NCBI GenBank assembly: GCA_965199855.1
Contig: OZ241326.1
Span: forward strand, 1,568,001 to 1,632,000
Direction: 5' to 3'
Length of the DNA stretch: 64,000 bases
Source: a bacterium
GTDB lineage: Bacteria; UBA8248
Positions within the stretch are counted from its first letter, which is position 1, and each line of letters starts with the position of its first letter. The notes under the pieces were generated by a model. It had not been told where the DNA came from and ran no database searches. It worked only from the letters and a program-made list of their open reading frames with translations. Shown here piece by piece: positions 1 through 64,000 of the stretch. The position numbers and the translations under genes were made by a program.

Positions 1-463
1 CGCCGATGAACAGGGCGTCTTTCGGCGTCATTTCGGATTCTCCCCGGCCTGCGTCCTTTTTGGGCCGGGCGAAGCGCAGAATGCCTCCGGTGACGAGCAG
101 CGCGCAGGCGGCGAGCTTCGGGGCGGCGAACATTTCTTCTATGAGGTCGCCAAGAAAAACGCCCGCGACTCCCGCCGGAATCGATCCCAGGATCAACAGC
201 CATCCCGTTCGGGCCGCGCCGTCGCCGGAGCCCTTGCCGATCAGCGATGAAGCCCAGTCCCGCGCGACGCGCCACAGGTCTTTCCCGTAGAACGCCAGGA
301 CGGCGGCGAGCGTGCCTACGTGGAGCAGGACGTCGAAAACCAGCCCGGGCTCCTTGAAGCCCAGAATGCTCTGCCCGAGAACGAGGTGCCCCGAACTGCT
401 GACCGGCAGGAATTCGGTGAGTCCCTGCAGGACGCCCAGGGCGAGGGCGTGTTCCCAAAGCAT
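1..463 (-). CDS. uppP: Undecaprenyl-diphosphatase UppP/BacA, 5' part (runs off the window start)
   Basis: Not in the ORF track. Manual translation from ATG at 463 gives MLWEHALALGVLQGLTEFLPVSSSGHL, the BacA N-terminal signature. Confidence 0.93.
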   Translation of the reverse strand, partial: MLWEHALALGVLQGLTEFLPVSSSGHLVLGQSILGFKEPGLVFDVLLHVGTLAAVLAFYGKDLWRVARDWASSLIGKGSGDGAARTGWLLILGSIPAGVAGVFLGDLIEEMFAAPKLAACALLVTGGILRFARPKKDAGRGESEMTPKDALFIG

Positions 464-486
464 ATAGACGCTTCCCGTGGACGGTT

Positions 487-1596
487 TTAGAGAAATTTGG
501 CCTGGTTCAGGCTTTTGACCATCTCGCCGATGCGCTGCGCGTTCTCGCTCGAGCAGACGAGGAGCGCGTCTTCCGTCTCGACGAGGATGATGTCCTCTAC
601 GCCTATGGCGGCGACGAGCCGCTTGTTCGAGCGCACGATGAGGTTTCGGGAGTCGATGGACTTCGTCTTCGCGCCTCCGGGCAGCATCCAGAGGCTACCG
701 TCCTCATCGCGCGGCAGAACGTCCCGCAGGGCGGGCCAGGCGCCCAGATCGCTCCAGCCGACGTCGGCCGGCAAAACGATGAGGCCCCGCGCCTTTTCCA
801 TCACCGCGCGATCCACGCTGATGGATTCGCAGCGCCTGAAGAATCCGGCGAAGGAAGCGGCGTCCCGTTTCCGGTATGCGGACGCCGCCCGGCGCAGCGG
901 CGCGCTCATCTGGGGCCGGCGTGCGCGGAGTTCGTCGATCATGCGGGCCGCTTTCAGGATGAAGACGCCGCCGTTCCAGTAGTATTTTCCCGAGGCCATA
1001 TACCTTCGGGCCTGGGAGAGCGAGGGCTTTTCCCTGAACCGCTTCACGCTGAACGCCTCGATTCCTCCCGGGAGCGCGAGGCGGCGGCCGCGCTCGATGT
1101 AGCCGAAGCCGGTTTCAGGCGAGCGGGGCGGCAGCCCCAGGGTGATGATGGCGCCGCGCTCCTCCGCCAGCGCGGCACCCGCCTTGATGAGCCTGCGAAA
1201 CGCCCCCGGCCTGGCGATGAAATGATCCGCGGGAAGGGCGCACATCAGCGCGCCCGGCGCCCGGGATTCGATGAGATGGGCCGCCAGTCCCAGGCACGGC
1301 GCCGTGTTTCTCGCCTCCGGCTCATGGACGACGTTGCTTTTGGGCACGCCGAGGCTTCTCAGGAGTTTCCCGTGCGCCGCGGAGGCCATGACGAGCGTCC
1401 GCTCGGGCGGGACGAGGCCCTTCAGCCGCCGCAGCGTGAGTTCGAGCAGGGACGGCCCGGGGGCTTTCGAGGGAGCGCCTCCGCCGGGGGGCAGAAACTG
1501 CTTGGGCCTCGATTTTCTGCTCACGGGCCAGAAGCGCGTTCCCGAGCCTCCGGCCATGATGACCGCCCAAAGGGGGCCGCCGCCGCGTCCGGCCAC
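487..1596 (-). CDS. manC: Mannose-1-phosphate guanylyltransferase
   Basis: VIMAGGSGTRFWPVSR, EPEARNTAP, F-REKP, WNGG and GWSDLG motifs. Probable GTG start overlaps the yqaA stop. Confidence 0.92.
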   Translation of the reverse strand: MAGRGGGPLWAVIMAGGSGTRFWPVSRKSRPKQFLPPGGGAPSKAPGPSLLELTLRRLKGLVPPERTLVMASAAHGKLLRSLGVPKSNVVHEPEARNTAPCLGLAAHLIESRAPGALMCALPADHFIARPGAFRRLIKAGAALAEERGAIITLGLPPRSPETGFGYIERGRRLALPGGIEAFSVKRFREKPSLSQARRYMASGKYYWNGGVFILKAARMIDELRARRPQMSAPLRRAASAYRKRDAASFAGFFRRCESISVDRAVMEKARGLIVLPADVGWSDLGAWPALRDVLPRDEDGSLWMLPGGAKTKSIDSRNLIVRSNKRLVAAIGVEDIILVETEDALLVCSSENAQRIGEMVKSLNQAKFL

Positions 1597-2180
1597 TAGA
1601 AGATTCCCTTGAAGAGGAGGAAGCCGCCAAGTAGCAGCACGATAAACGCGATGGTCAGCAAATTGAAGCGGCGTTCGACAAAGCCTCGGATGGACGGGCC
1701 GAAGTGGTGGATGAGCGCCGCCTCGAGGAAAAAGCGCGCCGAGCGGCTCAGGATGGACGCGATGAGAAAAACGGCAAAGTCGATGCGGAACGCGCCCGCC
1801 GAAATGGTGAACACCTTGTAGGGAATCGGCGTGAAGCCGGCGATGCCGACCGCCCAGGCGTCGTAGGCGCGGTAGTATTCCTGGACGAGTCGGTATTTCT
1901 CGCCGACGCCGTAGAAGGCGATGATCGCGTCGCCGACGCTCTGGATGAGGTAGAGGCCGATGAGGTAGCCCAACACGCCTCCCAGGACGGAAGCCGCCGA
2001 GCACACCGCGGCGTAGAAAAACGCCTTGCGCGGCCTGGAGAGGGACAGGGCGAGAAGAAGAGGGTCCGGCGGTATGGGGAAGAAGATGGACTCGGCGGCC
2101 GAAACGACGGCGAGAGCGGGCGCGGCGCGGCGGGAGTCCGCCCAGGTCAACGCCCGGTCGTAGAGCGCGCGGAGGCTCAG
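1596..2180 (-). CDS. DedA/YqaA-family membrane protein (start uncertain: CTG 2180, ATA 2207 or TTG 2150)
   Basis: AESIFFPIPPD, FTPIPYKVFTI and SRSARFF motifs. The family-like N-terminus LRALYDRALTWA lies upstream of the TTG. Confidence 0.88.
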   Translation of the reverse strand: MSLRALYDRALTWADSRRAAPALAVVSAAESIFFPIPPDPLLLALSLSRPRKAFFYAAVCSAASVLGGVLGYLIGLYLIQSVGDAIIAFYGVGEKYRLVQEYYRAYDAWAVGIAGFTPIPYKVFTISAGAFRIDFAVFLIASILSRSARFFLEAALIHHFGPSIRGFVERRFNLLTIAFIVLLLGGFLLFKGIF

Positions 2181-3556
2181 GCGTCTGGCAGGGAGACGGC
2201 GGGATATTTTCTGATCTCCTCATATACTTCGCGCTGATACGCCTCCAGGGAGGGTTCATCGAGCGCCTCGAAGCGCATGACGAGCGCGGGCTGCGTGTTC
2301 GAGGCGCGGATGAGGCCCCAGCCCCTCTCGAAGTTGACGCGGGCGCCGTCCACCTCGATGGTTTCGTATCGGCTCCTGAAATGATTCTTGAGCCGCTCGA
2401 CGATTCCGAATTTCTCCTCATCCGGACAATCGACCCTGATCTCGGGCGTGGAGACCGAAGCGGGGATTTTCGAGGCGCGCTCGGCGAGCGTTTCCCCGGA
2501 GGCGCCCAGCAGGTGCAGAAGCCTGGCCGAGGCGTAGATGGCGTCGTCGTAGCCCAGATAGCCGTCCACGAAAAAGATGTGGCCGGAGAGCTCGCCGCCC
2601 AGAGGGGCTTTCTCCTCCGCTATCTTGGCGCGGACGAGCGAGTGGCCCGTGGCGCTCATCACCGGACGCCCGCCCATTCGCTTCACGGCGTCGGCCAGGC
2701 GCGATGAGCACTTCACGTCGAAGACGATGGCCTCTCCCGGGCTGCGCGCCAGAATGGGCGCCGAGAGGAGGATGAGCAGCTCGTCTCCCCAGATGATTCT
2801 GCCGCTTGCGTCCACCGCGCCGATGCGATCCCCGTCGCCGTCCAGGCCGATTCCCGCCTCCGCGCCCGTCTGGCGGACTTTCTCTATGAGGGATTCCAGG
2901 TTTTCGGGGACGGTGGGATCGGGATGGTGATTCGGATAGGAGGCGTCGGGCTCGGTGAACAGCTCCACCACCTCGGCTCCGATGCCCCGCAATACCCGGG
3001 ACGCCACCGCGCCGCCGACGCCGTTTCCCGCGTCCAGAACCACCTTGACGGGCCTCGCGAGCGTCAGGCCCCTTGAGGCGCGCTCGACGTATGCGGGTCG
3101 GACGTCGATTTCATCGAACGCGCCCGGAGCTTCGGCCCGGTGAATCCGCCCCTCTTCGATGATTTTTCTGATCTCCTGGATTTCCTCGCCGTGAATCGCC
3201 TCGCGGCCGCGGGTGATCTTGAAGCCGTTGAATTCCGGCGGGTTGTGGGAGCCGGTGATTTGCACCGCCCCCGCCACGTCGAGGTGGTGCGCGGCGAAGG
3301 AAACCACCGGGGTGGGCGCCATACCGACGCCGATGACGCCGCAGCCCGAGGCGGCGAGGCCCTTCCGGAGAGAATCGTAGAAGGCGGGCGAGGAGAAGCG
3401 GTTGTCGCGCCCGATGGCGACGGCGGCTCCCCGCGCGCCGCCCAGGCGCGTCCCGATGGCGCCTCCGATGGCTTCTACGACCTCGGGGGTGAGATCGACG
3501 CCCGCCACGCCCCGGATGTCGTATTCCCTGAAAATCAGAGGGTTGATGCCCGCCAT
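2177..3556 (-). CDS. algC: Phosphomannomutase/phosphoglucomutase
   Basis: IFREYDIRG, TGSHNP phosphoserine loop, DGDGDR metal loop, GELSGH, RASNT. Confidence 0.95.
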   Translation of the reverse strand: MAGINPLIFREYDIRGVAGVDLTPEVVEAIGGAIGTRLGGARGAAVAIGRDNRFSSPAFYDSLRKGLAASGCGVIGVGMAPTPVVSFAAHHLDVAGAVQITGSHNPPEFNGFKITRGREAIHGEEIQEIRKIIEEGRIHRAEAPGAFDEIDVRPAYVERASRGLTLARPVKVVLDAGNGVGGAVASRVLRGIGAEVVELFTEPDASYPNHHPDPTVPENLESLIEKVRQTGAEAGIGLDGDGDRIGAVDASGRIIWGDELLILLSAPILARSPGEAIVFDVKCSSRLADAVKRMGGRPVMSATGHSLVRAKIAEEKAPLGGELSGHIFFVDGYLGYDDAIYASARLLHLLGASGETLAERASKIPASVSTPEIRVDCPDEEKFGIVERLKNHFRSRYETIEVDGARVNFERGWGLIRASNTQPALVMRFEALDEPSLEAYQREVYEEIRKYPAVSLPDA

Positions 3557-3654
3557 GCGAAACTCCCCTCCCGGGCGCTCGCGCGCTTTCCCGAAGCGGG
3601 CGGATTATTGCACCCCCTGATCCGGCGGGCAACCTTGTTTTTCCATCCCGCTTT

Positions 3655-3683
3655 GTGCTTTCTCCGTTGCGAAGGGGTATAAT
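3655..3683 (+). promoter_or_regulatory. Putative sigma70 promoter upstream of plsC
   Basis: Perfect TATAAT at 3678-3683 in the divergent algC/plsC gap; the -35 match is weak. Confidence 0.45.
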
Positions 3684-3795
3684 CGGCCGCCGCCCGTTCG
3701 CGCGCCATGGCGCTTGAGATCTTCCGGGTGGTCTGGCCGTTGCGCGTCGTCGGGCTCATGGGTTCTTCACTCATGGGCGAGGGGAGGCTTTCGGG

Positions 3796-4494
3796 TTGAT
3801 CGTCGGGACGGGGCCATGGAGCGAGCGGCTGATGATACGGCTCGGCCTCCGCTTCGTGAGCCTTCTGGTGCGCGCGTTCACGCGCCCCAGAATCATCGGG
3901 CTGGAGAACATTCCGCCGGGCGGAGGGGTGCTTTTTCTGAGCAATCACATATCCGCCCTGGACGTTCTGGTGGTGCCCTGGGTCATTTATTCCCGATATC
4001 CGAAAGATCTGATTCGCCAGGCGGGAAAGGAGGAGCTTTTTGAAATTCCGGTCGTGGGCTGGATACTGCGCAAATGGCGGGGCTTTCCCATCAAGCGGGG
4101 CGGGGCGGACAGAAAGTCCATACGGATGATTGAGGAATACATCCGGGAGGGAAAAGTCATACTCTACCCGGAGGGGACGCGAAGCCGGGACGGGCGCATC
4201 GGCCGGGGGAACCGGATGGTGGGCCGAATCGTGAGAAACACCGCGCCTGCGGTCGTCCCCGTCGCCCTGAAGGGGACCGACCGCGTGATTCCGGTGGGAA
4301 AAACCATGCCTCGCCGGGGAGCGCGAATTGAAATAAGATTCGGCGCGCCGATGGATTTCAGGGATGAGTGCGCCATGGACGACGCGAAAGAGGCCAGCCA
4401 GAGGATTATCGACCGCGTGATGGGGGAGATATCCGCGCTTCACGACGGCGGCGGACGCGCCGAGAACGCCGAAAAGAGGGGCGTCCGAGGTTGA
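3796..4494 (+). CDS. plsC: 1-acyl-sn-glycerol-3-phosphate acyltransferase
   Basis: NHISALD (HxxxxD) and YPEGTRS motifs; GGGAGG RBS before the TTG. Confidence 0.9.
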   Translation: MIVGTGPWSERLMIRLGLRFVSLLVRAFTRPRIIGLENIPPGGGVLFLSNHISALDVLVVPWVIYSRYPKDLIRQAGKEELFEIPVVGWILRKWRGFPIKRGGADRKSIRMIEEYIREGKVILYPEGTRSRDGRIGRGNRMVGRIVRNTAPAVVPVALKGTDRVIPVGKTMPRRGARIEIRFGAPMDFRDECAMDDAKEASQRIIDRVMGEISALHDGGGRAENAEKRGVRG

Positions 4495-4985
4495 GCGGGC
4501 GTTATTATTCCAAGCCCCGGGCGTTTTCGTCCATTCTGAGGGAGTTGCGCGCGAAGGAGCCGTGGGGCGGGCGGCTGGCGAGGAACTTCGTGTTTCGCGT
4601 CTGGCCGAAGGCGATGGGCCGGGGCATCGCCAGGGCGGCGCGGCCGGTGTCTCTCAAAAACGACTGCCTGCACGTGGAAGTCGGGGATTCGAGCTGGCTG
4701 TATGAGCTCGAGCTTCGGAAGCGGGAGCTGCTCGCGCGAATCAACGAGCATCTCGATGGCTCCCGCATCGGGGACATTCGCTTCAAACTGTCGAACGCGG
4801 GACTTTCGTTTGGCGATGACGAAGGGGCGGACGAGCCGGCGGCGTTTTCGAGAAAGGCGACGCCCGTCGCCTCCCGCGATGACGCCGCGATCGAGAGCGC
4901 CATCGCCGACGTGGGGGACGAGCAGCTGCGGCGCGCCGCGGAGAAACTCATTCGTCATATCCGGAGCCATGAGAACCCCTTGTGA
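4491..4985 (+). CDS. dciA: DUF721/DciA-family helicase-loader protein
   Basis: WPKAMGRGIA...ARPVSLKNDCLHVEV.DSSWLYEL...IRF pattern; TTG start overlaps the plsC TGA. Confidence 0.75.
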   Translation: MSGRYYSKPRAFSSILRELRAKEPWGGRLARNFVFRVWPKAMGRGIARAARPVSLKNDCLHVEVGDSSWLYELELRKRELLARINEHLDGSRIGDIRFKLSNAGLSFGDDEGADEPAAFSRKATPVASRDDAAIESAIADVGDEQLRRAAEKLIRHIRSHENPL

Positions 4986-5019
4986 CAGGCATGAGAAATT
5001 GCCGGGAAAATCGCATCCG

Positions 5020-6750
5020 ATGATGAAATTCTGCGGCTGTCTGATGCTGTCCCTCGCCCTGGTTTTGCCGGGATGCGCGGCGCGGGAGCCGAGGGCGACG
5101 CTCGCGCCCGCGCTCAGGCTCCGGGCGCTTCCGCCCAGGGTGAAGGGAACGGCGAAATCCTATTTTCATTTCATCGCCGGCTATCGGGAGGAACTGGATG
5201 GCAACCTGAAAGAGGCGGGTTCGTCCTATTCCGAGGCGGTGAAGAACAACCCCGAATCCTCTTTTCTGGCGACTCGTCTGGCGTCGCTTCTCGTTCGACG
5301 GGGGAAACTGGCCGAAGCCGAGGAATTCGCGCTCAAGGCGACGGAGCGCGACGCCCTGAACCTGGAGGCCCACTTCGTTCTGGGGGGCATATACGCTTCC
5401 CGCATGAAGCTCGACAAGGCCGTCGCCGTTTACCGGAAATTGCTGAAAGCGAGCCCCGAACACCACGAGACGCGCCTGCTTCTGGGCGCCGCCTATCTCG
5501 AATTGGGCAGATACGCCGAGGCGGCCGAGACGTTCGAGACGCTCCTCCGGTCGGGCAGGAGAGCCGCGCTCGCCCGGTATTATCTGGCGCAGGCCTACGC
5601 CGGCCTGAAGAGATACGCGGAGGCGGAGAGGGAAATTGTCCGGCTCCTCGAGAGGCGGCCGGGATATGCGCGGGGGATGCTCCTGCTCGCCAGGATTTAT
5701 GAGGCGCAGGAGAAGTTCGACGAGGCGGAGGCCGTCTATAAAAAAGCGCAGAGAATCGAACCCGCCAACCGGATCATCCGCGCCCGCCTGGGGCAGCTTT
5801 ACATCCGCAAGAAGAAACTGAAGCGCGCTTTGGCGGAGTTCAAGACCCTCGGCGCGGAGGATCCCGAGAACGTGAGCGTCCACCGGACCCTGGGCTTTTT
5901 GAGCTTCGAGCAAAGAGAGTTCCAGGACGCGCTTCGGGAATTCCGATTCGTTCTGGGCAGAAACCCGAAGGACGAGATGGTTCGCCGGTATGTCGCGGCG
6001 ATTTATCAGGAACTGAAGCAGTATGCGCGCGCCGAAGAAGAGCTGATCGAGCTGCTGAAGCTGCTGCCCGGGTCGCTGGACGGGCGCATCCAGCTCGCGC
6101 GCCTGTACGCCGGGCAGGAAAAATGGAAGAAGGCGGACGCGGTTCTCGACGCGGCCGAAAAGCGTCACCCCGAAAAGGATCGCCCGCCCTACGCGCGCGG
6201 TCTACTCCTCGCCAGACAAAAGAAGTTCGCCGAGGCGCTGCCGCATTTTCAAAGGGCGGTGAAGCTGAAGCCCGGCCAGGCGGATTATCTCTATTCCCTC
6301 GCCACGACGTTCTACGAGCTCAAGCGATGGGACGAGGTGGAGGCGGCGGCGAGGAGAATCATTCAGAAGAGCCCGAAGCACGCGAACGCCCTGAACCTGC
6401 TGGGCTACATGTTCTCCGAACTCGACAGGAACCTCGACGAGGCGGAGAAGCTGCTGGATCGCGCCCTGGCGATTGAGCCCGAGAACGCCGCCTTTCTCGA
6501 CAGCATCGGGTGGATTTACTATCGCCAGGGCCGCTTCGGGGAGGCGCTCGCCAAGGTGCGGCACGCGGCGGCGAAGATGCCGAAGGACGCCGTTATCCTC
6601 GAACACCTGGGCGACATCTATCTCGCCCTGCATGACGTCGAAAAGGCGCTGCTGCATTGGAGGCGCGCCTCCGAGGCCGACCCCGAAAACGAAAAACTGA
6701 AGAAAAAAATTCAGAATCATCTTCAAGGGGAGAAAAAGCCGCTCATGTGA
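5020..6750 (+). CDS. TPR-repeat lipoprotein
   Basis: Signal peptide ending LPGC, many TPR repeats, NALNLLGY and LDSIGWIYY motifs typical of the TPR gene upstream of lolB-ispE. Confidence 0.85.
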   Translation: MMKFCGCLMLSLALVLPGCAAREPRATLAPALRLRALPPRVKGTAKSYFHFIAGYREELDGNLKEAGSSYSEAVKNNPESSFLATRLASLLVRRGKLAEAEEFALKATERDALNLEAHFVLGGIYASRMKLDKAVAVYRKLLKASPEHHETRLLLGAAYLELGRYAEAAETFETLLRSGRRAALARYYLAQAYAGLKRYAEAEREIVRLLERRPGYARGMLLLARIYEAQEKFDEAEAVYKKAQRIEPANRIIRARLGQLYIRKKKLKRALAEFKTLGAEDPENVSVHRTLGFLSFEQREFQDALREFRFVLGRNPKDEMVRRYVAAIYQELKQYARAEEELIELLKLLPGSLDGRIQLARLYAGQEKWKKADAVLDAAEKRHPEKDRPPYARGLLLARQKKFAEALPHFQRAVKLKPGQADYLYSLATTFYELKRWDEVEAAARRIIQKSPKHANALNLLGYMFSELDRNLDEAEKLLDRALAIEPENAAFLDSIGWIYYRQGRFGEALAKVRHAAAKMPKDAVILEHLGDIYLALHDVEKALLHWRRASEADPENEKLKKKIQNHLQGEKKPLM

Positions 6751-6940
6751 GAATGTCCGGCTTCTTGAATCGCCTGGCCGCGCCCGCCGTTTTCTTTCCT
6801 GATTCCCCTCCCTCGAAGGGCCTCCGTTGGTGACGACATACTTGACGCGCGTTGGTGGATTCGCCGCTTTTCCTCGTCATCGGGGGGCGAACCGCAGACC
6901 GGGGCCGACGGGAAAACGCCGGATTCCGGCTTCCGCCGGA

Positions 6941-7807
6941 ATGGCGCGCGTTGAACGCGTCGTCGCCTTTCCGCTTTCGCGCGTCCTTCGCCTCTTGCTG
7001 GCGTTTTCGTTCCTCGGCCTGGCCGGCTGCCTCGGCCACCAGGCGGGCGAGGCGCCGCCGCCCGAGGTTTCGCGCGCGGAAATGTTCCGGGAGCTGCGGC
7101 AGAGGCGGTACCCCCGCGCGTATCGCGGCGTCGCGTCCATGCGGCTGCGCTTCTCGGGCGCGCCGGCGGGTTCGGGCTTCGCGAATCCGCTGATTCCCGA
7201 GGGTTCTTTTTCGGGCAGGGCGGTTCTGCTCCTTCGGAGTCCGGACTCGCTGCGGCTCGAACCCCTCTCGCCGTTCGGCGCGCCGCTCATGATCGTCGTC
7301 GCGCGAGGGGGCTCGTTTCGCGCCTATTCTCCCTCGCGCAACGCGATATACGCGGGCGGGACGGACACGCGCGGGATCGGGCGGATTCTGGGAATTCCGC
7401 TGGACAGCCGGATTTTCGTGAAGCTGCTGCTCGGGGACTGGCTGGCCGCGCTGGGCGATGAGAAAAATTTTGATTTCAGAAGACTGGAGTCCGCCTATTC
7501 GCTGGAAGCCGGGGAGGGGGCGGAAAAATCCGTTTTGCGGTCCGTCACGCTGGGGCTTCGGGACTGGCATCCCCGGAAGATGAAGATTCGCGCGAGGCGG
7601 GGAGCGATTCTGGTTCGCTACGGAGCGTTTCTGAAGGCCGGGGACGTTTGGCGCCCCTCCAGCGTGGAAATTGTCGGGCCGGGCGGGGAGAATCGTCTCC
7701 ACGTCTCGTATTCCTCCGGGCAGGGAGCGGTGGACGCGGCGTTTTCCGATGAACTGTTTCGCCTTGCGCCGCCCCGGGGCGCCGAAACGATCTGGCTGGA
7801 AGGATAG
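6941..7807 (+). CDS. LolB-like / DUF4292-type outer-membrane lipoprotein (start uncertain)
   Basis: Lipobox LAGC; LRLEPLSPFG motif; lies between the TPR gene and ispE. Confidence 0.65.
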   Translation: MARVERVVAFPLSRVLRLLLAFSFLGLAGCLGHQAGEAPPPEVSRAEMFRELRQRRYPRAYRGVASMRLRFSGAPAGSGFANPLIPEGSFSGRAVLLLRSPDSLRLEPLSPFGAPLMIVVARGGSFRAYSPSRNAIYAGGTDTRGIGRILGIPLDSRIFVKLLLGDWLAALGDEKNFDFRRLESAYSLEAGEGAEKSVLRSVTLGLRDWHPRKMKIRARRGAILVRYGAFLKAGDVWRPSSVEIVGPGGENRLHVSYSSGQGAVDAAFSDELFRLAPPRGAETIWLEG

Positions 7808-7815
7808 CGCGCTTC

Positions 7816-8715
7816 ATGGACGCCGGTCCCGCGCCCGGAAGCGTGATTTTCAAAACGCCCGCGAAGCTCAATTTGCGCCTGAAAATCCTGGGACTGCGCG
7901 GCGACGGCTACCACGAAATCATCACCTGGATGCAGCAGATATCGCTTTACGACGAGATGCGCGTCGAGCCGCGCGGGAGGGGGATTCGCGTGTATTCGGA
8001 TTGCGGCGACGCTCCGGACGGCAGGGACAACCTCGCGCATCGGGCGGCGCGCGCCTTGCGGGAAGCGTCCGGGCGAGCGGAGCTCGGCGCCCGCATCTAT
8101 CTGAAAAAAAATATCCCCGTGGGCGCGGGCCTGGGCGGGGGAAGCGGAAACGCGGCGGGCGCGCTTTGGGCGTTGAACCGCGCGTGGGGCCTGAATATGC
8201 GGAAGGCGGAGTTGAGCGGGATCGCCGCGCGCGTAGGCTCGGACGCGCCGTTTTTTCTGCATGGCCCCGCGGCGGTGTGCCGGGGACGGGGCGAGCGGAT
8301 CGAGAGGAAAGAAGCCTTGAAAAGCGGCTGGTTCCTTCTGGTCAAGCCGCCCGTGAAGCTGTCCACCCGCGAGGTCTATGCCTGGTCTCGCGAGAAGCTG
8401 CGTCGGGAAAAGAGAAATTTAGACGAAAAAAGCGCCTTGGCGCGTCTCGGCCGCTATGAATACGGCAACGATTTGCAGGAAGTCGTTTTTCCCAGGTTTC
8501 CGCTCCTGGAGCGGCTGTGCGGAGAACTCCTCCGCCTCGGCGCCCGCAGGGCGATGATGAGCGGGAGCGGCTCGACGGTTTTCGGCGTTTTCCGCCGAAA
8601 AGGAGAGGCGGAGCGGGCGGCCGCCGCCATCGGTAGGGACGAGGGGCGCGAGTGTTTTGTCGTCAGACCCTTGCGGGAGGGCGTTTTTGAGCGAAGACGG
8701 CGGGCAATCCGATGA
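7816..8715 (+). CDS. ispE: 4-diphosphocytidyl-2-C-methyl-D-erythritol kinase
   Basis: PAKLNL, KNIPVGAGLGGGSGNAA, MSGSGSTVF. Confidence 0.96.
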   Translation: MDAGPAPGSVIFKTPAKLNLRLKILGLRGDGYHEIITWMQQISLYDEMRVEPRGRGIRVYSDCGDAPDGRDNLAHRAARALREASGRAELGARIYLKKNIPVGAGLGGGSGNAAGALWALNRAWGLNMRKAELSGIAARVGSDAPFFLHGPAAVCRGRGERIERKEALKSGWFLLVKPPVKLSTREVYAWSREKLRREKRNLDEKSALARLGRYEYGNDLQEVVFPRFPLLERLCGELLRLGARRAMMSGSGSTVFGVFRRKGEAERAAAAIGRDEGRECFVVRPLREGVFERRRRAIR

Positions 8716-8849
8716 AAACCCGTAAAATTCGCCAAAATGCGGATGAAACAAAGGGAATTTTTCGCCCCGCCGCTTGCTTGCGCCTGGAAAATCGAGTATC
8801 AAAGCCGCTCCTTGGGACTGAACTTGCGATTCCATGCGGATAGGGAACG

Positions 8850-9794
8850 GTGGCGGAGAATCGGCTGAAAGTATTTGGCGGGCGCTCGAACCCGGGGCTG
8901 AACCAGAGCATTTTCGAGTCCCTGGGCATTCGGCCGGGGTTGATCGAGATCATCGACTTCAGCGACGGCGAGACGTTCGTCCGCATTCAGGAGAACATCC
9001 GGGGGGCGGACGTGTTCGCCGTCCAGAGCCTGTGCACCCCCGGCAACGCGAACCTGATGGAAATGCTCATCATGATCGATGCGTTTCGCCGCTCGTCGGC
9101 CGATCGCATCACCGCGGTGATCCCCTATTTCGCGTATGCCCGCCAGGATCGGAAGGTGCAGCCGCGCGTGCCGATTACCGCGAAGCTCGTCGCCAACCTG
9201 CTGGCCGCCTCGGGCGCGAATCGCGTGATAGCCATGGATCTGCACGCGGGCCAGATACAGGGCTTTTTCGACATTCCGGTGGACCATCTGTATTCGGAAC
9301 CCATTATGATAGAATACTTCAGGAAAAAGGATTTGAAGGATCTGGTCGTCGTTTCGCCCGACGCGGGAGGCGTCGAGAGAGCCCGCTCCTACTCGAAGAG
9401 GCTGAACGCGGGGCTGGGAATCATTGACAAGCGGCGCGAGCGGGCGAACAAATCCGAAGTGATGAACATCATCGGCGACGTGAAGGGGTGCGACGTTCTG
9501 ATCGTGGACGATCTCTGCGACACGGCGGGAACCATGAGCCAGGGAGCCGACGCGCTCATGGACGCCGGGGCGCGGCAGGTCTACGCCTGTTCCGCCCACG
9601 CGGTTCTTTCCGGCCCGGCGGTGGAGAGAATCGAGAATTCGAGCCTCGTAGAGTGCGTGGTCAGCAATTCGATACCGCTTTCGGAGAAGGCGGAGGCCTG
9701 CCCCCGAATCAAGGTGCTGGGGCTGGGAATGCTTCTGGGCGAGGCGATTCGCCGCATCCATGAGAATGCCTCCGTCAGCAGCCTGTTTGAATAG
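8850..9794 (+). CDS. prs: Ribose-phosphate pyrophosphokinase
   Basis: FSDGE, YARQDRK, DLHAGQIQGFF, VSPDAGG, VDDLCDTAGT. Confidence 0.97.
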   Translation: MAENRLKVFGGRSNPGLNQSIFESLGIRPGLIEIIDFSDGETFVRIQENIRGADVFAVQSLCTPGNANLMEMLIMIDAFRRSSADRITAVIPYFAYARQDRKVQPRVPITAKLVANLLAASGANRVIAMDLHAGQIQGFFDIPVDHLYSEPIMIEYFRKKDLKDLVVVSPDAGGVERARSYSKRLNAGLGIIDKRRERANKSEVMNIIGDVKGCDVLIVDDLCDTAGTMSQGADALMDAGARQVYACSAHAVLSGPAVERIENSSLVECVVSNSIPLSEKAEACPRIKVLGLGMLLGEAIRRIHENASVSSLFE

Positions 9795-9830
9795 CCATTC
9801 CGCCGGCGGGCGGCATACCTGGAGCAGAAA

Positions 9831-10517
9831 ATGGAAAACCTGTTTCTCTCGGTGGACAGAAGAACGCGGACGAGGAAAAGCGGCGCCCGCGCGGTGAGAA
9901 AAGCCGGGAAGGTGCCGGGCGTCGTGTATGGGATACGGGAGTCCACGCCGCTGACCATCGATCCGAAGGAGCTGGAGGCCCTGCTCGGCACGCGCGCCGG
10001 CGCCAACGTCGTTTTCCAGCTGCGCGTTGAGGGCGAGGCCGAATCGGAGCGCCCGGTCATCGTGAAGGAGCTCCAGCGCGACTCGATGAAGGGCGCGATC
10101 GTTCACGCGGATTTTCTCGAAATCCGGATGGACGAGAAGATTCAAGTCGCCGTCCCCCTCGTCCTGGCGGGCGAGTCGCCCGGCGTGAAGCTCGGCGGCA
10201 CCCTCTCCCAGCTGATGCGGGAGCTGGAGGTCGAATGCCTTCCGAACGCCATACCGGAGCGGATCGAGGTCGATGTCGCGGAGGTGGACATCGGCGACGT
10301 GCTCCATGTGCGCGATCTGCGGCTTCCCGAGGGCGTTGATTTGATGGCCGATTCCGATGAGCCGGTTCTGACGGTGCTCGCTCCCGTTGAAGAAGAGGAA
10401 GCGCCCGAGGATGAGCTCCTCGAAGGGGAGGCTGCCGGAGCGGACGCGCCGGCCGCCGACGCTTCGGCCGGCGAGGGCGATCAGTCCGCCGGGACTTCCG
10501 CCGAAGAATCCTCGTGA
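9831..10517 (+). CDS. rplY: 50S ribosomal protein L25/Ctc
   Basis: GKVPGVVYG, HADF, GVKLGG; acidic tail; follows prs. Confidence 0.95.
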   Translation: MENLFLSVDRRTRTRKSGARAVRKAGKVPGVVYGIRESTPLTIDPKELEALLGTRAGANVVFQLRVEGEAESERPVIVKELQRDSMKGAIVHADFLEIRMDEKIQVAVPLVLAGESPGVKLGGTLSQLMRELEVECLPNAIPERIEVDVAEVDIGDVLHVRDLRLPEGVDLMADSDEPVLTVLAPVEEEEAPEDELLEGEAAGADAPAADASAGEGDQSAGTSAEESS

Positions 10518-10548
10518 GGCGTTCGGAGAGCGTGAAGCCGGGGACGGG

Positions 10549-11088
10549 ATGGCCGCCGCCGCTTTGATCGTCGGTCTTGGCAATCCCGGCGCGGAATACG
10601 CGCTGACGAGGCACAATCTGGGATTCCGGGCGGTGGACAAAATCGCGCGCGCCCATCGCGTGTCGATGAGCGGCTCGAAGCGTAACGCCGTTGCGGGCGG
10701 CGGGTCGCTTCGGGGATGCGCGTTCATCCTGGCGAAGCCCCGGACGTTCATGAATCTGAGCGGCGGGGCGGTGAAGGCGCTCCTGACGCGCGAGGGGCTG
10801 GAGCCAAGGCGCCTGCTCGTGATTCACGACGACATGGATATCGAGCTCGGCCGCGTGAAGTTCAAAAAATCGGGTGGAGACGCGGGCCACAACGGAGTCG
10901 GCAGCGTCATTCGCGCTTTGGGAACGGAGGAGTTCGCCCGCCTGCGCATCGGCCTGGGCAGGCCGCCGCGGGGAGTGAACGGGGCGGACTGGGTGCTGGA
11001 TTCCTTTCTGGAGCATGAGCTGGAGGCGGTGGAGCGCGGCGTTGACGAGGCGGTGCGGCGGGCGTCCGACTTCGTGGTCGGCGGGTAG
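10549..11088 (+). CDS. pth: Peptidyl-tRNA hydrolase
   Basis: [35 protein letters not shown]. Confidence 0.96.
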
Positions 11089-11183
11089 GCGCTGCATCCG
11101 CCCGGCGGTCTCGCGCGCCGGGAAAATCGCCGAGCGGACGCTTCTCTCACGGGCAGGCCCATCAGGAGGAGGAAGGGGAGATA

Positions 11184-13181
<1,998 letters not shown>

Positions 13182-13260
13182 AGCGGGCGGGGTTCGACCA
13201 AGGATGAACGCGGCTCTTCGCGCTTCACGCGGAGAGGCGGTGGCTTGACGAAGGCTCGCG

Positions 13261-13269
13261 TGCTAGACT
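13261..13269 (+). promoter_or_regulatory. Extended -10 promoter of the rpsF operon
   Basis: TGnTAGACT immediately before the structured leader. Confidence 0.45.
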
Positions 13270-13286
13270 GCCGCGATGACGACGCG

Positions 13287-13335
13287 CTCCTCGCTCCGGC
13301 CGGATGAGGCCGGGGCCGCTCAGTCCGGGAGGAGG
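13287..13335 (+). promoter_or_regulatory. S6:S18-type ribosomal protein leader RNA
   Basis: CTCCTC (13287-13292) can pair with the rpsF SD GAGGAG (13329-13334). Inner hairpin GCTCCGGCC/GGCCGGGGC is followed by CCG, matching the known S6:S18 leader layout. Confidence 0.65.
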
Positions 13336-13340
13336 ATTGG

Positions 13341-13745
13341 ATGAGACGATACGAAACGATGGTTCTGCTGTCCCCCGAACTCGCCGATGAGGCCGTGGAG
13401 GAGAAAATCTCCGGCTTCGAGAAGCGAATCGCCGAGGGGGGCGGGGAAGTCCTGAACGTGGATCGATGGGGCAAGAAGCGCCTCGCCTATCCGATCGACC
13501 GCCAGCGGCACGGCATCTACTTCATCGTCACCTATCATTCGGAGCCGGGGGTCGTGGCGGGCGTAGAGCGCGCCATGCGCATCGATGAGGAGACGTGGCG
13601 ATACATGACGGTGCGGATGGACGAGGCGCTCATGCGGAAGCTCGAGAAAAACGCGAAGAGCGCGGCCGCCAGGGAGAAGGAGGGCGGCTCGGAGGGTCGG
13701 GACGGCGATTCGCCCAGGCGATCCCGCGCGTCGAGAGACTCATAA
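13341..13745 (+). CDS. rpsF: 30S ribosomal protein S6
   Basis: MRRYETM, WGKKRLAYPI. Confidence 0.96.
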   Translation: MRRYETMVLLSPELADEAVEEKISGFEKRIAEGGGEVLNVDRWGKKRLAYPIDRQRHGIYFIVTYHSEPGVVAGVERAMRIDEETWRYMTVRMDEALMRKLEKNAKSAAAREKEGGSEGRDGDSPRRSRASRDS

Positions 13746-13763
13746 AACGGCGGGGGTGTCATC

Positions 13764-14195
13764 ATGGCGCAGATGAATTCCGTTTATCTCAGGGGGAACA
13801 TGACGCGCGATCCGGAGAAGCGGTTCCTGCCTTCCGGAAACTCCGTCGTTTCCTTCGGGTTCGCGGTCAACCGGCGATACCGCAGCGGAGACGATTGGAA
13901 GGAGGATACCTGCTTCGTGGACGTGGTCGTCTATGGGCGGCAGGGCGACTGGGTGATGGAGCAGGCCGGCAAGGGAAGCCCCCTCGTCGTGGAGGGGCGC
14001 CTGAGCTTCCGCTCCTGGGAGGCGCAGGACGGCTCCCGGCGCAGCAAGCATGAGGTCGTGGCGAACAACGTGCATTTCATCTCCCGTCGGGACGAGGCGC
14101 CGGCGGGCGCCGGCCAGGGGCGGGGCAACGCGGAGCCGTCGCACGCGCCGCCCCCGCAGGAGTCGCCCATGACGGACGACGACATACCCTTCTGA
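13764..14195 (+). CDS. ssb: Single-stranded DNA-binding protein
   Basis: [14 protein letters not shown]-terminal DDDIPF. Confidence 0.96.
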
Positions 14196-14233
14196 GGCTT
14201 GAGGCATCCGCTTGTCAGCATGAGGAGAGAGTC

Positions 14234-14506
14234 ATGGCGCTTGTTCCCCGAGGGTTCGGCGACAAGAAAAAAAAGAAGAAGAAAAAGCGCTTTCAGCGCA
14301 AGAAGATATGCCGCTTCACCGCGGACGGCGTGGCCTATATCGACTACAAGGACGTGAAGACTCTCCGGAACATGGTGAGTGAGCGCGGGAAGATCATCCC
14401 GCGCCGCGTGACGGGCACCTCCGCGCGCTTTCAGCGGCAGTTGACCACGGCGATCAAGCGCGCGCGCTACATGGCGCTGATGCCCTACACCGTAGATCAT
14501 TCCTGA
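14234..14506 (+). CDS. rpsR: 30S ribosomal protein S18
   Basis: [22 protein letters not shown]. Confidence 0.97.
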
Positions 14507-14523
14507 GCCGGAGAGAGGAAGCG

Positions 14524-15117
14524 ATGCGCCTGATACTGCGGAAAGAGGTGGAGAATCTGGGCGACGTGGGGGACGTCGTCGAGGTCGCCGACGGCTACGG
14601 ACTCAACTATCTCATCCCCCGGGGCATGGCGCTTCACGCCACGGCGAGTACGGTGCGCGCCGCGCAGCACGAGCGGCGGTTGCGCGAGGCGCAGGTCCAG
14701 GCGGCGAAGCGGGGCGCGGAGGATTTCGCGGGCGAGTTCTCGGGAGTCGAGCTCGAATTCACGATGCGCGTGGGCGAGGACGGGAGGCTGTTCGGCTCGG
14801 TGACCAACCGGATGATCGAGGACGCCCTGCGGGAGCGGGGCCTCGCGGTGAACCGGAGGAAAATTCTTCTGGAGGAGCCGATCAAGAAGGTGGGTGCCTA
14901 CGAAGTCGCCGTCAGACTGCACCAGGACGTGCGCGCGTCCATCCGGGTGAGAGTCGCCCCCGATGAGACGTTCGTAGAGCGGAAGGCCCAAGAGGCCGAT
15001 GCGCCGCCGGATGCGGCCCGGGCGGAGGAGGCGGAAGCCCGGGCGGCCGATTCCTCCGGGGAGAGCGAGCCGGATGCGGCGCGCGGCGCCGAAGCCGATG
15101 AAGAGGCGCCCGAATAG
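14524..15117 (+). CDS. rplI: 50S ribosomal protein L9
   Basis: LGDVGDVVEVADGYGLNYLIP, GRLFGSVT. Confidence 0.96.
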   Translation: MRLILRKEVENLGDVGDVVEVADGYGLNYLIPRGMALHATASTVRAAQHERRLREAQVQAAKRGAEDFAGEFSGVELEFTMRVGEDGRLFGSVTNRMIEDALRERGLAVNRRKILLEEPIKKVGAYEVAVRLHQDVRASIRVRVAPDETFVERKAQEADAPPDAARAEEAEARAADSSGESEPDAARGAEADEEAPE

Positions 15118-15180
15118 CCCTTCGCCCGCCTGCTCGTTTTTCGGCGCGCGGCGGCAATGCGTTTGATATCATGTAGATGG

Positions 15181-15212
15181 AAGGAATCGCCCCGGGCGGG
15201 GGCGTCCTTTTT
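15181..15212 (+). terminator. Probable intrinsic terminator after rplI
   Basis: AAGGA..CGCCCC-loop-GGGGCG-TCCTT stem followed by a T run. Confidence 0.55.
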
Positions 15213-15335
15213 GACCCCGGCGCTGAAAAGGGCGCTTTTCGCCGTTTTGAATCTTGTCCCGCTCTGATGTAGTCTGGATGCAGTCCAAAGGCCACGCCCG
15301 CTTGTTCCACTCGATGGTGATTCGGAGTTTTTGAG

Positions 15336-16760
15336 GTGGAAGCGCCCGCTCGAGAAGAGCGGTCCGGGCAGCCGGGCCACGTCCCCCCGCAAAACATAGA
15401 GGCGGAGCAGCGCGTGCTGGGCGCCCTGCTGCTCGACGGCCAGATGGTTCCGCCCGTCATGGAGGCGCTGAGGCCGGAGCACTTCTACCGCATGAGCCAT
15501 CGCGTGATTTACGAGGGAATGCTCCGGCTTTTCGAGCGGGCCGAACCCATCGACCTCCTCACCCTGGCCGACGTTCTGAAGAAGGCGGGAACGCTCGACA
15601 CCGCGGGCGGCCCCGAATACGTCGCGCGCCTGGCGGACGACGTCTCCAGCGCGAGGCGCGCGGAGACCCACGCGAAGCTCGTCCGCAGCGCGGCGCTGCT
15701 CAGGGAGCTGATACGCACCTCGAACGCCATCGCGCAGAGGGCGTTCGCGGGCGAGGAGGACGTCGACGCGCTCGTGGACGACGCCGAGCGCGCCATGCTG
15801 GAGGTCTCCTCGGGGCGCTACCAGCAGAGCGTCGAGGAGATGCGGGAAGTCATCAAGGAGACGTTCCCTTATCTCGAGGATCTTTACGACCGCAAGGAGC
15901 TGGTCACCGGCGTTCCCACCGGCTTCTCCGACCTGGACAAGCTGACGAGCGGCCTGCAGCCCGGGGAACTGATCATCATCGCCGGGCGCCCCAGCATGGG
16001 CAAGACGGCCTTCGCGCTGTGCGTCGCCGAATACGCCGCCCTGGCCTCGAAGGCCGCCACGGCGGTATTCAGCCTGGAGATGAGCGCGCGCGCCCTCGCC
16101 ATTCGCATGATGTGCGGCCGCGCCATGGTGAACTCCCGGCAGCTTCAGAGCGGCTACATGCCGTCCCAGAAATGGCCGGATCTGATCCGGAGCGCGGGCG
16201 AACTCTCCGAGGCTTCCATCTACGTGGACGACGCGACGGATTTGTCCGTGTTCGACATCCGGGCGAAGTGCCGCCGCGTCCAGGCGGAGCGGGGTCTGGG
16301 CCTCGTCGTGGTCGATTATCTCCAGCTCGTCCACCACAGGGGCCGCTCCGTGGAGAACCGCCAGCGCGAGATCAGCGAAATATCCCGGGGGCTGAAGGGT
16401 CTGGCGAAGGAGCTCAACGTTCCGGTGGTGGCGCTCAGCCAGCTCTCGAGGGCCGTGGAATCGAGAGAGGGCAAGCGTCCCAATCTCGCCGACCTGCGGG
16501 AGTCCGGCTCGATCGAGCAGGACGCGGACGTCGTGGCCCTGCTCTACCGCGAGGAATACTACGAGCCCTCGCCCGAGAACAGGGGGCTCGCGACCGTCAT
16601 TCTCGCCAAGCAGCGCAACGGGCCGACCGGGGAGGTGAACCTCAAGTTCTTCCCGGATTACGCGCGGTTCGTGAACCTGGACGCCTACCACGAAGGGGCG
16701 GCCGCGGCCCCGGAATACGCGGAGCCCGGATTCCCCGAGGCCGAAGAAACGCCGTTTTAG
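15336..16760 (+). CDS. dnaB: Replicative DNA helicase
   Basis: PPQNIEAEQ, GRPSMGKT, VDYLQL, LSQLSR, DLRESGSIEQDAD; no intein. Confidence 0.97.
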   Translation: MEAPAREERSGQPGHVPPQNIEAEQRVLGALLLDGQMVPPVMEALRPEHFYRMSHRVIYEGMLRLFERAEPIDLLTLADVLKKAGTLDTAGGPEYVARLADDVSSARRAETHAKLVRSAALLRELIRTSNAIAQRAFAGEEDVDALVDDAERAMLEVSSGRYQQSVEEMREVIKETFPYLEDLYDRKELVTGVPTGFSDLDKLTSGLQPGELIIIAGRPSMGKTAFALCVAEYAALASKAATAVFSLEMSARALAIRMMCGRAMVNSRQLQSGYMPSQKWPDLIRSAGELSEASIYVDDATDLSVFDIRAKCRRVQAERGLGLVVVDYLQLVHHRGRSVENRQREISEISRGLKGLAKELNVPVVALSQLSRAVESREGKRPNLADLRESGSIEQDADVVALLYREEYYEPSPENRGLATVILAKQRNGPTGEVNLKFFPDYARFVNLDAYHEGAAAAPEYAEPGFPEAEETPF

Positions 16761-16802
16761 CGGCGGGGGCGCGGGAGCGTCTCCTGAACGGGGGGGTGCC
16801 GC

Positions 16803-17987
16803 TTGAGCGAACATTCCTTGCCGGGCGGGTATCGCAACGCCGTTTTCATCGATCTGGACGTTCTGGTTCAAAACTACGGGAATCTGGCCGCTCTGCCCGG
16901 CTCCCGGGAGCCGCTCGCCGTCGTCAAGGCGGAAGCCTACGGGCACGGGGGGGCGGAGGTCGCCCGCGCCCTTTACGAGGCGGGCGCCAGATGGTTCGGC
17001 GTGGCGGCCGTCGAGGAGGCGGAGGCGCTGCGCGCCGCCCAGGGCATCGGGCCGGAAAGCGGGGCTTCCGACGCGCGGATACTCGTGATGAGCGGCGCGC
17101 TGGCGGAGGGCGCGAAAAGGCTGGTCGAGGCGGACTGCGACGCCGCCGTCTGGCGCGTGGAGCAGGCGGAAGGGCTGGCGAGCGCGGCGAGGGCGATGGG
17201 CGAGCGGGCGAGAATCCACGTCAAGGTGGATTCGGGGATGGGGCGCCTGGGATTGCGGCCGTCGGAGGCGCTCGATTTCATTCAAAGGGCGTCCCGCATG
17301 GAGGATATCGAGATCGCCGGACTGATGAGCCACTTCGCCCGGGCGGACGAGGAAGAGGGAGAAGCCGCGACTCTCGGGCAGATTCGGGAGATGGAGGCGC
17401 TGATTCGGGCGCTGGAGGAGAAGAGCCTGCTGCCTCCCCACGTTCACATGGCGAACAGCGCGGGGGCGCTGAACTACCCCCGGACGCCCGGCAATCTCGC
17501 GCGTCTGGGCATCGCCCTTTACGGGGCCTCCCCCGAATTTTCCCGAAAGACGCCTCTCAGGCCCGCCATGACGTGGGCGGCGAGGATATTGCAGGTGAAG
17601 GAAATCGACGCGGGCCAGCCGATAGGATACGGCGGAACCTACCGGAGGAGCGCTCCCGGGCGAATCGCCCTGGCGGCGGCGGGCTACGGGGATGGGTATC
17701 CCCGCATCCTCTCCGGCCGCATGGACGCGCTCGTCCGGGGCGCGCGGGTTCCCCTGGCCGGGCGCGTGTCGATGGACATGCTCGCCCTCGACGTATCCGG
17801 GGTCCAAGGCGTCGCGCCGGGAGATCAGGCCGTTCTGCTGGGCGAGGCCGGCGATGAGGCCGTCCGTCCCGAGGAGCTGGCGGATCGGGCCGAGACGATA
17901 CCCTATGAGATCATGTGCGGGGTGGGAGGCCGCGCGCCGAGAATCTACCTGCGGGGAAGCCGGGTCAGCCATATTCGCAAGCTGTAG
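16803..17987 (+). CDS. alr: Alanine racemase
   Basis: VVKAEAYGHG PLP-lysine motif, HVKVDSGMGRLG, GYGDGY, GRVSMD. Confidence 0.95.
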   Translation: MSEHSLPGGYRNAVFIDLDVLVQNYGNLAALPGSREPLAVVKAEAYGHGGAEVARALYEAGARWFGVAAVEEAEALRAAQGIGPESGASDARILVMSGALAEGAKRLVEADCDAAVWRVEQAEGLASAARAMGERARIHVKVDSGMGRLGLRPSEALDFIQRASRMEDIEIAGLMSHFARADEEEGEAATLGQIREMEALIRALEEKSLLPPHVHMANSAGALNYPRTPGNLARLGIALYGASPEFSRKTPLRPAMTWAARILQVKEIDAGQPIGYGGTYRRSAPGRIALAAAGYGDGYPRILSGRMDALVRGARVPLAGRVSMDMLALDVSGVQGVAPGDQAVLLGEAGDEAVRPEELADRAETIPYEIMCGVGGRAPRIYLRGSRVSHIRKL

Positions 17988-18013
17988 CGCGTTCGCCTTA
18001 CCGGAGACGGGGC

Positions 18014-18772
18014 ATGGAGACGGCCAAGATCGAATACAGGGCGGTCAGAAAGAGTTTCGGCGAAAACCGGGTGCTGCGCGGCGTGGACTTTCAGATTCCG
18101 GAAGGGCGCATCACCGCCATCATCGGCCGAAGCGGCGAGGGCAAGAGCGTGCTGCTGAAGCATTCGCTGGGTCTGCTCTATCCCGACAGCGGCGAGGTGC
18201 TGATAGACGGGGCGGACATCTCGAAGCTGCGCGGAAGGGCGCTGAACCGGGCGCGCTCGAGGTTCGGGATGCTCTTTCAGGGCGCGGCGCTGTTCGATTC
18301 GATGACGGTGGAGGAGAACGTGGCGTTTCCCCTCGTGGAGCATTCCGGCCTGACGCGCTCTGAAATATCGCGGCGCGTGAAGGAGAAGCTGCGCCTCGTG
18401 GGGCTGGAGGGCGTGGAGGCGCGAATGCCCTCCCAGCTCTCGGGCGGAATGAAGAAGCGCGTGGGCCTGGCGCGGGCGATTGTCCGCGATCCTGAGGTCG
18501 TCCTGTATGACGAGCCGACGACGGGGCTCGACCCGATACTTGCCGACTCCATCCACCGCCTGATCGTCCGGACGCAGGAGGTTCTGCGGGTGACGTCCGT
18601 GATGATAAGCCACGACGTGGAAAAGGCGCTCGGGTTCGCGCACTACGTCGGAATGCTGCACCAGGGGAGGATGGCGTTCGCCGGAACGCCGGAGGAGCTC
18701 CGCGCGTCGGCGGATCCGCTCGCGCGGCAGTTCCTCGCCGGCAGCTCCGAGGGACCGATAGAAGTCCTGTGA
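18014..18772 (+). CDS. mlaF: ABC ATPase, MlaF/Ttg2A family
   Basis: GRSGEGKS, LFQGAALFDSMTV, LSGGMKKRVGLARA, YDEPTTGLDP. Confidence 0.88.
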   Translation: METAKIEYRAVRKSFGENRVLRGVDFQIPEGRITAIIGRSGEGKSVLLKHSLGLLYPDSGEVLIDGADISKLRGRALNRARSRFGMLFQGAALFDSMTVEENVAFPLVEHSGLTRSEISRRVKEKLRLVGLEGVEARMPSQLSGGMKKRVGLARAIVRDPEVVLYDEPTTGLDPILADSIHRLIVRTQEVLRVTSVMISHDVEKALGFAHYVGMLHQGRMAFAGTPEELRASADPLARQFLAGSSEGPIEVL

Positions 18773-19971
18773 GCCGGCCCCTGCGGTTTCGAGTCGAGAG
18801 CGCGGACGCGAGGAGCAAGGCGCGCGCGGGCCGCCTCGCGCTTCCGCGCGGCGAGGCGCGCACCCCCCTCTTCATGGCCGTCGGCACCCGGGCGGCCGTC
18901 AAGACGCTGACGCCCGGGGATTTGTCCGCGGCGGGCTGCCGGGTGATTCTCGCCAACGCCTATCATCTCTCCCTCCGGCCCGGAGCCGGCGTCATCGCCA
19001 GGCTGGGCGGGCTTCACCGGTTCATGGGCTGGGACGGCCCGATTCTGACCGACAGCGGCGGATACCAGCTTTTCAGCCTCGCGCCGCTCGCCAGGGTCTC
19101 TGACGAGGGAATCGATTTTCAGAGCCACATAGACGGCGCGCGGATGATGCTGACGCCCGAGCGCGCCGTGGAGATTCAGGAAGACCTGGGCGCGGACATC
19201 GCCATGGCGCTCGATGAGCCTCTGGGCTTCCCCCATACGCGGGACGAGGCCCGCCGCGCCCTGGAGCGGACCACCCTCTGGGCCGAAAGGGCGAAGAAGG
19301 CGCACGCGCGGGAGGATCAGGCGCTTTTCGGCATCGCGCAGGGAGGAGGCTTCGAGGAGCTGAGGGCGCGGAGCGCGCGCGAGCTGGCGGAGATGGATTT
19401 TCCGGGCTACGCCGTCGGCGGCCTCTGTCTGGGAGAGGCGAAGGCGCGAACCGACGCGCTTCTCGACGCCGCCACCGACGCGCTTCCGCCCGACAGGCCG
19501 CGCTACGCGATGGGAATGGGCACGCCGGCGGATTTGATTCGCGGCGTCCGCAGGGGCGTGGACATGTTCGACTGCGTGATGCCGACCCGCCACGCGCGGC
19601 GCGGGAATCTCTTCTCCTGGGGGGGCAGGCTCGCCATCAAGAACGCTTCGCACGCCGAGGCGCCCGGGCCGATCGATCCGCGCTGCGGATGCGAGGTCTG
19701 CCGGAAGGGATACAGCCGGGCGTATCTGCGGCATTTGTTCCGGGCGGGGGAGACGCTGGGACTGCGCCTGATGACGATTCACAACCTCTACTTCTACCAG
19801 AGCCTGCTCGCGCGGGCGCGAAAGGCCATCGAGGAGGGGCGCTTTTCAGCCTGGGCGGAGGAGCAGCTCGCAGGCCCCCTGGGCCGCGACCCCGAAGGGC
19901 CGCCGGGCGGCGGGCGGGGGCGTCGGGATCGAGCGGGACGCCTGGCTTCGGGGGCGTCCGCCGAAGAATAA
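18769..19971 (+). CDS. tgt: tRNA-guanine transglycosylase
   Basis: TDSGGYQ, DMFDCVMPTR, CxCxxC zinc site, HNL. Confidence 0.96.
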   Translation: MSRPLRFRVESADARSKARAGRLALPRGEARTPLFMAVGTRAAVKTLTPGDLSAAGCRVILANAYHLSLRPGAGVIARLGGLHRFMGWDGPILTDSGGYQLFSLAPLARVSDEGIDFQSHIDGARMMLTPERAVEIQEDLGADIAMALDEPLGFPHTRDEARRALERTTLWAERAKKAHAREDQALFGIAQGGGFEELRARSARELAEMDFPGYAVGGLCLGEAKARTDALLDAATDALPPDRPRYAMGMGTPADLIRGVRRGVDMFDCVMPTRHARRGNLFSWGGRLAIKNASHAEAPGPIDPRCGCEVCRKGYSRAYLRHLFRAGETLGLRLMTIHNLYFYQSLLARARKAIEEGRFSAWAEEQLAGPLGRDPEGPPGGGRGRRDRAGRLASGASAEE

Positions 19972-19995
19972 GCGACTGATTCTTAATGCCTTCGC

Positions 19996-20024
19996 TTGAC
20001 ATGGGGCGGGGGCTTTGCTACCAA
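19996..20024 (+). promoter_or_regulatory. Putative sigma70 promoter for yajC-secDF
   Basis: TTGACA, 17-nt spacer with TG extension, TACCAA. Confidence 0.45.
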
Positions 20025-20076
20025 GCCCTGTTTGCGGCCCCCGCGGGGGCGCTCTTTTTCATGGAGACTTCGGAGA

Positions 20077-20481
20077 ATGCTCGATTCTTTCGCGGCATGG
20101 CTCGGGGGGGCGTCCGCCGCCCACGCCATGGCCCCGTCCGGCGGCGGCGGAGATCAGCCCGGCTTTCTGATTCAGCTGGCGCCGTTCCTGATGATTTTCG
20201 CCATCATCTATTTCGTCATGATCAGGCCCCAGCAAAAAAGACAGCAGGAAGTCCGCCGGATGCAGGAGGCGCTCAAGCCCGGCGATCAGGTCGTCGCGAA
20301 CGGGATTCTGGGCGAGGTGGCGAGGATCAAGGACGACGTCGTAACGCTCAAGGTGGATGAGAACGTGCGCATTCGCGTGCAGAAATCCTTCGTGACGAGT
20401 GCCGTCCCGAGCGCGGACAAGGCGGAAAAAGCGGACAAGGCCAAGGCTCCCCGGAAAGAAAAACCGGAAAAGCAGAAGTAA
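20077..20481 (+). CDS. yajC: Preprotein translocase subunit YajC
   Basis: YFVMIRPQQKRQ, LKPGDQV, GILG. Confidence 0.93.
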   Translation: MLDSFAAWLGGASAAHAMAPSGGGGDQPGFLIQLAPFLMIFAIIYFVMIRPQQKRQQEVRRMQEALKPGDQVVANGILGEVARIKDDVVTLKVDENVRIRVQKSFVTSAVPSADKAEKADKAKAPRKEKPEKQK

Positions 20482-20560
20482 GGCCGCTTCGCCGCCTGGT
20501 CGGCGAGGCGGTTTCGGAAGCGGGCGGCGTCGGGCCGCCCGGCGCAGGGAGGGCTTCACG

Positions 20561-22111
20561 ATGAGGGGCGCAGGCTGGCGGGCGGGCTTGATCGCGGTCG
20601 CGATAGCCGCCTCCGCGTTCTATCTGACGCCCCCGGGCGAGCGCATCAACCTCGGGCTCGATTTGCAGGGCGGGATTCACCTGGTTCTCGAGGTGCAGTC
20701 GGAGAAAGCGGTCGAATCGAAGATGAGCCGCTACTTCACGGAGCTGAGAAACCGCCTTTCCATGGACGACATACGAACCCGGGCCTTCAGGCGCGAGGGG
20801 CTGAGGATAACCGCGGCCCTTCATCGCCCCGGCGACCGCGGGCGCTTCCTATCGATGATGGGGAATTATCCCGACCTCACCCTGGAGAAGGAGGAGGGCG
20901 CGCCCCCGACGTTCGTCTATTTCCTCTCGCGCCGGCAGGTGGAGCAGACGAAGGAGCAGTCCATCGTCCAGGCGCTTGAGACGATAAGAAACCGCATCGA
21001 TCAGTTCGGCGTGCGCGAACCCACCCTTCAGCGGCAGGGAGAGCGGCGAATCATCGTTCAGCTTCCCGGGGTGGAGGACCCTGCGCGGGCGAAGTCCCTC
21101 ATCGGGAAAACGGCGCTTCTGGAGTTCAAGATGGTGGACGGCGAGGCCAGCGCCGCGCGCGCGCGGGAAAGCGGACGCGCGCCCGAGGGCCTCGAGCTTT
21201 TGTACGAAACATCGAGGGACGGCCGCACGGGCGAGGTAATAGATCGCGTCCCCCTGCTGGTGAGGAAGGAGGCCGCCCTGACGGGGGACAACCTCACCGA
21301 CGCGCGCGTGGAAATCGGGGATCGCTTCAGCCAGCCCTACGTTTCCATCGCGTTCGATTCCGTGGGGGCGGATTCGTTCGACCGCCTCACGGCGGCGAAC
21401 GTGGGCAGGCGCCTCGCCATCGTGCTGGACGGCGTCGTGTACAGCGCCCCCGTCATTCAGGAGCGAATCAGCCAGGGCAGGGCGCAGATAACGGGAAGCT
21501 TCACGCTGGAGGAGGCGCGGGATCTGGCGATCGCCCTGCGGGCGGGCGCGCTTCCCGCCCCGGTGGAGGTTCTGGAGGAAAGGAACGTGGGCCCCTCGCT
21601 GGGGGCGGATTCCGTGCGCCAGGGCCTCGTGAGCATCATCGCCGGGTTCGTTCTCGTCCTGATATTCATGGCCATCTACTACAGACTGAGCGGGGCCGTG
21701 GCCATCATGGCGCTCCTGTTCAACCTCCTGATTCTCATGGGCGCGCTCGGCTTCTTCGGCGCCACGCTCACCCTGCCGGGAATCGCCGGCATCGTTCTGA
21801 CGGTCGGCATGGCCGTTGACGCCAACGTTCTGATTTTCGAGCGAATCCGGGAGGAGCTGCGCCTGGGGAAGACCATTCGCTCCGCCGTCGATTCGGGCTA
21901 CGGAAAAGCCTTCCTGACGATTCTCGACGCGAACGTCACGACGCTCATCGCCGCGCTGGTGCTCCTCCAGTTCGGAACCGGCCCCATCAAGGGGTTCGCC
22001 GTCACCCTCAGCATCGGGATCGCGGCGAGCATGTTCACCGCGATTTTCGTGACCCGGTTCGTCTATGACTTCTTCCTGTGGCGGACCGACGTGAGGAGCC
22101 TGAGCATATAA
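20561..22111 (+). CDS. secD: Protein translocase subunit SecD
   Basis: LGLDLQGG, RIDQFGVREP, LRAGALPAP, GMAVDANVLIFERIREE. Confidence 0.97.
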   Translation: MRGAGWRAGLIAVAIAASAFYLTPPGERINLGLDLQGGIHLVLEVQSEKAVESKMSRYFTELRNRLSMDDIRTRAFRREGLRITAALHRPGDRGRFLSMMGNYPDLTLEKEEGAPPTFVYFLSRRQVEQTKEQSIVQALETIRNRIDQFGVREPTLQRQGERRIIVQLPGVEDPARAKSLIGKTALLEFKMVDGEASAARARESGRAPEGLELLYETSRDGRTGEVIDRVPLLVRKEAALTGDNLTDARVEIGDRFSQPYVSIAFDSVGADSFDRLTAANVGRRLAIVLDGVVYSAPVIQERISQGRAQITGSFTLEEARDLAIALRAGALPAPVEVLEERNVGPSLGADSVRQGLVSIIAGFVLVLIFMAIYYRLSGAVAIMALLFNLLILMGALGFFGATLTLPGIAGIVLTVGMAVDANVLIFERIREELRLGKTIRSAVDSGYGKAFLTILDANVTTLIAALVLLQFGTGPIKGFAVTLSIGIAASMFTAIFVTRFVYDFFLWRTDVRSLSI

Positions 22112-23040
22112 TGGAGATCATCCGGCCGGACTCGTCGTTCGACATCATCGGCAAAATTAGGATTTTCGCCGGCGTCTCCTGCGCGCTCGTCCTGCTCTCC
22201 CTCCTCCTTCTGCTCGTGAAGGGGATCAACTACGGCATCGACTTCACCGGCGGAACGCTGGTTCAGGTTCAGTTCAGGGAGGCGCGGCCGATCGGGGAGC
22301 TGCGCGGCGCCGTCTCCGCGCTGTCCCTGGGCGATACGGTCATTCAGAATTTCGGCTCCGACAGGGAGTTTCTGATTCGCGTGGAGAAGAGCTCGGGCAG
22401 CATCGAGGGCGTCGAGTCTCTCGTCAGGGACGCCCTCGTCAGGAGGTTCGGCGCGGATGCGTTCCTGATGAGGCGAACCGAGATGGTCGGCCCCAAGGTG
22501 GGCGCGGACCTGCGCCGGAAGGCGATCAGCAGCATGGCGTTCGCCCTCGTCGGAATCCTGATTTACATCAGCCTCCGCTTCCAGTTTCGCCAGGCGGCGG
22601 CGGCGGTCGCGGCGCTCCTGCACGACGTCGTCATCACGCTCGGCGTATTCTCCCTGTCCGGCAAGGAGTTCTCCCTGCCCATCGTGGCCGCCGTCCTGAC
22701 GATTATCGGCTACTCGCTGAACGACACCATCGTGGTGTTCGACCGCATTCGGGAAAACACGCGCGCCTCGAGGCGCGCCGAATTCCCGGCGCTCGTCAAC
22801 AAGTCCATCAACCAGACGTTCTCGCGGACGCTCCTCACCTCGGGAACGACGCTGGTCGCCGTGCTGGCCTTCCTCTTCCTGGGGGGCGACGTGATTTCCG
22901 ACGTGGCGTTCGCTCTCGCGGTGGGCATCCTGGTGGGCACCTATTCCTCCATCTACGTGGCGAGCCCCATTCTGCTGGCGTGGCCCGAGGCGGCGCGCGG
23001 CCGCGCCAGAGGCGGGAAAAACTCCGCCGCCAAAGCCTGA
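22111..23040 (+). CDS. secF: Protein translocase subunit SecF
   Basis: GIDFTGG, GYSLNDTIVVFDRIRE, GTYSSIYVA; TAATG overlap with secD. Confidence 0.97.
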   Translation: MEIIRPDSSFDIIGKIRIFAGVSCALVLLSLLLLLVKGINYGIDFTGGTLVQVQFREARPIGELRGAVSALSLGDTVIQNFGSDREFLIRVEKSSGSIEGVESLVRDALVRRFGADAFLMRRTEMVGPKVGADLRRKAISSMAFALVGILIYISLRFQFRQAAAAVAALLHDVVITLGVFSLSGKEFSLPIVAAVLTIIGYSLNDTIVVFDRIRENTRASRRAEFPALVNKSINQTFSRTLLTSGTTLVAVLAFLFLGGDVISDVAFALAVGILVGTYSSIYVASPILLAWPEAARGRARGGKNSAAKA

Positions 23041-23119
23041 CGCCGAAGGCGGGCGCCTCCCGGAAGGCGCGGGCTTTCGCTCATGGCCGGGCGGCGCGTG
23101 AAATTCCCCGGCGGGCGGG

Positions 23120-23216
23120 GCTTCGCTCCTCGCGCGCCCGGTCTGAAAAACCCCGCTTCAAAACAGGTTTTGGCATTGCGGCAATCCCTCCTCCCGGTCG
23201 GGTTGACGCCGCAATG
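23120..23216. repeat. Degenerate REP-like palindromes and a dispersed 17-18 bp repeat in the secF/argG gap
   Basis: CATTGCGGC...GCCGCAATG inverted repeat at 23174-23216. TCTGAAAAACCCCGCTTC at 23142-23159 is the reverse complement (one extra T) of GAAGCGGGGTTTTCAGA at 56191-56207. Confidence 0.5.
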
Positions 23217-23262
23217 AGGATGGAGACGGGTTCGGCGTTCAGCGGGCGCGGCGGAGGCTTTG

Positions 23263-24477
23263 TTATGAGGAATCCCGCTGCGCGCGTATCCGCAGCCGCA
23301 GGGCGTTCAGGCGAATGAACCCCTCCGCGTCCTCCTGGGAATACGCGGCGTCTTCCTCGAAGGTGGCGAGGTCGGGGCGATAGAGGCTCCTGTTCGCGGG
23401 CGCTTTCCTTCCCGCGACGCCGCACGCCCCCTTGTAGAGCTTCATCCGCGCGGTTCCGCACACCGATTCCGCCGCGCGGTCGATGGCGGCCTGCAGGAAT
23501 TCCCGCTCGGGCGCGAACCAGAAGCCGTTATAGACGAGTTGCGCGTATTTCGGGATGAGGGAATCGCGCAGCCGGAGAACCTCCCTGTCCATCGTGAGGG
23601 ATTCCACGGCCCGGCGCGCCGCGTGAAGAACCGCGCCCGCGGGCGTCTCGTACACCCCCCGGCACTTCATGCCCACGAAGCGGTTTTCCACCAGGTCCAC
23701 CCGTCCCACGCCGTGGGCGCCCGCCAGCGCGTTGAGCCGCTCCATCATGGCGACCGGCGAGAGCGCCTCCCCGTTCAGAGCGACGGGGTCGCCCCCCTCG
23801 AATTCGATCTCGACGTATTCGGGCGCGTCGGGCGCCTTCTCGGGCGACGCGCTGAGAACGTACATGTCCTCGGGCGGCTCCGCCCAGGGGTCTTCGAGGA
23901 TTCCGCCCTCGAAGCTGATGTGAAGAAGGTTTCTGTCCATGGAATACGGCTTTTCCGCCGTAACGGGTATCGGGATGCCGCGCCTTTCGGCGTAGGCGAT
24001 GAGCTGGGAGCGTCCGCCGAAGTCCCAGTGGCGCCATGGCGCGATGACGGCGACCTCCGGGTCGATGGAGGCGTAGGCCAGCTCGAAGCGCACCTGATCG
24101 TTCCCCTTGCCCGTCGCGCCGTGGGCGACGGCGTCCGCCCCCGTTTCCCGGAGAACGTCCATCTGCCCTTTGGCGATGAGCGGCCTGGCGATGGAGGTTC
24201 CCAGCAGATACGCGCCCTCATAGACGGCGCCGGCGCGAAGCATCGGAAATACGTAGTCGCGCGCGAATTCCTCCCGCAGGTCCAGCACGCGGCAGGACTC
24301 GGCGCCCGTGGCCGCCGCCTTCTCCTCCAGGCCGTCGAGTTCGCCCGCGCCCTGTCCCACGTCCGCCGCGTAGGCCACGACCGGGCAGCTATATTCCTCC
24401 TTGAGCCACTTGAGCATGACGGAGGTGTCCAGCCCGCCCGAGTAGGCGAGCACCACTTTTTTCGGCCTAGTCGCCAT
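23263..24477 (-). CDS. argG: Argininosuccinate synthase
   Basis: [30 protein letters not shown]. Confidence 0.97.
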
Positions 24478-25405
24478 CCGCGCCTCCGGCGAGAATCTGA
24501 AGGAGCGCCTTCTGCGCGTGGAGCCGGTTTCCCGCCTGCGCGAAAACGACGCTCCGGGGGCCGTCGATGACCTCCCGCGTAACCTCCTCCCCCCTGTGCG
24601 CGGGCAGGCAGTGCATGAATACGGCGTCTTCTCGCGCGCCTCGAAAGGAGCTTTCGCTCACCTGGTAGGGCGCGAGCGTCCTGCGGCGGCGCTCGCTCTC
24701 CTCTTCCTGTCCCATGGAAGTCCACACGTCCGTATAGACGGCGCAGGCGTCCGCGCACGCCTCCTCCGGGTCTTCGGTGATCTCGATGTTCGCGCCCGAT
24801 TCCCCGGCCAAGCTCCGCGCCCGCTCCAGGACGTTCGAGTCGGGCCAATGCGCCTTCGGGCACGCCGCGCTGACGCTGGCCCCGAGCAGCGCCCCGACGA
24901 TCAGCAGGGAGTGCAGCACGTTGTTCCCGTCGCCCAGGTAGGCGAGCTTCAGGCTCTCCGGCGCGCCGCGGCGCTCCCGGAGCGTCAGAAAATCGGCGAG
25001 CGCCTGGCAGGGGTGATGCAGGTCGGTCAGGGCGTTGACGACGGGGACGCTCGCGTTCGAGGCGATTTCCTCGGCGCGCGCGTGCGCGTAGGTGCGGACG
25101 ATGATGCCGTCCGCGTATTCGCTCAGCACCCTCGCGCTGTCCGCGGGAGATTCGCCCCGGCCGAGCTGCGTGTCGCCCGGCGAGAGGAAAATGGCGTTGG
25201 CGCCCAGCTGAAAAAGGCCCGCCTCGAAGGAGACCTTCGTCCTCGTGGACTGCTTCTCGAACACGAGCGCGAAATTCTTCCCCGCCAGGGCGGGGCGGAG
25301 GCTCCCCCGGGCGGCTTCCTTTTTCTGGCGGAGCGCCTCCTCGATGAGCTTGCGCGTCCGCGCGGCGGCGAGCTCCTCGCCCGTGAGGTAGTCGAGCTTC
25401 TTCAT
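24467..25405 (-). CDS. argF: Ornithine carbamoyltransferase
   Basis: [31 protein letters not shown]. Confidence 0.96.
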
Positions 25406-26595
25406 TTCGCCAGGTCCGCCAGGGCGTCGTCCAGGAAGTTCAGCAGCCTGTCGATCATCTCCTTTTCCACGACCAGCGGGGGAATGAGCCGGATGACCCT
25501 CTGGACGGCCGCGTTCAGCAGGAAGCCGGCCTCGAGCCCTTTGGCGACGACGGGGGCGGCGTCCGCGTCCACCTCGCAGCCGATGATCAGCCCCTTGCCC
25601 CTGACGGCCTTGACGATGGGGCGGCGCGCGGCGATCTCCTCGAGGCCCGCCATGGCGTATGCGCCCATTTCCCCGACGCGCGCGAGAAAGCCCGGGGCGG
25701 AGACGGCGTCCAGCGCGGCGCACCCCGCGGCGGTGGCCAGCGGGTTGCCCCCGAAGGTCGCCGCGTGATCCCCCGGCTCGAACGCCATGGCCCTGTCCGA
25801 GGCGACCAGCGCGCCGATGGCGGCTCCGCCCGCCAGCGCCTTCGCCAGGCACATGGCGTCGGGCGCCACGCCCTCGTGCTCGTGCGCCCAGAGCTTTCCG
25901 GTTCTGCCGAGGCCGACCTGCACCTCGTCGAAGAGCAGGAGCAGGTCGTTCGCGTCGCATATCTCGCGCAGCGCCCTCAGCCAGCCCTCCGGCGGAACGT
26001 TGACGCCCCCCTCGCCCTGGATGGGCTCCACCAGGACGGCGCAGGTCTTCTCCGAAACCGCGCTCGCCGCGGACTCCGCGTCGCCGAAGGGCAGGTAGCG
26101 GAAGCCGGGCGGGAGGGGCCTGAACGCCCCGTGAAACTTCGTCTGGCCCGTGGCGGCGAGCGAGGCCATGGTGCGGCCGTGAAAGCTCATGTCGAAGCTC
26201 AGCACCTCGTGCCGCCCCTCGCCGTATTTTTGGAAGGAATACTTCCGCGCGAGCTTGATCGCCGCCTCGACGGCCTCGGCGCCGCTGTTGCAGAAAAACG
26301 TCTTGTCGCCGAAGGAGAGCCGGGCGAGCCTCTTCGCCAGCTCGATCTGCGGCTCGATGTGGTAGAGGTTCGACACGTGAATCAGTCTTCCGGCCTGCTC
26401 CCGGACGGCGGCGACGACCGCCGGGTGGCAGTGTCCCAGATTGCAGACGGCGAGGCCGGACACGAAGTCGAGATACTCCCTTCCGTCCGCGTCCCAGACG
26501 CGGCAGCCTTCGCCGCGCGTCAGCGCGATGGGGAAGCGCCCGTAGGTGGGCGCCACGTGCAGTTCGGCGTCCGAGATCAGCCGCGCGTTGTCCAT
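25402..26595 (-). CDS. argD: Acetylornithine aminotransferase
   Basis: NSGAEA, FHGRT, EPIQGEGG, DEVQ, LAKALAGG; sits inside the arg operon. Confidence 0.95.
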   Translation of the reverse strand: MDNARLISDAELHVAPTYGRFPIALTRGEGCRVWDADGREYLDFVSGLAVCNLGHCHPAVVAAVREQAGRLIHVSNLYHIEPQIELAKRLARLSFGDKTFFCNSGAEAVEAAIKLARKYSFQKYGEGRHEVLSFDMSFHGRTMASLAATGQTKFHGAFRPLPPGFRYLPFGDAESAASAVSEKTCAVLVEPIQGEGGVNVPPEGWLRALREICDANDLLLLFDEVQVGLGRTGKLWAHEHEGVAPDAMCLAKALAGGAAIGALVASDRAMAFEPGDHAATFGGNPLATAAGCAALDAVSAPGFLARVGEMGAYAMAGLEEIAARRPIVKAVRGKGLIIGCEVDADAAPVVAKGLEAGFLLNAAVQRVIRLIPPLVVEKEMIDRLLNFLDDALADLAK

Positions 26596-26612
26596 GTTCC
26601 TCCCCGACGGGG

Positions 26613-27488
26613 CTACGGGACGATTTGCGTGCCCACGCCCTCTTTCGTGAACACCTCGAGAAGGACGGCGTGCGGAACCCCGCCGTCCACGATGTGGGTC
26701 TTCGCCACGCCGGAGGAGAGCGCCTCCAGGCAGGCGTCCGCTTTCGGAATCATTCCGCCGGTGATGATTTTCTCCTCCTTCAGCCTCTGCGCCTCCTCGC
26801 GCCGCAGGGTGCTGAGGAGCTCCCCGCCCGCGTCCAGAATGCCCGGCACGTCCGTGAGGAGGATGAACTTCTCCGCCCGAAGGGAGCCGGCGACGGCGCC
26901 GGCGGCCGAATCGGCGTTGATGTTGTAGACGCTGCCGTCCCGCCCCACGCCCAGGGGCGCGATGACGGGAATGAAGCCCCCCTTCGCGAGGTGGTGGATG
27001 ATGGCGGGGCGTATGGCCAGCACCTCGCCGACGCGCCCCAGGTCGTACTCCACGTCCTCTCCGTCCGGCCCCTTCCTGTTCATGGTCAGCTTCTTCGCCG
27101 CCGTGAGGCCGGCGTCCGAGCCGGAGAGGCCCACGGCGCTTCCGCCGTGCTGGTTGATGAGCCTGACGATGCCCTTGTTCGTCGAGCCGGCGAGCACCAT
27201 CTCCACGACGCCGACCGTCTCCTCGTCCGTCACGCGAAGCCCCTCGACGAACTCGCTGGTCTTGCCGATTTTCCTGAGCGTCTCGCCGATCTGGGGGCCG
27301 CCGCCGTGGACGACCACCACGTTGATGCCCACGTACTTGAGAAGCACGACGTCCTGGGCGAAGGGCGCGTGCAGCTCCGGCCGCACCTGGGCCGCCCCGC
27401 CGTATTTGACGACGACGGTCTTGCCCGCGAACTGCTGGATGTAGGGCAGGGCCTCGACCAGCGTCGCCGCCCTGTCTTTCGCTTCCAT
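26613..27488 (-). CDS. argB: Acetylglutamate kinase
   Basis: VVKYGG, VHGGGPQI, NINAD, GGMIPK. Confidence 0.96.
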   Translation of the reverse strand: MEAKDRAATLVEALPYIQQFAGKTVVVKYGGAAQVRPELHAPFAQDVVLLKYVGINVVVVHGGGPQIGETLRKIGKTSEFVEGLRVTDEETVGVVEMVLAGSTNKGIVRLINQHGGSAVGLSGSDAGLTAAKKLTMNRKGPDGEDVEYDLGRVGEVLAIRPAIIHHLAKGGFIPVIAPLGVGRDGSVYNINADSAAGAVAGSLRAEKFILLTDVPGILDAGGELLSTLRREEAQRLKEEKIITGGMIPKADACLEALSSGVAKTHIVDGGVPHAVLLEVFTKEGVGTQIVP

Positions 27489-27594
27489 CCGCGCGGAATC
27501 CTTCGGCAAGAGCGAGCGGAAAGCCGGCCTTTCGCCGCAAGGCGAGAAATATACACCCCCCGAAGCTTCGAGGCCAACGGGGGAGGAGCGAACG

Positions 27595-28952
<1,358 letters not shown>

Positions 28953-28953
<1 letters not shown>

Positions 28954-29501
28954 CAAAGCGCTTCCACGGAAATGTTCCCGTTGGTATAGACGCAGATGTC
29001 CGCCGCGATTTCGAGGGAGCGCCTCGCGATTTCCTCGGCGCCGAGGTCGGGTTCGAGGCTCAGGATGCCGCGCGCGGCGGCGACCGCCATGGGGCCGCCG
29101 CTGCCGATTCCGAGCACGCCGTCGTCGGGTTCGATGATGTCTCCCGTTCCCGAGAGGATGAGCGAGGTCTCCGCGTCCGCCACCGCCAGGAGCGCCTCCA
29201 GGCGGCGCAGCGCCCTGTCCGTTCTCCAGTCCTTGCCCATCTCCACGGCGGCGCGGGAGAGATTTCCCCGGTATTCCTCGAGCTTCCCCTCGAAGCGCTC
29301 GAAGAGGGCGATGGCGTCCGAGGCGGAGCCGGCGAAGCCCGCCAGCACCTTCCCGCCGCCGAGCCTGCGAATCTTGACGGCGCCGTGCTTGACCGCCGCC
29401 TGGCCCATCGTGACCTGGCCGTCCCCGCCCAGCGCGGTGCGCCCCTTGTAGCGCAGCCCCAGAATGGTGGTCGAGCGGATGATCGCGCCCGGCGTCGTCA
29501 T
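28953..29501 (-). CDS. hslV: ATP-dependent protease subunit HslV
   Basis: TTIL catalytic Thr after a short propeptide, GDGQVT, GSGG, DICVYTN. Confidence 0.97.
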
Positions 29502-30445
29502 CGCTCCTCCCCGCCCCGCGCCTTCATCCTCGCTCTCGGGTGCGCGTCGTCATACACCGCGCGCAGATGGGAGAAGTCCACCTGGGTGTATCTCTGCGTC
29601 GTGGAGAGGCTCGCGTGTCCCAGAAGCTCCTGAATCGAGCGCAAATCCGCCTCCTTGCTTTCCAGCAGATGCGTCGCCGCCGTGTGGCGAAGGGCGTGGG
29701 GCGTGAAATGATAGCCGAAGCCGCCCTTTTTTTCATACCGGCGGAAGATGGAGCGCACGAAGGCCGGAGAAATTCTCCCGCCGCGCCTGTTGACGAACAG
29801 GGGCGCGTCCCCGGCGGCGCCCGCCCCGGTTCGCGCCCGGTGGCTGAGGACCGCCTTCGCGGCCTCCTTCGTGATGGGAACGATTCGCTCCTTTTTCCCC
29901 TTGCCGCGAACGCGGACGAGCCTCTCCTCCGCGTCCAGGTCGGCGTGGTTCAGCCCCGTCAGTTCGCTCACCCTGAGCCCCGAGCCGTAGAGAAGCTCGA
30001 AAATCGCCTTGTCCCTCGCGCCTTCGGGAGTCGACGCGTCGGGCATCTCCATGAGGCGAACGGCGTCATCCACGGGCAGGAAGGTCGGCAGGGGCCTTTT
30101 CGCCCGGGGCGAGGGCGTCTCTCCCGCCGGATCGGCGACGGGGAAGCCCTCCCGCCGCAGAAAGCGGAACAGGCTGCGTATGCTCGACAGATGCCGGTTC
30201 ACGGTCGCCGCCGAGACGCCCCGGCGGTAGAGAAGGCCGAGATAGCCCCGGACGGCGAGGGAGTCGATCCCGTCCAGCGCCGCCGGCTTCCCCGCCCAGT
30301 CGGCGAGAAATTCCTCGAAGCTGCCCAGATCCGCGGCGTAGGCGCGAACGGTGTGCTCCGAGGCGACGCGCTCGTCGCGCAGGTGCGCCTCGAACAGCGC
30401 GCGCGCCTCGCTCAGGCTGTTCGTGAGGCGAGCCGGCTCCGCCAT
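29498..30445 (-). CDS. xerC: Tyrosine recombinase XerC
   Basis: [36 protein letters not shown]; conserved trmFO-xerC-hslV order. Confidence 0.92.
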
Positions 30446-31746
30446 TGCTCCATGTCCTCGACGGCGCGGTTGGTGACGCGCTTTTTCCGGTGCTTTTTCG
30501 GAACCCGCCTTTCCAGGGGAGGGAAAAGGCCGTAGTTGATGTTCATGGGCTGGAAGTTCTTCGGGCTCGCCTCGACGATGTAGCGGTTCAGCGCGCCGAG
30601 GGCGGTCGTCGCGGGCGGGGGCGGGACGGGTTCTCCGCGGATGGCGGCGGCCGCGTTGATTCCCGCGAGAAGGCCGATGGCGGCCGATTCGAGGTAGCCT
30701 TCGACGCCCGTGAGCTGGCCCGCCAGGAAGACGTTCGGGTGTCGCTTGAGCTGCAGGGTCGTCCGCAGGAGGCGCGGCGCGTTCACGTAGGTGTTGCGGT
30801 GGAGGCTCCCGTAGCGCAGGAAGCGCGCGCCTTGCAGGGCGGGGAGGGTCGAGAAGATGCGCTTCTGCTCCGGGTAGCGTAGCCGGGTCTGAAAGCCCAC
30901 CATGGAGAAGTAGTCTCCCGTCAAATCCTCGCGCCTGAGCTGGACGACCGCCGCGTATGTTTCTCCCGTCTCGGGATGCTCCAGTCCCACGGGCTTCATG
31001 GGGCCGAACGAGAGGGTGTCCTTTCCGCGGGCGGCCATTTCCTCGAGGGGCAGGCACCCCTCGAAGTAGATGGCGCGCTCGAATTCGCGCAGGGGAATTT
31101 TCTCGCCGGCGAGGAGGTCGTCCACGAACCGGTAGTACTGGGATTCGTTGAGGCCGAGGTTGAGGTAGTCGCCCTCGCCGCCTTCCGCCTCGCCCTTTCC
31201 GTAGCGCGAGGCCAGGAACGCCATCGACATGTCGATGCTGTCCGCGTATAGAATCGGCGAGATGGCGTCGTAGAAATACAGGTATTTCCCCTGCGTGAGG
31301 CGGGCGATTTCGGCGGAAAGGGAATCGCTCGTCAGCGGGCCGGTGGCGATGATGGTGGTCGCCCCGCCGTCGAGGCTCCTCACTTCCTCCCGGTGCAGGG
31401 TGATTCCCGCGGCGCCTTCGATCTCCCGCGTGATCGTCCTGCTGAAGGAGGCGCGATCGACGGCGAGCGCCAGACCGGCGGGAACCCGGCAGGAATCCGC
31501 GCTTCGCAGGATGAGCGAGTCGAGCTTGCGCATTTCCTCCTTCAGGAGGCCCGAGGCGTTTTCCATGGAATTCGAGCGGAACGAATTCGAGCAGACGAGC
31601 TCCGCCAGCTCGTCGGTTTCATGCGCGGGCGTGCTGACGCGGGGGCGCATTTCGTAGAGATCGACCTCGACGCCGCGCCGCGCCGCCTGCCAGGCCGCCT
31701 CGCAGCCGGCGAGGCCGCCGCCGATGACCCGCAGTCTTTCGCTCAA
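30412..31746 (-). CDS. trmFO: Folate/FAD-dependent tRNA (uracil-5)-methyltransferase
   Basis: IGGGLAGCEAA, ELVCSNS, FGPMKPVGL, AGQLTGVEGY, FQPMN; TTG start overlaps the topA stop. Confidence 0.96.
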   Translation of the reverse strand: MSERLRVIGGGLAGCEAAWQAARRGVEVDLYEMRPRVSTPAHETDELAELVCSNSFRSNSMENASGLLKEEMRKLDSLILRSADSCRVPAGLALAVDRASFSRTITREIEGAAGITLHREEVRSLDGGATTIIATGPLTSDSLSAEIARLTQGKYLYFYDAISPILYADSIDMSMAFLASRYGKGEAEGGEGDYLNLGLNESQYYRFVDDLLAGEKIPLREFERAIYFEGCLPLEEMAARGKDTLSFGPMKPVGLEHPETGETYAAVVQLRREDLTGDYFSMVGFQTRLRYPEQKRIFSTLPALQGARFLRYGSLHRNTYVNAPRLLRTTLQLKRHPNVFLAGQLTGVEGYLESAAIGLLAGINAAAAIRGEPVPPPPATTALGALNRYIVEASPKNFQPMNINYGLFPPLERRVPKKHRKKRVTNRAVEDMEQWRSRLASRTA

Positions 31747-34289
31747 GCCGGCGCCTCCCGGGCGGAGGCGGCCTTGGAGGCTTCCATCCGCTCCATCAGC
31801 TCGGGCGGGCATTCGACCTCATGGCCGCAGTCCTTCTGGGGGCAGACGAGCCGGGTCCCGTCCTTTTTCGTCGTCTTGACGGAGAGAACGGGATGCCCGC
31901 AGGAGGGGCAGGGCCGGGCGACAGGCCAGTCCCACACGACCGTCTTGCAGGCCGGGAAGCGGCTGCACCCGTAGAAGGGCTTTCCGGTGCGGCGGGAGCG
32001 CCGCTCCACCAGCTCGCCTTCGCAGCCCTCGCGGGGGCAGGCCACGCCGGTCGGCTTCGGGCCGGCGGCCGCCCGTCCGTTGCCGAGGACTTTCCGCTTC
32101 CCGTGCTCGGCCGCGAACACCGAGCAGGCCAGGTAGATTCCGAAGGGCCCGCGCCTCGCCCGCATGGGCGCGCCGCATTCCTCGCAGGGCGGGGCGATCT
32201 CCTCGATGCGCGCCAGCTCCTCTTCCGGCTCCTCCGGGTCGCCGCCGTCCCCGGCGGGAATGTCCTCCGAGTATCGGCAGTCCGGATACCCCGAGCAGGA
32301 GATGAACCAGCCGTTTTTGCTGAATCTCTTCACCAGCCCGCGCCCGCATTCGGGACAGCTTCTGTCGAGCGGCTCCGTTTTCGCCTTCAGGTTCGGCAGC
32401 TCCTTTTTCGCCAGCTGAACCTTTTTGTCGAAATCCTCGTAAAAATCCCGGATGACGGGCAGCCACGGCCTCTCGCCCTTCTCGATGTCGTCGAGGGAGG
32501 TTTCCATTTTCGCGGTGAAGCCCACGTCCATCTGGTCGGGGAAGCCCCGGACGAGGAGGCGGGTGACCTCCCGGCCCAGCTGGGTGGGCGTGAACTGCCG
32601 CCGCTTTCGCTCCATCGTGACGTATTTGCGCTTCTCCAGCGTGTCGAGGATGTTCGCGTAGGTGCTCGGCCTGCCCACGCCGTCCTCCTCCAGCTCCTTC
32701 ACGAGGGAGGCTTCCGTGTAGCGCGGCGGGGGCTGGGTGAAGTGCTGCTCGGGCAGGACGCCCGTGGGCGCGGACTCCGACTTCACGAGCAGGAGGGGGT
32801 CGCCCTCCGCAAGAGGGGGGAGGAGCCTGTCCCGCTCGGGCTTCGCGCCCGCCCCGTCCTCGCCGTTCGCCCTTGCCGCCCCGTCCTCATGCGCCTTCAG
32901 GAAGCCCGCGAACCTGAGGACGGAGCCGCTCGCCCGCAGAAGGAGCTCCTCGCTCTCCGTCCGCTGATCGACGGCGACGTCCACGCTGGTCTGGTCATAG
33001 ACGGCCGGCGCCATCTGGCTCGCCACGAAGCGCCGCCAGATGAGCGTATAGACCGCCAGCTGCTCGGGCTTCAGGAAGGCGCGCAGCTTCGCCGGCGCGA
33101 GGCGAACGTCGGTGGGCCGGATGGCCTCGTGCGCGTCCTGCGCCATCTCCCCCGTCTTGAACCGGGGGGGCTTCGCGGGAAGGTGATCTTTTCCGTATGC
33201 CGTCTCGACGTAGGCGCGCGCCGCGGCGGCGGCCTCGGGCGCGACCCGCGCGGAATCCGTCCGCATGTAGGTGATGAGGCCCACGTTTCCCGCCTCGCGC
33301 CCCAGGCTCACCCCCTCGTAGAGCGACTGCGCGACGCTCATGGTCTTCTTCGCCCCGTAGCGCAGCTTGCCGGAGCTCTCCTGCTGGAGGGTGCTGGTGA
33401 TGAACGGGGGAGGCGGCCTGCGCCGGCGCTCCCGCCTCTCCACCCTGGAGACCCGCAGGGCGCCGCCCGCGATTCTTTCCGCCAGCTCCGCCGCCCGGGA
33501 CTCGTCGGGAATTTCCGCTTCCTCTCCGTTGATTCGGTGGAGCCTCGCCTCGAACGGGGGCGCGGCGCCGGCCTTCTCCAGATGCGCCGTGACGCTCCAG
33601 TATTCCTTCGGCTCGAAGGCCTCTATCGCGTCCTCGCGCTCGCATATCAGCCGGAGGGCGACGGACTGCACCCGGCCCGCGCTCAGGCCGAACGCCACCT
33701 TGCTCCAGAGGATTTCGCCCGACAGCTTGAAGCCCACGATGCGATCCAGCTTTCGGCGGGTCTCCTGCGCGTCCACCTTGCGCTGGTCGATTCGCCCGGG
33801 ACTGGCGAGCGCCTCCTGAACCGCCCTCCGCGTGATTTCGTTGAAGGTCACCCGGTAGAATTCGCCGTCGGCGCCCCCCAGGAGCTCCTGGATGTGCCAG
33901 GCGATGGCCTCTCCCTCGCGGTCCGGGTCCGGCGCCAGATAGATCTCCCTCGCCGCCCCGGCGGCCCGGCGCAGCTCGTCTATCGTCTTCTCCTTTCGCT
34001 CGATGACGCCGTAGTCGGCCCTGAAGTCGTTGCGGACGTCGATGCCCATCCTGCGCTCGCCCGTCTTTCGCAGGTCGCGCACGTGGCCCTTCGAGGCGAG
34101 GATGTCGAATTCCGCGCCGAGGAATTTCCGGATGGTGCGGATCTTCGTGGGCGACTCCACGATGAGCAGCTTGCCGGACGCGGGCGCCTTCCCGCGCCCG
34201 CCGGGGGAGGGCCGCTTCCGGGCGGCGGATTTCCGCCTCGCGGGGGGCTTCGAGGCCGCTTTCCTGGTGGTGGTCTTCTTCTCGCTCAT
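31743..34289 (-). CDS. topA: DNA topoisomerase I
   Basis: IVESPTK, DPDREGEAI, SAGRVQS, LITYMRTDS; C-terminal zinc ribbons; Lys-rich N-terminal extension. Confidence 0.97.
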   Translation of the reverse strand: MSEKKTTTRKAASKPPARRKSAARKRPSPGGRGKAPASGKLLIVESPTKIRTIRKFLGAEFDILASKGHVRDLRKTGERRMGIDVRNDFRADYGVIERKEKTIDELRRAAGAAREIYLAPDPDREGEAIAWHIQELLGGADGEFYRVTFNEITRRAVQEALASPGRIDQRKVDAQETRRKLDRIVGFKLSGEILWSKVAFGLSAGRVQSVALRLICEREDAIEAFEPKEYWSVTAHLEKAGAAPPFEARLHRINGEEAEIPDESRAAELAERIAGGALRVSRVERRERRRRPPPPFITSTLQQESSGKLRYGAKKTMSVAQSLYEGVSLGREAGNVGLITYMRTDSARVAPEAAAAARAYVETAYGKDHLPAKPPRFKTGEMAQDAHEAIRPTDVRLAPAKLRAFLKPEQLAVYTLIWRRFVASQMAPAVYDQTSVDVAVDQRTESEELLLRASGSVLRFAGFLKAHEDGAARANGEDGAGAKPERDRLLPPLAEGDPLLLVKSESAPTGVLPEQHFTQPPPRYTEASLVKELEEDGVGRPSTYANILDTLEKRKYVTMERKRRQFTPTQLGREVTRLLVRGFPDQMDVGFTAKMETSLDDIEKGERPWLPVIRDFYEDFDKKVQLAKKELPNLKAKTEPLDRSCPECGRGLVKRFSKNGWFISCSGYPDCRYSEDIPAGDGGDPEEPEEELARIEEIAPPCEECGAPMRARRGPFGIYLACSVFAAEHGKRKVLGNGRAAAGPKPTGVACPREGCEGELVERRSRRTGKPFYGCSRFPACKTVVWDWPVARPCPSCGHPVLSVKTTKKDGTRLVCPQKDCGHEVECPPELMERMEASKAASAREAPA

Positions 34290-34405
34290 TCGCTCGTCCG
34301 CGCCCATGGGGGGTTCGACGCCTTCGGGCGGCGGCTCCGCGCCGGCGCGCCCGGGCCCGTTCCGCGGGGAGACGCCCGCCCTCCCCGCCGGCGGGAGCGC
34401 GCCCC

Positions 34406-35611
34406 TCAGCGGGAGGCCCGCTCGTACATTCCCGAAGCCGTCTGCCTGACCAGACCTTCCAGCTCGAGGCGAAGCAGGGCGGATGAGACCTCCTGCGCCG
34501 GCAGGCCGCGCTTTTGGGTGAGGCCCTCTATGGTTTCGTCTCCGTTCTCCAGCAGGCGCAGGAGCGCGCTCTCCTCGTCCGTGAGGTTCGGGGGCGGCGT
34601 CGCGCTCCGCTCCTCTGCTCCTCCGCGCGCCTCCTCGCCCCGCGCGGAGGCCGGGAATTCCCTTATCCGGATGCGCGCCGGCTCGGCCAGCGCGCTCCGG
34701 GCGTATTCGGGAAGGGCGGCGACCGCGTCCTCCGCGCTTTCCACCAGGTGCGCCCCCTGCCTGATCAGATGGTGGCAGCCGGCGCTCTTCCCGGTGTGGA
34801 CGGGCCCCGGCGCGGCCATCACCTCGCGCCCCTGCTCGAGCGCGAGCAGGGCGGTCAGGAGCGCGCCGCTTCGCTGGGCGGCCTCGACGACGATGGTCGC
34901 CAGCGCCAGACCGCTGATGAGGCGGTTTCTTCGGGGAAAATTCTCCCTGCGGGGGTGCGCCCGAAGATGGAACTCGGAGATTACGGCGCCGGAGGAGGCG
35001 ATTTCCCGCCGGAGCGCCCCGTGGTCCGCGGGATAGTTCTCGGCCAGGCCGCACCCGAGGACGGCGATGGTTCTGCCCCCGGCGTCGAGCGCCGCCCTGT
35101 GCGCCTCCGCGTCGATGCCGTAGGCCATGCCGCTGACGATGGCGATTCCCTTCGCGGCGAGCGCGCCCGCCAGCTCCCGCGCCATGCGCCTCCCGTAGTC
35201 CGTGGGACGCCGCATTCCCACGACGGCGACGGCGAGGCGATCCGCCTCCCGCATTTCGCCTTCGAGGAAGAGCGCCCCCGGCGGAGAATAAATGTCCCGC
35301 AGCGCTTCGGGGAACGCGGCGGAGTCCCGCGTGATGATTTCCGCGCCCAGCTTCGCCGCGTCCCGGCGGACTCGGGCGGCGAGGTCGGAGGGCGCGTCCT
35401 TCTCGATCGCCTCGCGGGCTTTTCGGCCGCAAAGACGCGCGAACGCATCGGGCGGGATAGCGAAGGCTTCCGTCGGGCAGGCGAAGGTCTCCGCCAGGCG
35501 ATGCAGGCGCTCGGGGGTCGCGCCCGGGAGCGTCTGGAGGACGAGCCAGGCGTCGGACGCGCTCAGGGCGCCCCGGCTTCGGGAGCGCATGATGGAGTTC
35601 CAGACGTTCAT
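34406..35611 (-). CDS. dprA: DNA-processing protein DprA
   Basis: VSGMAYGIDAEAH, FPRRNRLISGL, EAAQRSGAL. Confidence 0.95.
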   Translation of the reverse strand: MNVWNSIMRSRSRGALSASDAWLVLQTLPGATPERLHRLAETFACPTEAFAIPPDAFARLCGRKAREAIEKDAPSDLAARVRRDAAKLGAEIITRDSAAFPEALRDIYSPPGALFLEGEMREADRLAVAVVGMRRPTDYGRRMARELAGALAAKGIAIVSGMAYGIDAEAHRAALDAGGRTIAVLGCGLAENYPADHGALRREIASSGAVISEFHLRAHPRRENFPRRNRLISGLALATIVVEAAQRSGALLTALLALEQGREVMAAPGPVHTGKSAGCHHLIRQGAHLVESAEDAVAALPEYARSALAEPARIRIREFPASARGEEARGGAEERSATPPPNLTDEESALLRLLENGDETIEGLTQKRGLPAQEVSSALLRLELEGLVRQTASGMYERASR

Positions 35612-35717
35612 TCGATGCCTCCGGGCCGCGTCGGCCCTGAATCCATAGCACGGGGGGCGCGCTTCGTGTCAAGACGCGCAGGGGCCCGGGCGCGGGGGGA
35701 GGGCGCCGCGCTCTCCC

Positions 35718-36449
35718 TCATCGGGCGTCGAGCTTCCGCAGCTGCGCCCGCGCTCTTCGGGCCAGCGAGTGGCGGGGGAATTTTTTGATCAGCCTCTCGA
35801 ATTCGCGCCTCGCGTCGGGGGGGGAGTCGCGGCGAAGATGGGTGAGCGCCAGTTTGTAGTGGGCGTCCGGGGCCTTCCGGCTCCGGGGATACCTCGAGAT
35901 GACGTGCTGGAATTCGTCCAGCGCCGCCGCGTATTCCCTGAGATCGTAGTAGGCCTCCGCGAGCCAGTACTGGGAATTGGGCGCGAGCTGATTGTTCGGG
36001 AAGAGCTCCAGGAAGCGGCGGAACCCGACGATGGCCTCCTCGTTCTGCCCGTCCCTGACGGCGCGATACGCCTCGTTGTAGAGCCGCCGGGGCGTGGCGG
36101 ACGCCGACCGCCGGCCCTGGGGGGCGGGCGGGCGCCTCGCGCTCCTCGTCTCCCTCGGACGCGGGGGGGAGGAGAAATTCCCCTGCATGACCTTTTCCCG
36201 CTCCAGCCGCTCCAGGGCGGCCTGGAGGTCGCCGTTTTCCTTCTGCAGGGAGCGGATGTTCGCGGAGAGCGCCTCGACCCGCGCCTCGAGGCTCGCGCCT
36301 CGCTCCCTGGCGGCGGCCAGCTCGCTTTTGAGCGACGCGGCCTCCTTCTGCGCCGCCTCCCTGGAGGGGGGCCACACGTTGAGGCGCGGTGAATCGGCGC
36401 ACCCCGCCGCCGAGGCGGCCAAAGACAGCACGATCGCTTTTTTCCACAT
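35718..36449 (-). CDS. cpoB: Tol-Pal-associated YbgF/CpoB-like TPR lipoprotein
   Basis: Lipobox AAGC, coiled coil, LAPNSQYWLAE and KAPDAHYKL TPR motifs. Confidence 0.8.
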   Translation of the reverse strand: MWKKAIVLSLAASAAGCADSPRLNVWPPSREAAQKEAASLKSELAAARERGASLEARVEALSANIRSLQKENGDLQAALERLEREKVMQGNFSSPPRPRETRSARRPPAPQGRRSASATPRRLYNEAYRAVRDGQNEEAIVGFRRFLELFPNNQLAPNSQYWLAEAYYDLREYAAALDEFQHVISRYPRSRKAPDAHYKLALTHLRRDSPPDARREFERLIKKFPRHSLARRARAQLRKLDAR

Positions 36450-36481
36450 ATCGCTTGTCCTCGCGGGCGAGCGGCGCGCCG

Positions 36482-38077
36482 TCACAGCCGGACGACCTCG
36501 TATCCTTCCTGATGGAGTTCGGCGTCGCCCTTGATGACGAGCTGGATGCCGAGCGTCCTCTCGAGCTCCTCTACGTGCTTTCTTTCCTCGTCGAGGAGGA
36601 CGTCGACGACTTCGGGGTGAACGTTGACGAGGAATTTCGCCGCGTCCTTGTGGGCGTTTCTCATCCGGCGCACCTCCCGCATGGCCTCGTAGCTCACCGA
36701 TACGGCGGACTTCACCTGTCCGCGCCCCTCGCAGTAGGGGCAGGAGCCGCAGAGCGTTCTCTGGATGCTGTCCCGGACGCGCTTTCGGGTCATCTCGACG
36801 AGCCCCAGGTCGCTTATCTTCAGGATGTTGGTGCGCGAGCGATCTTTTCCGAGCTCCTCCTTGAAGGCGTTGAACACCTTCTCCCTGTTCGCCTGCTTCT
36901 CCATGTCGATGAAGTCGACGATGATGATTCCGCCCAGGTTGCGAAGGCGCAGCTGGGCGACGATTTCCCGCACCGCCTCCTGGTTGGTCTGGAGGATGGT
37001 CTCCTCCGGGTTTCTCTTGCCGACGAAGCGTCCGGTGTTGACGTCGACCGTCGTGAGCGCCTCGGTCTGATCGATGACGATGTAGCCGCCGCTGCGGAGC
37101 CACACGCGCTGCCCGAGGGCGCGCTCGATCTCGAGCTCGACGCCGAAATGGTCGAATATCGGCTCCGCGCCGTCGTAGCGCCGCAGTTTGGGGATCAGGT
37201 GCGGGTAGTAGTTTTTGAGGAACTGCCTGGTCTTCTCGTATTGCTCCCTGCTGTCGATGACCATTCTGTCAACGCTGGAGTTGAACAGATCCCTCACGGT
37301 TCGCTCGATGATGTTCAGGTTCAGATGAATCCGCGACGGCGCGGGAGCCGTCTCGTTTCTCGCCAGAATGTCCTCCCAGAGGGCGTGGAGGAAGTTGACG
37401 TTGGCCTCGATGTCCCGGGCGGGCATGGTCTCGCTCGCCGTGCGGACGATGTACCCCGCGCCCGGCTGGCGGTTCTTGCGCACGAGCTTCTTGAGCCTCT
37501 TGCGCTCCTCTTCGTTCTCGATGCGCCTGCTGATGCCTATCTGCCTGATCGTCGGCATATAGACGACGTAGCGGCCGGGCAGGGTGACGTAGCTCGTCAG
37601 CCTCGATCCCTTGGTGCCCAGCGGCTCCTTGCTGACCTGAACGATGACGTCCTGGCCGTCCTTGAGCATGTCCTGGATGTGGCGATCCTTCTCCCCGCGC
37701 CGGGGGCGCCTTCCGGCGGTGCCTCGCTGCGAGCCGTTCTCTCTCTCGTCGCCGTTGTCGCTCTCGTCCCCGTTCGCGTCGAAGTCGAGGTCGTCCTCCT
37801 CGCCGTCCGCCTGCTCGGCGGCGAGCTTCCGGTAATTCTCGATGGACTCGATGGTGTGCACGTCGCTCACGTAGAGGAAGCCCGCCTTCTCCAGCCCGAT
37901 GTCCACGAACGCCGCCTGCATTCCCGGCAGCACCTTCGTCACTTTCCCCTTGTAGACGTTGCCGACGATGCTCTTCCCGCTCTCGCGCTCGATATACAGC
38001 TCGGCCGCCACGCCGTTCTCAAGCAGGGCGACGCGCGTCTCGAACGTCTCGGCGTTGACGACGATTTCAGACGGCAT
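36482..38077 (-). CDS. rng: Ribonuclease G/E family
   Basis: GNVYKGKV, PGMQAAFVDIG, DVNTG, LRNLGGIIIVDFIDM, CPYC; no long C-terminal scaffold. Confidence 0.93.
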   Translation of the reverse strand: MPSEIVVNAETFETRVALLENGVAAELYIERESGKSIVGNVYKGKVTKVLPGMQAAFVDIGLEKAGFLYVSDVHTIESIENYRKLAAEQADGEEDDLDFDANGDESDNGDERENGSQRGTAGRRPRRGEKDRHIQDMLKDGQDVIVQVSKEPLGTKGSRLTSYVTLPGRYVVYMPTIRQIGISRRIENEEERKRLKKLVRKNRQPGAGYIVRTASETMPARDIEANVNFLHALWEDILARNETAPAPSRIHLNLNIIERTVRDLFNSSVDRMVIDSREQYEKTRQFLKNYYPHLIPKLRRYDGAEPIFDHFGVELEIERALGQRVWLRSGGYIVIDQTEALTTVDVNTGRFVGKRNPEETILQTNQEAVREIVAQLRLRNLGGIIIVDFIDMEKQANREKVFNAFKEELGKDRSRTNILKISDLGLVEMTRKRVRDSIQRTLCGSCPYCEGRGQVKSAVSVSYEAMREVRRMRNAHKDAAKFLVNVHPEVVDVLLDEERKHVEELERTLGIQLVIKGDAELHQEGYEVVRL

Positions 38078-40877
38078 TTCGGGCCGCGCGGGAAGCTCCC
38101 GCCCTCCATTGAACGGCGATTTTGCGGATGCGGGTCCTCAGGCATCCCTCGGGAGACAGCCCGAAGCATCTGGCGAGCAGTTCCGTCACCTTCGGCTTCG
38201 CGCCCTCCCCGCAGCGCAGGGCGAGCTCCAGGCGAACGAGGGCGTCCGTTGACGGCTTCATCGAGAAGCCGGCGATGGCCGGGCGCGCGTCGAAGCGCCT
38301 GAGCTTCCCCTTGCGCTCGCGGGACATTTCAATCGCTTTCTCGCTCATCAAATCCCGGATGGCGGCCTCGATTCGCGCGTCGGACGCTCCCGCCGCCCCG
38401 AGATCCGCGCGCGGGATGGAGACCTCGTAGGTCGCCGCGCTCAGCGCGTTGGCGGAGGAGGGCGCCTTGCCCTCGAGCCGCCACCCCGCGCGGGGCTTGA
38501 GGCCCTCGGGGAGCTCTCTCTTCAGGCTTTTGAACAGGTCGCCCACCCGAATGCGCCCGCCGATCTCGAGAAGCGAGAGATCCACCACCTCCGCCCGGCT
38601 CTCCACGCCGACGGGAAGCGCGTGGGAGAAAACGATTTTCGGGTGCGGGTTGAAGCCCCGGGAATGCTCGAGGCGCCAGCCCGCGCGCTGAATCGCGCGG
38701 ATGAACGTCCTCAGAATCTCGAGATGGCTCAAAAAGCGGAGGTCGCCGGACTTCTCGTAGATGAGGCGGAATTTGCGCGCGGGCGCGTCCGGCCGCGCCT
38801 CGGCGAGGCCGGGGTTGTCCTCGCCCGCGTCCTCGAAGCCCACCGGAACGGGGCCGGACTCCCGGGCGGGGCTTTTGCGCCGCCTCCGGCTCCGCTGATC
38901 CCTGGCGATGGCGAGCTCCACCGGCTCGGCGGGGGCGGCGTCCCGGCCGGGCGGCAGATCCGCCGCGCGCGGCGCGCCCTCCGCCCGCCCCGGCCCGCTC
39001 ACGAGGGGCAGGGAGGGGCCGGCCGCCGGGGGCATGGGCTTTTCGTAGTGGTATTTGATGCCCCTGTATTTGTCCAGAATGCCGCATTGGCCGCAGGCCT
39101 CGTAGCGGCAGTCGCCGATGGTGACCTCGCGCAGGGCGCGCTTCCAGTCGGCGAGCTGGTATTCCTTGGTCACCCCGCAGTCGAGGTGATCCCAGGGCAG
39201 AGGCTCTTCTTCGGGTATTTCGCGGTAGGCGTACCACTCCGGGTCGAGCGCGTGGGCCTCGAAGGCGGCCATCCATTTGTCGTAGTCGAAGAACTCCATC
39301 CAGCCGTCGAATTTGCAGCCCATGTCCACCGCCGTCTCGATGACGTCCGCCTGGCGGCGGTCGCCCTTCGAGAGGACGGCCTCGAGGAAGCTGTGCCGCG
39401 GGTTCGACCAGCGCAGCCTGATGCGGCGATCCGTCGCCGCGCGCCTGATGAAGTCGAGCTTCTCGCTGATTTCCTCCTTCGCGTTCTGGGGAAACCACTG
39501 GAACGGCGTGTGCGGCTTCGGCACGAAGGTGGAGAGGCTGACGTTGAGGAACCGGAACGGCTCGCCCGTCTCCCGCGAGCGCATCCTCACGCAGGCCATG
39601 AGCATGTCCGCCATTTCCCGCAGGTCCTCGAAGGTCTCGGTGGGAAGGCCGAGCATGAAGTAGAATTTCACGCCCGGCCAGCCGGCGTCGAGAATGTCCT
39701 GGAGGTTCCGCCTGAGGTCCGCCTCGGTCAGCACCTTGTTGATGACGTTGCGCAGGCGCTCGCTGCCCGCCTCGGGCACCAGGGTGAAGCCCGTGCGGCG
39801 CGCGCGCGCGATTTGCGCCAGCAGATCCGGACTCATCGCGCCGACGCGGAGCGAGGGCAGGGAGATGGAGGTGTGCATGGGGGCGAGGCGCTCCATCATG
39901 CGGGGAACGAGTCCCTTCAGGGGCTGGTAGTCGGCGATGCAGAGCGAGGAGAGGCTGATTTCCTCATAGCCCGTTTCCCGGAGCGACTCCTCGGCGAGTT
40001 CGAGGACCTTGAGCGGATCCCGATCCCGCACGGGGCGATAGACCATGCCCGCGTGGCAGAAGCGGCAGCCTCTCGTGCACCCGCGCTGCACCTCGAGCGT
40101 CACCCGGTCGTGCACCACCTGGGCGTAGGGAACGATGGGCCGCGTGGGATGGGGCGAGTCGTTCAGGTCCTCTAGGACGCGCGCCAGCACGGGCCTCCCG
40201 TGGCCGCTGACGTGGCGAAACCCCTTCACCTCGCCGCCCGGGGCGTGTTCGACCGCGTAGCGGCCCGGAACATAGACGCCCTCGATTTCCTCCAGCGCGT
40301 CGAGCAGCGCCTCCCGCGGGGCGCCGCCCCTTCGCCATTCCTCGTGCGCCCGGACGACCTCGGGGAAGAGCGCCTCCCCGTCCCCCAGGGCTACGGCGTC
40401 GAAGAAGGGCGCCATCGGCTCCACGTTGAACGTCACGGGGCCGCCCGCGATGACGAGCGGGTCCTCCCGGCGCCTTCGCGCGGCGCGCCTGGGGATGCCT
40501 GCCAGATCGAGCAGGAGGACGACGTTGCTCGCGGCGAGCTCGTAGAGGAGCGATACGCCCAGAATGTGGAACTCCCGGACGGGCGTCCGGCTCTCCAGGG
40601 TGGCGAGCGGCGCGCCCCTGCCTCTCAGGATGGCCTCGAAGTCGCTCCAGGGGAGAAAGACGCGCTCGGCGGCCGTCTCCGCGTCCTCGTTCAGGAGGTG
40701 ATAGAGGATGCGGATGCCGTTGTGCGACATGCCGACTTCGTAGGTGTCCGGGAAGGCGAGGGCGACGCGGTTCCTGACCTTCGCGAGATCCTTGCGGATC
40801 GCGTTGACCTCGTTTCCCAGATAGCGCGAGGGCTTCTCGACGAAGGGAAGCACGTCCCGCGCGTAGTCCAGATTCAT
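38067..40877 (-). CDS. TIGR03960-like B12-binding radical SAM protein fused to a DUF2344-like C-terminal domain
   Basis: FPDTYEVGMS, CTRGCRFC, FVPKPHTPFQW; C-terminal FLSHLE...GFNPHPK; rodA-rng neighbourhood. Confidence 0.88.
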   Translation of the reverse strand: MNLDYARDVLPFVEKPSRYLGNEVNAIRKDLAKVRNRVALAFPDTYEVGMSHNGIRILYHLLNEDAETAAERVFLPWSDFEAILRGRGAPLATLESRTPVREFHILGVSLLYELAASNVVLLLDLAGIPRRAARRRREDPLVIAGGPVTFNVEPMAPFFDAVALGDGEALFPEVVRAHEEWRRGGAPREALLDALEEIEGVYVPGRYAVEHAPGGEVKGFRHVSGHGRPVLARVLEDLNDSPHPTRPIVPYAQVVHDRVTLEVQRGCTRGCRFCHAGMVYRPVRDRDPLKVLELAEESLRETGYEEISLSSLCIADYQPLKGLVPRMMERLAPMHTSISLPSLRVGAMSPDLLAQIARARRTGFTLVPEAGSERLRNVINKVLTEADLRRNLQDILDAGWPGVKFYFMLGLPTETFEDLREMADMLMACVRMRSRETGEPFRFLNVSLSTFVPKPHTPFQWFPQNAKEEISEKLDFIRRAATDRRIRLRWSNPRHSFLEAVLSKGDRRQADVIETAVDMGCKFDGWMEFFDYDKWMAAFEAHALDPEWYAYREIPEEEPLPWDHLDCGVTKEYQLADWKRALREVTIGDCRYEACGQCGILDKYRGIKYHYEKPMPPAAGPSLPLVSGPGRAEGAPRAADLPPGRDAAPAEPVELAIARDQRSRRRRKSPARESGPVPVGFEDAGEDNPGLAEARPDAPARKFRLIYEKSGDLRFLSHLEILRTFIRAIQRAGWRLEHSRGFNPHPKIVFSHALPVGVESRAEVVDLSLLEIGGRIRVGDLFKSLKRELPEGLKPRAGWRLEGKAPSSANALSAATYEVSIPRADLGAAGASDARIEAAIRDLMSEKAIEMSRERKGKLRRFDARPAIAGFSMKPSTDALVRLELALRCGEGAKPKVTELLARCFGLSPEGCLRTRIRKIAVQWRAGASRAARNAV

Positions 40878-41142
40878 CGCTGTCAACCCGTTGAGCCTCT
40901 CGCCATCGAGAGGGGCGATATGCGCGTTCTCTCCGCTCGGACCCGCGCCCTGGCGGGCGCGCCCGGGCGAACTTCGCCCATCATAATGAAGGATGCGGAG
41001 AGAATTGGCAACCGTAGCGCATCGGGGCGGACGCCTCGTCCGCGTCGCCGCCCGGACGCGCCGGGGGGAGGGGGGGCTTTTCGGGCGTTCGGAGAGGTTC
41101 CGCGCGCGCCGCGAAAGGGGTGGATGAACGTCTGCGAATTTC

Positions 41143-41346
41143 GACAAAATCAGACAAATTCACGGCCTTATCCTGCAAATACGCAGCTGTTTTCCACCCT
41201 TTTTCCACCCTTTTGACGCCCCCTTTTCTTCTCCGGTTCGCCCGCCTTCTCTCCCCCCGCGGGCGCATCTCTCCCGCGTCAGGAATGTATCGTAGGCTTG
41301 GCCCTTTCCGGTAGCCGCAAATGCGGGCAGATGCGGGCAAACGCGC
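41143..41346. repeat. Three sets of 10-11 bp tandem direct repeats
   Basis: GACAAAATCA/GACAAATTCA (41143-41162); TTTTCCACCCT x2 (41190-41211); GCAAATGCGG/GCAGATGCGG/GCAAACGCGC (41317-41346). Confidence 0.7.
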
Positions 41347-41598
41347 GCGAGGCTCGTTTTGGAGCGTTGAAAAGGCGCGATTTTTCGGCGAAAAGCCTCT
41401 TCTTCGGGACGATCCACCGCCCCGGGCGGCGCCCGAACCGTGGGCCCGCCCCGGTTTTCAGGGGAAATCCCCGTTCTCCGAGCCGGGGAGGGGAGCCTTT
41501 CGCGCGCGCAAGATGTATCATCAGCCCGCGTTTTCACCGTTTCGCGTATGATTTCGCCGGATTCCCGGGCGTTTTTCCCGATTCGAGGAGCCTCGCCG

Positions 41599-43143
41599 AT
41601 GGAGCCGATGAATTTCCTGCTGCTGATGGACGACGAGCACAGCCAGAAGGCGCTGGGCTGCTACGGCCATCCCCTCGTCAGGACGCCGAACATAGACGCG
41701 CTGGCGGCGTCGGGCGTCCGGTTCGAGAACGCCTATACGAACTGCCCCATCTGCGTGCCGGCGCGCGCGAGCTTCGCCACGGGCAGATACGTCCATGAAA
41801 TCGGCGCCTGGGACAACGCGCACCCCTACGAGGGAGAGCCGCCGGGCTGGTGTCATCGCCTGCAGGAAAACGGGATGCGGACGACCTCGGTCGGCAAGCT
41901 TCACTACCGGAGCGCCGACTGCCCCGTCGGCTTCGATGAGCAGATCATCCCCCTGCATCTCCCCAAAGGGGGGCTGGGCGACATTTTCAGCGCCGTGCGC
42001 GACGAGAAGGGGCTGCCGCCCAGGAACAACCCCGAGTGGATGGCCGAGCGCATCGGGCCGGGAGAATCCAAATACATCGCGTATGACGCGCAAGTCACGG
42101 AGCTCGCGCGCGAATGGCTCCTCCATGAAGCGCCCAAATGCGCCGGGCGCCCCTGGGCGCTGTTCGTCTCCCTCACGTGTCCGCATTTTCCCTTCATCGC
42201 GCCGCCCGAATTCTACGGCCTCTACCCCCTGGAGGACGTGCCGCTCCCGAAGCCCCACCCCTCGGGCGGCCGGGGCTGGCATCCCTGGATCGCCGCGCTT
42301 CACGAATGCGCCCCCTACGACGTCTATTTCGACGATCACAGCCGCCGCGTGGCGCTGGCCTCCTATTTCGGCATGATCAGCTACGTGGACTCGAACGTCG
42401 GCGGGATTCTGAACGCCCTGGAGGAGTCCGGCTTCGCCGAAAGCACGCGGGTGCTCTTCGCCAGCGACCATGGAGACAATCTGGGCGAGCGCGGACTTTG
42501 GGGGAAATCCACCATGTATGAGGAATCGGTCGCCGTGCCGCTCATCCTCTCCGGCCCGGACGTTCCGGGCGGCAGGGTGTGCCGGACGCCCGTCTCGCTC
42601 GTCGATCTGCATCCGACGGCGCTCGACGGCGCGGGTCTCCTGACGAGCGGCGAGGAGGAGCGGCTGCGCGGCGGCTCGCTGTTCCGGATCGCGAGCGAGC
42701 CGGATGACCCCGAGCGCGAGATTTTCAGCGAGTTCCACGCGCTCGGCGCCAAGACGGGATTGTTCATGCTTCGCCGCGGGCGCTACAAGTATATCCACTA
42801 CGTGGGGCACGCCCCCGAGCTGTTCGACCTGGAGGAGGACCCCGAAGAGCGGCGGGATCTTTCCCGAAGCCCCGCGCATCAATCCGTTCTGGCGGCGCTC
42901 GAGGCGCGCCTTCGGCGCGTCGTCGATCCCGAAGAGGCGGATCGGCGCGCCAAGGCGGATCAGGCGGCGCTCGTCGAGCGGCACGGCGGGCGCGAGGCCG
43001 TCATCGCCATCGGCAACAGCTTCGCGTCTCCGCCCCCGGGAGAGAAGGAATACGGGGAGGAGGAAAGGCTAGACGAACCGGGAGACGGCGCTTCGCCTTC
43101 GCATCCCCACGTTCAGGACCAGGGCGACGGCGACGAAGGATGA
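41599..43143 (+). CDS. Formylglycine-dependent sulfatase (choline-sulfatase-like)
   Basis: DDEH, CVPAR (CxPxR), GKLH, PHFP, SDHGD, WGKSTMYEES; GAGGAG RBS; no signal peptide. Confidence 0.92.
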   Translation: MEPMNFLLLMDDEHSQKALGCYGHPLVRTPNIDALAASGVRFENAYTNCPICVPARASFATGRYVHEIGAWDNAHPYEGEPPGWCHRLQENGMRTTSVGKLHYRSADCPVGFDEQIIPLHLPKGGLGDIFSAVRDEKGLPPRNNPEWMAERIGPGESKYIAYDAQVTELAREWLLHEAPKCAGRPWALFVSLTCPHFPFIAPPEFYGLYPLEDVPLPKPHPSGGRGWHPWIAALHECAPYDVYFDDHSRRVALASYFGMISYVDSNVGGILNALEESGFAESTRVLFASDHGDNLGERGLWGKSTMYEESVAVPLILSGPDVPGGRVCRTPVSLVDLHPTALDGAGLLTSGEEERLRGGSLFRIASEPDDPEREIFSEFHALGAKTGLFMLRRGRYKYIHYVGHAPELFDLEEDPEERRDLSRSPAHQSVLAALEARLRRVVDPEEADRRAKADQAALVERHGGREAVIAIGNSFASPPPGEKEYGEEERLDEPGDGASPSHPHVQDQGDGDEG

Positions 43144-44211
43144 GACGGCGGCGCTCCCCCCGTAGCTGACCAGGGGAAGCGGAATTCCGACGATGGGCAT
43201 CAGACCCAGCGTCATTCCGACGTTGAAGACGACGTAGAGGAAGAACGCCGTGGCGACGCCTACGGCGAGAAGCGCGCCTTCCTTGTCGGCGGCGCTCAGC
43301 GCCGCGCCGACGCACCTCAGAATAAAAATGAAGAACAGCGCCAGAACGAGGGTGCCGCCGAGAAAGCCCAGCTCCTCGCTCAGCACGGAGAAGATGAAGT
43401 CCGTATGCTTCTCGGGCAGGAAGTGAAGCCTGCTCTGGGTTCCCTGGAGAAGCCCCTTGCCCCAGATCTCCCCGCTGCCGACCGCGATGATGCTCTGAAT
43501 GCTCTGGTATCCCGCCCCGAGAGGGTCGGCGCCGGGGTCGAGAAGCGTCAGGATGCGGCGGCGCTGATATTCCTTGAGAAAAAGCCAGGCGAGGGGAGCG
43601 CAGGCGATCGCCGCGCCGCCGATGGTGAAAATGACTCTTTTCCGGACGCCGGCGGCGAGGAACATGGCGCCCGCTATCAGCAGAACGGTGAGGCCGGTGC
43701 CCAGGTCGGGCTGGCGCATGATGAGTAGCGCGGGCGCGAGGGCGAGGGCGAGCGGCGGCAGAAGCTCCCTGAAGCCCATGGGCTTCGCCTCCTCCCGGGG
43801 GCCGAAATACCTCGCCAGCGCGAGAATGACCGCCAGACGCGCGAACTCGGAGGGCTGCAGGCGGACGGGGCCGAGGGCGAGCCATCGCTTCGAGCCGGAA
43901 ACCGTCTGCCCCGAGACGAGGACGGCGATGAGCAGGACGATGAGGAGGGCGTAGAAAAAATACGACCATCGCGTAAAGACGTGATAGTCGAAAAAGAGAG
44001 TGCAGACCAGAGCGCCCAGCCCGATGGACGCCCACAGCGCCTGCTTCATGTGCAGGGAGTTTTTCAGGAAGACGGGGTTGGAGTGAATCGCGCTGTAAAT
44101 CAGAAAAACGCCCGTCAGGCTGAGCAGGAGGGTGGTGAGAACGAGCAGCCAATCCAGCCGGGAGAGGGTGCGCCGGAAGCTGGACGGAAGAGAGGAGGTG
44201 ATGTCGTTCAT
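43069..44211 (-). CDS. rodA: Rod shape-determining protein RodA
   Basis: QPSEF, QPDLGT, FLPEKHTDFIF, PLPLVSYGGS. Confidence 0.96.
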   Translation of the reverse strand: MNDITSSLPSSFRRTLSRLDWLLVLTTLLLSLTGVFLIYSAIHSNPVFLKNSLHMKQALWASIGLGALVCTLFFDYHVFTRWSYFFYALLIVLLIAVLVSGQTVSGSKRWLALGPVRLQPSEFARLAVILALARYFGPREEAKPMGFRELLPPLALALAPALLIMRQPDLGTGLTVLLIAGAMFLAAGVRKRVIFTIGGAAIACAPLAWLFLKEYQRRRILTLLDPGADPLGAGYQSIQSIIAVGSGEIWGKGLLQGTQSRLHFLPEKHTDFIFSVLSEELGFLGGTLVLALFFIFILRCVGAALSAADKEGALLAVGVATAFFLYVVFNVGMTLGLMPIVGIPLPLVSYGGSAAVSSFVAVALVLNVGMRRRSAVSRFV

Positions 44212-46112
44212 CTGCGCTCTCCGGGCGTTCGCGCGTCGGGAGAAGCCGTCTCCCTCGCGGCGTCCGTCCTTGACGCCAGAACGTTCTTGTTCCCGCTTTT
44301 TTCGAGATAGAAGGAGATCAGCTCCCGGGCGTATGGGGCGAAGAAAGAACCCGGCCTGCCGGCGTGCTCTCCCAGGATGGCGAGCGCGATGACGGGATTC
44401 TCATACGGGGCGAAGGCGACGAACCAGCCGTGATCGCGGAATTTTCGCGGCAGTTCCTCGGGCTTCCTCTTGCGGCCCGTGAGTTCGAGGCGCACCGTCT
44501 GGGCGGTGCCCGTCTTGCCGGCCACGACGACGCCCGGGACGCGCGCCTTTTTCGCCGTGCCCAGAGTCCCGTGAACGACCTCCCTGAGTCCCTCGCGCAC
44601 CTTGTCGAAAATTTCCCCTCGTATCGGAATCTCGCGGATGAGCCGGGGCTTCGACTCGAAGAGCGCATCGCCGCCGGGGCTCACCACTTTGCGCACGACG
44701 TAGGGTCTCCAGAGGCGGCCCCGGTTCGCCACGGCGGCGACCATGTTGGCGGCCTGCAGGGGGGTGACGAGGTTGAAGCCCTGGCCGATGGCCACGCTGA
44801 TCGTCTCGCCCTTGTGCCATTTCTCGCCGAACCGGCGGCGCTTCCACGCATCCGAGGGCACGAGTCCCCACTTTTCGCGGGCGCCGAAGCCGGTGGACGC
44901 GCCCAGACCGAACATGCGCGCGTAATGCGCGATTCTTCCGATGCCCAGCTTGCGGCCCATGTCGTAGTAATAGACGTCGCAGCTTTGGGCGAGGGACTGG
45001 GTGATGTCCACGGGGCCGTGCCCCCCCTCTTTCCAGTCCTGAAATACCCTTCTGCCGAATCTGAAGGAGCCGGCGCAGCGTATTTTCTCATCGGCGGCGA
45101 CGACTTTCTCGTTCAGCGCGGCGAAGGCCATCACGATCTTGAAGATCGAACCGGGGGGGTATTGGCCCCGGGTGGCGCGGTTCTCGAGCGGCTTCAGGGG
45201 GTCTTCCGTCAGGCTTTTCCAGGCTTCGGCGTCGATGCCGGCGGCGAATTCGTTCGGGTCGAAGGAGGGCCTGCTGACCATGGCGAGAATGGCGCCGTCC
45301 GAGGGATCGAGGGCGACGACGCTGCCTTCGTGCTCCTTGAACAGCGCCTCCGCCTTCTTCTGAAGCGCCAGGTCGATGGTCAGATGCACGTCGTTGCCGG
45401 GCTTTTCCACGAAGGGGCGGACGACGCGCAGCTCTCTTCCGTAGGCGTCCACCTCCACCTGGCGAAAGCCGCTCGCCCCGCGCAGGAATTTCTCCTGGGC
45501 GCGCTCGACTCCGTATTTGCCCAGCAGGTCTCCCTGCCGGTAGTTCCGCTTTTTCAGGCGCTTGAGCTGGCGCTCGTCGATCTCGCCCAGATAGCCCAGC
45601 AGGTGCCCCGCCCCCTCGAACGAGGGGTATCGCCTGAGCGGCGTCGCCTGAACGTATACGCCGGGATAGTCGAGCTTGCGCTCTTCGAGAAAGGCCATGG
45701 TATTCCGGCTGATGTCCGCCTTGACGAGAAACGGGCGAAAGGGATTCGCCCGCCGGACTTTTTCATACAGCGCCCCGTAGGGCTGTCCGGTGAGCCCGGC
45801 CAGCATCCGGACGGTCGGCTTCAGGTTTTTCGCGTTCTCCCGGAGGATGTAGATGTTGAAAGACGCGCGGTTGTCCGCCAGCACTTCTCCCCTGGAATCG
45901 AACACGAGCCCCCGGGGGCTCTGCACGACTCGGTAGGCGATGCGGTTGTTCTCGGAGAGGCTTCTGAACTTCGCGCCCTGAATCACCTGAAGGCTCAGGA
46001 GGCGGAGGAACAGCCCGGCGAGGACGAGGCCGAAGCAGACGCCGAATATGAGGACGCGGCGCCTGAGCGCGTCGCTCGTCTCCGGGCTCCGGCTGGCGCG
46101 CCACTCCTTCAT
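44208..46112 (-). CDS. mrdA: Penicillin-binding protein 2
   Basis: SIFK (SxxK), SCD, KTGTAQ; N-terminal transmembrane helix. Confidence 0.96.
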   Translation of the reverse strand: MKEWRASRSPETSDALRRRVLIFGVCFGLVLAGLFLRLLSLQVIQGAKFRSLSENNRIAYRVVQSPRGLVFDSRGEVLADNRASFNIYILRENAKNLKPTVRMLAGLTGQPYGALYEKVRRANPFRPFLVKADISRNTMAFLEERKLDYPGVYVQATPLRRYPSFEGAGHLLGYLGEIDERQLKRLKKRNYRQGDLLGKYGVERAQEKFLRGASGFRQVEVDAYGRELRVVRPFVEKPGNDVHLTIDLALQKKAEALFKEHEGSVVALDPSDGAILAMVSRPSFDPNEFAAGIDAEAWKSLTEDPLKPLENRATRGQYPPGSIFKIVMAFAALNEKVVAADEKIRCAGSFRFGRRVFQDWKEGGHGPVDITQSLAQSCDVYYYDMGRKLGIGRIAHYARMFGLGASTGFGAREKWGLVPSDAWKRRRFGEKWHKGETISVAIGQGFNLVTPLQAANMVAAVANRGRLWRPYVVRKVVSPGGDALFESKPRLIREIPIRGEIFDKVREGLREVVHGTLGTAKKARVPGVVVAGKTGTAQTVRLELTGRKRKPEELPRKFRDHGWFVAFAPYENPVIALAILGEHAGRPGSFFAPYARELISFYLEKSGNKNVLASRTDAARETASPDARTPGERR

Positions 46113-46113
46113 C

Positions 46114-46635
46114 TCAGGGCCGCTCCAGGTAGGGCGCGCCCTCGGAGGATGGAAGCGTTTTCACCTCGATTTTTCCCAGCAGGCCGATGACCATCGGCGC
46201 CAGGACGGCGTTCAGCCCCGCGGTCCTGGCGCCCTCCAGCCAGAATTCGACGGGAAGCGCCTTGTCGGGCAGAAACACCATCGCCAGTCCGGCGGAAAGC
46301 GCGAGATTGAAAATCGAGGCGAAGAACGCCGTCGAGCAGTAAAAGAAGAGCCGGCGCGACGTCATGGTGCTCTTCAGCCCTCCCGCGCAATAGCCGATCA
46401 GCCCTTTCAGGAGCGCGTTGAGGCCGAGCAGGCTTCCCGAAAGCGCGTCCTGGGCGAGTCCCAGGACGAAGCCCCCGACGAGCGCGGCGGCCCTGTCCCG
46501 CCGAAGCCCCAGGAATACGGTGGTGAGGAGCATGGCGTCCGGCCTGGCGCCGAGCCAGTCCGAAAAGTATTCGGCGGCCGACGTGTGGAATACGATCGTG
46601 AAGATGAGGAGGATGGCGCAGAAGAGAAAACTCAT
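46114..46635 (-). CDS. mreD: Rod shape-determining protein MreD
   Basis: Hydrophobic; RPDAMLL, GLAQDALSG; lies between mreC and mrdA. Confidence 0.88.
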   Translation of the reverse strand: MSFLFCAILLIFTIVFHTSAAEYFSDWLGARPDAMLLTTVFLGLRRDRAAALVGGFVLGLAQDALSGSLLGLNALLKGLIGYCAGGLKSTMTSRRLFFYCSTAFFASIFNLALSAGLAMVFLPDKALPVEFWLEGARTAGLNAVLAPMVIGLLGKIEVKTLPSSEGAPYLERP

Positions 46636-47465
46636 TTCCAGGGGTTTTCCCTTGGCTCCGTCATCAGGATCAAGACTTCCTCCAGGCTCGAGAAGTTCAC
46701 GAGCGGCTCCGCCCTGATTTTCAGAAACAATTCTTTCGCGTCGATGACTTCCGTGACGCGGGCTACGGGGAGGCCCTTCGGGAAAAGCCCCCCCAGGCCG
46801 GAGGAGATGAGCAGGTCGCCCGGCCTGGCTCCCGCGCCGCCCGGCATGTGGCGCACCTCGCTCTCCCCCTGCCGGGAAATGGAGAAAATCCCCTGCGCGC
46901 GGGAGCGCTGCGCGATGACGCTGACCGCGCTTCTCGAATCGAGCAGCGGCAGCACCTGGCTCACGCCGCGGCTCACCCGGGAGATTCTTCCCACGAGTCC
47001 CGCCTGATGCACGACCGGCATGTCCCTGCGCACGCCGTCCACGGAACCCAGATCCACGATGAGCGATTTTCCATAAATGCTTCCGCCGTGCGCCACGATG
47101 CGGGCGAGGCGAACGGGCGCCGCGAGATTCCTCGATGCCCGGAGCAGTTCCTCCAGGCGCGCGATCTCCGTCTTCAGCTCCCGGATCCGCGCGTGATTCG
47201 CGCTGAAAGCCAGCAACTTTTGCCTCAGCGCGACGTTTTCCTCGTGCGCGTTCTTGAGGAGCAGATATCTTTGCCAGGTTCCGACCGCCCATTTTCTGGG
47301 GGCGTCGCCGATGTCGACGATCTGCCCCATGAGGGAGAAAAGCCCCCTCTCGATGAAAGTGGAGCGGCCCTGAAGCAGCGCGCTCACAGTCATGAGCATG
47401 AAGCAGACGACGAACAGCGCGATGAGGAGAGCGGCGTTCCGCCGTTCAATGAGAAACTGAAGCAT
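46632..47465 (-). CDS. mreC: Rod shape-determining protein MreC
   Basis: EN..LR coiled coil, GLVGRI, SSGLGGLFPKGLPV. Confidence 0.93.
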   Translation of the reverse strand: MLQFLIERRNAALLIALFVVCFMLMTVSALLQGRSTFIERGLFSLMGQIVDIGDAPRKWAVGTWQRYLLLKNAHEENVALRQKLLAFSANHARIRELKTEIARLEELLRASRNLAAPVRLARIVAHGGSIYGKSLIVDLGSVDGVRRDMPVVHQAGLVGRISRVSRGVSQVLPLLDSRSAVSVIAQRSRAQGIFSISRQGESEVRHMPGGAGARPGDLLISSGLGGLFPKGLPVARVTEVIDAKELFLKIRAEPLVNFSSLEEVLILMTEPRENPWK

Positions 47466-47537
47466 GGCCTTCCAGGTTTCGTTCTCGGCGGCGGGCGAAA
47501 TGCGATGCGCGAGGGCGTCGAATCCTCTTTGCCCCGG

Positions 47538-48587
<1,050 letters not shown>

Positions 48588-48840
48588 CTATTGTTTCATG
48601 CGCAACGCATATTCCGGTATCATTAACATTTGGGATGGGAAAAATCAAGGAAAACGCGAATTTAGAAGGAGAAGCGCGGTTTTATTTGATAAAATCCGAC
48701 TGCGCCCCGGGCGGGGCGCCGCGAATTCCTCCTCTCCCCGTTTGCGGCGAGAGGGCAGGTGGTCTATTTTCGCGTTCCTTCGCCGCCCGAATCGCATTTC
48801 CGCCGCCGTCAGTCGTCGGTTTTGAGGGAGTTCGACATTC

Positions 48841-50739
48841 ATGCTTCGCTTTTTGAGGGCAAAGGGGAAAAGCTGGGTTCTGAAGGCGCTGCTCGGGTTC
48901 GTCGCGCTCACCTTCGTGTCTTTCGGCGGGTTCGCGCTCACGGACGGGCCGAGCCAGTCCGGGGGCGCGCGGGTGGCGGCGTGGGTGGATGAGGCTCCGA
49001 TATCGGCGCGCGAGTTCGAGCAGCGCTACTATGAGCAGGCCGAGGCGCTCAGGCGGCAGCTGGGCGACGCCTACAACGAGGAGCTCGCGCGCCGTCTCGG
49101 CGTGCGGCGCCGGGCGCTCGACTCCCTGATACTCGAAAAGCTTCAGTTGCGCGAAACACGGCGTCTCGGCATTCAGGCCACCGACTCGGAGGTCGCGCTT
49201 CAGATTCAGTCCCTCCCCCCTTTCCAGAGAGAAGGGAGGTTCGACGCCCGGCGGTATCGCGCCGTTCTTGAGTCGAACGGCCTCACCCCCCGGCAATTCG
49301 AGGAGGCGCAAAGGCGGGTCGTTCTGCTCGGTCGCCTGCGCGACTACGTGAACATGAGCGTGTCGCTCAGCGATCGGGAGGTGCGCGACGCCTGGGAGTG
49401 GAGCAGCGCGGAGATCAAGCTGGCGGCGATTCGCCTGAAGCCGGAGACGTTCGCCAGGGAAGTGCCGGCGCTGGAAGCCGACCTGAAGGAGCATTATGAA
49501 AAGAACAGGGACGAATTCAGGACGGCCCCCCAAAGGCGCGCGTCCTGGTGGCGCCTGCCGTTTTCCGAAGCGGCGAAGGGTGTCGAGCTCAATGAGGCGG
49601 ATTTGAGAGCCCACTACGCCCGCGCCCGCGCGAAGTATGCGCGGCGCGAGAGCATATCGGTCAACCAGATTTTCCTGAAGCTTCCGCCCGACGCGAAAGA
49701 AGAGCAGATCGAGGCGAAGCGCAAGCTGCTCGAACAGTTGCGCGAGCGCGTCGTGAAGGGCGAGAAATTCACCGAACTCGCCAAGGCCCACTCCGAAGGC
49801 CCGGCGGCGAAGCAGGGGGGCGACCTCGGCACGTTCGGCAGGGGAGAGATGCTGCCCGGGCTGGAGCAGGCGGCGTTTGACCTGAAGAAAGGGGAGGTGA
49901 GCCGGCCCGTCAAGACTTCCTTCGGGATGCACCTCGTATGGGTGAGGGAGCGGGTGCCGCCCGGCCACAGGCCGTTCGACGAGGCGCGCGAGGAGGTGGA
50001 AAAGGAGCTGCGGGACCTGCGCGCCAGACAGCGCGCCAGGAGCGAGCTCAGGAAAGTCCGCTACGCGGTGGAGGACAAAAAGGCGGAGCCTCGCGTGGCC
50101 GGACTGCAAAAAGGGGAAACCGGCTTTTTCGAGAGGGGCCGCCTCTCGCTGACGACGCCCGGGGCCGGCGTGGTGAGCGAGCTCGCCTTCGGCCTGAGCG
50201 GCCAGAAGAAAATATCCCGAGAAAGAGAGGATGAGGAAGGCGTCAGCTTCGTGCGGCTGGATGCGAAAAGAGCGCCTTTCGTTCCGAAGTTCGAGGACGC
50301 GCGCGCCGAGGTGGAGCGATCGTTTCTGCGTTTCAGGGGCGGGGAGATAGCGAAGCGAAAAGCGGCGCTCTGGCTTCAGGAGCTGAAGGACAAGAAGCGC
50401 GACCTGCACGGCATCGCCCGGGAGATTGGACTGAGCGTTCTCGTCCCCGGCGCCTTCAAGCGCATGGAGGCGCCCCCCGCGCTCGGCGCCTCGCGGGAGG
50501 TTGCCGCCGCGGCGTTCTCCATCGAGGCGGGCGGGTTTGGCATGGCCGAAGCGGGCGGCGAAGTGATCCTGTTCGAGGTGCTGGAAGCCCCCGAGGCGGA
50601 CATGAAGAAGCTCGAATCCGAAAAAGGGGACGTCCGCCGACGGATGCTTCAGGTGAAAAGGGCGCTGGCGTTCGGCCGGTATCTCGAAAAGCTCAGGAAC
50701 GCGGCGGAAGTGCGCTTCGAGGAAGGGTTCGGGGCGTAG
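48841..50739 (+). CDS. ppiD: PpiD-like periplasmic chaperone/peptidyl-prolyl isomerase
   Basis: N-terminal transmembrane anchor, SurA-N region, parvulin FTELAKAHS..GGDLG..FGMHL. Confidence 0.85.
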   Translation: MLRFLRAKGKSWVLKALLGFVALTFVSFGGFALTDGPSQSGGARVAAWVDEAPISAREFEQRYYEQAEALRRQLGDAYNEELARRLGVRRRALDSLILEKLQLRETRRLGIQATDSEVALQIQSLPPFQREGRFDARRYRAVLESNGLTPRQFEEAQRRVVLLGRLRDYVNMSVSLSDREVRDAWEWSSAEIKLAAIRLKPETFAREVPALEADLKEHYEKNRDEFRTAPQRRASWWRLPFSEAAKGVELNEADLRAHYARARAKYARRESISVNQIFLKLPPDAKEEQIEAKRKLLEQLRERVVKGEKFTELAKAHSEGPAAKQGGDLGTFGRGEMLPGLEQAAFDLKKGEVSRPVKTSFGMHLVWVRERVPPGHRPFDEAREEVEKELRDLRARQRARSELRKVRYAVEDKKAEPRVAGLQKGETGFFERGRLSLTTPGAGVVSELAFGLSGQKKISREREDEEGVSFVRLDAKRAPFVPKFEDARAEVERSFLRFRGGEIAKRKAALWLQELKDKKRDLHGIAREIGLSVLVPGAFKRMEAPPALGASREVAAAAFSIEAGGFGMAEAGGEVILFEVLEAPEADMKKLESEKGDVRRRMLQVKRALAFGRYLEKLRNAAEVRFEEGFGA

Positions 50740-50751
50740 GGGACCTCTTTG

Positions 50752-51066
50752 TCAGCGCCAGAAGTCCTCCCGATCCTCGGGCCTGATTTCGTGCTTCTCC
50801 TGCATCCCCTTGTCGAACAGCTCCGCCGCCTCTCTTTTCCTGGCCGCCTGCTGCTCCATCAGATCCCGGATATCGGGGCTTTTCTTGCTGGCGGCTTCGG
50901 CGAACGGGTCTTTCACTTGGTGGCGCACGATTCGCGCGGAATCCCCCTCGACCTGGAACCGTATCTGGTTGCCGGGCGCGACGTTCAGGGATTTCATGAT
51001 CTCCTTGGGGAGGTGGATTCTTCCCCCGCGGCCGATTTCGATGACGTGCGGCTTCTTCTCGCTCAT
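50752..51066 (-). CDS. AbrB/MazE/SpoVT-family DNA-binding protein
   Basis: GRGGRIHLPKEIMKSLNVAPGNQIRF swapped-hairpin motif. Confidence 0.75.
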   Translation of the reverse strand: MSEKKPHVIEIGRGGRIHLPKEIMKSLNVAPGNQIRFQVEGDSARIVRHQVKDPFAEAASKKSPDIRDLMEQQAARKREAAELFDKGMQEKHEIRPEDREDFWR

Positions 51067-51142
51067 GAGGCGCTTTCCTCCCTGCGGGAGAGGCCGCGTC
51101 GCCCGGAAAGAGCGAAGCGCCTCCCGCCCGGCGCGCCGATGA

Positions 51143-53692
51143 TCATCCCCAGGTCAGCAAGTGCAGGCTCAGGGGATGAACGAGGTGCGGATGGTGGGGC
51201 ACCGCGCGAACCGATACGCCGTGCGCGCCCGTCCTCCGGCACTCGATCTCTCCGCGGAAGCGGTAGAGTCCTTCTCCCAGGTCTTCGGCGAAGGCCATGG
51301 GGGAGGCGACCCCTCCGGCGAGCCGGTTCTCCTCCTTCATGGCCCCCTCGTAAATCTCGAGGCGAACCTCCTCCGGGGAGAGCCTGCCGAGCGAGGCTTC
51401 CGCCTCGACGCTTATTTTCGTTCCCAGCGGGACGACGCCGTTTCGCTCCATCGAGATGCGCGTAATCTCAACGTCCGGCCACGCTTCGCGCGCGCGCTCC
51501 TTCCACTCGTGAAGCGCCTTGGCGGGCGCCCTCTCGTCCGCCATGAGGCGCGCGTGATGCGCTCCCAGGGGCAGATAGAATTTTTCGGCGTATTCGCGCA
51601 CCATCCGCGTCGTATTGAAGTATGGGCAGAGGGACTGGAGGGAGCGCTTGATCATGGCGAGCCAGCGGTAGGGAACGCCTCCCTCGCTTCGCTCGTAGAA
51701 AAGGGGAACGGCGGACTGCTCGAGAATGTTGAACAGGCTCTCGCACTCCATCTCGTCCTGGTAGCCGGGGTCGTCATACGCCTCCGGGCCGCCGATGGCC
51801 CACCCCAGGCCGCTCTCGTAGCCCTCCGCCCACCAGCCGTCCAGGATGCTCAGGTTCAGGGCGCCGTTGGCGGCGGCCTTCATGCCGCTCGTCCCGCTCG
51901 CCTCCTGCGGGCGGCGGGGATTGTTGAGCCACAGGTCCACCCCCTGCACGAGCTGCCGCGCGACGTGGATGTCGTAATCCTCTACGAATACGAGCTTCTC
52001 CTGCGCGTTTTCCCTTCGGGCGAACTGGATGAGCTCACGGATGAAGCTCTTGCCTTCCATGTCCCGCGGGTGCGCCTTTCCGGCGAATATGATTTGAACG
52101 GGTCTCTCCTCGTTCGTGAGGAGGGAGACGAGCCGCTCGGGCCTTTTGAGCAGGAGGGTGGCGCGCTTGTAGGTGGCGAAGCGCCGCGCGAATCCTATCG
52201 TCAGCGCCTTGGGGTCGAGGAATACGGCGGGGTCGGAGTGGCCGCCGCTCCCCAGATGCCTCTTGCGGGCGTGCTCGCGGCAGAAATGAATGAGCCGCTC
52301 GCGGTTTTTCTCCTTGATGGCCCAGAGTTCGCCCTCCGGAATGTGGGCGGCGCGCTCCCACGTTTCGGGGGCGTCCGTCTCGTCCGGCCAGGCGTCGCCC
52401 AGGCAGCGGTCGAAGAGCCCCTTCATATCGGCGGATATCCAGGTGGGGAAGTGGACGCCGTTTGTGACGGAGTCGATGGGCACGTCTCCCTCCGGCGCTT
52501 CGGGCCACATGGAATGCCACATTTTGCGGGAGACTTCTCCGTGAAGTTTGCTGACGCCGTTCGCCGCCGAGGAGAGGCGCAGCGCCAGGACGGCCATGTT
52601 GAAGGGCTCCTCCCGGTGGCCGGGATGAATCCGCCCAAGGTTGAGAAAGTCGTCCCAGCCCATCGAGAGGGATTCCGCGTAGGCGCGAAAGTATTTTTCC
52701 ATCAGATCGGGCGGAAAAATGTCGATGCCCGCCGGAACGGGCGTGTGCGTCGTGAAGATGTTGCCGGCCGATGTCAGCTCCCGGGCGGCGCCGGCGTCGA
52801 TGCCGAACTTCTCCATCGAGAAGCGGATTCTCTCGAGGGCCAGAAAGGCGGAGTGCCCTTCGTTCATGTGGCAGACCACGGGCGGGAGGTTCAGCTTGTG
52901 GAGCAGCCTCACGCCGCCGATGCCGAGCAGTATCTCCTGGCGAATCCGCGTTTCCATGTCCCCGCCGTAGAGCGCCAGGGTGATTTCGCGCAGCGAGGGC
53001 GCGTTTTCGGGAATGTTGGCGTCCATGAAGTAGATCGGGTTGCGGCCCACCTGCACGCGCCATATCTGCGCGGTGAGCAGTCCGTCGGGATAGTCCACTT
53101 CCACCGTAAGGGGCGCGCCGCTCTCGTCGCGCTCGAGGTGAAGGGGCATGTGGGGAAACGTGTTGTGCGGGTAGCGTTCGTGCTGCCAGCCGTCGGGGCC
53201 GAGCTGCTGACGGAAATATCCCTGGCCATAGAGAAGGCCGACGCCGATGAGGGGCAGCCCCAGGTCGCTGGCCGACTTCATATGGTCGCCGGCCAGGATG
53301 CCCAGACCGCCCGAGTAGCTGGGCACGGATTCCGTCAGCCCGAACTCCATGCCGAAGTAGGCGATGCGCAAATCGGCGCTTTTCCGGCTGTCGGGCAGGT
53401 TTTGGTACCAAGAGGGTTTTTGGAGATATTCGCGAAGCTCATGCAGCACGCCTCTCATTTCGCCGAGAAAGCCCTCGTCCCTCGCCGCTTCGTCGAGCCG
53501 CTCCTGCGAGACGCGCCGCAGCATCCTGACGGGATTGTAGTAGCATTGCTCCCACTCGGCTTCGTCCAGCCGGCTGAACAGCGCCCGCGCGCGATGGTTC
53601 CAGTCGAAGGCGACGTTGCCGGCGATCTCCTCGAGTTCCCCCAGCTCGGGAGGAATGTTGGGCACTACCTGAAATGAAAGCACGGTGGTCAT
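51143..53692 (-). CDS. glgP: Alpha-glucan (glycogen/maltodextrin) phosphorylase
   Basis: YSGGLGILAGDH, HMNEGH, FARRFATYKR, EASGTSGMK. Confidence 0.96.
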   Translation of the reverse strand: MTTVLSFQVVPNIPPELGELEEIAGNVAFDWNHRARALFSRLDEAEWEQCYYNPVRMLRRVSQERLDEAARDEGFLGEMRGVLHELREYLQKPSWYQNLPDSRKSADLRIAYFGMEFGLTESVPSYSGGLGILAGDHMKSASDLGLPLIGVGLLYGQGYFRQQLGPDGWQHERYPHNTFPHMPLHLERDESGAPLTVEVDYPDGLLTAQIWRVQVGRNPIYFMDANIPENAPSLREITLALYGGDMETRIRQEILLGIGGVRLLHKLNLPPVVCHMNEGHSAFLALERIRFSMEKFGIDAGAARELTSAGNIFTTHTPVPAGIDIFPPDLMEKYFRAYAESLSMGWDDFLNLGRIHPGHREEPFNMAVLALRLSSAANGVSKLHGEVSRKMWHSMWPEAPEGDVPIDSVTNGVHFPTWISADMKGLFDRCLGDAWPDETDAPETWERAAHIPEGELWAIKEKNRERLIHFCREHARKRHLGSGGHSDPAVFLDPKALTIGFARRFATYKRATLLLKRPERLVSLLTNEERPVQIIFAGKAHPRDMEGKSFIRELIQFARRENAQEKLVFVEDYDIHVARQLVQGVDLWLNNPRRPQEASGTSGMKAAANGALNLSILDGWWAEGYESGLGWAIGGPEAYDDPGYQDEMECESLFNILEQSAVPLFYERSEGGVPYRWLAMIKRSLQSLCPYFNTTRMVREYAEKFYLPLGAHHARLMADERAPAKALHEWKERAREAWPDVEITRISMERNGVVPLGTKISVEAEASLGRLSPEEVRLEIYEGAMKEENRLAGGVASPMAFAEDLGEGLYRFRGEIECRRTGAHGVSVRAVPHHPHLVHPLSLHLLTWG

Positions 53693-53761
53693 GTTTTATT
53701 TCCGATAAGGGTCATGGCTTCCGTCCATGCCGCGCGGGCTCTCCGGCGAGCGGGGACCGAA

Positions 53762-54166
53762 TCATTCGGCCAGCCCGTAGGCGCCTTTTTCCCTGAGCGC
53801 CAAGTTGGGGCCCGGCGGAGAATATAAAACCACATATTTGAGCGGCGCGTCACCCGTGCTTGATATTTGGTGCATCTTCCCCGGCGGCACGAAGACCGCG
53901 TCTCCCGGCGCGACGGGGATTTTCTCTCCTTCGATGTTCATTATCCCCGCTCCGCTGATGACGTAGAAGGCGTGCTCCTCGGCGTCGTGCTTGTGGGCGG
54001 TGGAGGTGAGGCCCGGATCGAACTCGTTGACGAGCAGGGCGAACTGTTTTGCGCCCACGCTTTGCTCGTCGAGCAGAATCCGGAACACGCTCCTGCCGCC
54101 GGGGACGGGCAGAGTTCCGCTGGCGGTTTCGCTCTCGCGCACGCGCAAGGATTTCTTGTCGCTCAT
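53762..54166 (-). CDS. Cupin-domain protein
   Basis: HKHDAEEHAFYVISG and VFVPPGKMH metal motifs. Confidence 0.85.
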   Translation of the reverse strand: MSDKKSLRVRESETASGTLPVPGGRSVFRILLDEQSVGAKQFALLVNEFDPGLTSTAHKHDAEEHAFYVISGAGIMNIEGEKIPVAPGDAVFVPPGKMHQISSTGDAPLKYVVLYSPPGPNLALREKGAYGLAE

Positions 54167-54182
54167 GGAGGCTCCTTATGGC

Positions 54183-55004
54183 TCATGGCGGCCCTTCGCC
54201 GCGCTGTCGATACATGTGGTCGAGCGGCCCTCTGCCGCTTCCGATGGCCAGCGAGTTCTCGATGGCGCCCTGAATGTAGCGCTTCGCCCGCCTCGCCGCC
54301 TCGGTGGTCGTATCTCCCAGGGCCAGGCCTGCGGCGATGGCCGAGGACAGCGTGCATCCCGTCCCGTGCGTGTGCGGGGTGTCGATTCGTCTGCCCTCCA
54401 GGATGATCTCCTCTTCTCCGTCGAAGAAAACGTCCGCCGCTCCATCGGTAATGTGCCCCCCTTTGAGAAGGACGCGCGCGGCGCCGCGCTCGCGCAGCAT
54501 CCGGGCGGCGTCCTTCATGTCCGCCAGATTCCGGATTTCCCTGAACCCGAGAACGTCGCGCGCCTCCTCGGTGTTGGGGGTGACGATCTCCGCCAGGGGA
54601 AAGAGCTTTTCGACGAGCGCCTCTCTCGCGTCGGGCGCCAGAAGCGGATCGCCGCTTTTCGCCACCATCACCGGGTCGAGTACGACGCGCGCCAGCTCAT
54701 GCGCCGTCAGCTTCTTGGCGACGATCTCAATGACCTCGACCGTTGCGAGCATCCCGATTTTGACGCTCGCCACTTCGAGGTCGGAGCATATCGAGTCGAA
54801 CTGCGCGCCGATGAAGTCGGGCGGCGCGCCGTGTACTCCCTGCACGCCCACGGTGTTTTGGGCCGTCAGCGCGGTGATGACCGAAGCGCCATAGACGCCG
54901 AACGCGCTGAAAGTCTTGAGATCGGCCTGAACGCCTGCGCCGCCGCCCGAATCCGAACCGGCTATCGTCATGGCGACGGGCGGAACCGCCCGGGGTTCTC
55001 TCAC
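54183..55004 (-). CDS. thiD: Hydroxymethylpyrimidine/phosphomethylpyrimidine kinase
   Basis: TIAGSDSGGGAGVQADLKT, DPVMVAKSG, THGTGCTLS. Confidence 0.96.
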   Translation of the reverse strand: MREPRAVPPVAMTIAGSDSGGGAGVQADLKTFSAFGVYGASVITALTAQNTVGVQGVHGAPPDFIGAQFDSICSDLEVASVKIGMLATVEVIEIVAKKLTAHELARVVLDPVMVAKSGDPLLAPDAREALVEKLFPLAEIVTPNTEEARDVLGFREIRNLADMKDAARMLRERGAARVLLKGGHITDGAADVFFDGEEEIILEGRRIDTPHTHGTGCTLSSAIAAGLALGDTTTEAARRAKRYIQGAIENSLAIGSGRGPLDHMYRQRGEGPP

Positions 55005-55122
55005 GTTCGCTTCTCCCGTTCGCGCCGCATTATTATAGGCCGATGCGCCATGGGAATGTAGCACGGGAGCATGACGGGAGTATGCCGGGCGCACAGGGAG
55101 CGGAAAATTTCTGAAATTCGGG

Positions 55123-55156
55123 AATTCTTGACAATTTTATTCAGGAATTATAGTCT
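55123..55156 (+). promoter_or_regulatory. cysK-operon sigma70 promoter overlapped by a palindromic Rrf2-type operator
   Basis: TTGACA (55128-55133), 17 nt, TAGTCT (55151-55156). AATTCTTGA-N9-TCAGGAATT inverted repeat at 55123-55149. Confidence 0.75.
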
Positions 55157-55208
55157 CCCGTTGGGTCGGATTTTGGCGAAAAACGAAGATATTGTGAAGG
55201 GGGTTTTC

Positions 55209-56168
55209 ATGGCGACCGGCGTCAGGGGCCGCCCACCCCGGATATTGAGGGCGCTTCCGTCGTTGCTCGACCGCGTCGGGGGGACGAGCCTCGCCCAGCT
55301 GCGGCGCCTGCCCGATTCGTCCGGCGCGCGCGTGTTCGCCAAACTGGAGCAATACAACCCCGGTGGAAGCGTGAAGGATCGCATCGCGCTCAGCATGGTG
55401 CTGGACGCCGAGCGGCGCGGTCTCCTCAAGCCAGGCGGAACGATCGTCGAGCCCACGAGCGGCAATACGGGCATCGGCCTCGCGCTCATCGGCGCCATTC
55501 GCGGCTACAGGACGATCATCGTCCTGAGCAAGAGCATGAGCCACGAGCGCCACTCCCTGCTCACGGGCTACGGGGCGGAGGTGGTGTTCAGCTCGAGCGA
55601 GGGCGGCATGTATGGATCGGTCGTGAAGGCGGAGGCGCTTTTGGCGGAAAATCCAGATTATTTCATGCCCCAGCAGTTCAACAACCCGGCCAACCCGGAG
55701 ATTCATCGCAGAACCACGGCGCGGGAGATATTGCGCGACATGGGGGCGGAATCCATAGGCGCCTTCGTGGCGGGCGTGGGGACGGGCGGCACCATAACGG
55801 GCGTGGGCGAGGTCTTGAAGGAGAGGCGGCCGGACACCCTGGTCGTCGCCGTGGAACCCGCGGCTTCCCCCGTTCTCTCCGGCGGAGAGCCGGGCCCGCA
55901 CCAGATACAGGGGATTGGCGCGGGCTTCCTTCCCGGCGTGCTGAATCGGGAGATCATCGACGAGGTGGAGCAGGTCGCCGATGAGGACGCCTACCGGACG
56001 AGCAAGGCCCTGAGCCGGGAGGAAGGCATGGCGGCGGGCATTTCGGCGGGCGCGGCCGTTTGCGCGGCCCTGCGCGCGGCCAGCCGCATGAATCCCGATG
56101 AGAACGTGGTGGTCATCATACCTGATGGCTGGGAGAGGTATTATAGTCTGGAGCAGCAGTTCCGCTAG
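55209..56168 (+). CDS. cysK: Cysteine synthase A (O-acetylserine sulfhydrylase)
   Basis: [44 protein letters not shown]. Confidence 0.93.
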
Positions 56169-56220
56169 ATGGTTTATCTTGTTTCTCCCCGAAGCGGGGT
56201 TTTCAGATCAGGAGACGGAA

Positions 56221-56499
56221 ATGGCGGTAACGGTTCGTATTCCTACACCCTTGCAGGAGTTCACCCAGCAGCAGGACGCCGTGGAGATCGAAGGCGGAAG
56301 CGTCGGGGAGGTGCTTGAGGCTCTCGACAGCCGGTTTTCGGGCATTCGCCAGCGCCTTTACGACGATGAGGGCAAACTGCGCCGTTTCGTGAACATCTAT
56401 GTGAACCAGGAGGACATCCGCTTCCTCCAGGGCGAGGGAACGGCGGTGAGCGACGGGGACGAGGTATCCATCGTGCCGGCCATCGCGGGCGGCGTGTAG
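56221..56499 (+). CDS. Ubiquitin-like sulfur carrier (CysO/MoaD family) with C-terminal GG-V
   Basis: [32 protein letters not shown]; GGAG RBS. Confidence 0.92.
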
Positions 56500-56619
56500 C
56501 CGTCCCTGCGACATTTCGGGAACAGAGGAGGCTCTTTGGCTTCAGCGGATACGGTGGGGTCGACCGCGCAGGCCCGTTTTGATCGTTCGCGCGGCTCGCC
56601 GGAAGCGGGCGCGCGCGCT

Positions 56620-56652
56620 TCCTGAAAACCGAAAGCAGAAGGGTTTTCAGGA
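56620..56652. repeat. 11-bp perfect inverted repeat just upstream of the cysM RBS
   Basis: TCCTGAAAACC-N11-GGTTTTCAGGA. Confidence 0.7.
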
Positions 56653-56668
56653 CCAAGGAACGAGGGCC

Positions 56669-57634
56669 ATGACGATGGTCGAATCGACGGTGGAGAAGCC
56701 CGGAAGCGCGTTCAGGCGCTTGGAGGACTCCGCAATCATCAACTGCGTCGGCGGCACCCCCCTGCTCCGCGTCCGGCTGTTCGAGAGCGAGTTTCCGGGG
56801 GTCGAGGTCTACGCCAAGGCGGAATGGTTCAACCCGGGCGGCTCGGTGAAGGATCGGCCCGCGCTCTTCATGGTGAAGGACGGGCTGGAATCGGGCCGCC
56901 TGCGTCCGGGCAGGACGCTTCTCGATTCCACGAGCGGAAACACGGGCATCGCCTACGCCATGATCGGGGCCGCGCTGGGGATTCCGGTTCGCCTCGTTCT
57001 TCCGGCGAACGCGAGCGAGGAGCGCAAGGCTACCTTGAAGGGCTACGGCGCAGACGTGGTGTATTCTGACCCGATGGAAGGCTCGGACGGCGCGCAGCGC
57101 CTCGCGGCGAGAATGTCCCGGGACGAGCCTGAGAAATACTTTTTGCCGTGTCAGTATGACAACCCGGCCAACCCGCTCGCCCATGAGGAAACCACGGCGG
57201 TGGAAATCCTGGAGCAGACCGACGGGCGCGTCGCGCATTTCGTCGCGGGGCTGGGCACGACGGGCACCCTGGTGGGCACGGGACGCGGCCTGAAAAAGCG
57301 CAAGCCGGACGTCGCCGTTCACGCGGTGATGCCCTCCGAGTCGTTTCACGGCCTGGAGGGAATGAAGCACATACCTACGGCCATTCGCCCGGGGATTTAC
57401 GATGAGAACGCGCACGATGAGCTGATTCTGGCGGGCACCGAGGAAAGCTACGACCTGGCCGACCGGGCGGCGAGGGAGGAAGGCCTTTTCATCGGACGCT
57501 CGGCCGGAGCCGCGCTGGTGGGCGTCCGCGAGGTGGCGAGGCGGATGGGGAAGGGCGTCGTCGTCACCCTGTTTCCCGACGGCGGGGACAGGTATCTGAG
57601 CGAGGCGCGCCAAGGGGGCTCGGCTTGCGCTTGA
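56669..57634 (+). CDS. cysM: Second PLP cysteine-synthase-family enzyme (CysM-type)
   Basis: [32 protein letters not shown]; flanked by sulfur-carrier and JAMM genes. Confidence 0.8.
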   Translation: MTMVESTVEKPGSAFRRLEDSAIINCVGGTPLLRVRLFESEFPGVEVYAKAEWFNPGGSVKDRPALFMVKDGLESGRLRPGRTLLDSTSGNTGIAYAMIGAALGIPVRLVLPANASEERKATLKGYGADVVYSDPMEGSDGAQRLAARMSRDEPEKYFLPCQYDNPANPLAHEETTAVEILEQTDGRVAHFVAGLGTTGTLVGTGRGLKKRKPDVAVHAVMPSESFHGLEGMKHIPTAIRPGIYDENAHDELILAGTEESYDLADRAAREEGLFIGRSAGAALVGVREVARRMGKGVVVTLFPDGGDRYLSEARQGGSACA

Positions 57635-58113
57635 CCCGCGAACAGGTGGAGGCGATGCACAGGCACGCGCGCGAGGCCTATCCCGATGAATGCTGCGGCC
57701 TGATTCTCGGCGCGCCGCGCGCGGAAGAGGGCGCGGGCTTCCGCCTTTTGCCTTGCAGGAACGTCCAGAACGAGATGCACGAGAAGGACCCCGAAGGGTA
57801 TCCCCGAACGGCGCGGCGCGCTTTTCTGATCGATCCGTTCGAGTTCGAGCGCATCCTCAAAGGAGCGAGAGAGGCGGGCGAGGTGGTTCGCGGCGTCTTC
57901 CACAGCCATCCGGACGAGGACGCCTATTTTTCGCGTGAGGACGAGGCGGCGGCGCTTCCTTTCGGGGACCGCCCCTCGTTCCCGGAGGCGGAGCATGTCG
58001 TCATGAGCGTGCGCGAGGGCGTGGTGCGCGGTCAGAAAGTGTTCGTCTGGGACGGGGAGCGCAAAAGCTTTCTCGAAAGCGAGCTGGAGATAGCGGAGGA
58101 GACGGGCGCGTGA
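57625..58113 (+). CDS. Mov34/MPN/JAMM metalloprotease (Mec-like CysO-cysteine peptidase)
   Basis: YPDECCG, FHSHPD..AYFS..D (HxH-x7-S-xx-D). Confidence 0.9.
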   Translation: MRLTREQVEAMHRHAREAYPDECCGLILGAPRAEEGAGFRLLPCRNVQNEMHEKDPEGYPRTARRAFLIDPFEFERILKGAREAGEVVRGVFHSHPDEDAYFSREDEAAALPFGDRPSFPEAEHVVMSVREGVVRGQKVFVWDGERKSFLESELEIAEETGA

Positions 58114-58237
58114 GCCGCTTGGGTGCTCCCGCGGCCTCGGCCGCGCGGGCCGGCCGCCGCAAGGCGAAGCCCCGTGCGGGGCGAGAATCGTCCGCTCAAC
58201 GGACGGCGCGGGAGCGCCCGATGGAAGGACGCCGCCG

Positions 58238-58696
58238 ATGAAGATATCGACCAAGGGACGCTACGCCGTGCTCGCCATGATAGAGCTGGCCAGGCATTCG
58301 CAAACCCACCCCGTCCCCCTGCCCCAGATAGCCGGCAAGCTGAAGATCAGCCAGCACTACCTGGAGCAGCTGTTCGTGAAGATGCGCCGCGCCTCCCTGG
58401 TGAGCAGCGCGAGAGGGCCGGGCGGCGGCTACATTCTCGCGCTGCCCCCGTCCGAGATCAACATGCGGGACGTTCTGTTCGCGGTGGGGGAGACGGTGCA
58501 GCCGGTGGACTGCGGAGAGGCGGCCCCTTCGGTTCCGTGCCCGAACATCCCGGCTTGCAGCAGCCGCATTCTGTGGAAGAAGCTCGAAGACGCGATAGAC
58601 AGGACGCTCAGGGAAACCACTCTGGAGGAATTGAGCGCCCTCCCGGCCGGGGAGAGGAAAAGCGTCTGCCTGCCCAGTTTTCAGGTGAGCATCTAG
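58238..58696 (+). CDS. Rrf2-family transcriptional regulator (IscR/CymR-like)
   Basis: MKISTKGRYA, YLEQLF, RGPGGGY; three C-terminal Cys. Confidence 0.93.
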   Translation: MKISTKGRYAVLAMIELARHSQTHPVPLPQIAGKLKISQHYLEQLFVKMRRASLVSSARGPGGGYILALPPSEINMRDVLFAVGETVQPVDCGEAAPSVPCPNIPACSSRILWKKLEDAIDRTLRETTLEELSALPAGERKSVCLPSFQVSI

Positions 58697-58914
58697 CGAT
58701 ACGCCGCGATGGTTCGGGTTTCTTTCGCGCTTTCCTTTTCGCCCATGAATCGCGCGCTTCATCCGTCGCCGCGCCTTCCATCCAGCGAGGAGAAAAGGCA
58801 GGTCGCCTGAACCCGCGCGCGCCGCCTTGATGGGCCTGGGACGCCGGGCCGGCGCGCGCGCCGACGCCGCGTTGCGGGGCGGGCGAATCCTCCGGGATAC
58901 TCCCGGGCGTCCGC

Positions 58915-59598
58915 TCAATCGTCCGGGTTGGGTTCGGGAAACGTCTCCGGCCAGTTGTCTATCAGCGCCTGGAGATACGCCTTCATTTTCCGGCCGTCGC
59001 CACGCACCGATTTTCTGATCTTCGCCACCTCGCTCTCGTCCTCGATAGGAATGCCGAACGAATCCATGAAGCGGTTCATCATGCCCTGCTTGCCGCTCAT
59101 CAGGGACATCTCGACGATTTCGCCGTCGGTGAAATGCTTTTTCACCTCGTCGAGCGCGCCGGGGTTCTCTCGCGCGGTGTTTTTCGTAAAATGCTCCGCC
59201 CAGAGGCAGGCGGCGCGCTCGCGCGGACTCAAGGCGGGAGAGGTCATATAGTCGTCCGAGGCGATCGCCCCGATTTGCTCGTCGGTGAGGCCCGTCGCTT
59301 GACCAAGCGCCGTGTTGTGCGCGATTCAGTAGGCGCAGGCGTTCACGAAGCTCGTCTTGAGGACGACGATTTCCTTGATCCGGCACGTCAGAAGCCCGCC
59401 CATGCCCTCGCGCTGGAGGGTGGCGTTGAAGGGCAGGTAGAGCCGCGCGACGTAGGGCGTGTTCGCCATGGCGAGCGCCGAGTTGGGGATGCGGCCCAGA
59501 AACTCGCGCGTCGCTTCAAAGAAGCGGGCCACGTCGCCCGCGGCCTCTCCGGGGTCGAGCATCTCGATTCTGCTTGTCTGTTGCGCCTGGTTCGTCAT
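58915..59598 (-). CDS. AhpD/carboxymuconolactone-decarboxylase-family protein, predicted selenoprotein (in-frame UGA at 59328-59326, CAYU motif), about 227 aa
   Basis: The two ORF-track pieces are in the same frame and separated only by TGA: ...KEIVVLKTSFVNACAY-U-IAHNTALG.... This aligns with the AhpD CxxC..H motif. GAGGA RBS before ATG 59598. Confidence 0.85.
59293..59312 (-). promoter_or_regulatory. Candidate bacterial SECIS hairpin
   Basis: mRNA CG-G-CGCUU-GGUC-AAGCG-A-CG; the G-initial apical loop starts 21 nt after the UGA. Confidence 0.65.
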
Positions 59599-59819
59599 GG
59601 GGTTCCTCAATGCGGGCTTCGGGAGGTTTTCGGGGCGATGAGGGATTATAGAAAACCTCGTCTCCCTTGGGAAACGGGGGCCGCGTCGGATGAAGCGCGC
59701 TTCCGGCGCGGGCTGAGCGGGAGCCGCGCGGTCGCCGTATGCGCGTAGCGCGTCGTTTTGTTAGAATCCATCGTCCCGCTCTTTCGCGCGAGAGCCGCTG
59801 ACTCTGAAGGGAGACCCGC

Positions 59820-60464
59820 ATGGCGGATTTTGATATCGAGATGACGGACAAACTTTTGTCCACAACGCGCTCCGTGAGGAAGCGCCTGGATTTCGACCGT
59901 GGGCTGCAGACCGGGAGCGTGATGGATTGCCTCGAGCTCGCGCTTCAGGCGCCCACAGGGTCGAACCGGCAGGGCTGGCGCTGGATCGTGGTGACGGATG
60001 AGGGCCTGCGCCGGGAACTCGGGCGCATCTACCGCAAGGGCGCCGGAGATTATCTGAAGCAGGGCATGGCGCAGGCGCGGGAGAGCGCATCCGCGCAGAA
60101 CGAGCGGGTGTTCGATTCCGCCATCTATCTGGCCGAGAATATCGAACGAGCCCCCGTTCACGTGATTCCCTGCATCCGGGCCGAGCTGCCCGAGAATCCG
60201 CCGAGATTCATGTGGGCCGGCCTTCTGGGCTCCATCCTGCCGGCGGTGTGGAGCTTTCAACTGGCGCTCAGATCGCGCGGACTGGGTTCCGTGTTCACCA
60301 CCCTGCATCTGCGCTGCGAGGCGGAGGCGGCCGCCCTGCTGGGCGTGCCGGACGACTTCATGCAGGCGGCGCTCGTTCCGGTGGCCTGGACGCTGGGGAC
60401 GAACTTCAGTCCCGCCGCGCGCCGCCCGCTCAATGAGGTTGTCCACGTGGACGGCTGGGGCTGA
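59820..60464 (+). CDS. Nitroreductase-family flavoprotein
   Basis: TTRSVRKRL, QAPTGSNRQGW, ALRSRGLGSVFTT. Confidence 0.92.
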   Translation: MADFDIEMTDKLLSTTRSVRKRLDFDRGLQTGSVMDCLELALQAPTGSNRQGWRWIVVTDEGLRRELGRIYRKGAGDYLKQGMAQARESASAQNERVFDSAIYLAENIERAPVHVIPCIRAELPENPPRFMWAGLLGSILPAVWSFQLALRSRGLGSVFTTLHLRCEAEAAALLGVPDDFMQAALVPVAWTLGTNFSPAARRPLNEVVHVDGWG

Positions 60465-60534
60465 TTTTCACGAGGCGCAACGATGGCTCCGTTCTGGTTT
60501 CGGCGCACGCACCAGAGCGGCGGGGGAATGAAGC

Positions 60535-60609
60535 TGGTGACCCCTAGGGGACTCGAACCCCTGTTACCGGCGTGAGAGGCCGGTGTCCTGACCGCTAGAC
60601 GAAGGGGCC
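60535..60609 (-). tRNA. tRNA-Glu (anticodon CTC)
   Basis: GGCCCCTTCGTCTAGCGGTCAGGACACCGGC-CT-CTC-AC-GCCGGTAACAGGGGTTCGAGTCCCCTAGGGGTCACCA folds as a 75-nt cloverleaf with encoded CCA. Confidence 0.97.
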
Positions 60610-60671
60610 GTGAAGCGGCGTCTCTCTTCCTCGCGCCCCCCGGATGCGGCGTCGGGATGGCGAGAGAAGGA

Positions 60672-60700
60672 AGGGTAGCCGCGCCGGTTTTTCCCGTCAA
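60672..60700 (-). promoter_or_regulatory. Putative sigma70 promoter of tRNA-Glu
   Basis: TTGACG, 17 nt, TACCCT on the minus strand. Confidence 0.55.
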
Positions 60701-60718
60701 GCGGCGGCGCGGCGCACT

Positions 60719-61972
60719 TCAGCGAAACGAGCAGGGCGGCAGGGTCTGCCGCGAGGCGAACGCGCGTCGTTTCCGCCTGTATTGCAGACCGAGCTCGAGT
60801 TGCGCGGCGAAGACGGGCTCCGGCCCCAGGCGCTTGCCGCGCAGCGCGAGCCAGCCCGCCGTCGATTTGCGAATGCGTCCCAAGCGCGCCAGATCCCTGA
60901 AATCCCGAATGCGCGCCTTTCTCCTGACTTCGACGACGCGCTTCGCCCACGTGGGGCCGATTCCCGGCACGCGCATGAGGTCCCGGGGGTCGGCGGTCAT
61001 GATTTCCACCGGAAATTTCGAGATGTTTTTCCTCGCCCACGCCGTTTTCGGGTCCTCATCGAGGGGCAGGTTGCCCTGCGAGGAGGGAATTTCCTCCAGC
61101 CCGAACCCGTATTCGCGCAGAAGGCGCTCCGCCTGGTAGAGGCGATGCTCGCGCGTCTTGGAGACGGGGGAGAGGCCATCCATCGGCGTGTCCGCCACCG
61201 GCCTGAAGGCGCTGAAATGCGCGTGGCGCAGGAATCCCTCCTTGTGGAGCGCGTGGGAGGCGGTGAGGACGTCCATGTCGCTCTCCCCGCTCGCGCCCAC
61301 GATGAACTGCGTCGTCACCCCGCCGGCGAGGAGGCCGGTTTTCCCCAGAGCCGCCTCGCGCGCCATTTTGCCCACGTATCGCAGGGCGGGTCTGAGGTCG
61401 CCGGCCAGATTCTTCTCGGGCGCCATCGCGTGGAGGCCGCTCCGGGTGGCGGCTTCGAGGTTCACCGAAAGCCGCGTGGCCACCTGGGCGGCGCGGGCGA
61501 GCTGGGCGTTCTCCGCCTCCGGCAGCATTTTGAGGTGGATGTAGCCGTCGAAGCGGTGTTTGAAGCGCAGGATCTCGGCCGTCGCTATCATCCTGTCCAC
61601 GCCCGCGACGCCGCTGCCCGGAATCCCGCTGGTGAGAAAAAGCCCCTGGGCGCGGCCTCTTTTCCTGAGCGCCATGAAGGCGTCGGCCAGCTCATCGGGG
61701 CCGAAAGCGTAGCGCGGCATGTCGCGCGAGGCGCGCATGGGGCAGTAACGGCAGTCGTAGCTGCAGGCGTTGGTCATCATGGTGGAGAGCAGCGGCATGA
61801 CGCGACCGCCGGAGAAGGGGACGGGAAATATCGCCGGCGTGTCCGCGCCCCGGAATTTTCGCCCGTATTTCCGCCGCCACCGCAGCGAGCCGGGCGGGCC
61901 TTCCCTGTCGTCAAAGGATTGTCCGCCCAGAATCGCCAGTTTCCGGAGGGTATTCTCTGTCACCATCGTCAT
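60719..61972 (-). CDS. Putative DNA modification/repair radical SAM protein (TIGR03916-like) with helix-hairpin-helix motif
   Basis: TNACSYDCRYC, GLFLTSG, GYIHLK, REHRLYQA, LMRVPGIG. Confidence 0.88.
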   Translation of the reverse strand: MTMVTENTLRKLAILGGQSFDDREGPPGSLRWRRKYGRKFRGADTPAIFPVPFSGGRVMPLLSTMMTNACSYDCRYCPMRASRDMPRYAFGPDELADAFMALRKRGRAQGLFLTSGIPGSGVAGVDRMIATAEILRFKHRFDGYIHLKMLPEAENAQLARAAQVATRLSVNLEAATRSGLHAMAPEKNLAGDLRPALRYVGKMAREAALGKTGLLAGGVTTQFIVGASGESDMDVLTASHALHKEGFLRHAHFSAFRPVADTPMDGLSPVSKTREHRLYQAERLLREYGFGLEEIPSSQGNLPLDEDPKTAWARKNISKFPVEIMTADPRDLMRVPGIGPTWAKRVVEVRRKARIRDFRDLARLGRIRKSTAGWLALRGKRLGPEPVFAAQLELGLQYRRKRRAFASRQTLPPCSFR

Positions 61973-62348
61973 TCTCCCTTTCGTTTGAGCTGGAAAAGGA
62001 GAAATTTATACGAAAATAAAACGAAAATCAATGTGTTTTTTTCTGAAATGCTCGACGCGTTCATATACCGATGAGCGGGTTATGTTCAGTAAATTGTTTC
62101 AGAATGGGGAAAATGGCGGGTGAATTCTCAAGGAAAGACGCGGCTTTTGGCGGGGTTCCGCGAATGAGGATCGTAGCGCGGTCGCGCAGTCCGGGAACCG
62201 GGCGTCAAGCCGAAGTGAAAAACAGTATCGGGCAATGGAGCCCGGCTTTTGCGCGAAGACTTGGCCGCTATCCGGCAGGGATGCGTTCTTACGCCTTTTC
62301 GGAGGCTTGAAGCCGGTCGCGCGGGTTGCTTTCGGTGGAGGCGCGTAT

Positions 62349-63614
62349 TCAGCTGCCGACTTTTTGCGGAGCATTCCCGCGCCAGGAGGCGCGCGCTTGT
62401 TTGAAGGCGTCGATGTCCGGCGGAATCCTTTGGGGGCTCCCCAGAGCCTCGCTCGCCACTTCCGCCGCGTTTTTTCCCGTGCCGGTACCGATGCAGACAA
62501 TGGTTTCATCGGCGTGAGGCTTTTCGGGCCGCTCGGCGTTCGCCATCAGACTCGCCACGGAGGCCGCCGAGGCGGGCTGGAGGAACAGCCCCTCGCTTCT
62601 GGCGATGAGAAACTCCGCTTCGAGGTTGAGCGCGTCCGTCACCAGCACGCCGTGGCCCCCGGAGGCGCGCGCGGCATCGGCCACGCGGTCGCCCGCGTCC
62701 GGAGAGGGACTCGTGAGGCCGGCCGACTTCGTCCGCACTTCGCCCCAGGGCGAGACCTTCCCGCCCGCGCGCAGGGCCTTGACGATGGGCGCGCAGCCAT
62801 CCACCTGCACGACGTCGATGGCCGGCGTCTTCTCTATCCAGCCCAGTGCCAGCAGCTCGCGGAAGCCCTGCTCCATGGCGAGGGCCATCGTGCCGCCCGC
62901 CGTGGGGCAGACGACGCGGTCGGGGGCGCGCCAGCCGAGTTTTTCGGCGATCTCGTAGGCCGCCGTCTTCTTCCCCTCGATTCTGTATAGATTCCGGGGA
63001 AGCGCGGCGTGCAGGCAGCCCAGCTCCTTCGACACCTCCTCGGCGAAGCGTCCGCCCACGCCCTGATCGCCCTCGACGATGAGCGTGAACGCCCCGTAGG
63101 CGCCCACCTGGAGGCAGTGGACGGCCGAGCTGTCCTCGCGCACGAAGCCGATGAATTCGACCCCGCCCCGCGCGCAGTAGGCGCTGAAGCACGCCGCCGC
63201 GTTGCCGGAGGAGGGCAGCGTGATCCGCTCCACGCCCACCTCCCTGCATTTGCTGATGGTGACGGAGCCGCCTCTGTCCTTGAACGATCCGGTGGGGTTT
63301 CTCGATTCGTCCAGGATGTAGAGGCTTTTGAACCCTAGCGCTTCGCCCAGTCTTTCGGCGTGGATGAGGGGGGTGTCGCCCTCCACGAGCGAGACCACGT
63401 TTTTCTCATCCCGCACGGGCAGCAGCTCGTGCCAGCGCCAGATGCCACGGGGCCTTCGGGCGATCTCCTCCCTGTCCACGCGAGCCCTCACCCATTCGAG
63501 GTCGTAGCTTCCCCGCAGGCTTCCGCCCGTATCGGGGCAGGTGAAGGGGTGCGCCATGTCGTCCACGACGCGGCCCGACTCGAGGCTCTCCAGCCCCGTC
63601 AGCGCGCTATACAA
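62349..63614 (-). CDS. Threonine-synthase-like PLP enzyme (fold type II)
   Basis: GIWRWHELLP, EGDTPL, NPTGSFKDRG, RIEGKKT; AAGGAG RBS before the TTG. Confidence 0.85.
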   Translation of the reverse strand: MYSALTGLESLESGRVVDDMAHPFTCPDTGGSLRGSYDLEWVRARVDREEIARRPRGIWRWHELLPVRDEKNVVSLVEGDTPLIHAERLGEALGFKSLYILDESRNPTGSFKDRGGSVTISKCREVGVERITLPSSGNAAACFSAYCARGGVEFIGFVREDSSAVHCLQVGAYGAFTLIVEGDQGVGGRFAEEVSKELGCLHAALPRNLYRIEGKKTAAYEIAEKLGWRAPDRVVCPTAGGTMALAMEQGFRELLALGWIEKTPAIDVVQVDGCAPIVKALRAGGKVSPWGEVRTKSAGLTSPSPDAGDRVADAARASGGHGVLVTDALNLEAEFLIARSEGLFLQPASAASVASLMANAERPEKPHADETIVCIGTGTGKNAAEVASEALGSPQRIPPDIDAFKQARASWRGNAPQKVGS

Positions 63615-63666
63615 GTGCGGCTCTCCTTTTTCTCGAGTCGGCGGGCCGGGCTTGCTTCCGGGAAGA

Positions 63667-64000
63667 TCAGGCGGCGCCCTCCGCCTTCATGGCCCGGACT
63701 CCGGCGCGGAAGGCGGCGAGCGTCTCCTCTATCACGTCGTCCGTGTGGCAGGTTCCCACCAAGGCGCGCGCGCCGTTGAAGTCCACCCCGTGAAGAATGA
63801 GCGCCTGCCGCAGGGAGCGGCTCTTACGCGGATTCTTGGAATCGAGGCGCCGCCATTCGATTCCGCTCACGTCCTGATCCTCTCCGCCGCGCGGCGGAGC
63901 GTCGGCGTCGAAGAAAATTTTCCAGTCGCTGTATTCGCCATAAACCCGCCAGGCCACCGCCTCTTGCGCGAGAATCTCGTTCATCCCGCATCGAAGCTTC
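63667..64000 (-). CDS. C-terminal part of a probable class-III (GSA-like) aminotransferase, start outside the window
   Basis: WRVYGEYS, LILHGVD, HTDDVIEETLAAF resemble the HemL-like C-terminus. Confidence 0.55.
   Translation of the reverse strand, partial: KLRCGMNEILAQEAVAWRVYGEYSDWKIFFDADAPPRGGEDQDVSGIEWRRLDSKNPRKSRSLRQALILHGVDFNGARALVGTCHTDDVIEETLAAFRAGVRAMKAEGAA

Follow-up and report, generated by a model that had tools for sequence, protein, structure and literature searches.

Selenoproteins of the AhpD-like type have been in print since 2005. The earlier note had stated that Sec-containing AhpD-like/CMD proteins are reported from marine bacteria and metagenomes, and the literature agrees (PMC1088965, PMC2398784). 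The 2005 Sargasso Sea study gives 27 sequences of AhpD-like CxxU selenoproteins, assigned to COG2128 (PMC1088965), and the GOS survey gives 299 members for 'AhpD-like 1' (COG2128, CxxU), the fourth highest number among the table rows listed (PMC2398784). A 2007 report describes seven genes for AhpD-like selenoproteins, with five in a single worm symbiont (PMC1976440), and a 2026 review lists an AhpD-like protein under TIGR01926, again with a CxxU motif (PMC13188914). According to a further paper, the ten most selenoprotein-rich bacteria of BSepDB include three Nitrospinota/Nitrospinae MAGs (GTDB UBA8248) with 48-54 selenoprotein genes (PMC13326102). Relatives of the gene described here occur in MAGs labelled Nitrospinota.

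The gene lies in a stretch of 64,000 nucleotides, hereafter the window. Its product shares with the AhpD-like CxxU family (COG2128/TIGR01926 type; 'AhpD-like 1' of GOS) the fold family and a CxxU motif in which the predicted Sec takes the place of the second Cys. That family, found in marine metagenomes, carries a SECIS just downstream, and the present gene has a candidate hairpin. However, the protein differs from the family in a C-terminal extension of about 40 residues, in a score below the TIGR01926 cut-off and in the number of Sec paralogues, seven in one genome. The best sequence match in the PDB is PA0269, the AhpD of P. aeruginosa (2ijc, 2o4d, 7xw1; E 6e-15). Its N-G-C-A-Y-C aligns with N-A-C-A-Y-U here, with Cys instead of Sec, but this short CMD-family protein has 145 residues, is devoid of the N-terminal 70 residues and of the C-terminal extension, and forms an outgroup in the tree. 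Other solved structures (2prr, 2oyo, 2pfx, 3c1l and 6k40, the last being D. radiodurans AhpD and the set including 'uncharacterized peroxidase-related proteins') resemble the protein in their all-helical AhpD fold and in sequence (E down to 1.4e-9), although the identity is only 19-23%. Two curated families of the same superfamily, NF053654 and NF041238, alternate between Sec and Cys at the CxxC site. The protein scores far below both cut-offs and is therefore not a member of either equivalog.

We are highly confident that the minus strand at 58915-59598 holds a single gene, whose product of 227 residues is a predicted thiol/selenol oxidoreductase with the AhpD/CMD fold and with a Sec predicted at position 91 by way of a downstream hairpin. 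It is almost certainly a genuine selenoprotein gene and an ordinary addition to the known AhpD-like CxxU family.

Reading frame and annotation of the gene

A single frame on the minus strand covers the gene and, when TGA is translated as U, its sole internal stop is the TGA at codon 91 (Table 1). Under translation table 11 the ORF list cuts this frame into two pieces, 59326-59610 (minus strand, 94 aa) and 58915-59247 (minus strand, 110 aa). The earlier note had assigned both ORFs to one frame, and their coordinates and the junction codons (AAC GCC TGC GCC TAC TGA ATC GCG CAC, which place U91 in the context N-A-C-A-Y-U-I-A-H) match that reading exactly. Its statements that the 26 intervening codons hold no other stop and that the product has about 227 aa are equally accurate: the 26 codons from U91 to Met118 are free of stops and the translation has 227 residues, with U91 as the only internal stop. 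The gene ends with a second TGA (58915-58917).

All 20 orthologues begin at the Met equivalent to the ATG at 59596-59598. This ATG is likely to be the start of the gene, as judged from these sequences and from its position 5 nt after a GAGGA motif, which may act as the ribosome-binding site. The TTG at 59610 is disfavoured as a start.

The expectation that standard annotation would break the gene up is borne out by the database. The entry P0008 is a C-terminal fragment of 140 aa named 'carboxymuconolactone decarboxylase family protein', and what the public protein databases offer is limited to pieces of the product or to a form that has W where Sec is predicted.

Table 1. Features of the AhpD-like gene (positions in the window)
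Feature	Coordinates	Strand	Description and basis
AhpD-like selenoprotein CDS (predicted)	58915..59598	-	227 codons plus TGA stop; orthologues colinear over residues 1-227
Probable start ATG (59596-59598) and GAGGA Shine-Dalgarno-like motif (59604-59608)	59596..59608	-	sequence; 20 orthologues
Cys88 codon TGC, first residue of CxxU	59335..59337	-	invariant in 35/35 aligned sequences
UGA codon 91, predicted Sec	59326..59328	-	same column in 20/20 orthologues and 7 own-genome paralogues
His94 codon CAC, giving CxxUxxH	59317..59319	-	>=90% in alignment; CAC AA(C/T) in 46/46 loci
Candidate bacterial SECIS hairpin	59293..59312	-	5' arm 59305-59312, GGUC loop 59301-59304, 3' arm 59293-59300
C-terminal extension, residues 185-227	58918..59046	-	helices 188-197 and 202-214 plus tail NWPETFPEPNPDD; AlphaFold2 model

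The UGA codon in relatives and the Sec pathway of the host

TGA occupies the same column at all 20 orthologous loci (84-93% identity; one of them is the window's own locus), whereas the genes themselves end in TGA at 2 of the loci and in TAA or TAG at the other 18. Nine homologous places are found in the own genome: seven carry TGA at the CxxU column, one reads C-H-F-C and one is devoid of the motif. Matches were obtained in 36 of 41 genomes in and around the genus and, among the matches listed, TGA is present in all but two, which cover only residues after column 91. At the level of the phylum, 50 of 51 genomes have a homologue (E ≤1e-10); among the matches listed the exceptions again number two, one without TGA and one with TAG. 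The U91 column is filled by Cys in more distant homologues, among them eight database proteins (P0005, P0006, P0009, P0011, P0012, P0013, P0015 and P0016) and in the solved structures 2ijc/2o4d (CAYC). The proposal that the UGA sits on the second Cys of a CxxC motif is thus sustained by database homologues and by solved structures.

In a maximum-likelihood tree with midpoint root, the Cys forms P0005/P0006 and P0009/P0011 are nested in a Sec-dominated clade and, given the starred branches, the Sec/Cys state must have changed at least twice. As the root of the tree is not established, no direction is claimed for these changes.

Selection was estimated by pairwise Nei-Gojobori comparison of the 20 orthologues. 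With 190 pairs on either side of the UGA, the dN/dS comes to 0.163 upstream (codons 1-90) and to 0.097 downstream (codons 92-224), so that purifying selection acts on both halves; the latter value indicates that the part downstream of the UGA is translated in the same frame. In the C-terminal extension the dN/dS is 0.113 (187 pairs). These values bear on the reading of the locus as a pseudogene, in which a TGC or TGT of a CxxC AhpD-like gene mutated to TGA, leaving a remnant of 90 residues or no product. Table 11 does read a stop at codon 91, and damaged copies exist in relatives (a shifted frame at L053, an orthologue in two pieces in G022, a second TGA at L062). However, decay agrees poorly with the low downstream dN/dS, with a TGA fixed at one column in orthologues that are otherwise 84-93% identical, in six more paralogues and in the phylum, and with the near-absence of change at synonymous sites beside the TGA, where a decaying gene would show the reverse. 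We consider a pseudogene extremely improbable.

The chance that the true codon is TGC or TGT and that the TGA arose by an assembly or sequencing error appears vanishingly small. Errors can occur in assemblies of the metagenome type, to which the single contig of the window belongs, but the same TGA is present in independent assemblies of 19 other species and no contig that crosses 59326-59328 differs there. The contigs come from runs of three other studies (X4, X7 and X13) and from an RNA-library run (X19). The X4 contig is near-identical to the window and may be the source of its DNA, and one divergent X7 contig skips 59338-59403, stopping short of the UGA codon. The X19 contig across the TGA is about 92% alike and stems from a relative; for this reason, and because DNA may occur in an RNA library, it is not counted as proof of transcription.

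The host has the complete Sec-decoding trait. A profile search of its genome (3.04 Mb, one contig, 67% G+C) identifies selA (548 bits) and selB (372 bits), adjacent to each other, selD (344 bits), whose own frame contains one TGA, and tRNA-Sec (79.4 bits; tRNA-SeC with anticodon TCA according to ARAGORN). All four genes, which the earlier note had named as the ones to look for, are present and exceed curated or gathering cut-offs.

TGA is also the commonest ordinary stop of this genome, ending 1003 of 1530 long ORFs before and 604 of 1052 after a GC3 filter, a rough background in which the unfiltered set holds spurious antisense ORFs and the filtered set is selected on GC3. A global reassignment of TGA is therefore ruled out. 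A more local alternative is that read-through or recoding places Trp, Gly or Cys, and not Sec, at UGA91, and two database proteins, P0002 and P0007, indeed have W at the U91 column. Their W most likely derives from a gene caller using a table with TGA=Trp. Recoding of this kind is very unlikely: TGA serves as the commonest stop and terminates the AhpD-like gene itself, the Sec pathway is complete, the codon is followed by a conserved hairpin, and homologues have a redox Cys in this column, so that Trp or Gly would wreck the motif.

In a crude screen of the 64-kb window for in-frame TGAs flanked by high-GC3 coding sequence, strict thresholds returned 0 places and loose thresholds 21, among which a Cys-containing redox context occurs only at the AhpD-like gene. 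The remaining places found with loose thresholds looked antisense or spurious.

A candidate SECIS hairpin downstream of the UGA codon

The candidate hairpin starts 13 nt downstream of the UGA codon. Counted from its U, positions 17-24 pair with 29-36 and enclose the loop G25-G26-U27-C28. In the window the stem consists of five perfect pairs, then a G.A mismatch, then two pairs. The GGUC loop and its distance from the UGA resemble the SECIS of E. coli fdhF, whose apical G and U are the bases contacted by SelB; the G23/U24 of fdhF would correspond to G26/U27 here (both counted from the U of the UGA). Compared with the fdhF element, the loop lies one codon further downstream, the upper stem is shorter and the bulged U is absent.

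Conservation of the hairpin was followed in 46 loci (L023-L068). All 46 show C-x-x-TGA-x-x-H-N, in a sample biased by its choice from matches already known to contain TGA, and they provide 38 distinct sequences of 48 nt. Standard pairs are formed in 78.9% of cells of these 38 sequences versus 68.5% after shuffling, where 0 of 500 replicates reach the observed value. As a register control, sliding the 3' partner by 1-3 columns leaves 26-59% of cells paired. Cells changed on both sides number 35 versus 11.3 expected (again 0 of 500 shuffles as high), a co-variation that the shuffles overstate since the hairpin lies inside the coding sequence of related genes. In the 38 sequences the loop is closed 24 times by U-A and 14 times by C-G, a synonymous third position (CUU/CUC) changing in step with the base that opens the Gln/Arg codon two codons on.

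Codon choice in this region is also constrained. The Gly codon of the loop is GGT in 34 of the 38 sequences and GGC in the other 4; genome-wide, in long ORFs and on the same rough background as above, GGT accounts for 9.6% of Gly codons unfiltered and for 1.8% after GC3 filtering. Among the 20 orthologues, the third position varies in 5 of the 17 codons from 88 to 104 versus 163 of 224 gene-wide, and the third positions of codons 97-100 are invariant.

Structure prediction gives a more mixed picture. RNAalifold predicts zero consensus pairs for the 38-sequence alignment. Rfam returns only tRNA for the whole 64-kb window at gathering score, and three chance-level matches, with the SECIS family absent, for 59200-59400 with E up to 10. 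The folding energy of the window sequence is close to that of shuffles (z = -0.61 for 106 nt, z = 0.00 for 41 nt). In this sequence the hairpin has -7.0 kcal/mol, whereas the MFE of the whole 48 nt is -12.3, and a rival fold beats it by about 1 kcal/mol (-8.1 vs -7.0); the closing pair has a probability of about 0.00 within the 48 nt and of 0.13 with only positions 13-44 folded. The hairpin belongs to the MFE structure of 16 of the 38 sequences when the 48 nt are folded and of 30 when positions 13-44 are folded, a setting which assumes that the first 12 nt lie within the ribosome. The hairpin is likely, but not proven, to be the SECIS of UGA91, and SelB may bind its GGUC loop.

Fold, putative chemistry and genomic context

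The assignment to the CMD/AhpD family made in the earlier note, and the HMM search of the U-translated protein that it called for, both found support: the Pfam profile CMD (PF02627) matches residues 63-135 with 34.3 bits versus a gathering cut-off of 23. More specific models give significant matches that stay below their cut-offs. TIGR01926 (peroxid_rel, 'peroxidase-related enzyme') is matched over its entire length (model positions 1-178 of 178) with 53.9 versus 81.8 bits, and the six other paralogues of the genome score 75.2, 61.7, 38.9, 61.4 and 32.0 bits against it, one having no match. NF053654, 'YciW-related (seleno)protein', gives 50.9 versus 310 bits (E 1.5e-13). NF041238 (AhpD_rel_CFYUT, 'alkylhydroperoxidase-related (seleno)protein') gives 30.5 versus 175 bits (E 2.1e-7) and is matched at model positions 183-348 only, its two-domain length being about 357 aa versus the 227 residues here.

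An AlphaFold2 model built from a 35-sequence alignment (pLDDT 94.1, pTM 0.90) predicts the all-helical AhpD/CMD fold. The top Foldseek matches are 6k40, 2prr, 3c1l, 2oyo and 2pfx, with TM 0.78-0.84 on the target over about 180-190 columns and a probability of 1.00 for the first three. In the model the C-terminal extension is composed of two helices, with pLDDT 92-94, and of an acidic tail rich in Pro. The AhpD-type chains that match best have 181-191 residues and align over 179-194 columns without reaching it. The extension reported earlier is therefore real, the solved relatives covering about 185-190 residues and stopping short of residues 185-227, and it is found in both Sec and Cys forms of the 35-sequence alignment.

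A sequence of events can be proposed for the present gene. Translation would begin at the ATG (first base 59598). With UGA91 in the A site, the hairpin (positions 17-36, loop GGUC) would recruit SelB with Sec-tRNA(Sec), and Sec would be inserted in place of termination. A Cys88-x-x-Sec91-x-x-His94 centre would form at the N-terminus of the helix that the model places at residues 89-101. In the AhpD of M. tuberculosis, nucleophilic attack falls to the second Cys of the motif and resolution to the first. By analogy, the selenolate might then attack an oxidised substrate, be it a peroxide, a sulfenic acid or a disulfide, become joined to Cys88 in a selenenylsulfide and be recycled by a reductant. 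On this reading the protein is a cytoplasmic thiol/selenol oxidoreductase.

The divergent neighbour is a nitroreductase-family gene (59820-60464, plus strand), whose place is kept in 22 of 23 related loci. All 22 belong to one genus, and the link to the AhpD-like gene is correspondingly weak. The downstream side holds genes for an Rrf2-family regulator and for a Prok-JAB protein, and a PALP (cysteine-synthase-like) gene on the other strand. A shared neighbour was sought for the six other paralogues and none was found, each context being unrelated: their neighbours encode cupin, NMT1-like, SDR, PIG-L, Mo-hydroxylase subunit, GNAT, RNase PH and PlsY proteins, as well as two proteins without Pfam match.

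This context and some of the matches would also suit a selenoprotein that is not of the peroxidase type, for example a sulfur or cysteine-metabolism enzyme like YciW or a selenol-dependent reductive dehalogenase like Bmp8, a CMD-fold debrominase that carries out reductive dehalogenation of brominated metabolites. The debrominase Bmp8 (6ohi/6ohj) is matched in the PDB with E 1e-5 and TM 0.75-0.77 on the target, NF053654 is the second-best NCBIfam match, the nitroreductase, cysteine synthase, JAB and Rrf2 genes lie nearby, and the stretch is present in runs labelled sponge or marine metagenome. However, the Bmp8 matches are weaker than those to PA0269 and to the AhpD-type structures, the nitroreductase is conserved within one genus only and the six other paralogues share no neighbours; around the locus, no bmp-like genes were seen. 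A function of this kind is unlikely, and a peroxidase-like thiol/selenol oxidoreductase is the reading that we retain.

As AhpD-like CxxU selenoproteins have long been described, the find mainly corrects an annotation. It is mildly noteworthy in three respects: the clade falls below all curated full-length cut-offs, it has seven Sec paralogues in this genome, and its conserved extension is absent from solved relatives. Because gene callers split such genes at the UGA and the full-length cut-offs of the curated NCBIfam models are not reached by this copy or by the six other Sec paralogues, annotation of this lineage probably overlooks the seven Sec copies or calls them wrongly. A broader view, which we regard as quite unlikely, would see here a separate AhpD-like clade outside the curated models. 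Such a clade would be defined by the conserved two-helix extension and a NWPExFPEP-type tail and would be almost exclusively of the Sec form, multiplied to 3-16 copies in each genome across a candidate phylum known from sponge and marine metagenomes (its MAGs bear the label Nitrospinota). Its members, found in unrelated contexts (cupin, SDR, xanthine-dehydrogenase-type Mo enzyme, nitroreductase), would be diversified selenol enzymes with distinct substrates, perhaps engaged in Bmp8-like dehalogenation rather than in plain peroxide defence. The protein has a well-behaved model, which makes it a reasonable candidate for the biochemistry of AhpD-like selenoproteins.

Probable selenocysteine-encoding paralogues and selD

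The window's own genome (single contig, G000:C1) carries six more AhpD-like paralogues (loci L063-L068) whose CxxU column likewise holds a TGA, and none of the six reaches any of the curated full-length NCBIfam cut-offs. It also contains a Cys-form paralogue and a degenerate homologue without the motif (see table). The selD gene includes one in-frame TGA, so SelD is probably a selenoprotein as well.

Coordinates of the AhpD-like paralogues, selD and neighbouring genes
Feature	Location	Strand	Remarks
Six Sec paralogues (TGA)	G000:C1 3006053, 2744889, 689227, 2071104, 1341050, 1780368		CAYU, CAYU, CKYU, CEIU, CNNU, CNNU (same order)
Cys-form AhpD-like paralogue (L069)	G000:C1:1464764-1465231		CHFC
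Degenerate AhpD-like homologue	G000:C1:207603-208127		no motif
selD (L001)	G000:C1:2985603-2986568	-	344 bits to TIGR00476
Xanthine-dehydrogenase/aldehyde-oxidase-type molybdenum-binding subunit	G000:C1:1338426-1340681 (L097 1427-3682)	+	
PALP (cysteine-synthase-like), Prok-JAB, Rrf2-family regulator	window 56579-58696	+	three-gene run
Nitroreductase-family gene	window 59820-60464	+	Pfam PF00881; NCBIfam BluB/FbiB-like matches weak
tRNA-Glu	window 60535-60609	-	anticodon CTC; Rfam, gathering score

Genomic neighbourhoods

The selenoprotein gene and the nitroreductase-family gene are divergent and separated by a 221-nt spacer. Among 23 related loci, 22 have the latter in this position; these 22 come from a single genus. 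On the other side lies a three-gene run in which the Prok-JAB and PALP genes overlap by 10 nt; the run resembles a unit for cysteine biosynthesis of the sulfur-carrier type. Its Rrf2-family regulator is IscR/CymR-like, with scores under the equivalog cut-offs, and the Rrf2 gene is found at most 3 kb from the selenoprotein gene in 10 of the 23 loci. Apart from the tRNA-Glu, nothing in the window matches an Rfam family at the gathering score.

Elsewhere in the genome, the molybdenum-binding subunit gene is located immediately upstream of a Sec paralogue on the same strand (L097), and the two possibly form an operon. Downstream of another paralogue, a 3.7-kb stretch (L094 4286-8001, G000:C1:2745285-2749000) yielded no ORF of at least 80 aa with GC3 above 0.72, which hints at a different composition, or at non-coding or RNA genes.

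Unusual copies and database records

Some AhpD-like copies in related genomes look damaged or unusual. The frame of L053 (G006:C2:769690-770630) is shifted near the Sec codon, the G022 orthologue (L091, G022:C1:2932737-2933416) is in two overlapping pieces, and L062 (G001:C1:439400-440350) has a second TGA at the position of an Arg in other sequences. Assembly errors and pseudogenes are possible explanations for these oddities, as is a second Sec.

Among the homologous database proteins, the N-terminal part of P0003 and P0004 (356-361 aa) corresponds to the half of an AhpD-like domain that lies after the Sec residue, and is followed by a second, full-length domain without the Cys motif. This layout points to proteins with two domains, in tandem or fused, the first of which would have been cut at its own UGA. 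Two metagenome-derived proteins, P0002 and P0007, have Trp at the Sec column, likely from a gene caller using a table in which TGA is read as Trp; this is another form of mis-recording of this AhpD-like selenoprotein family.
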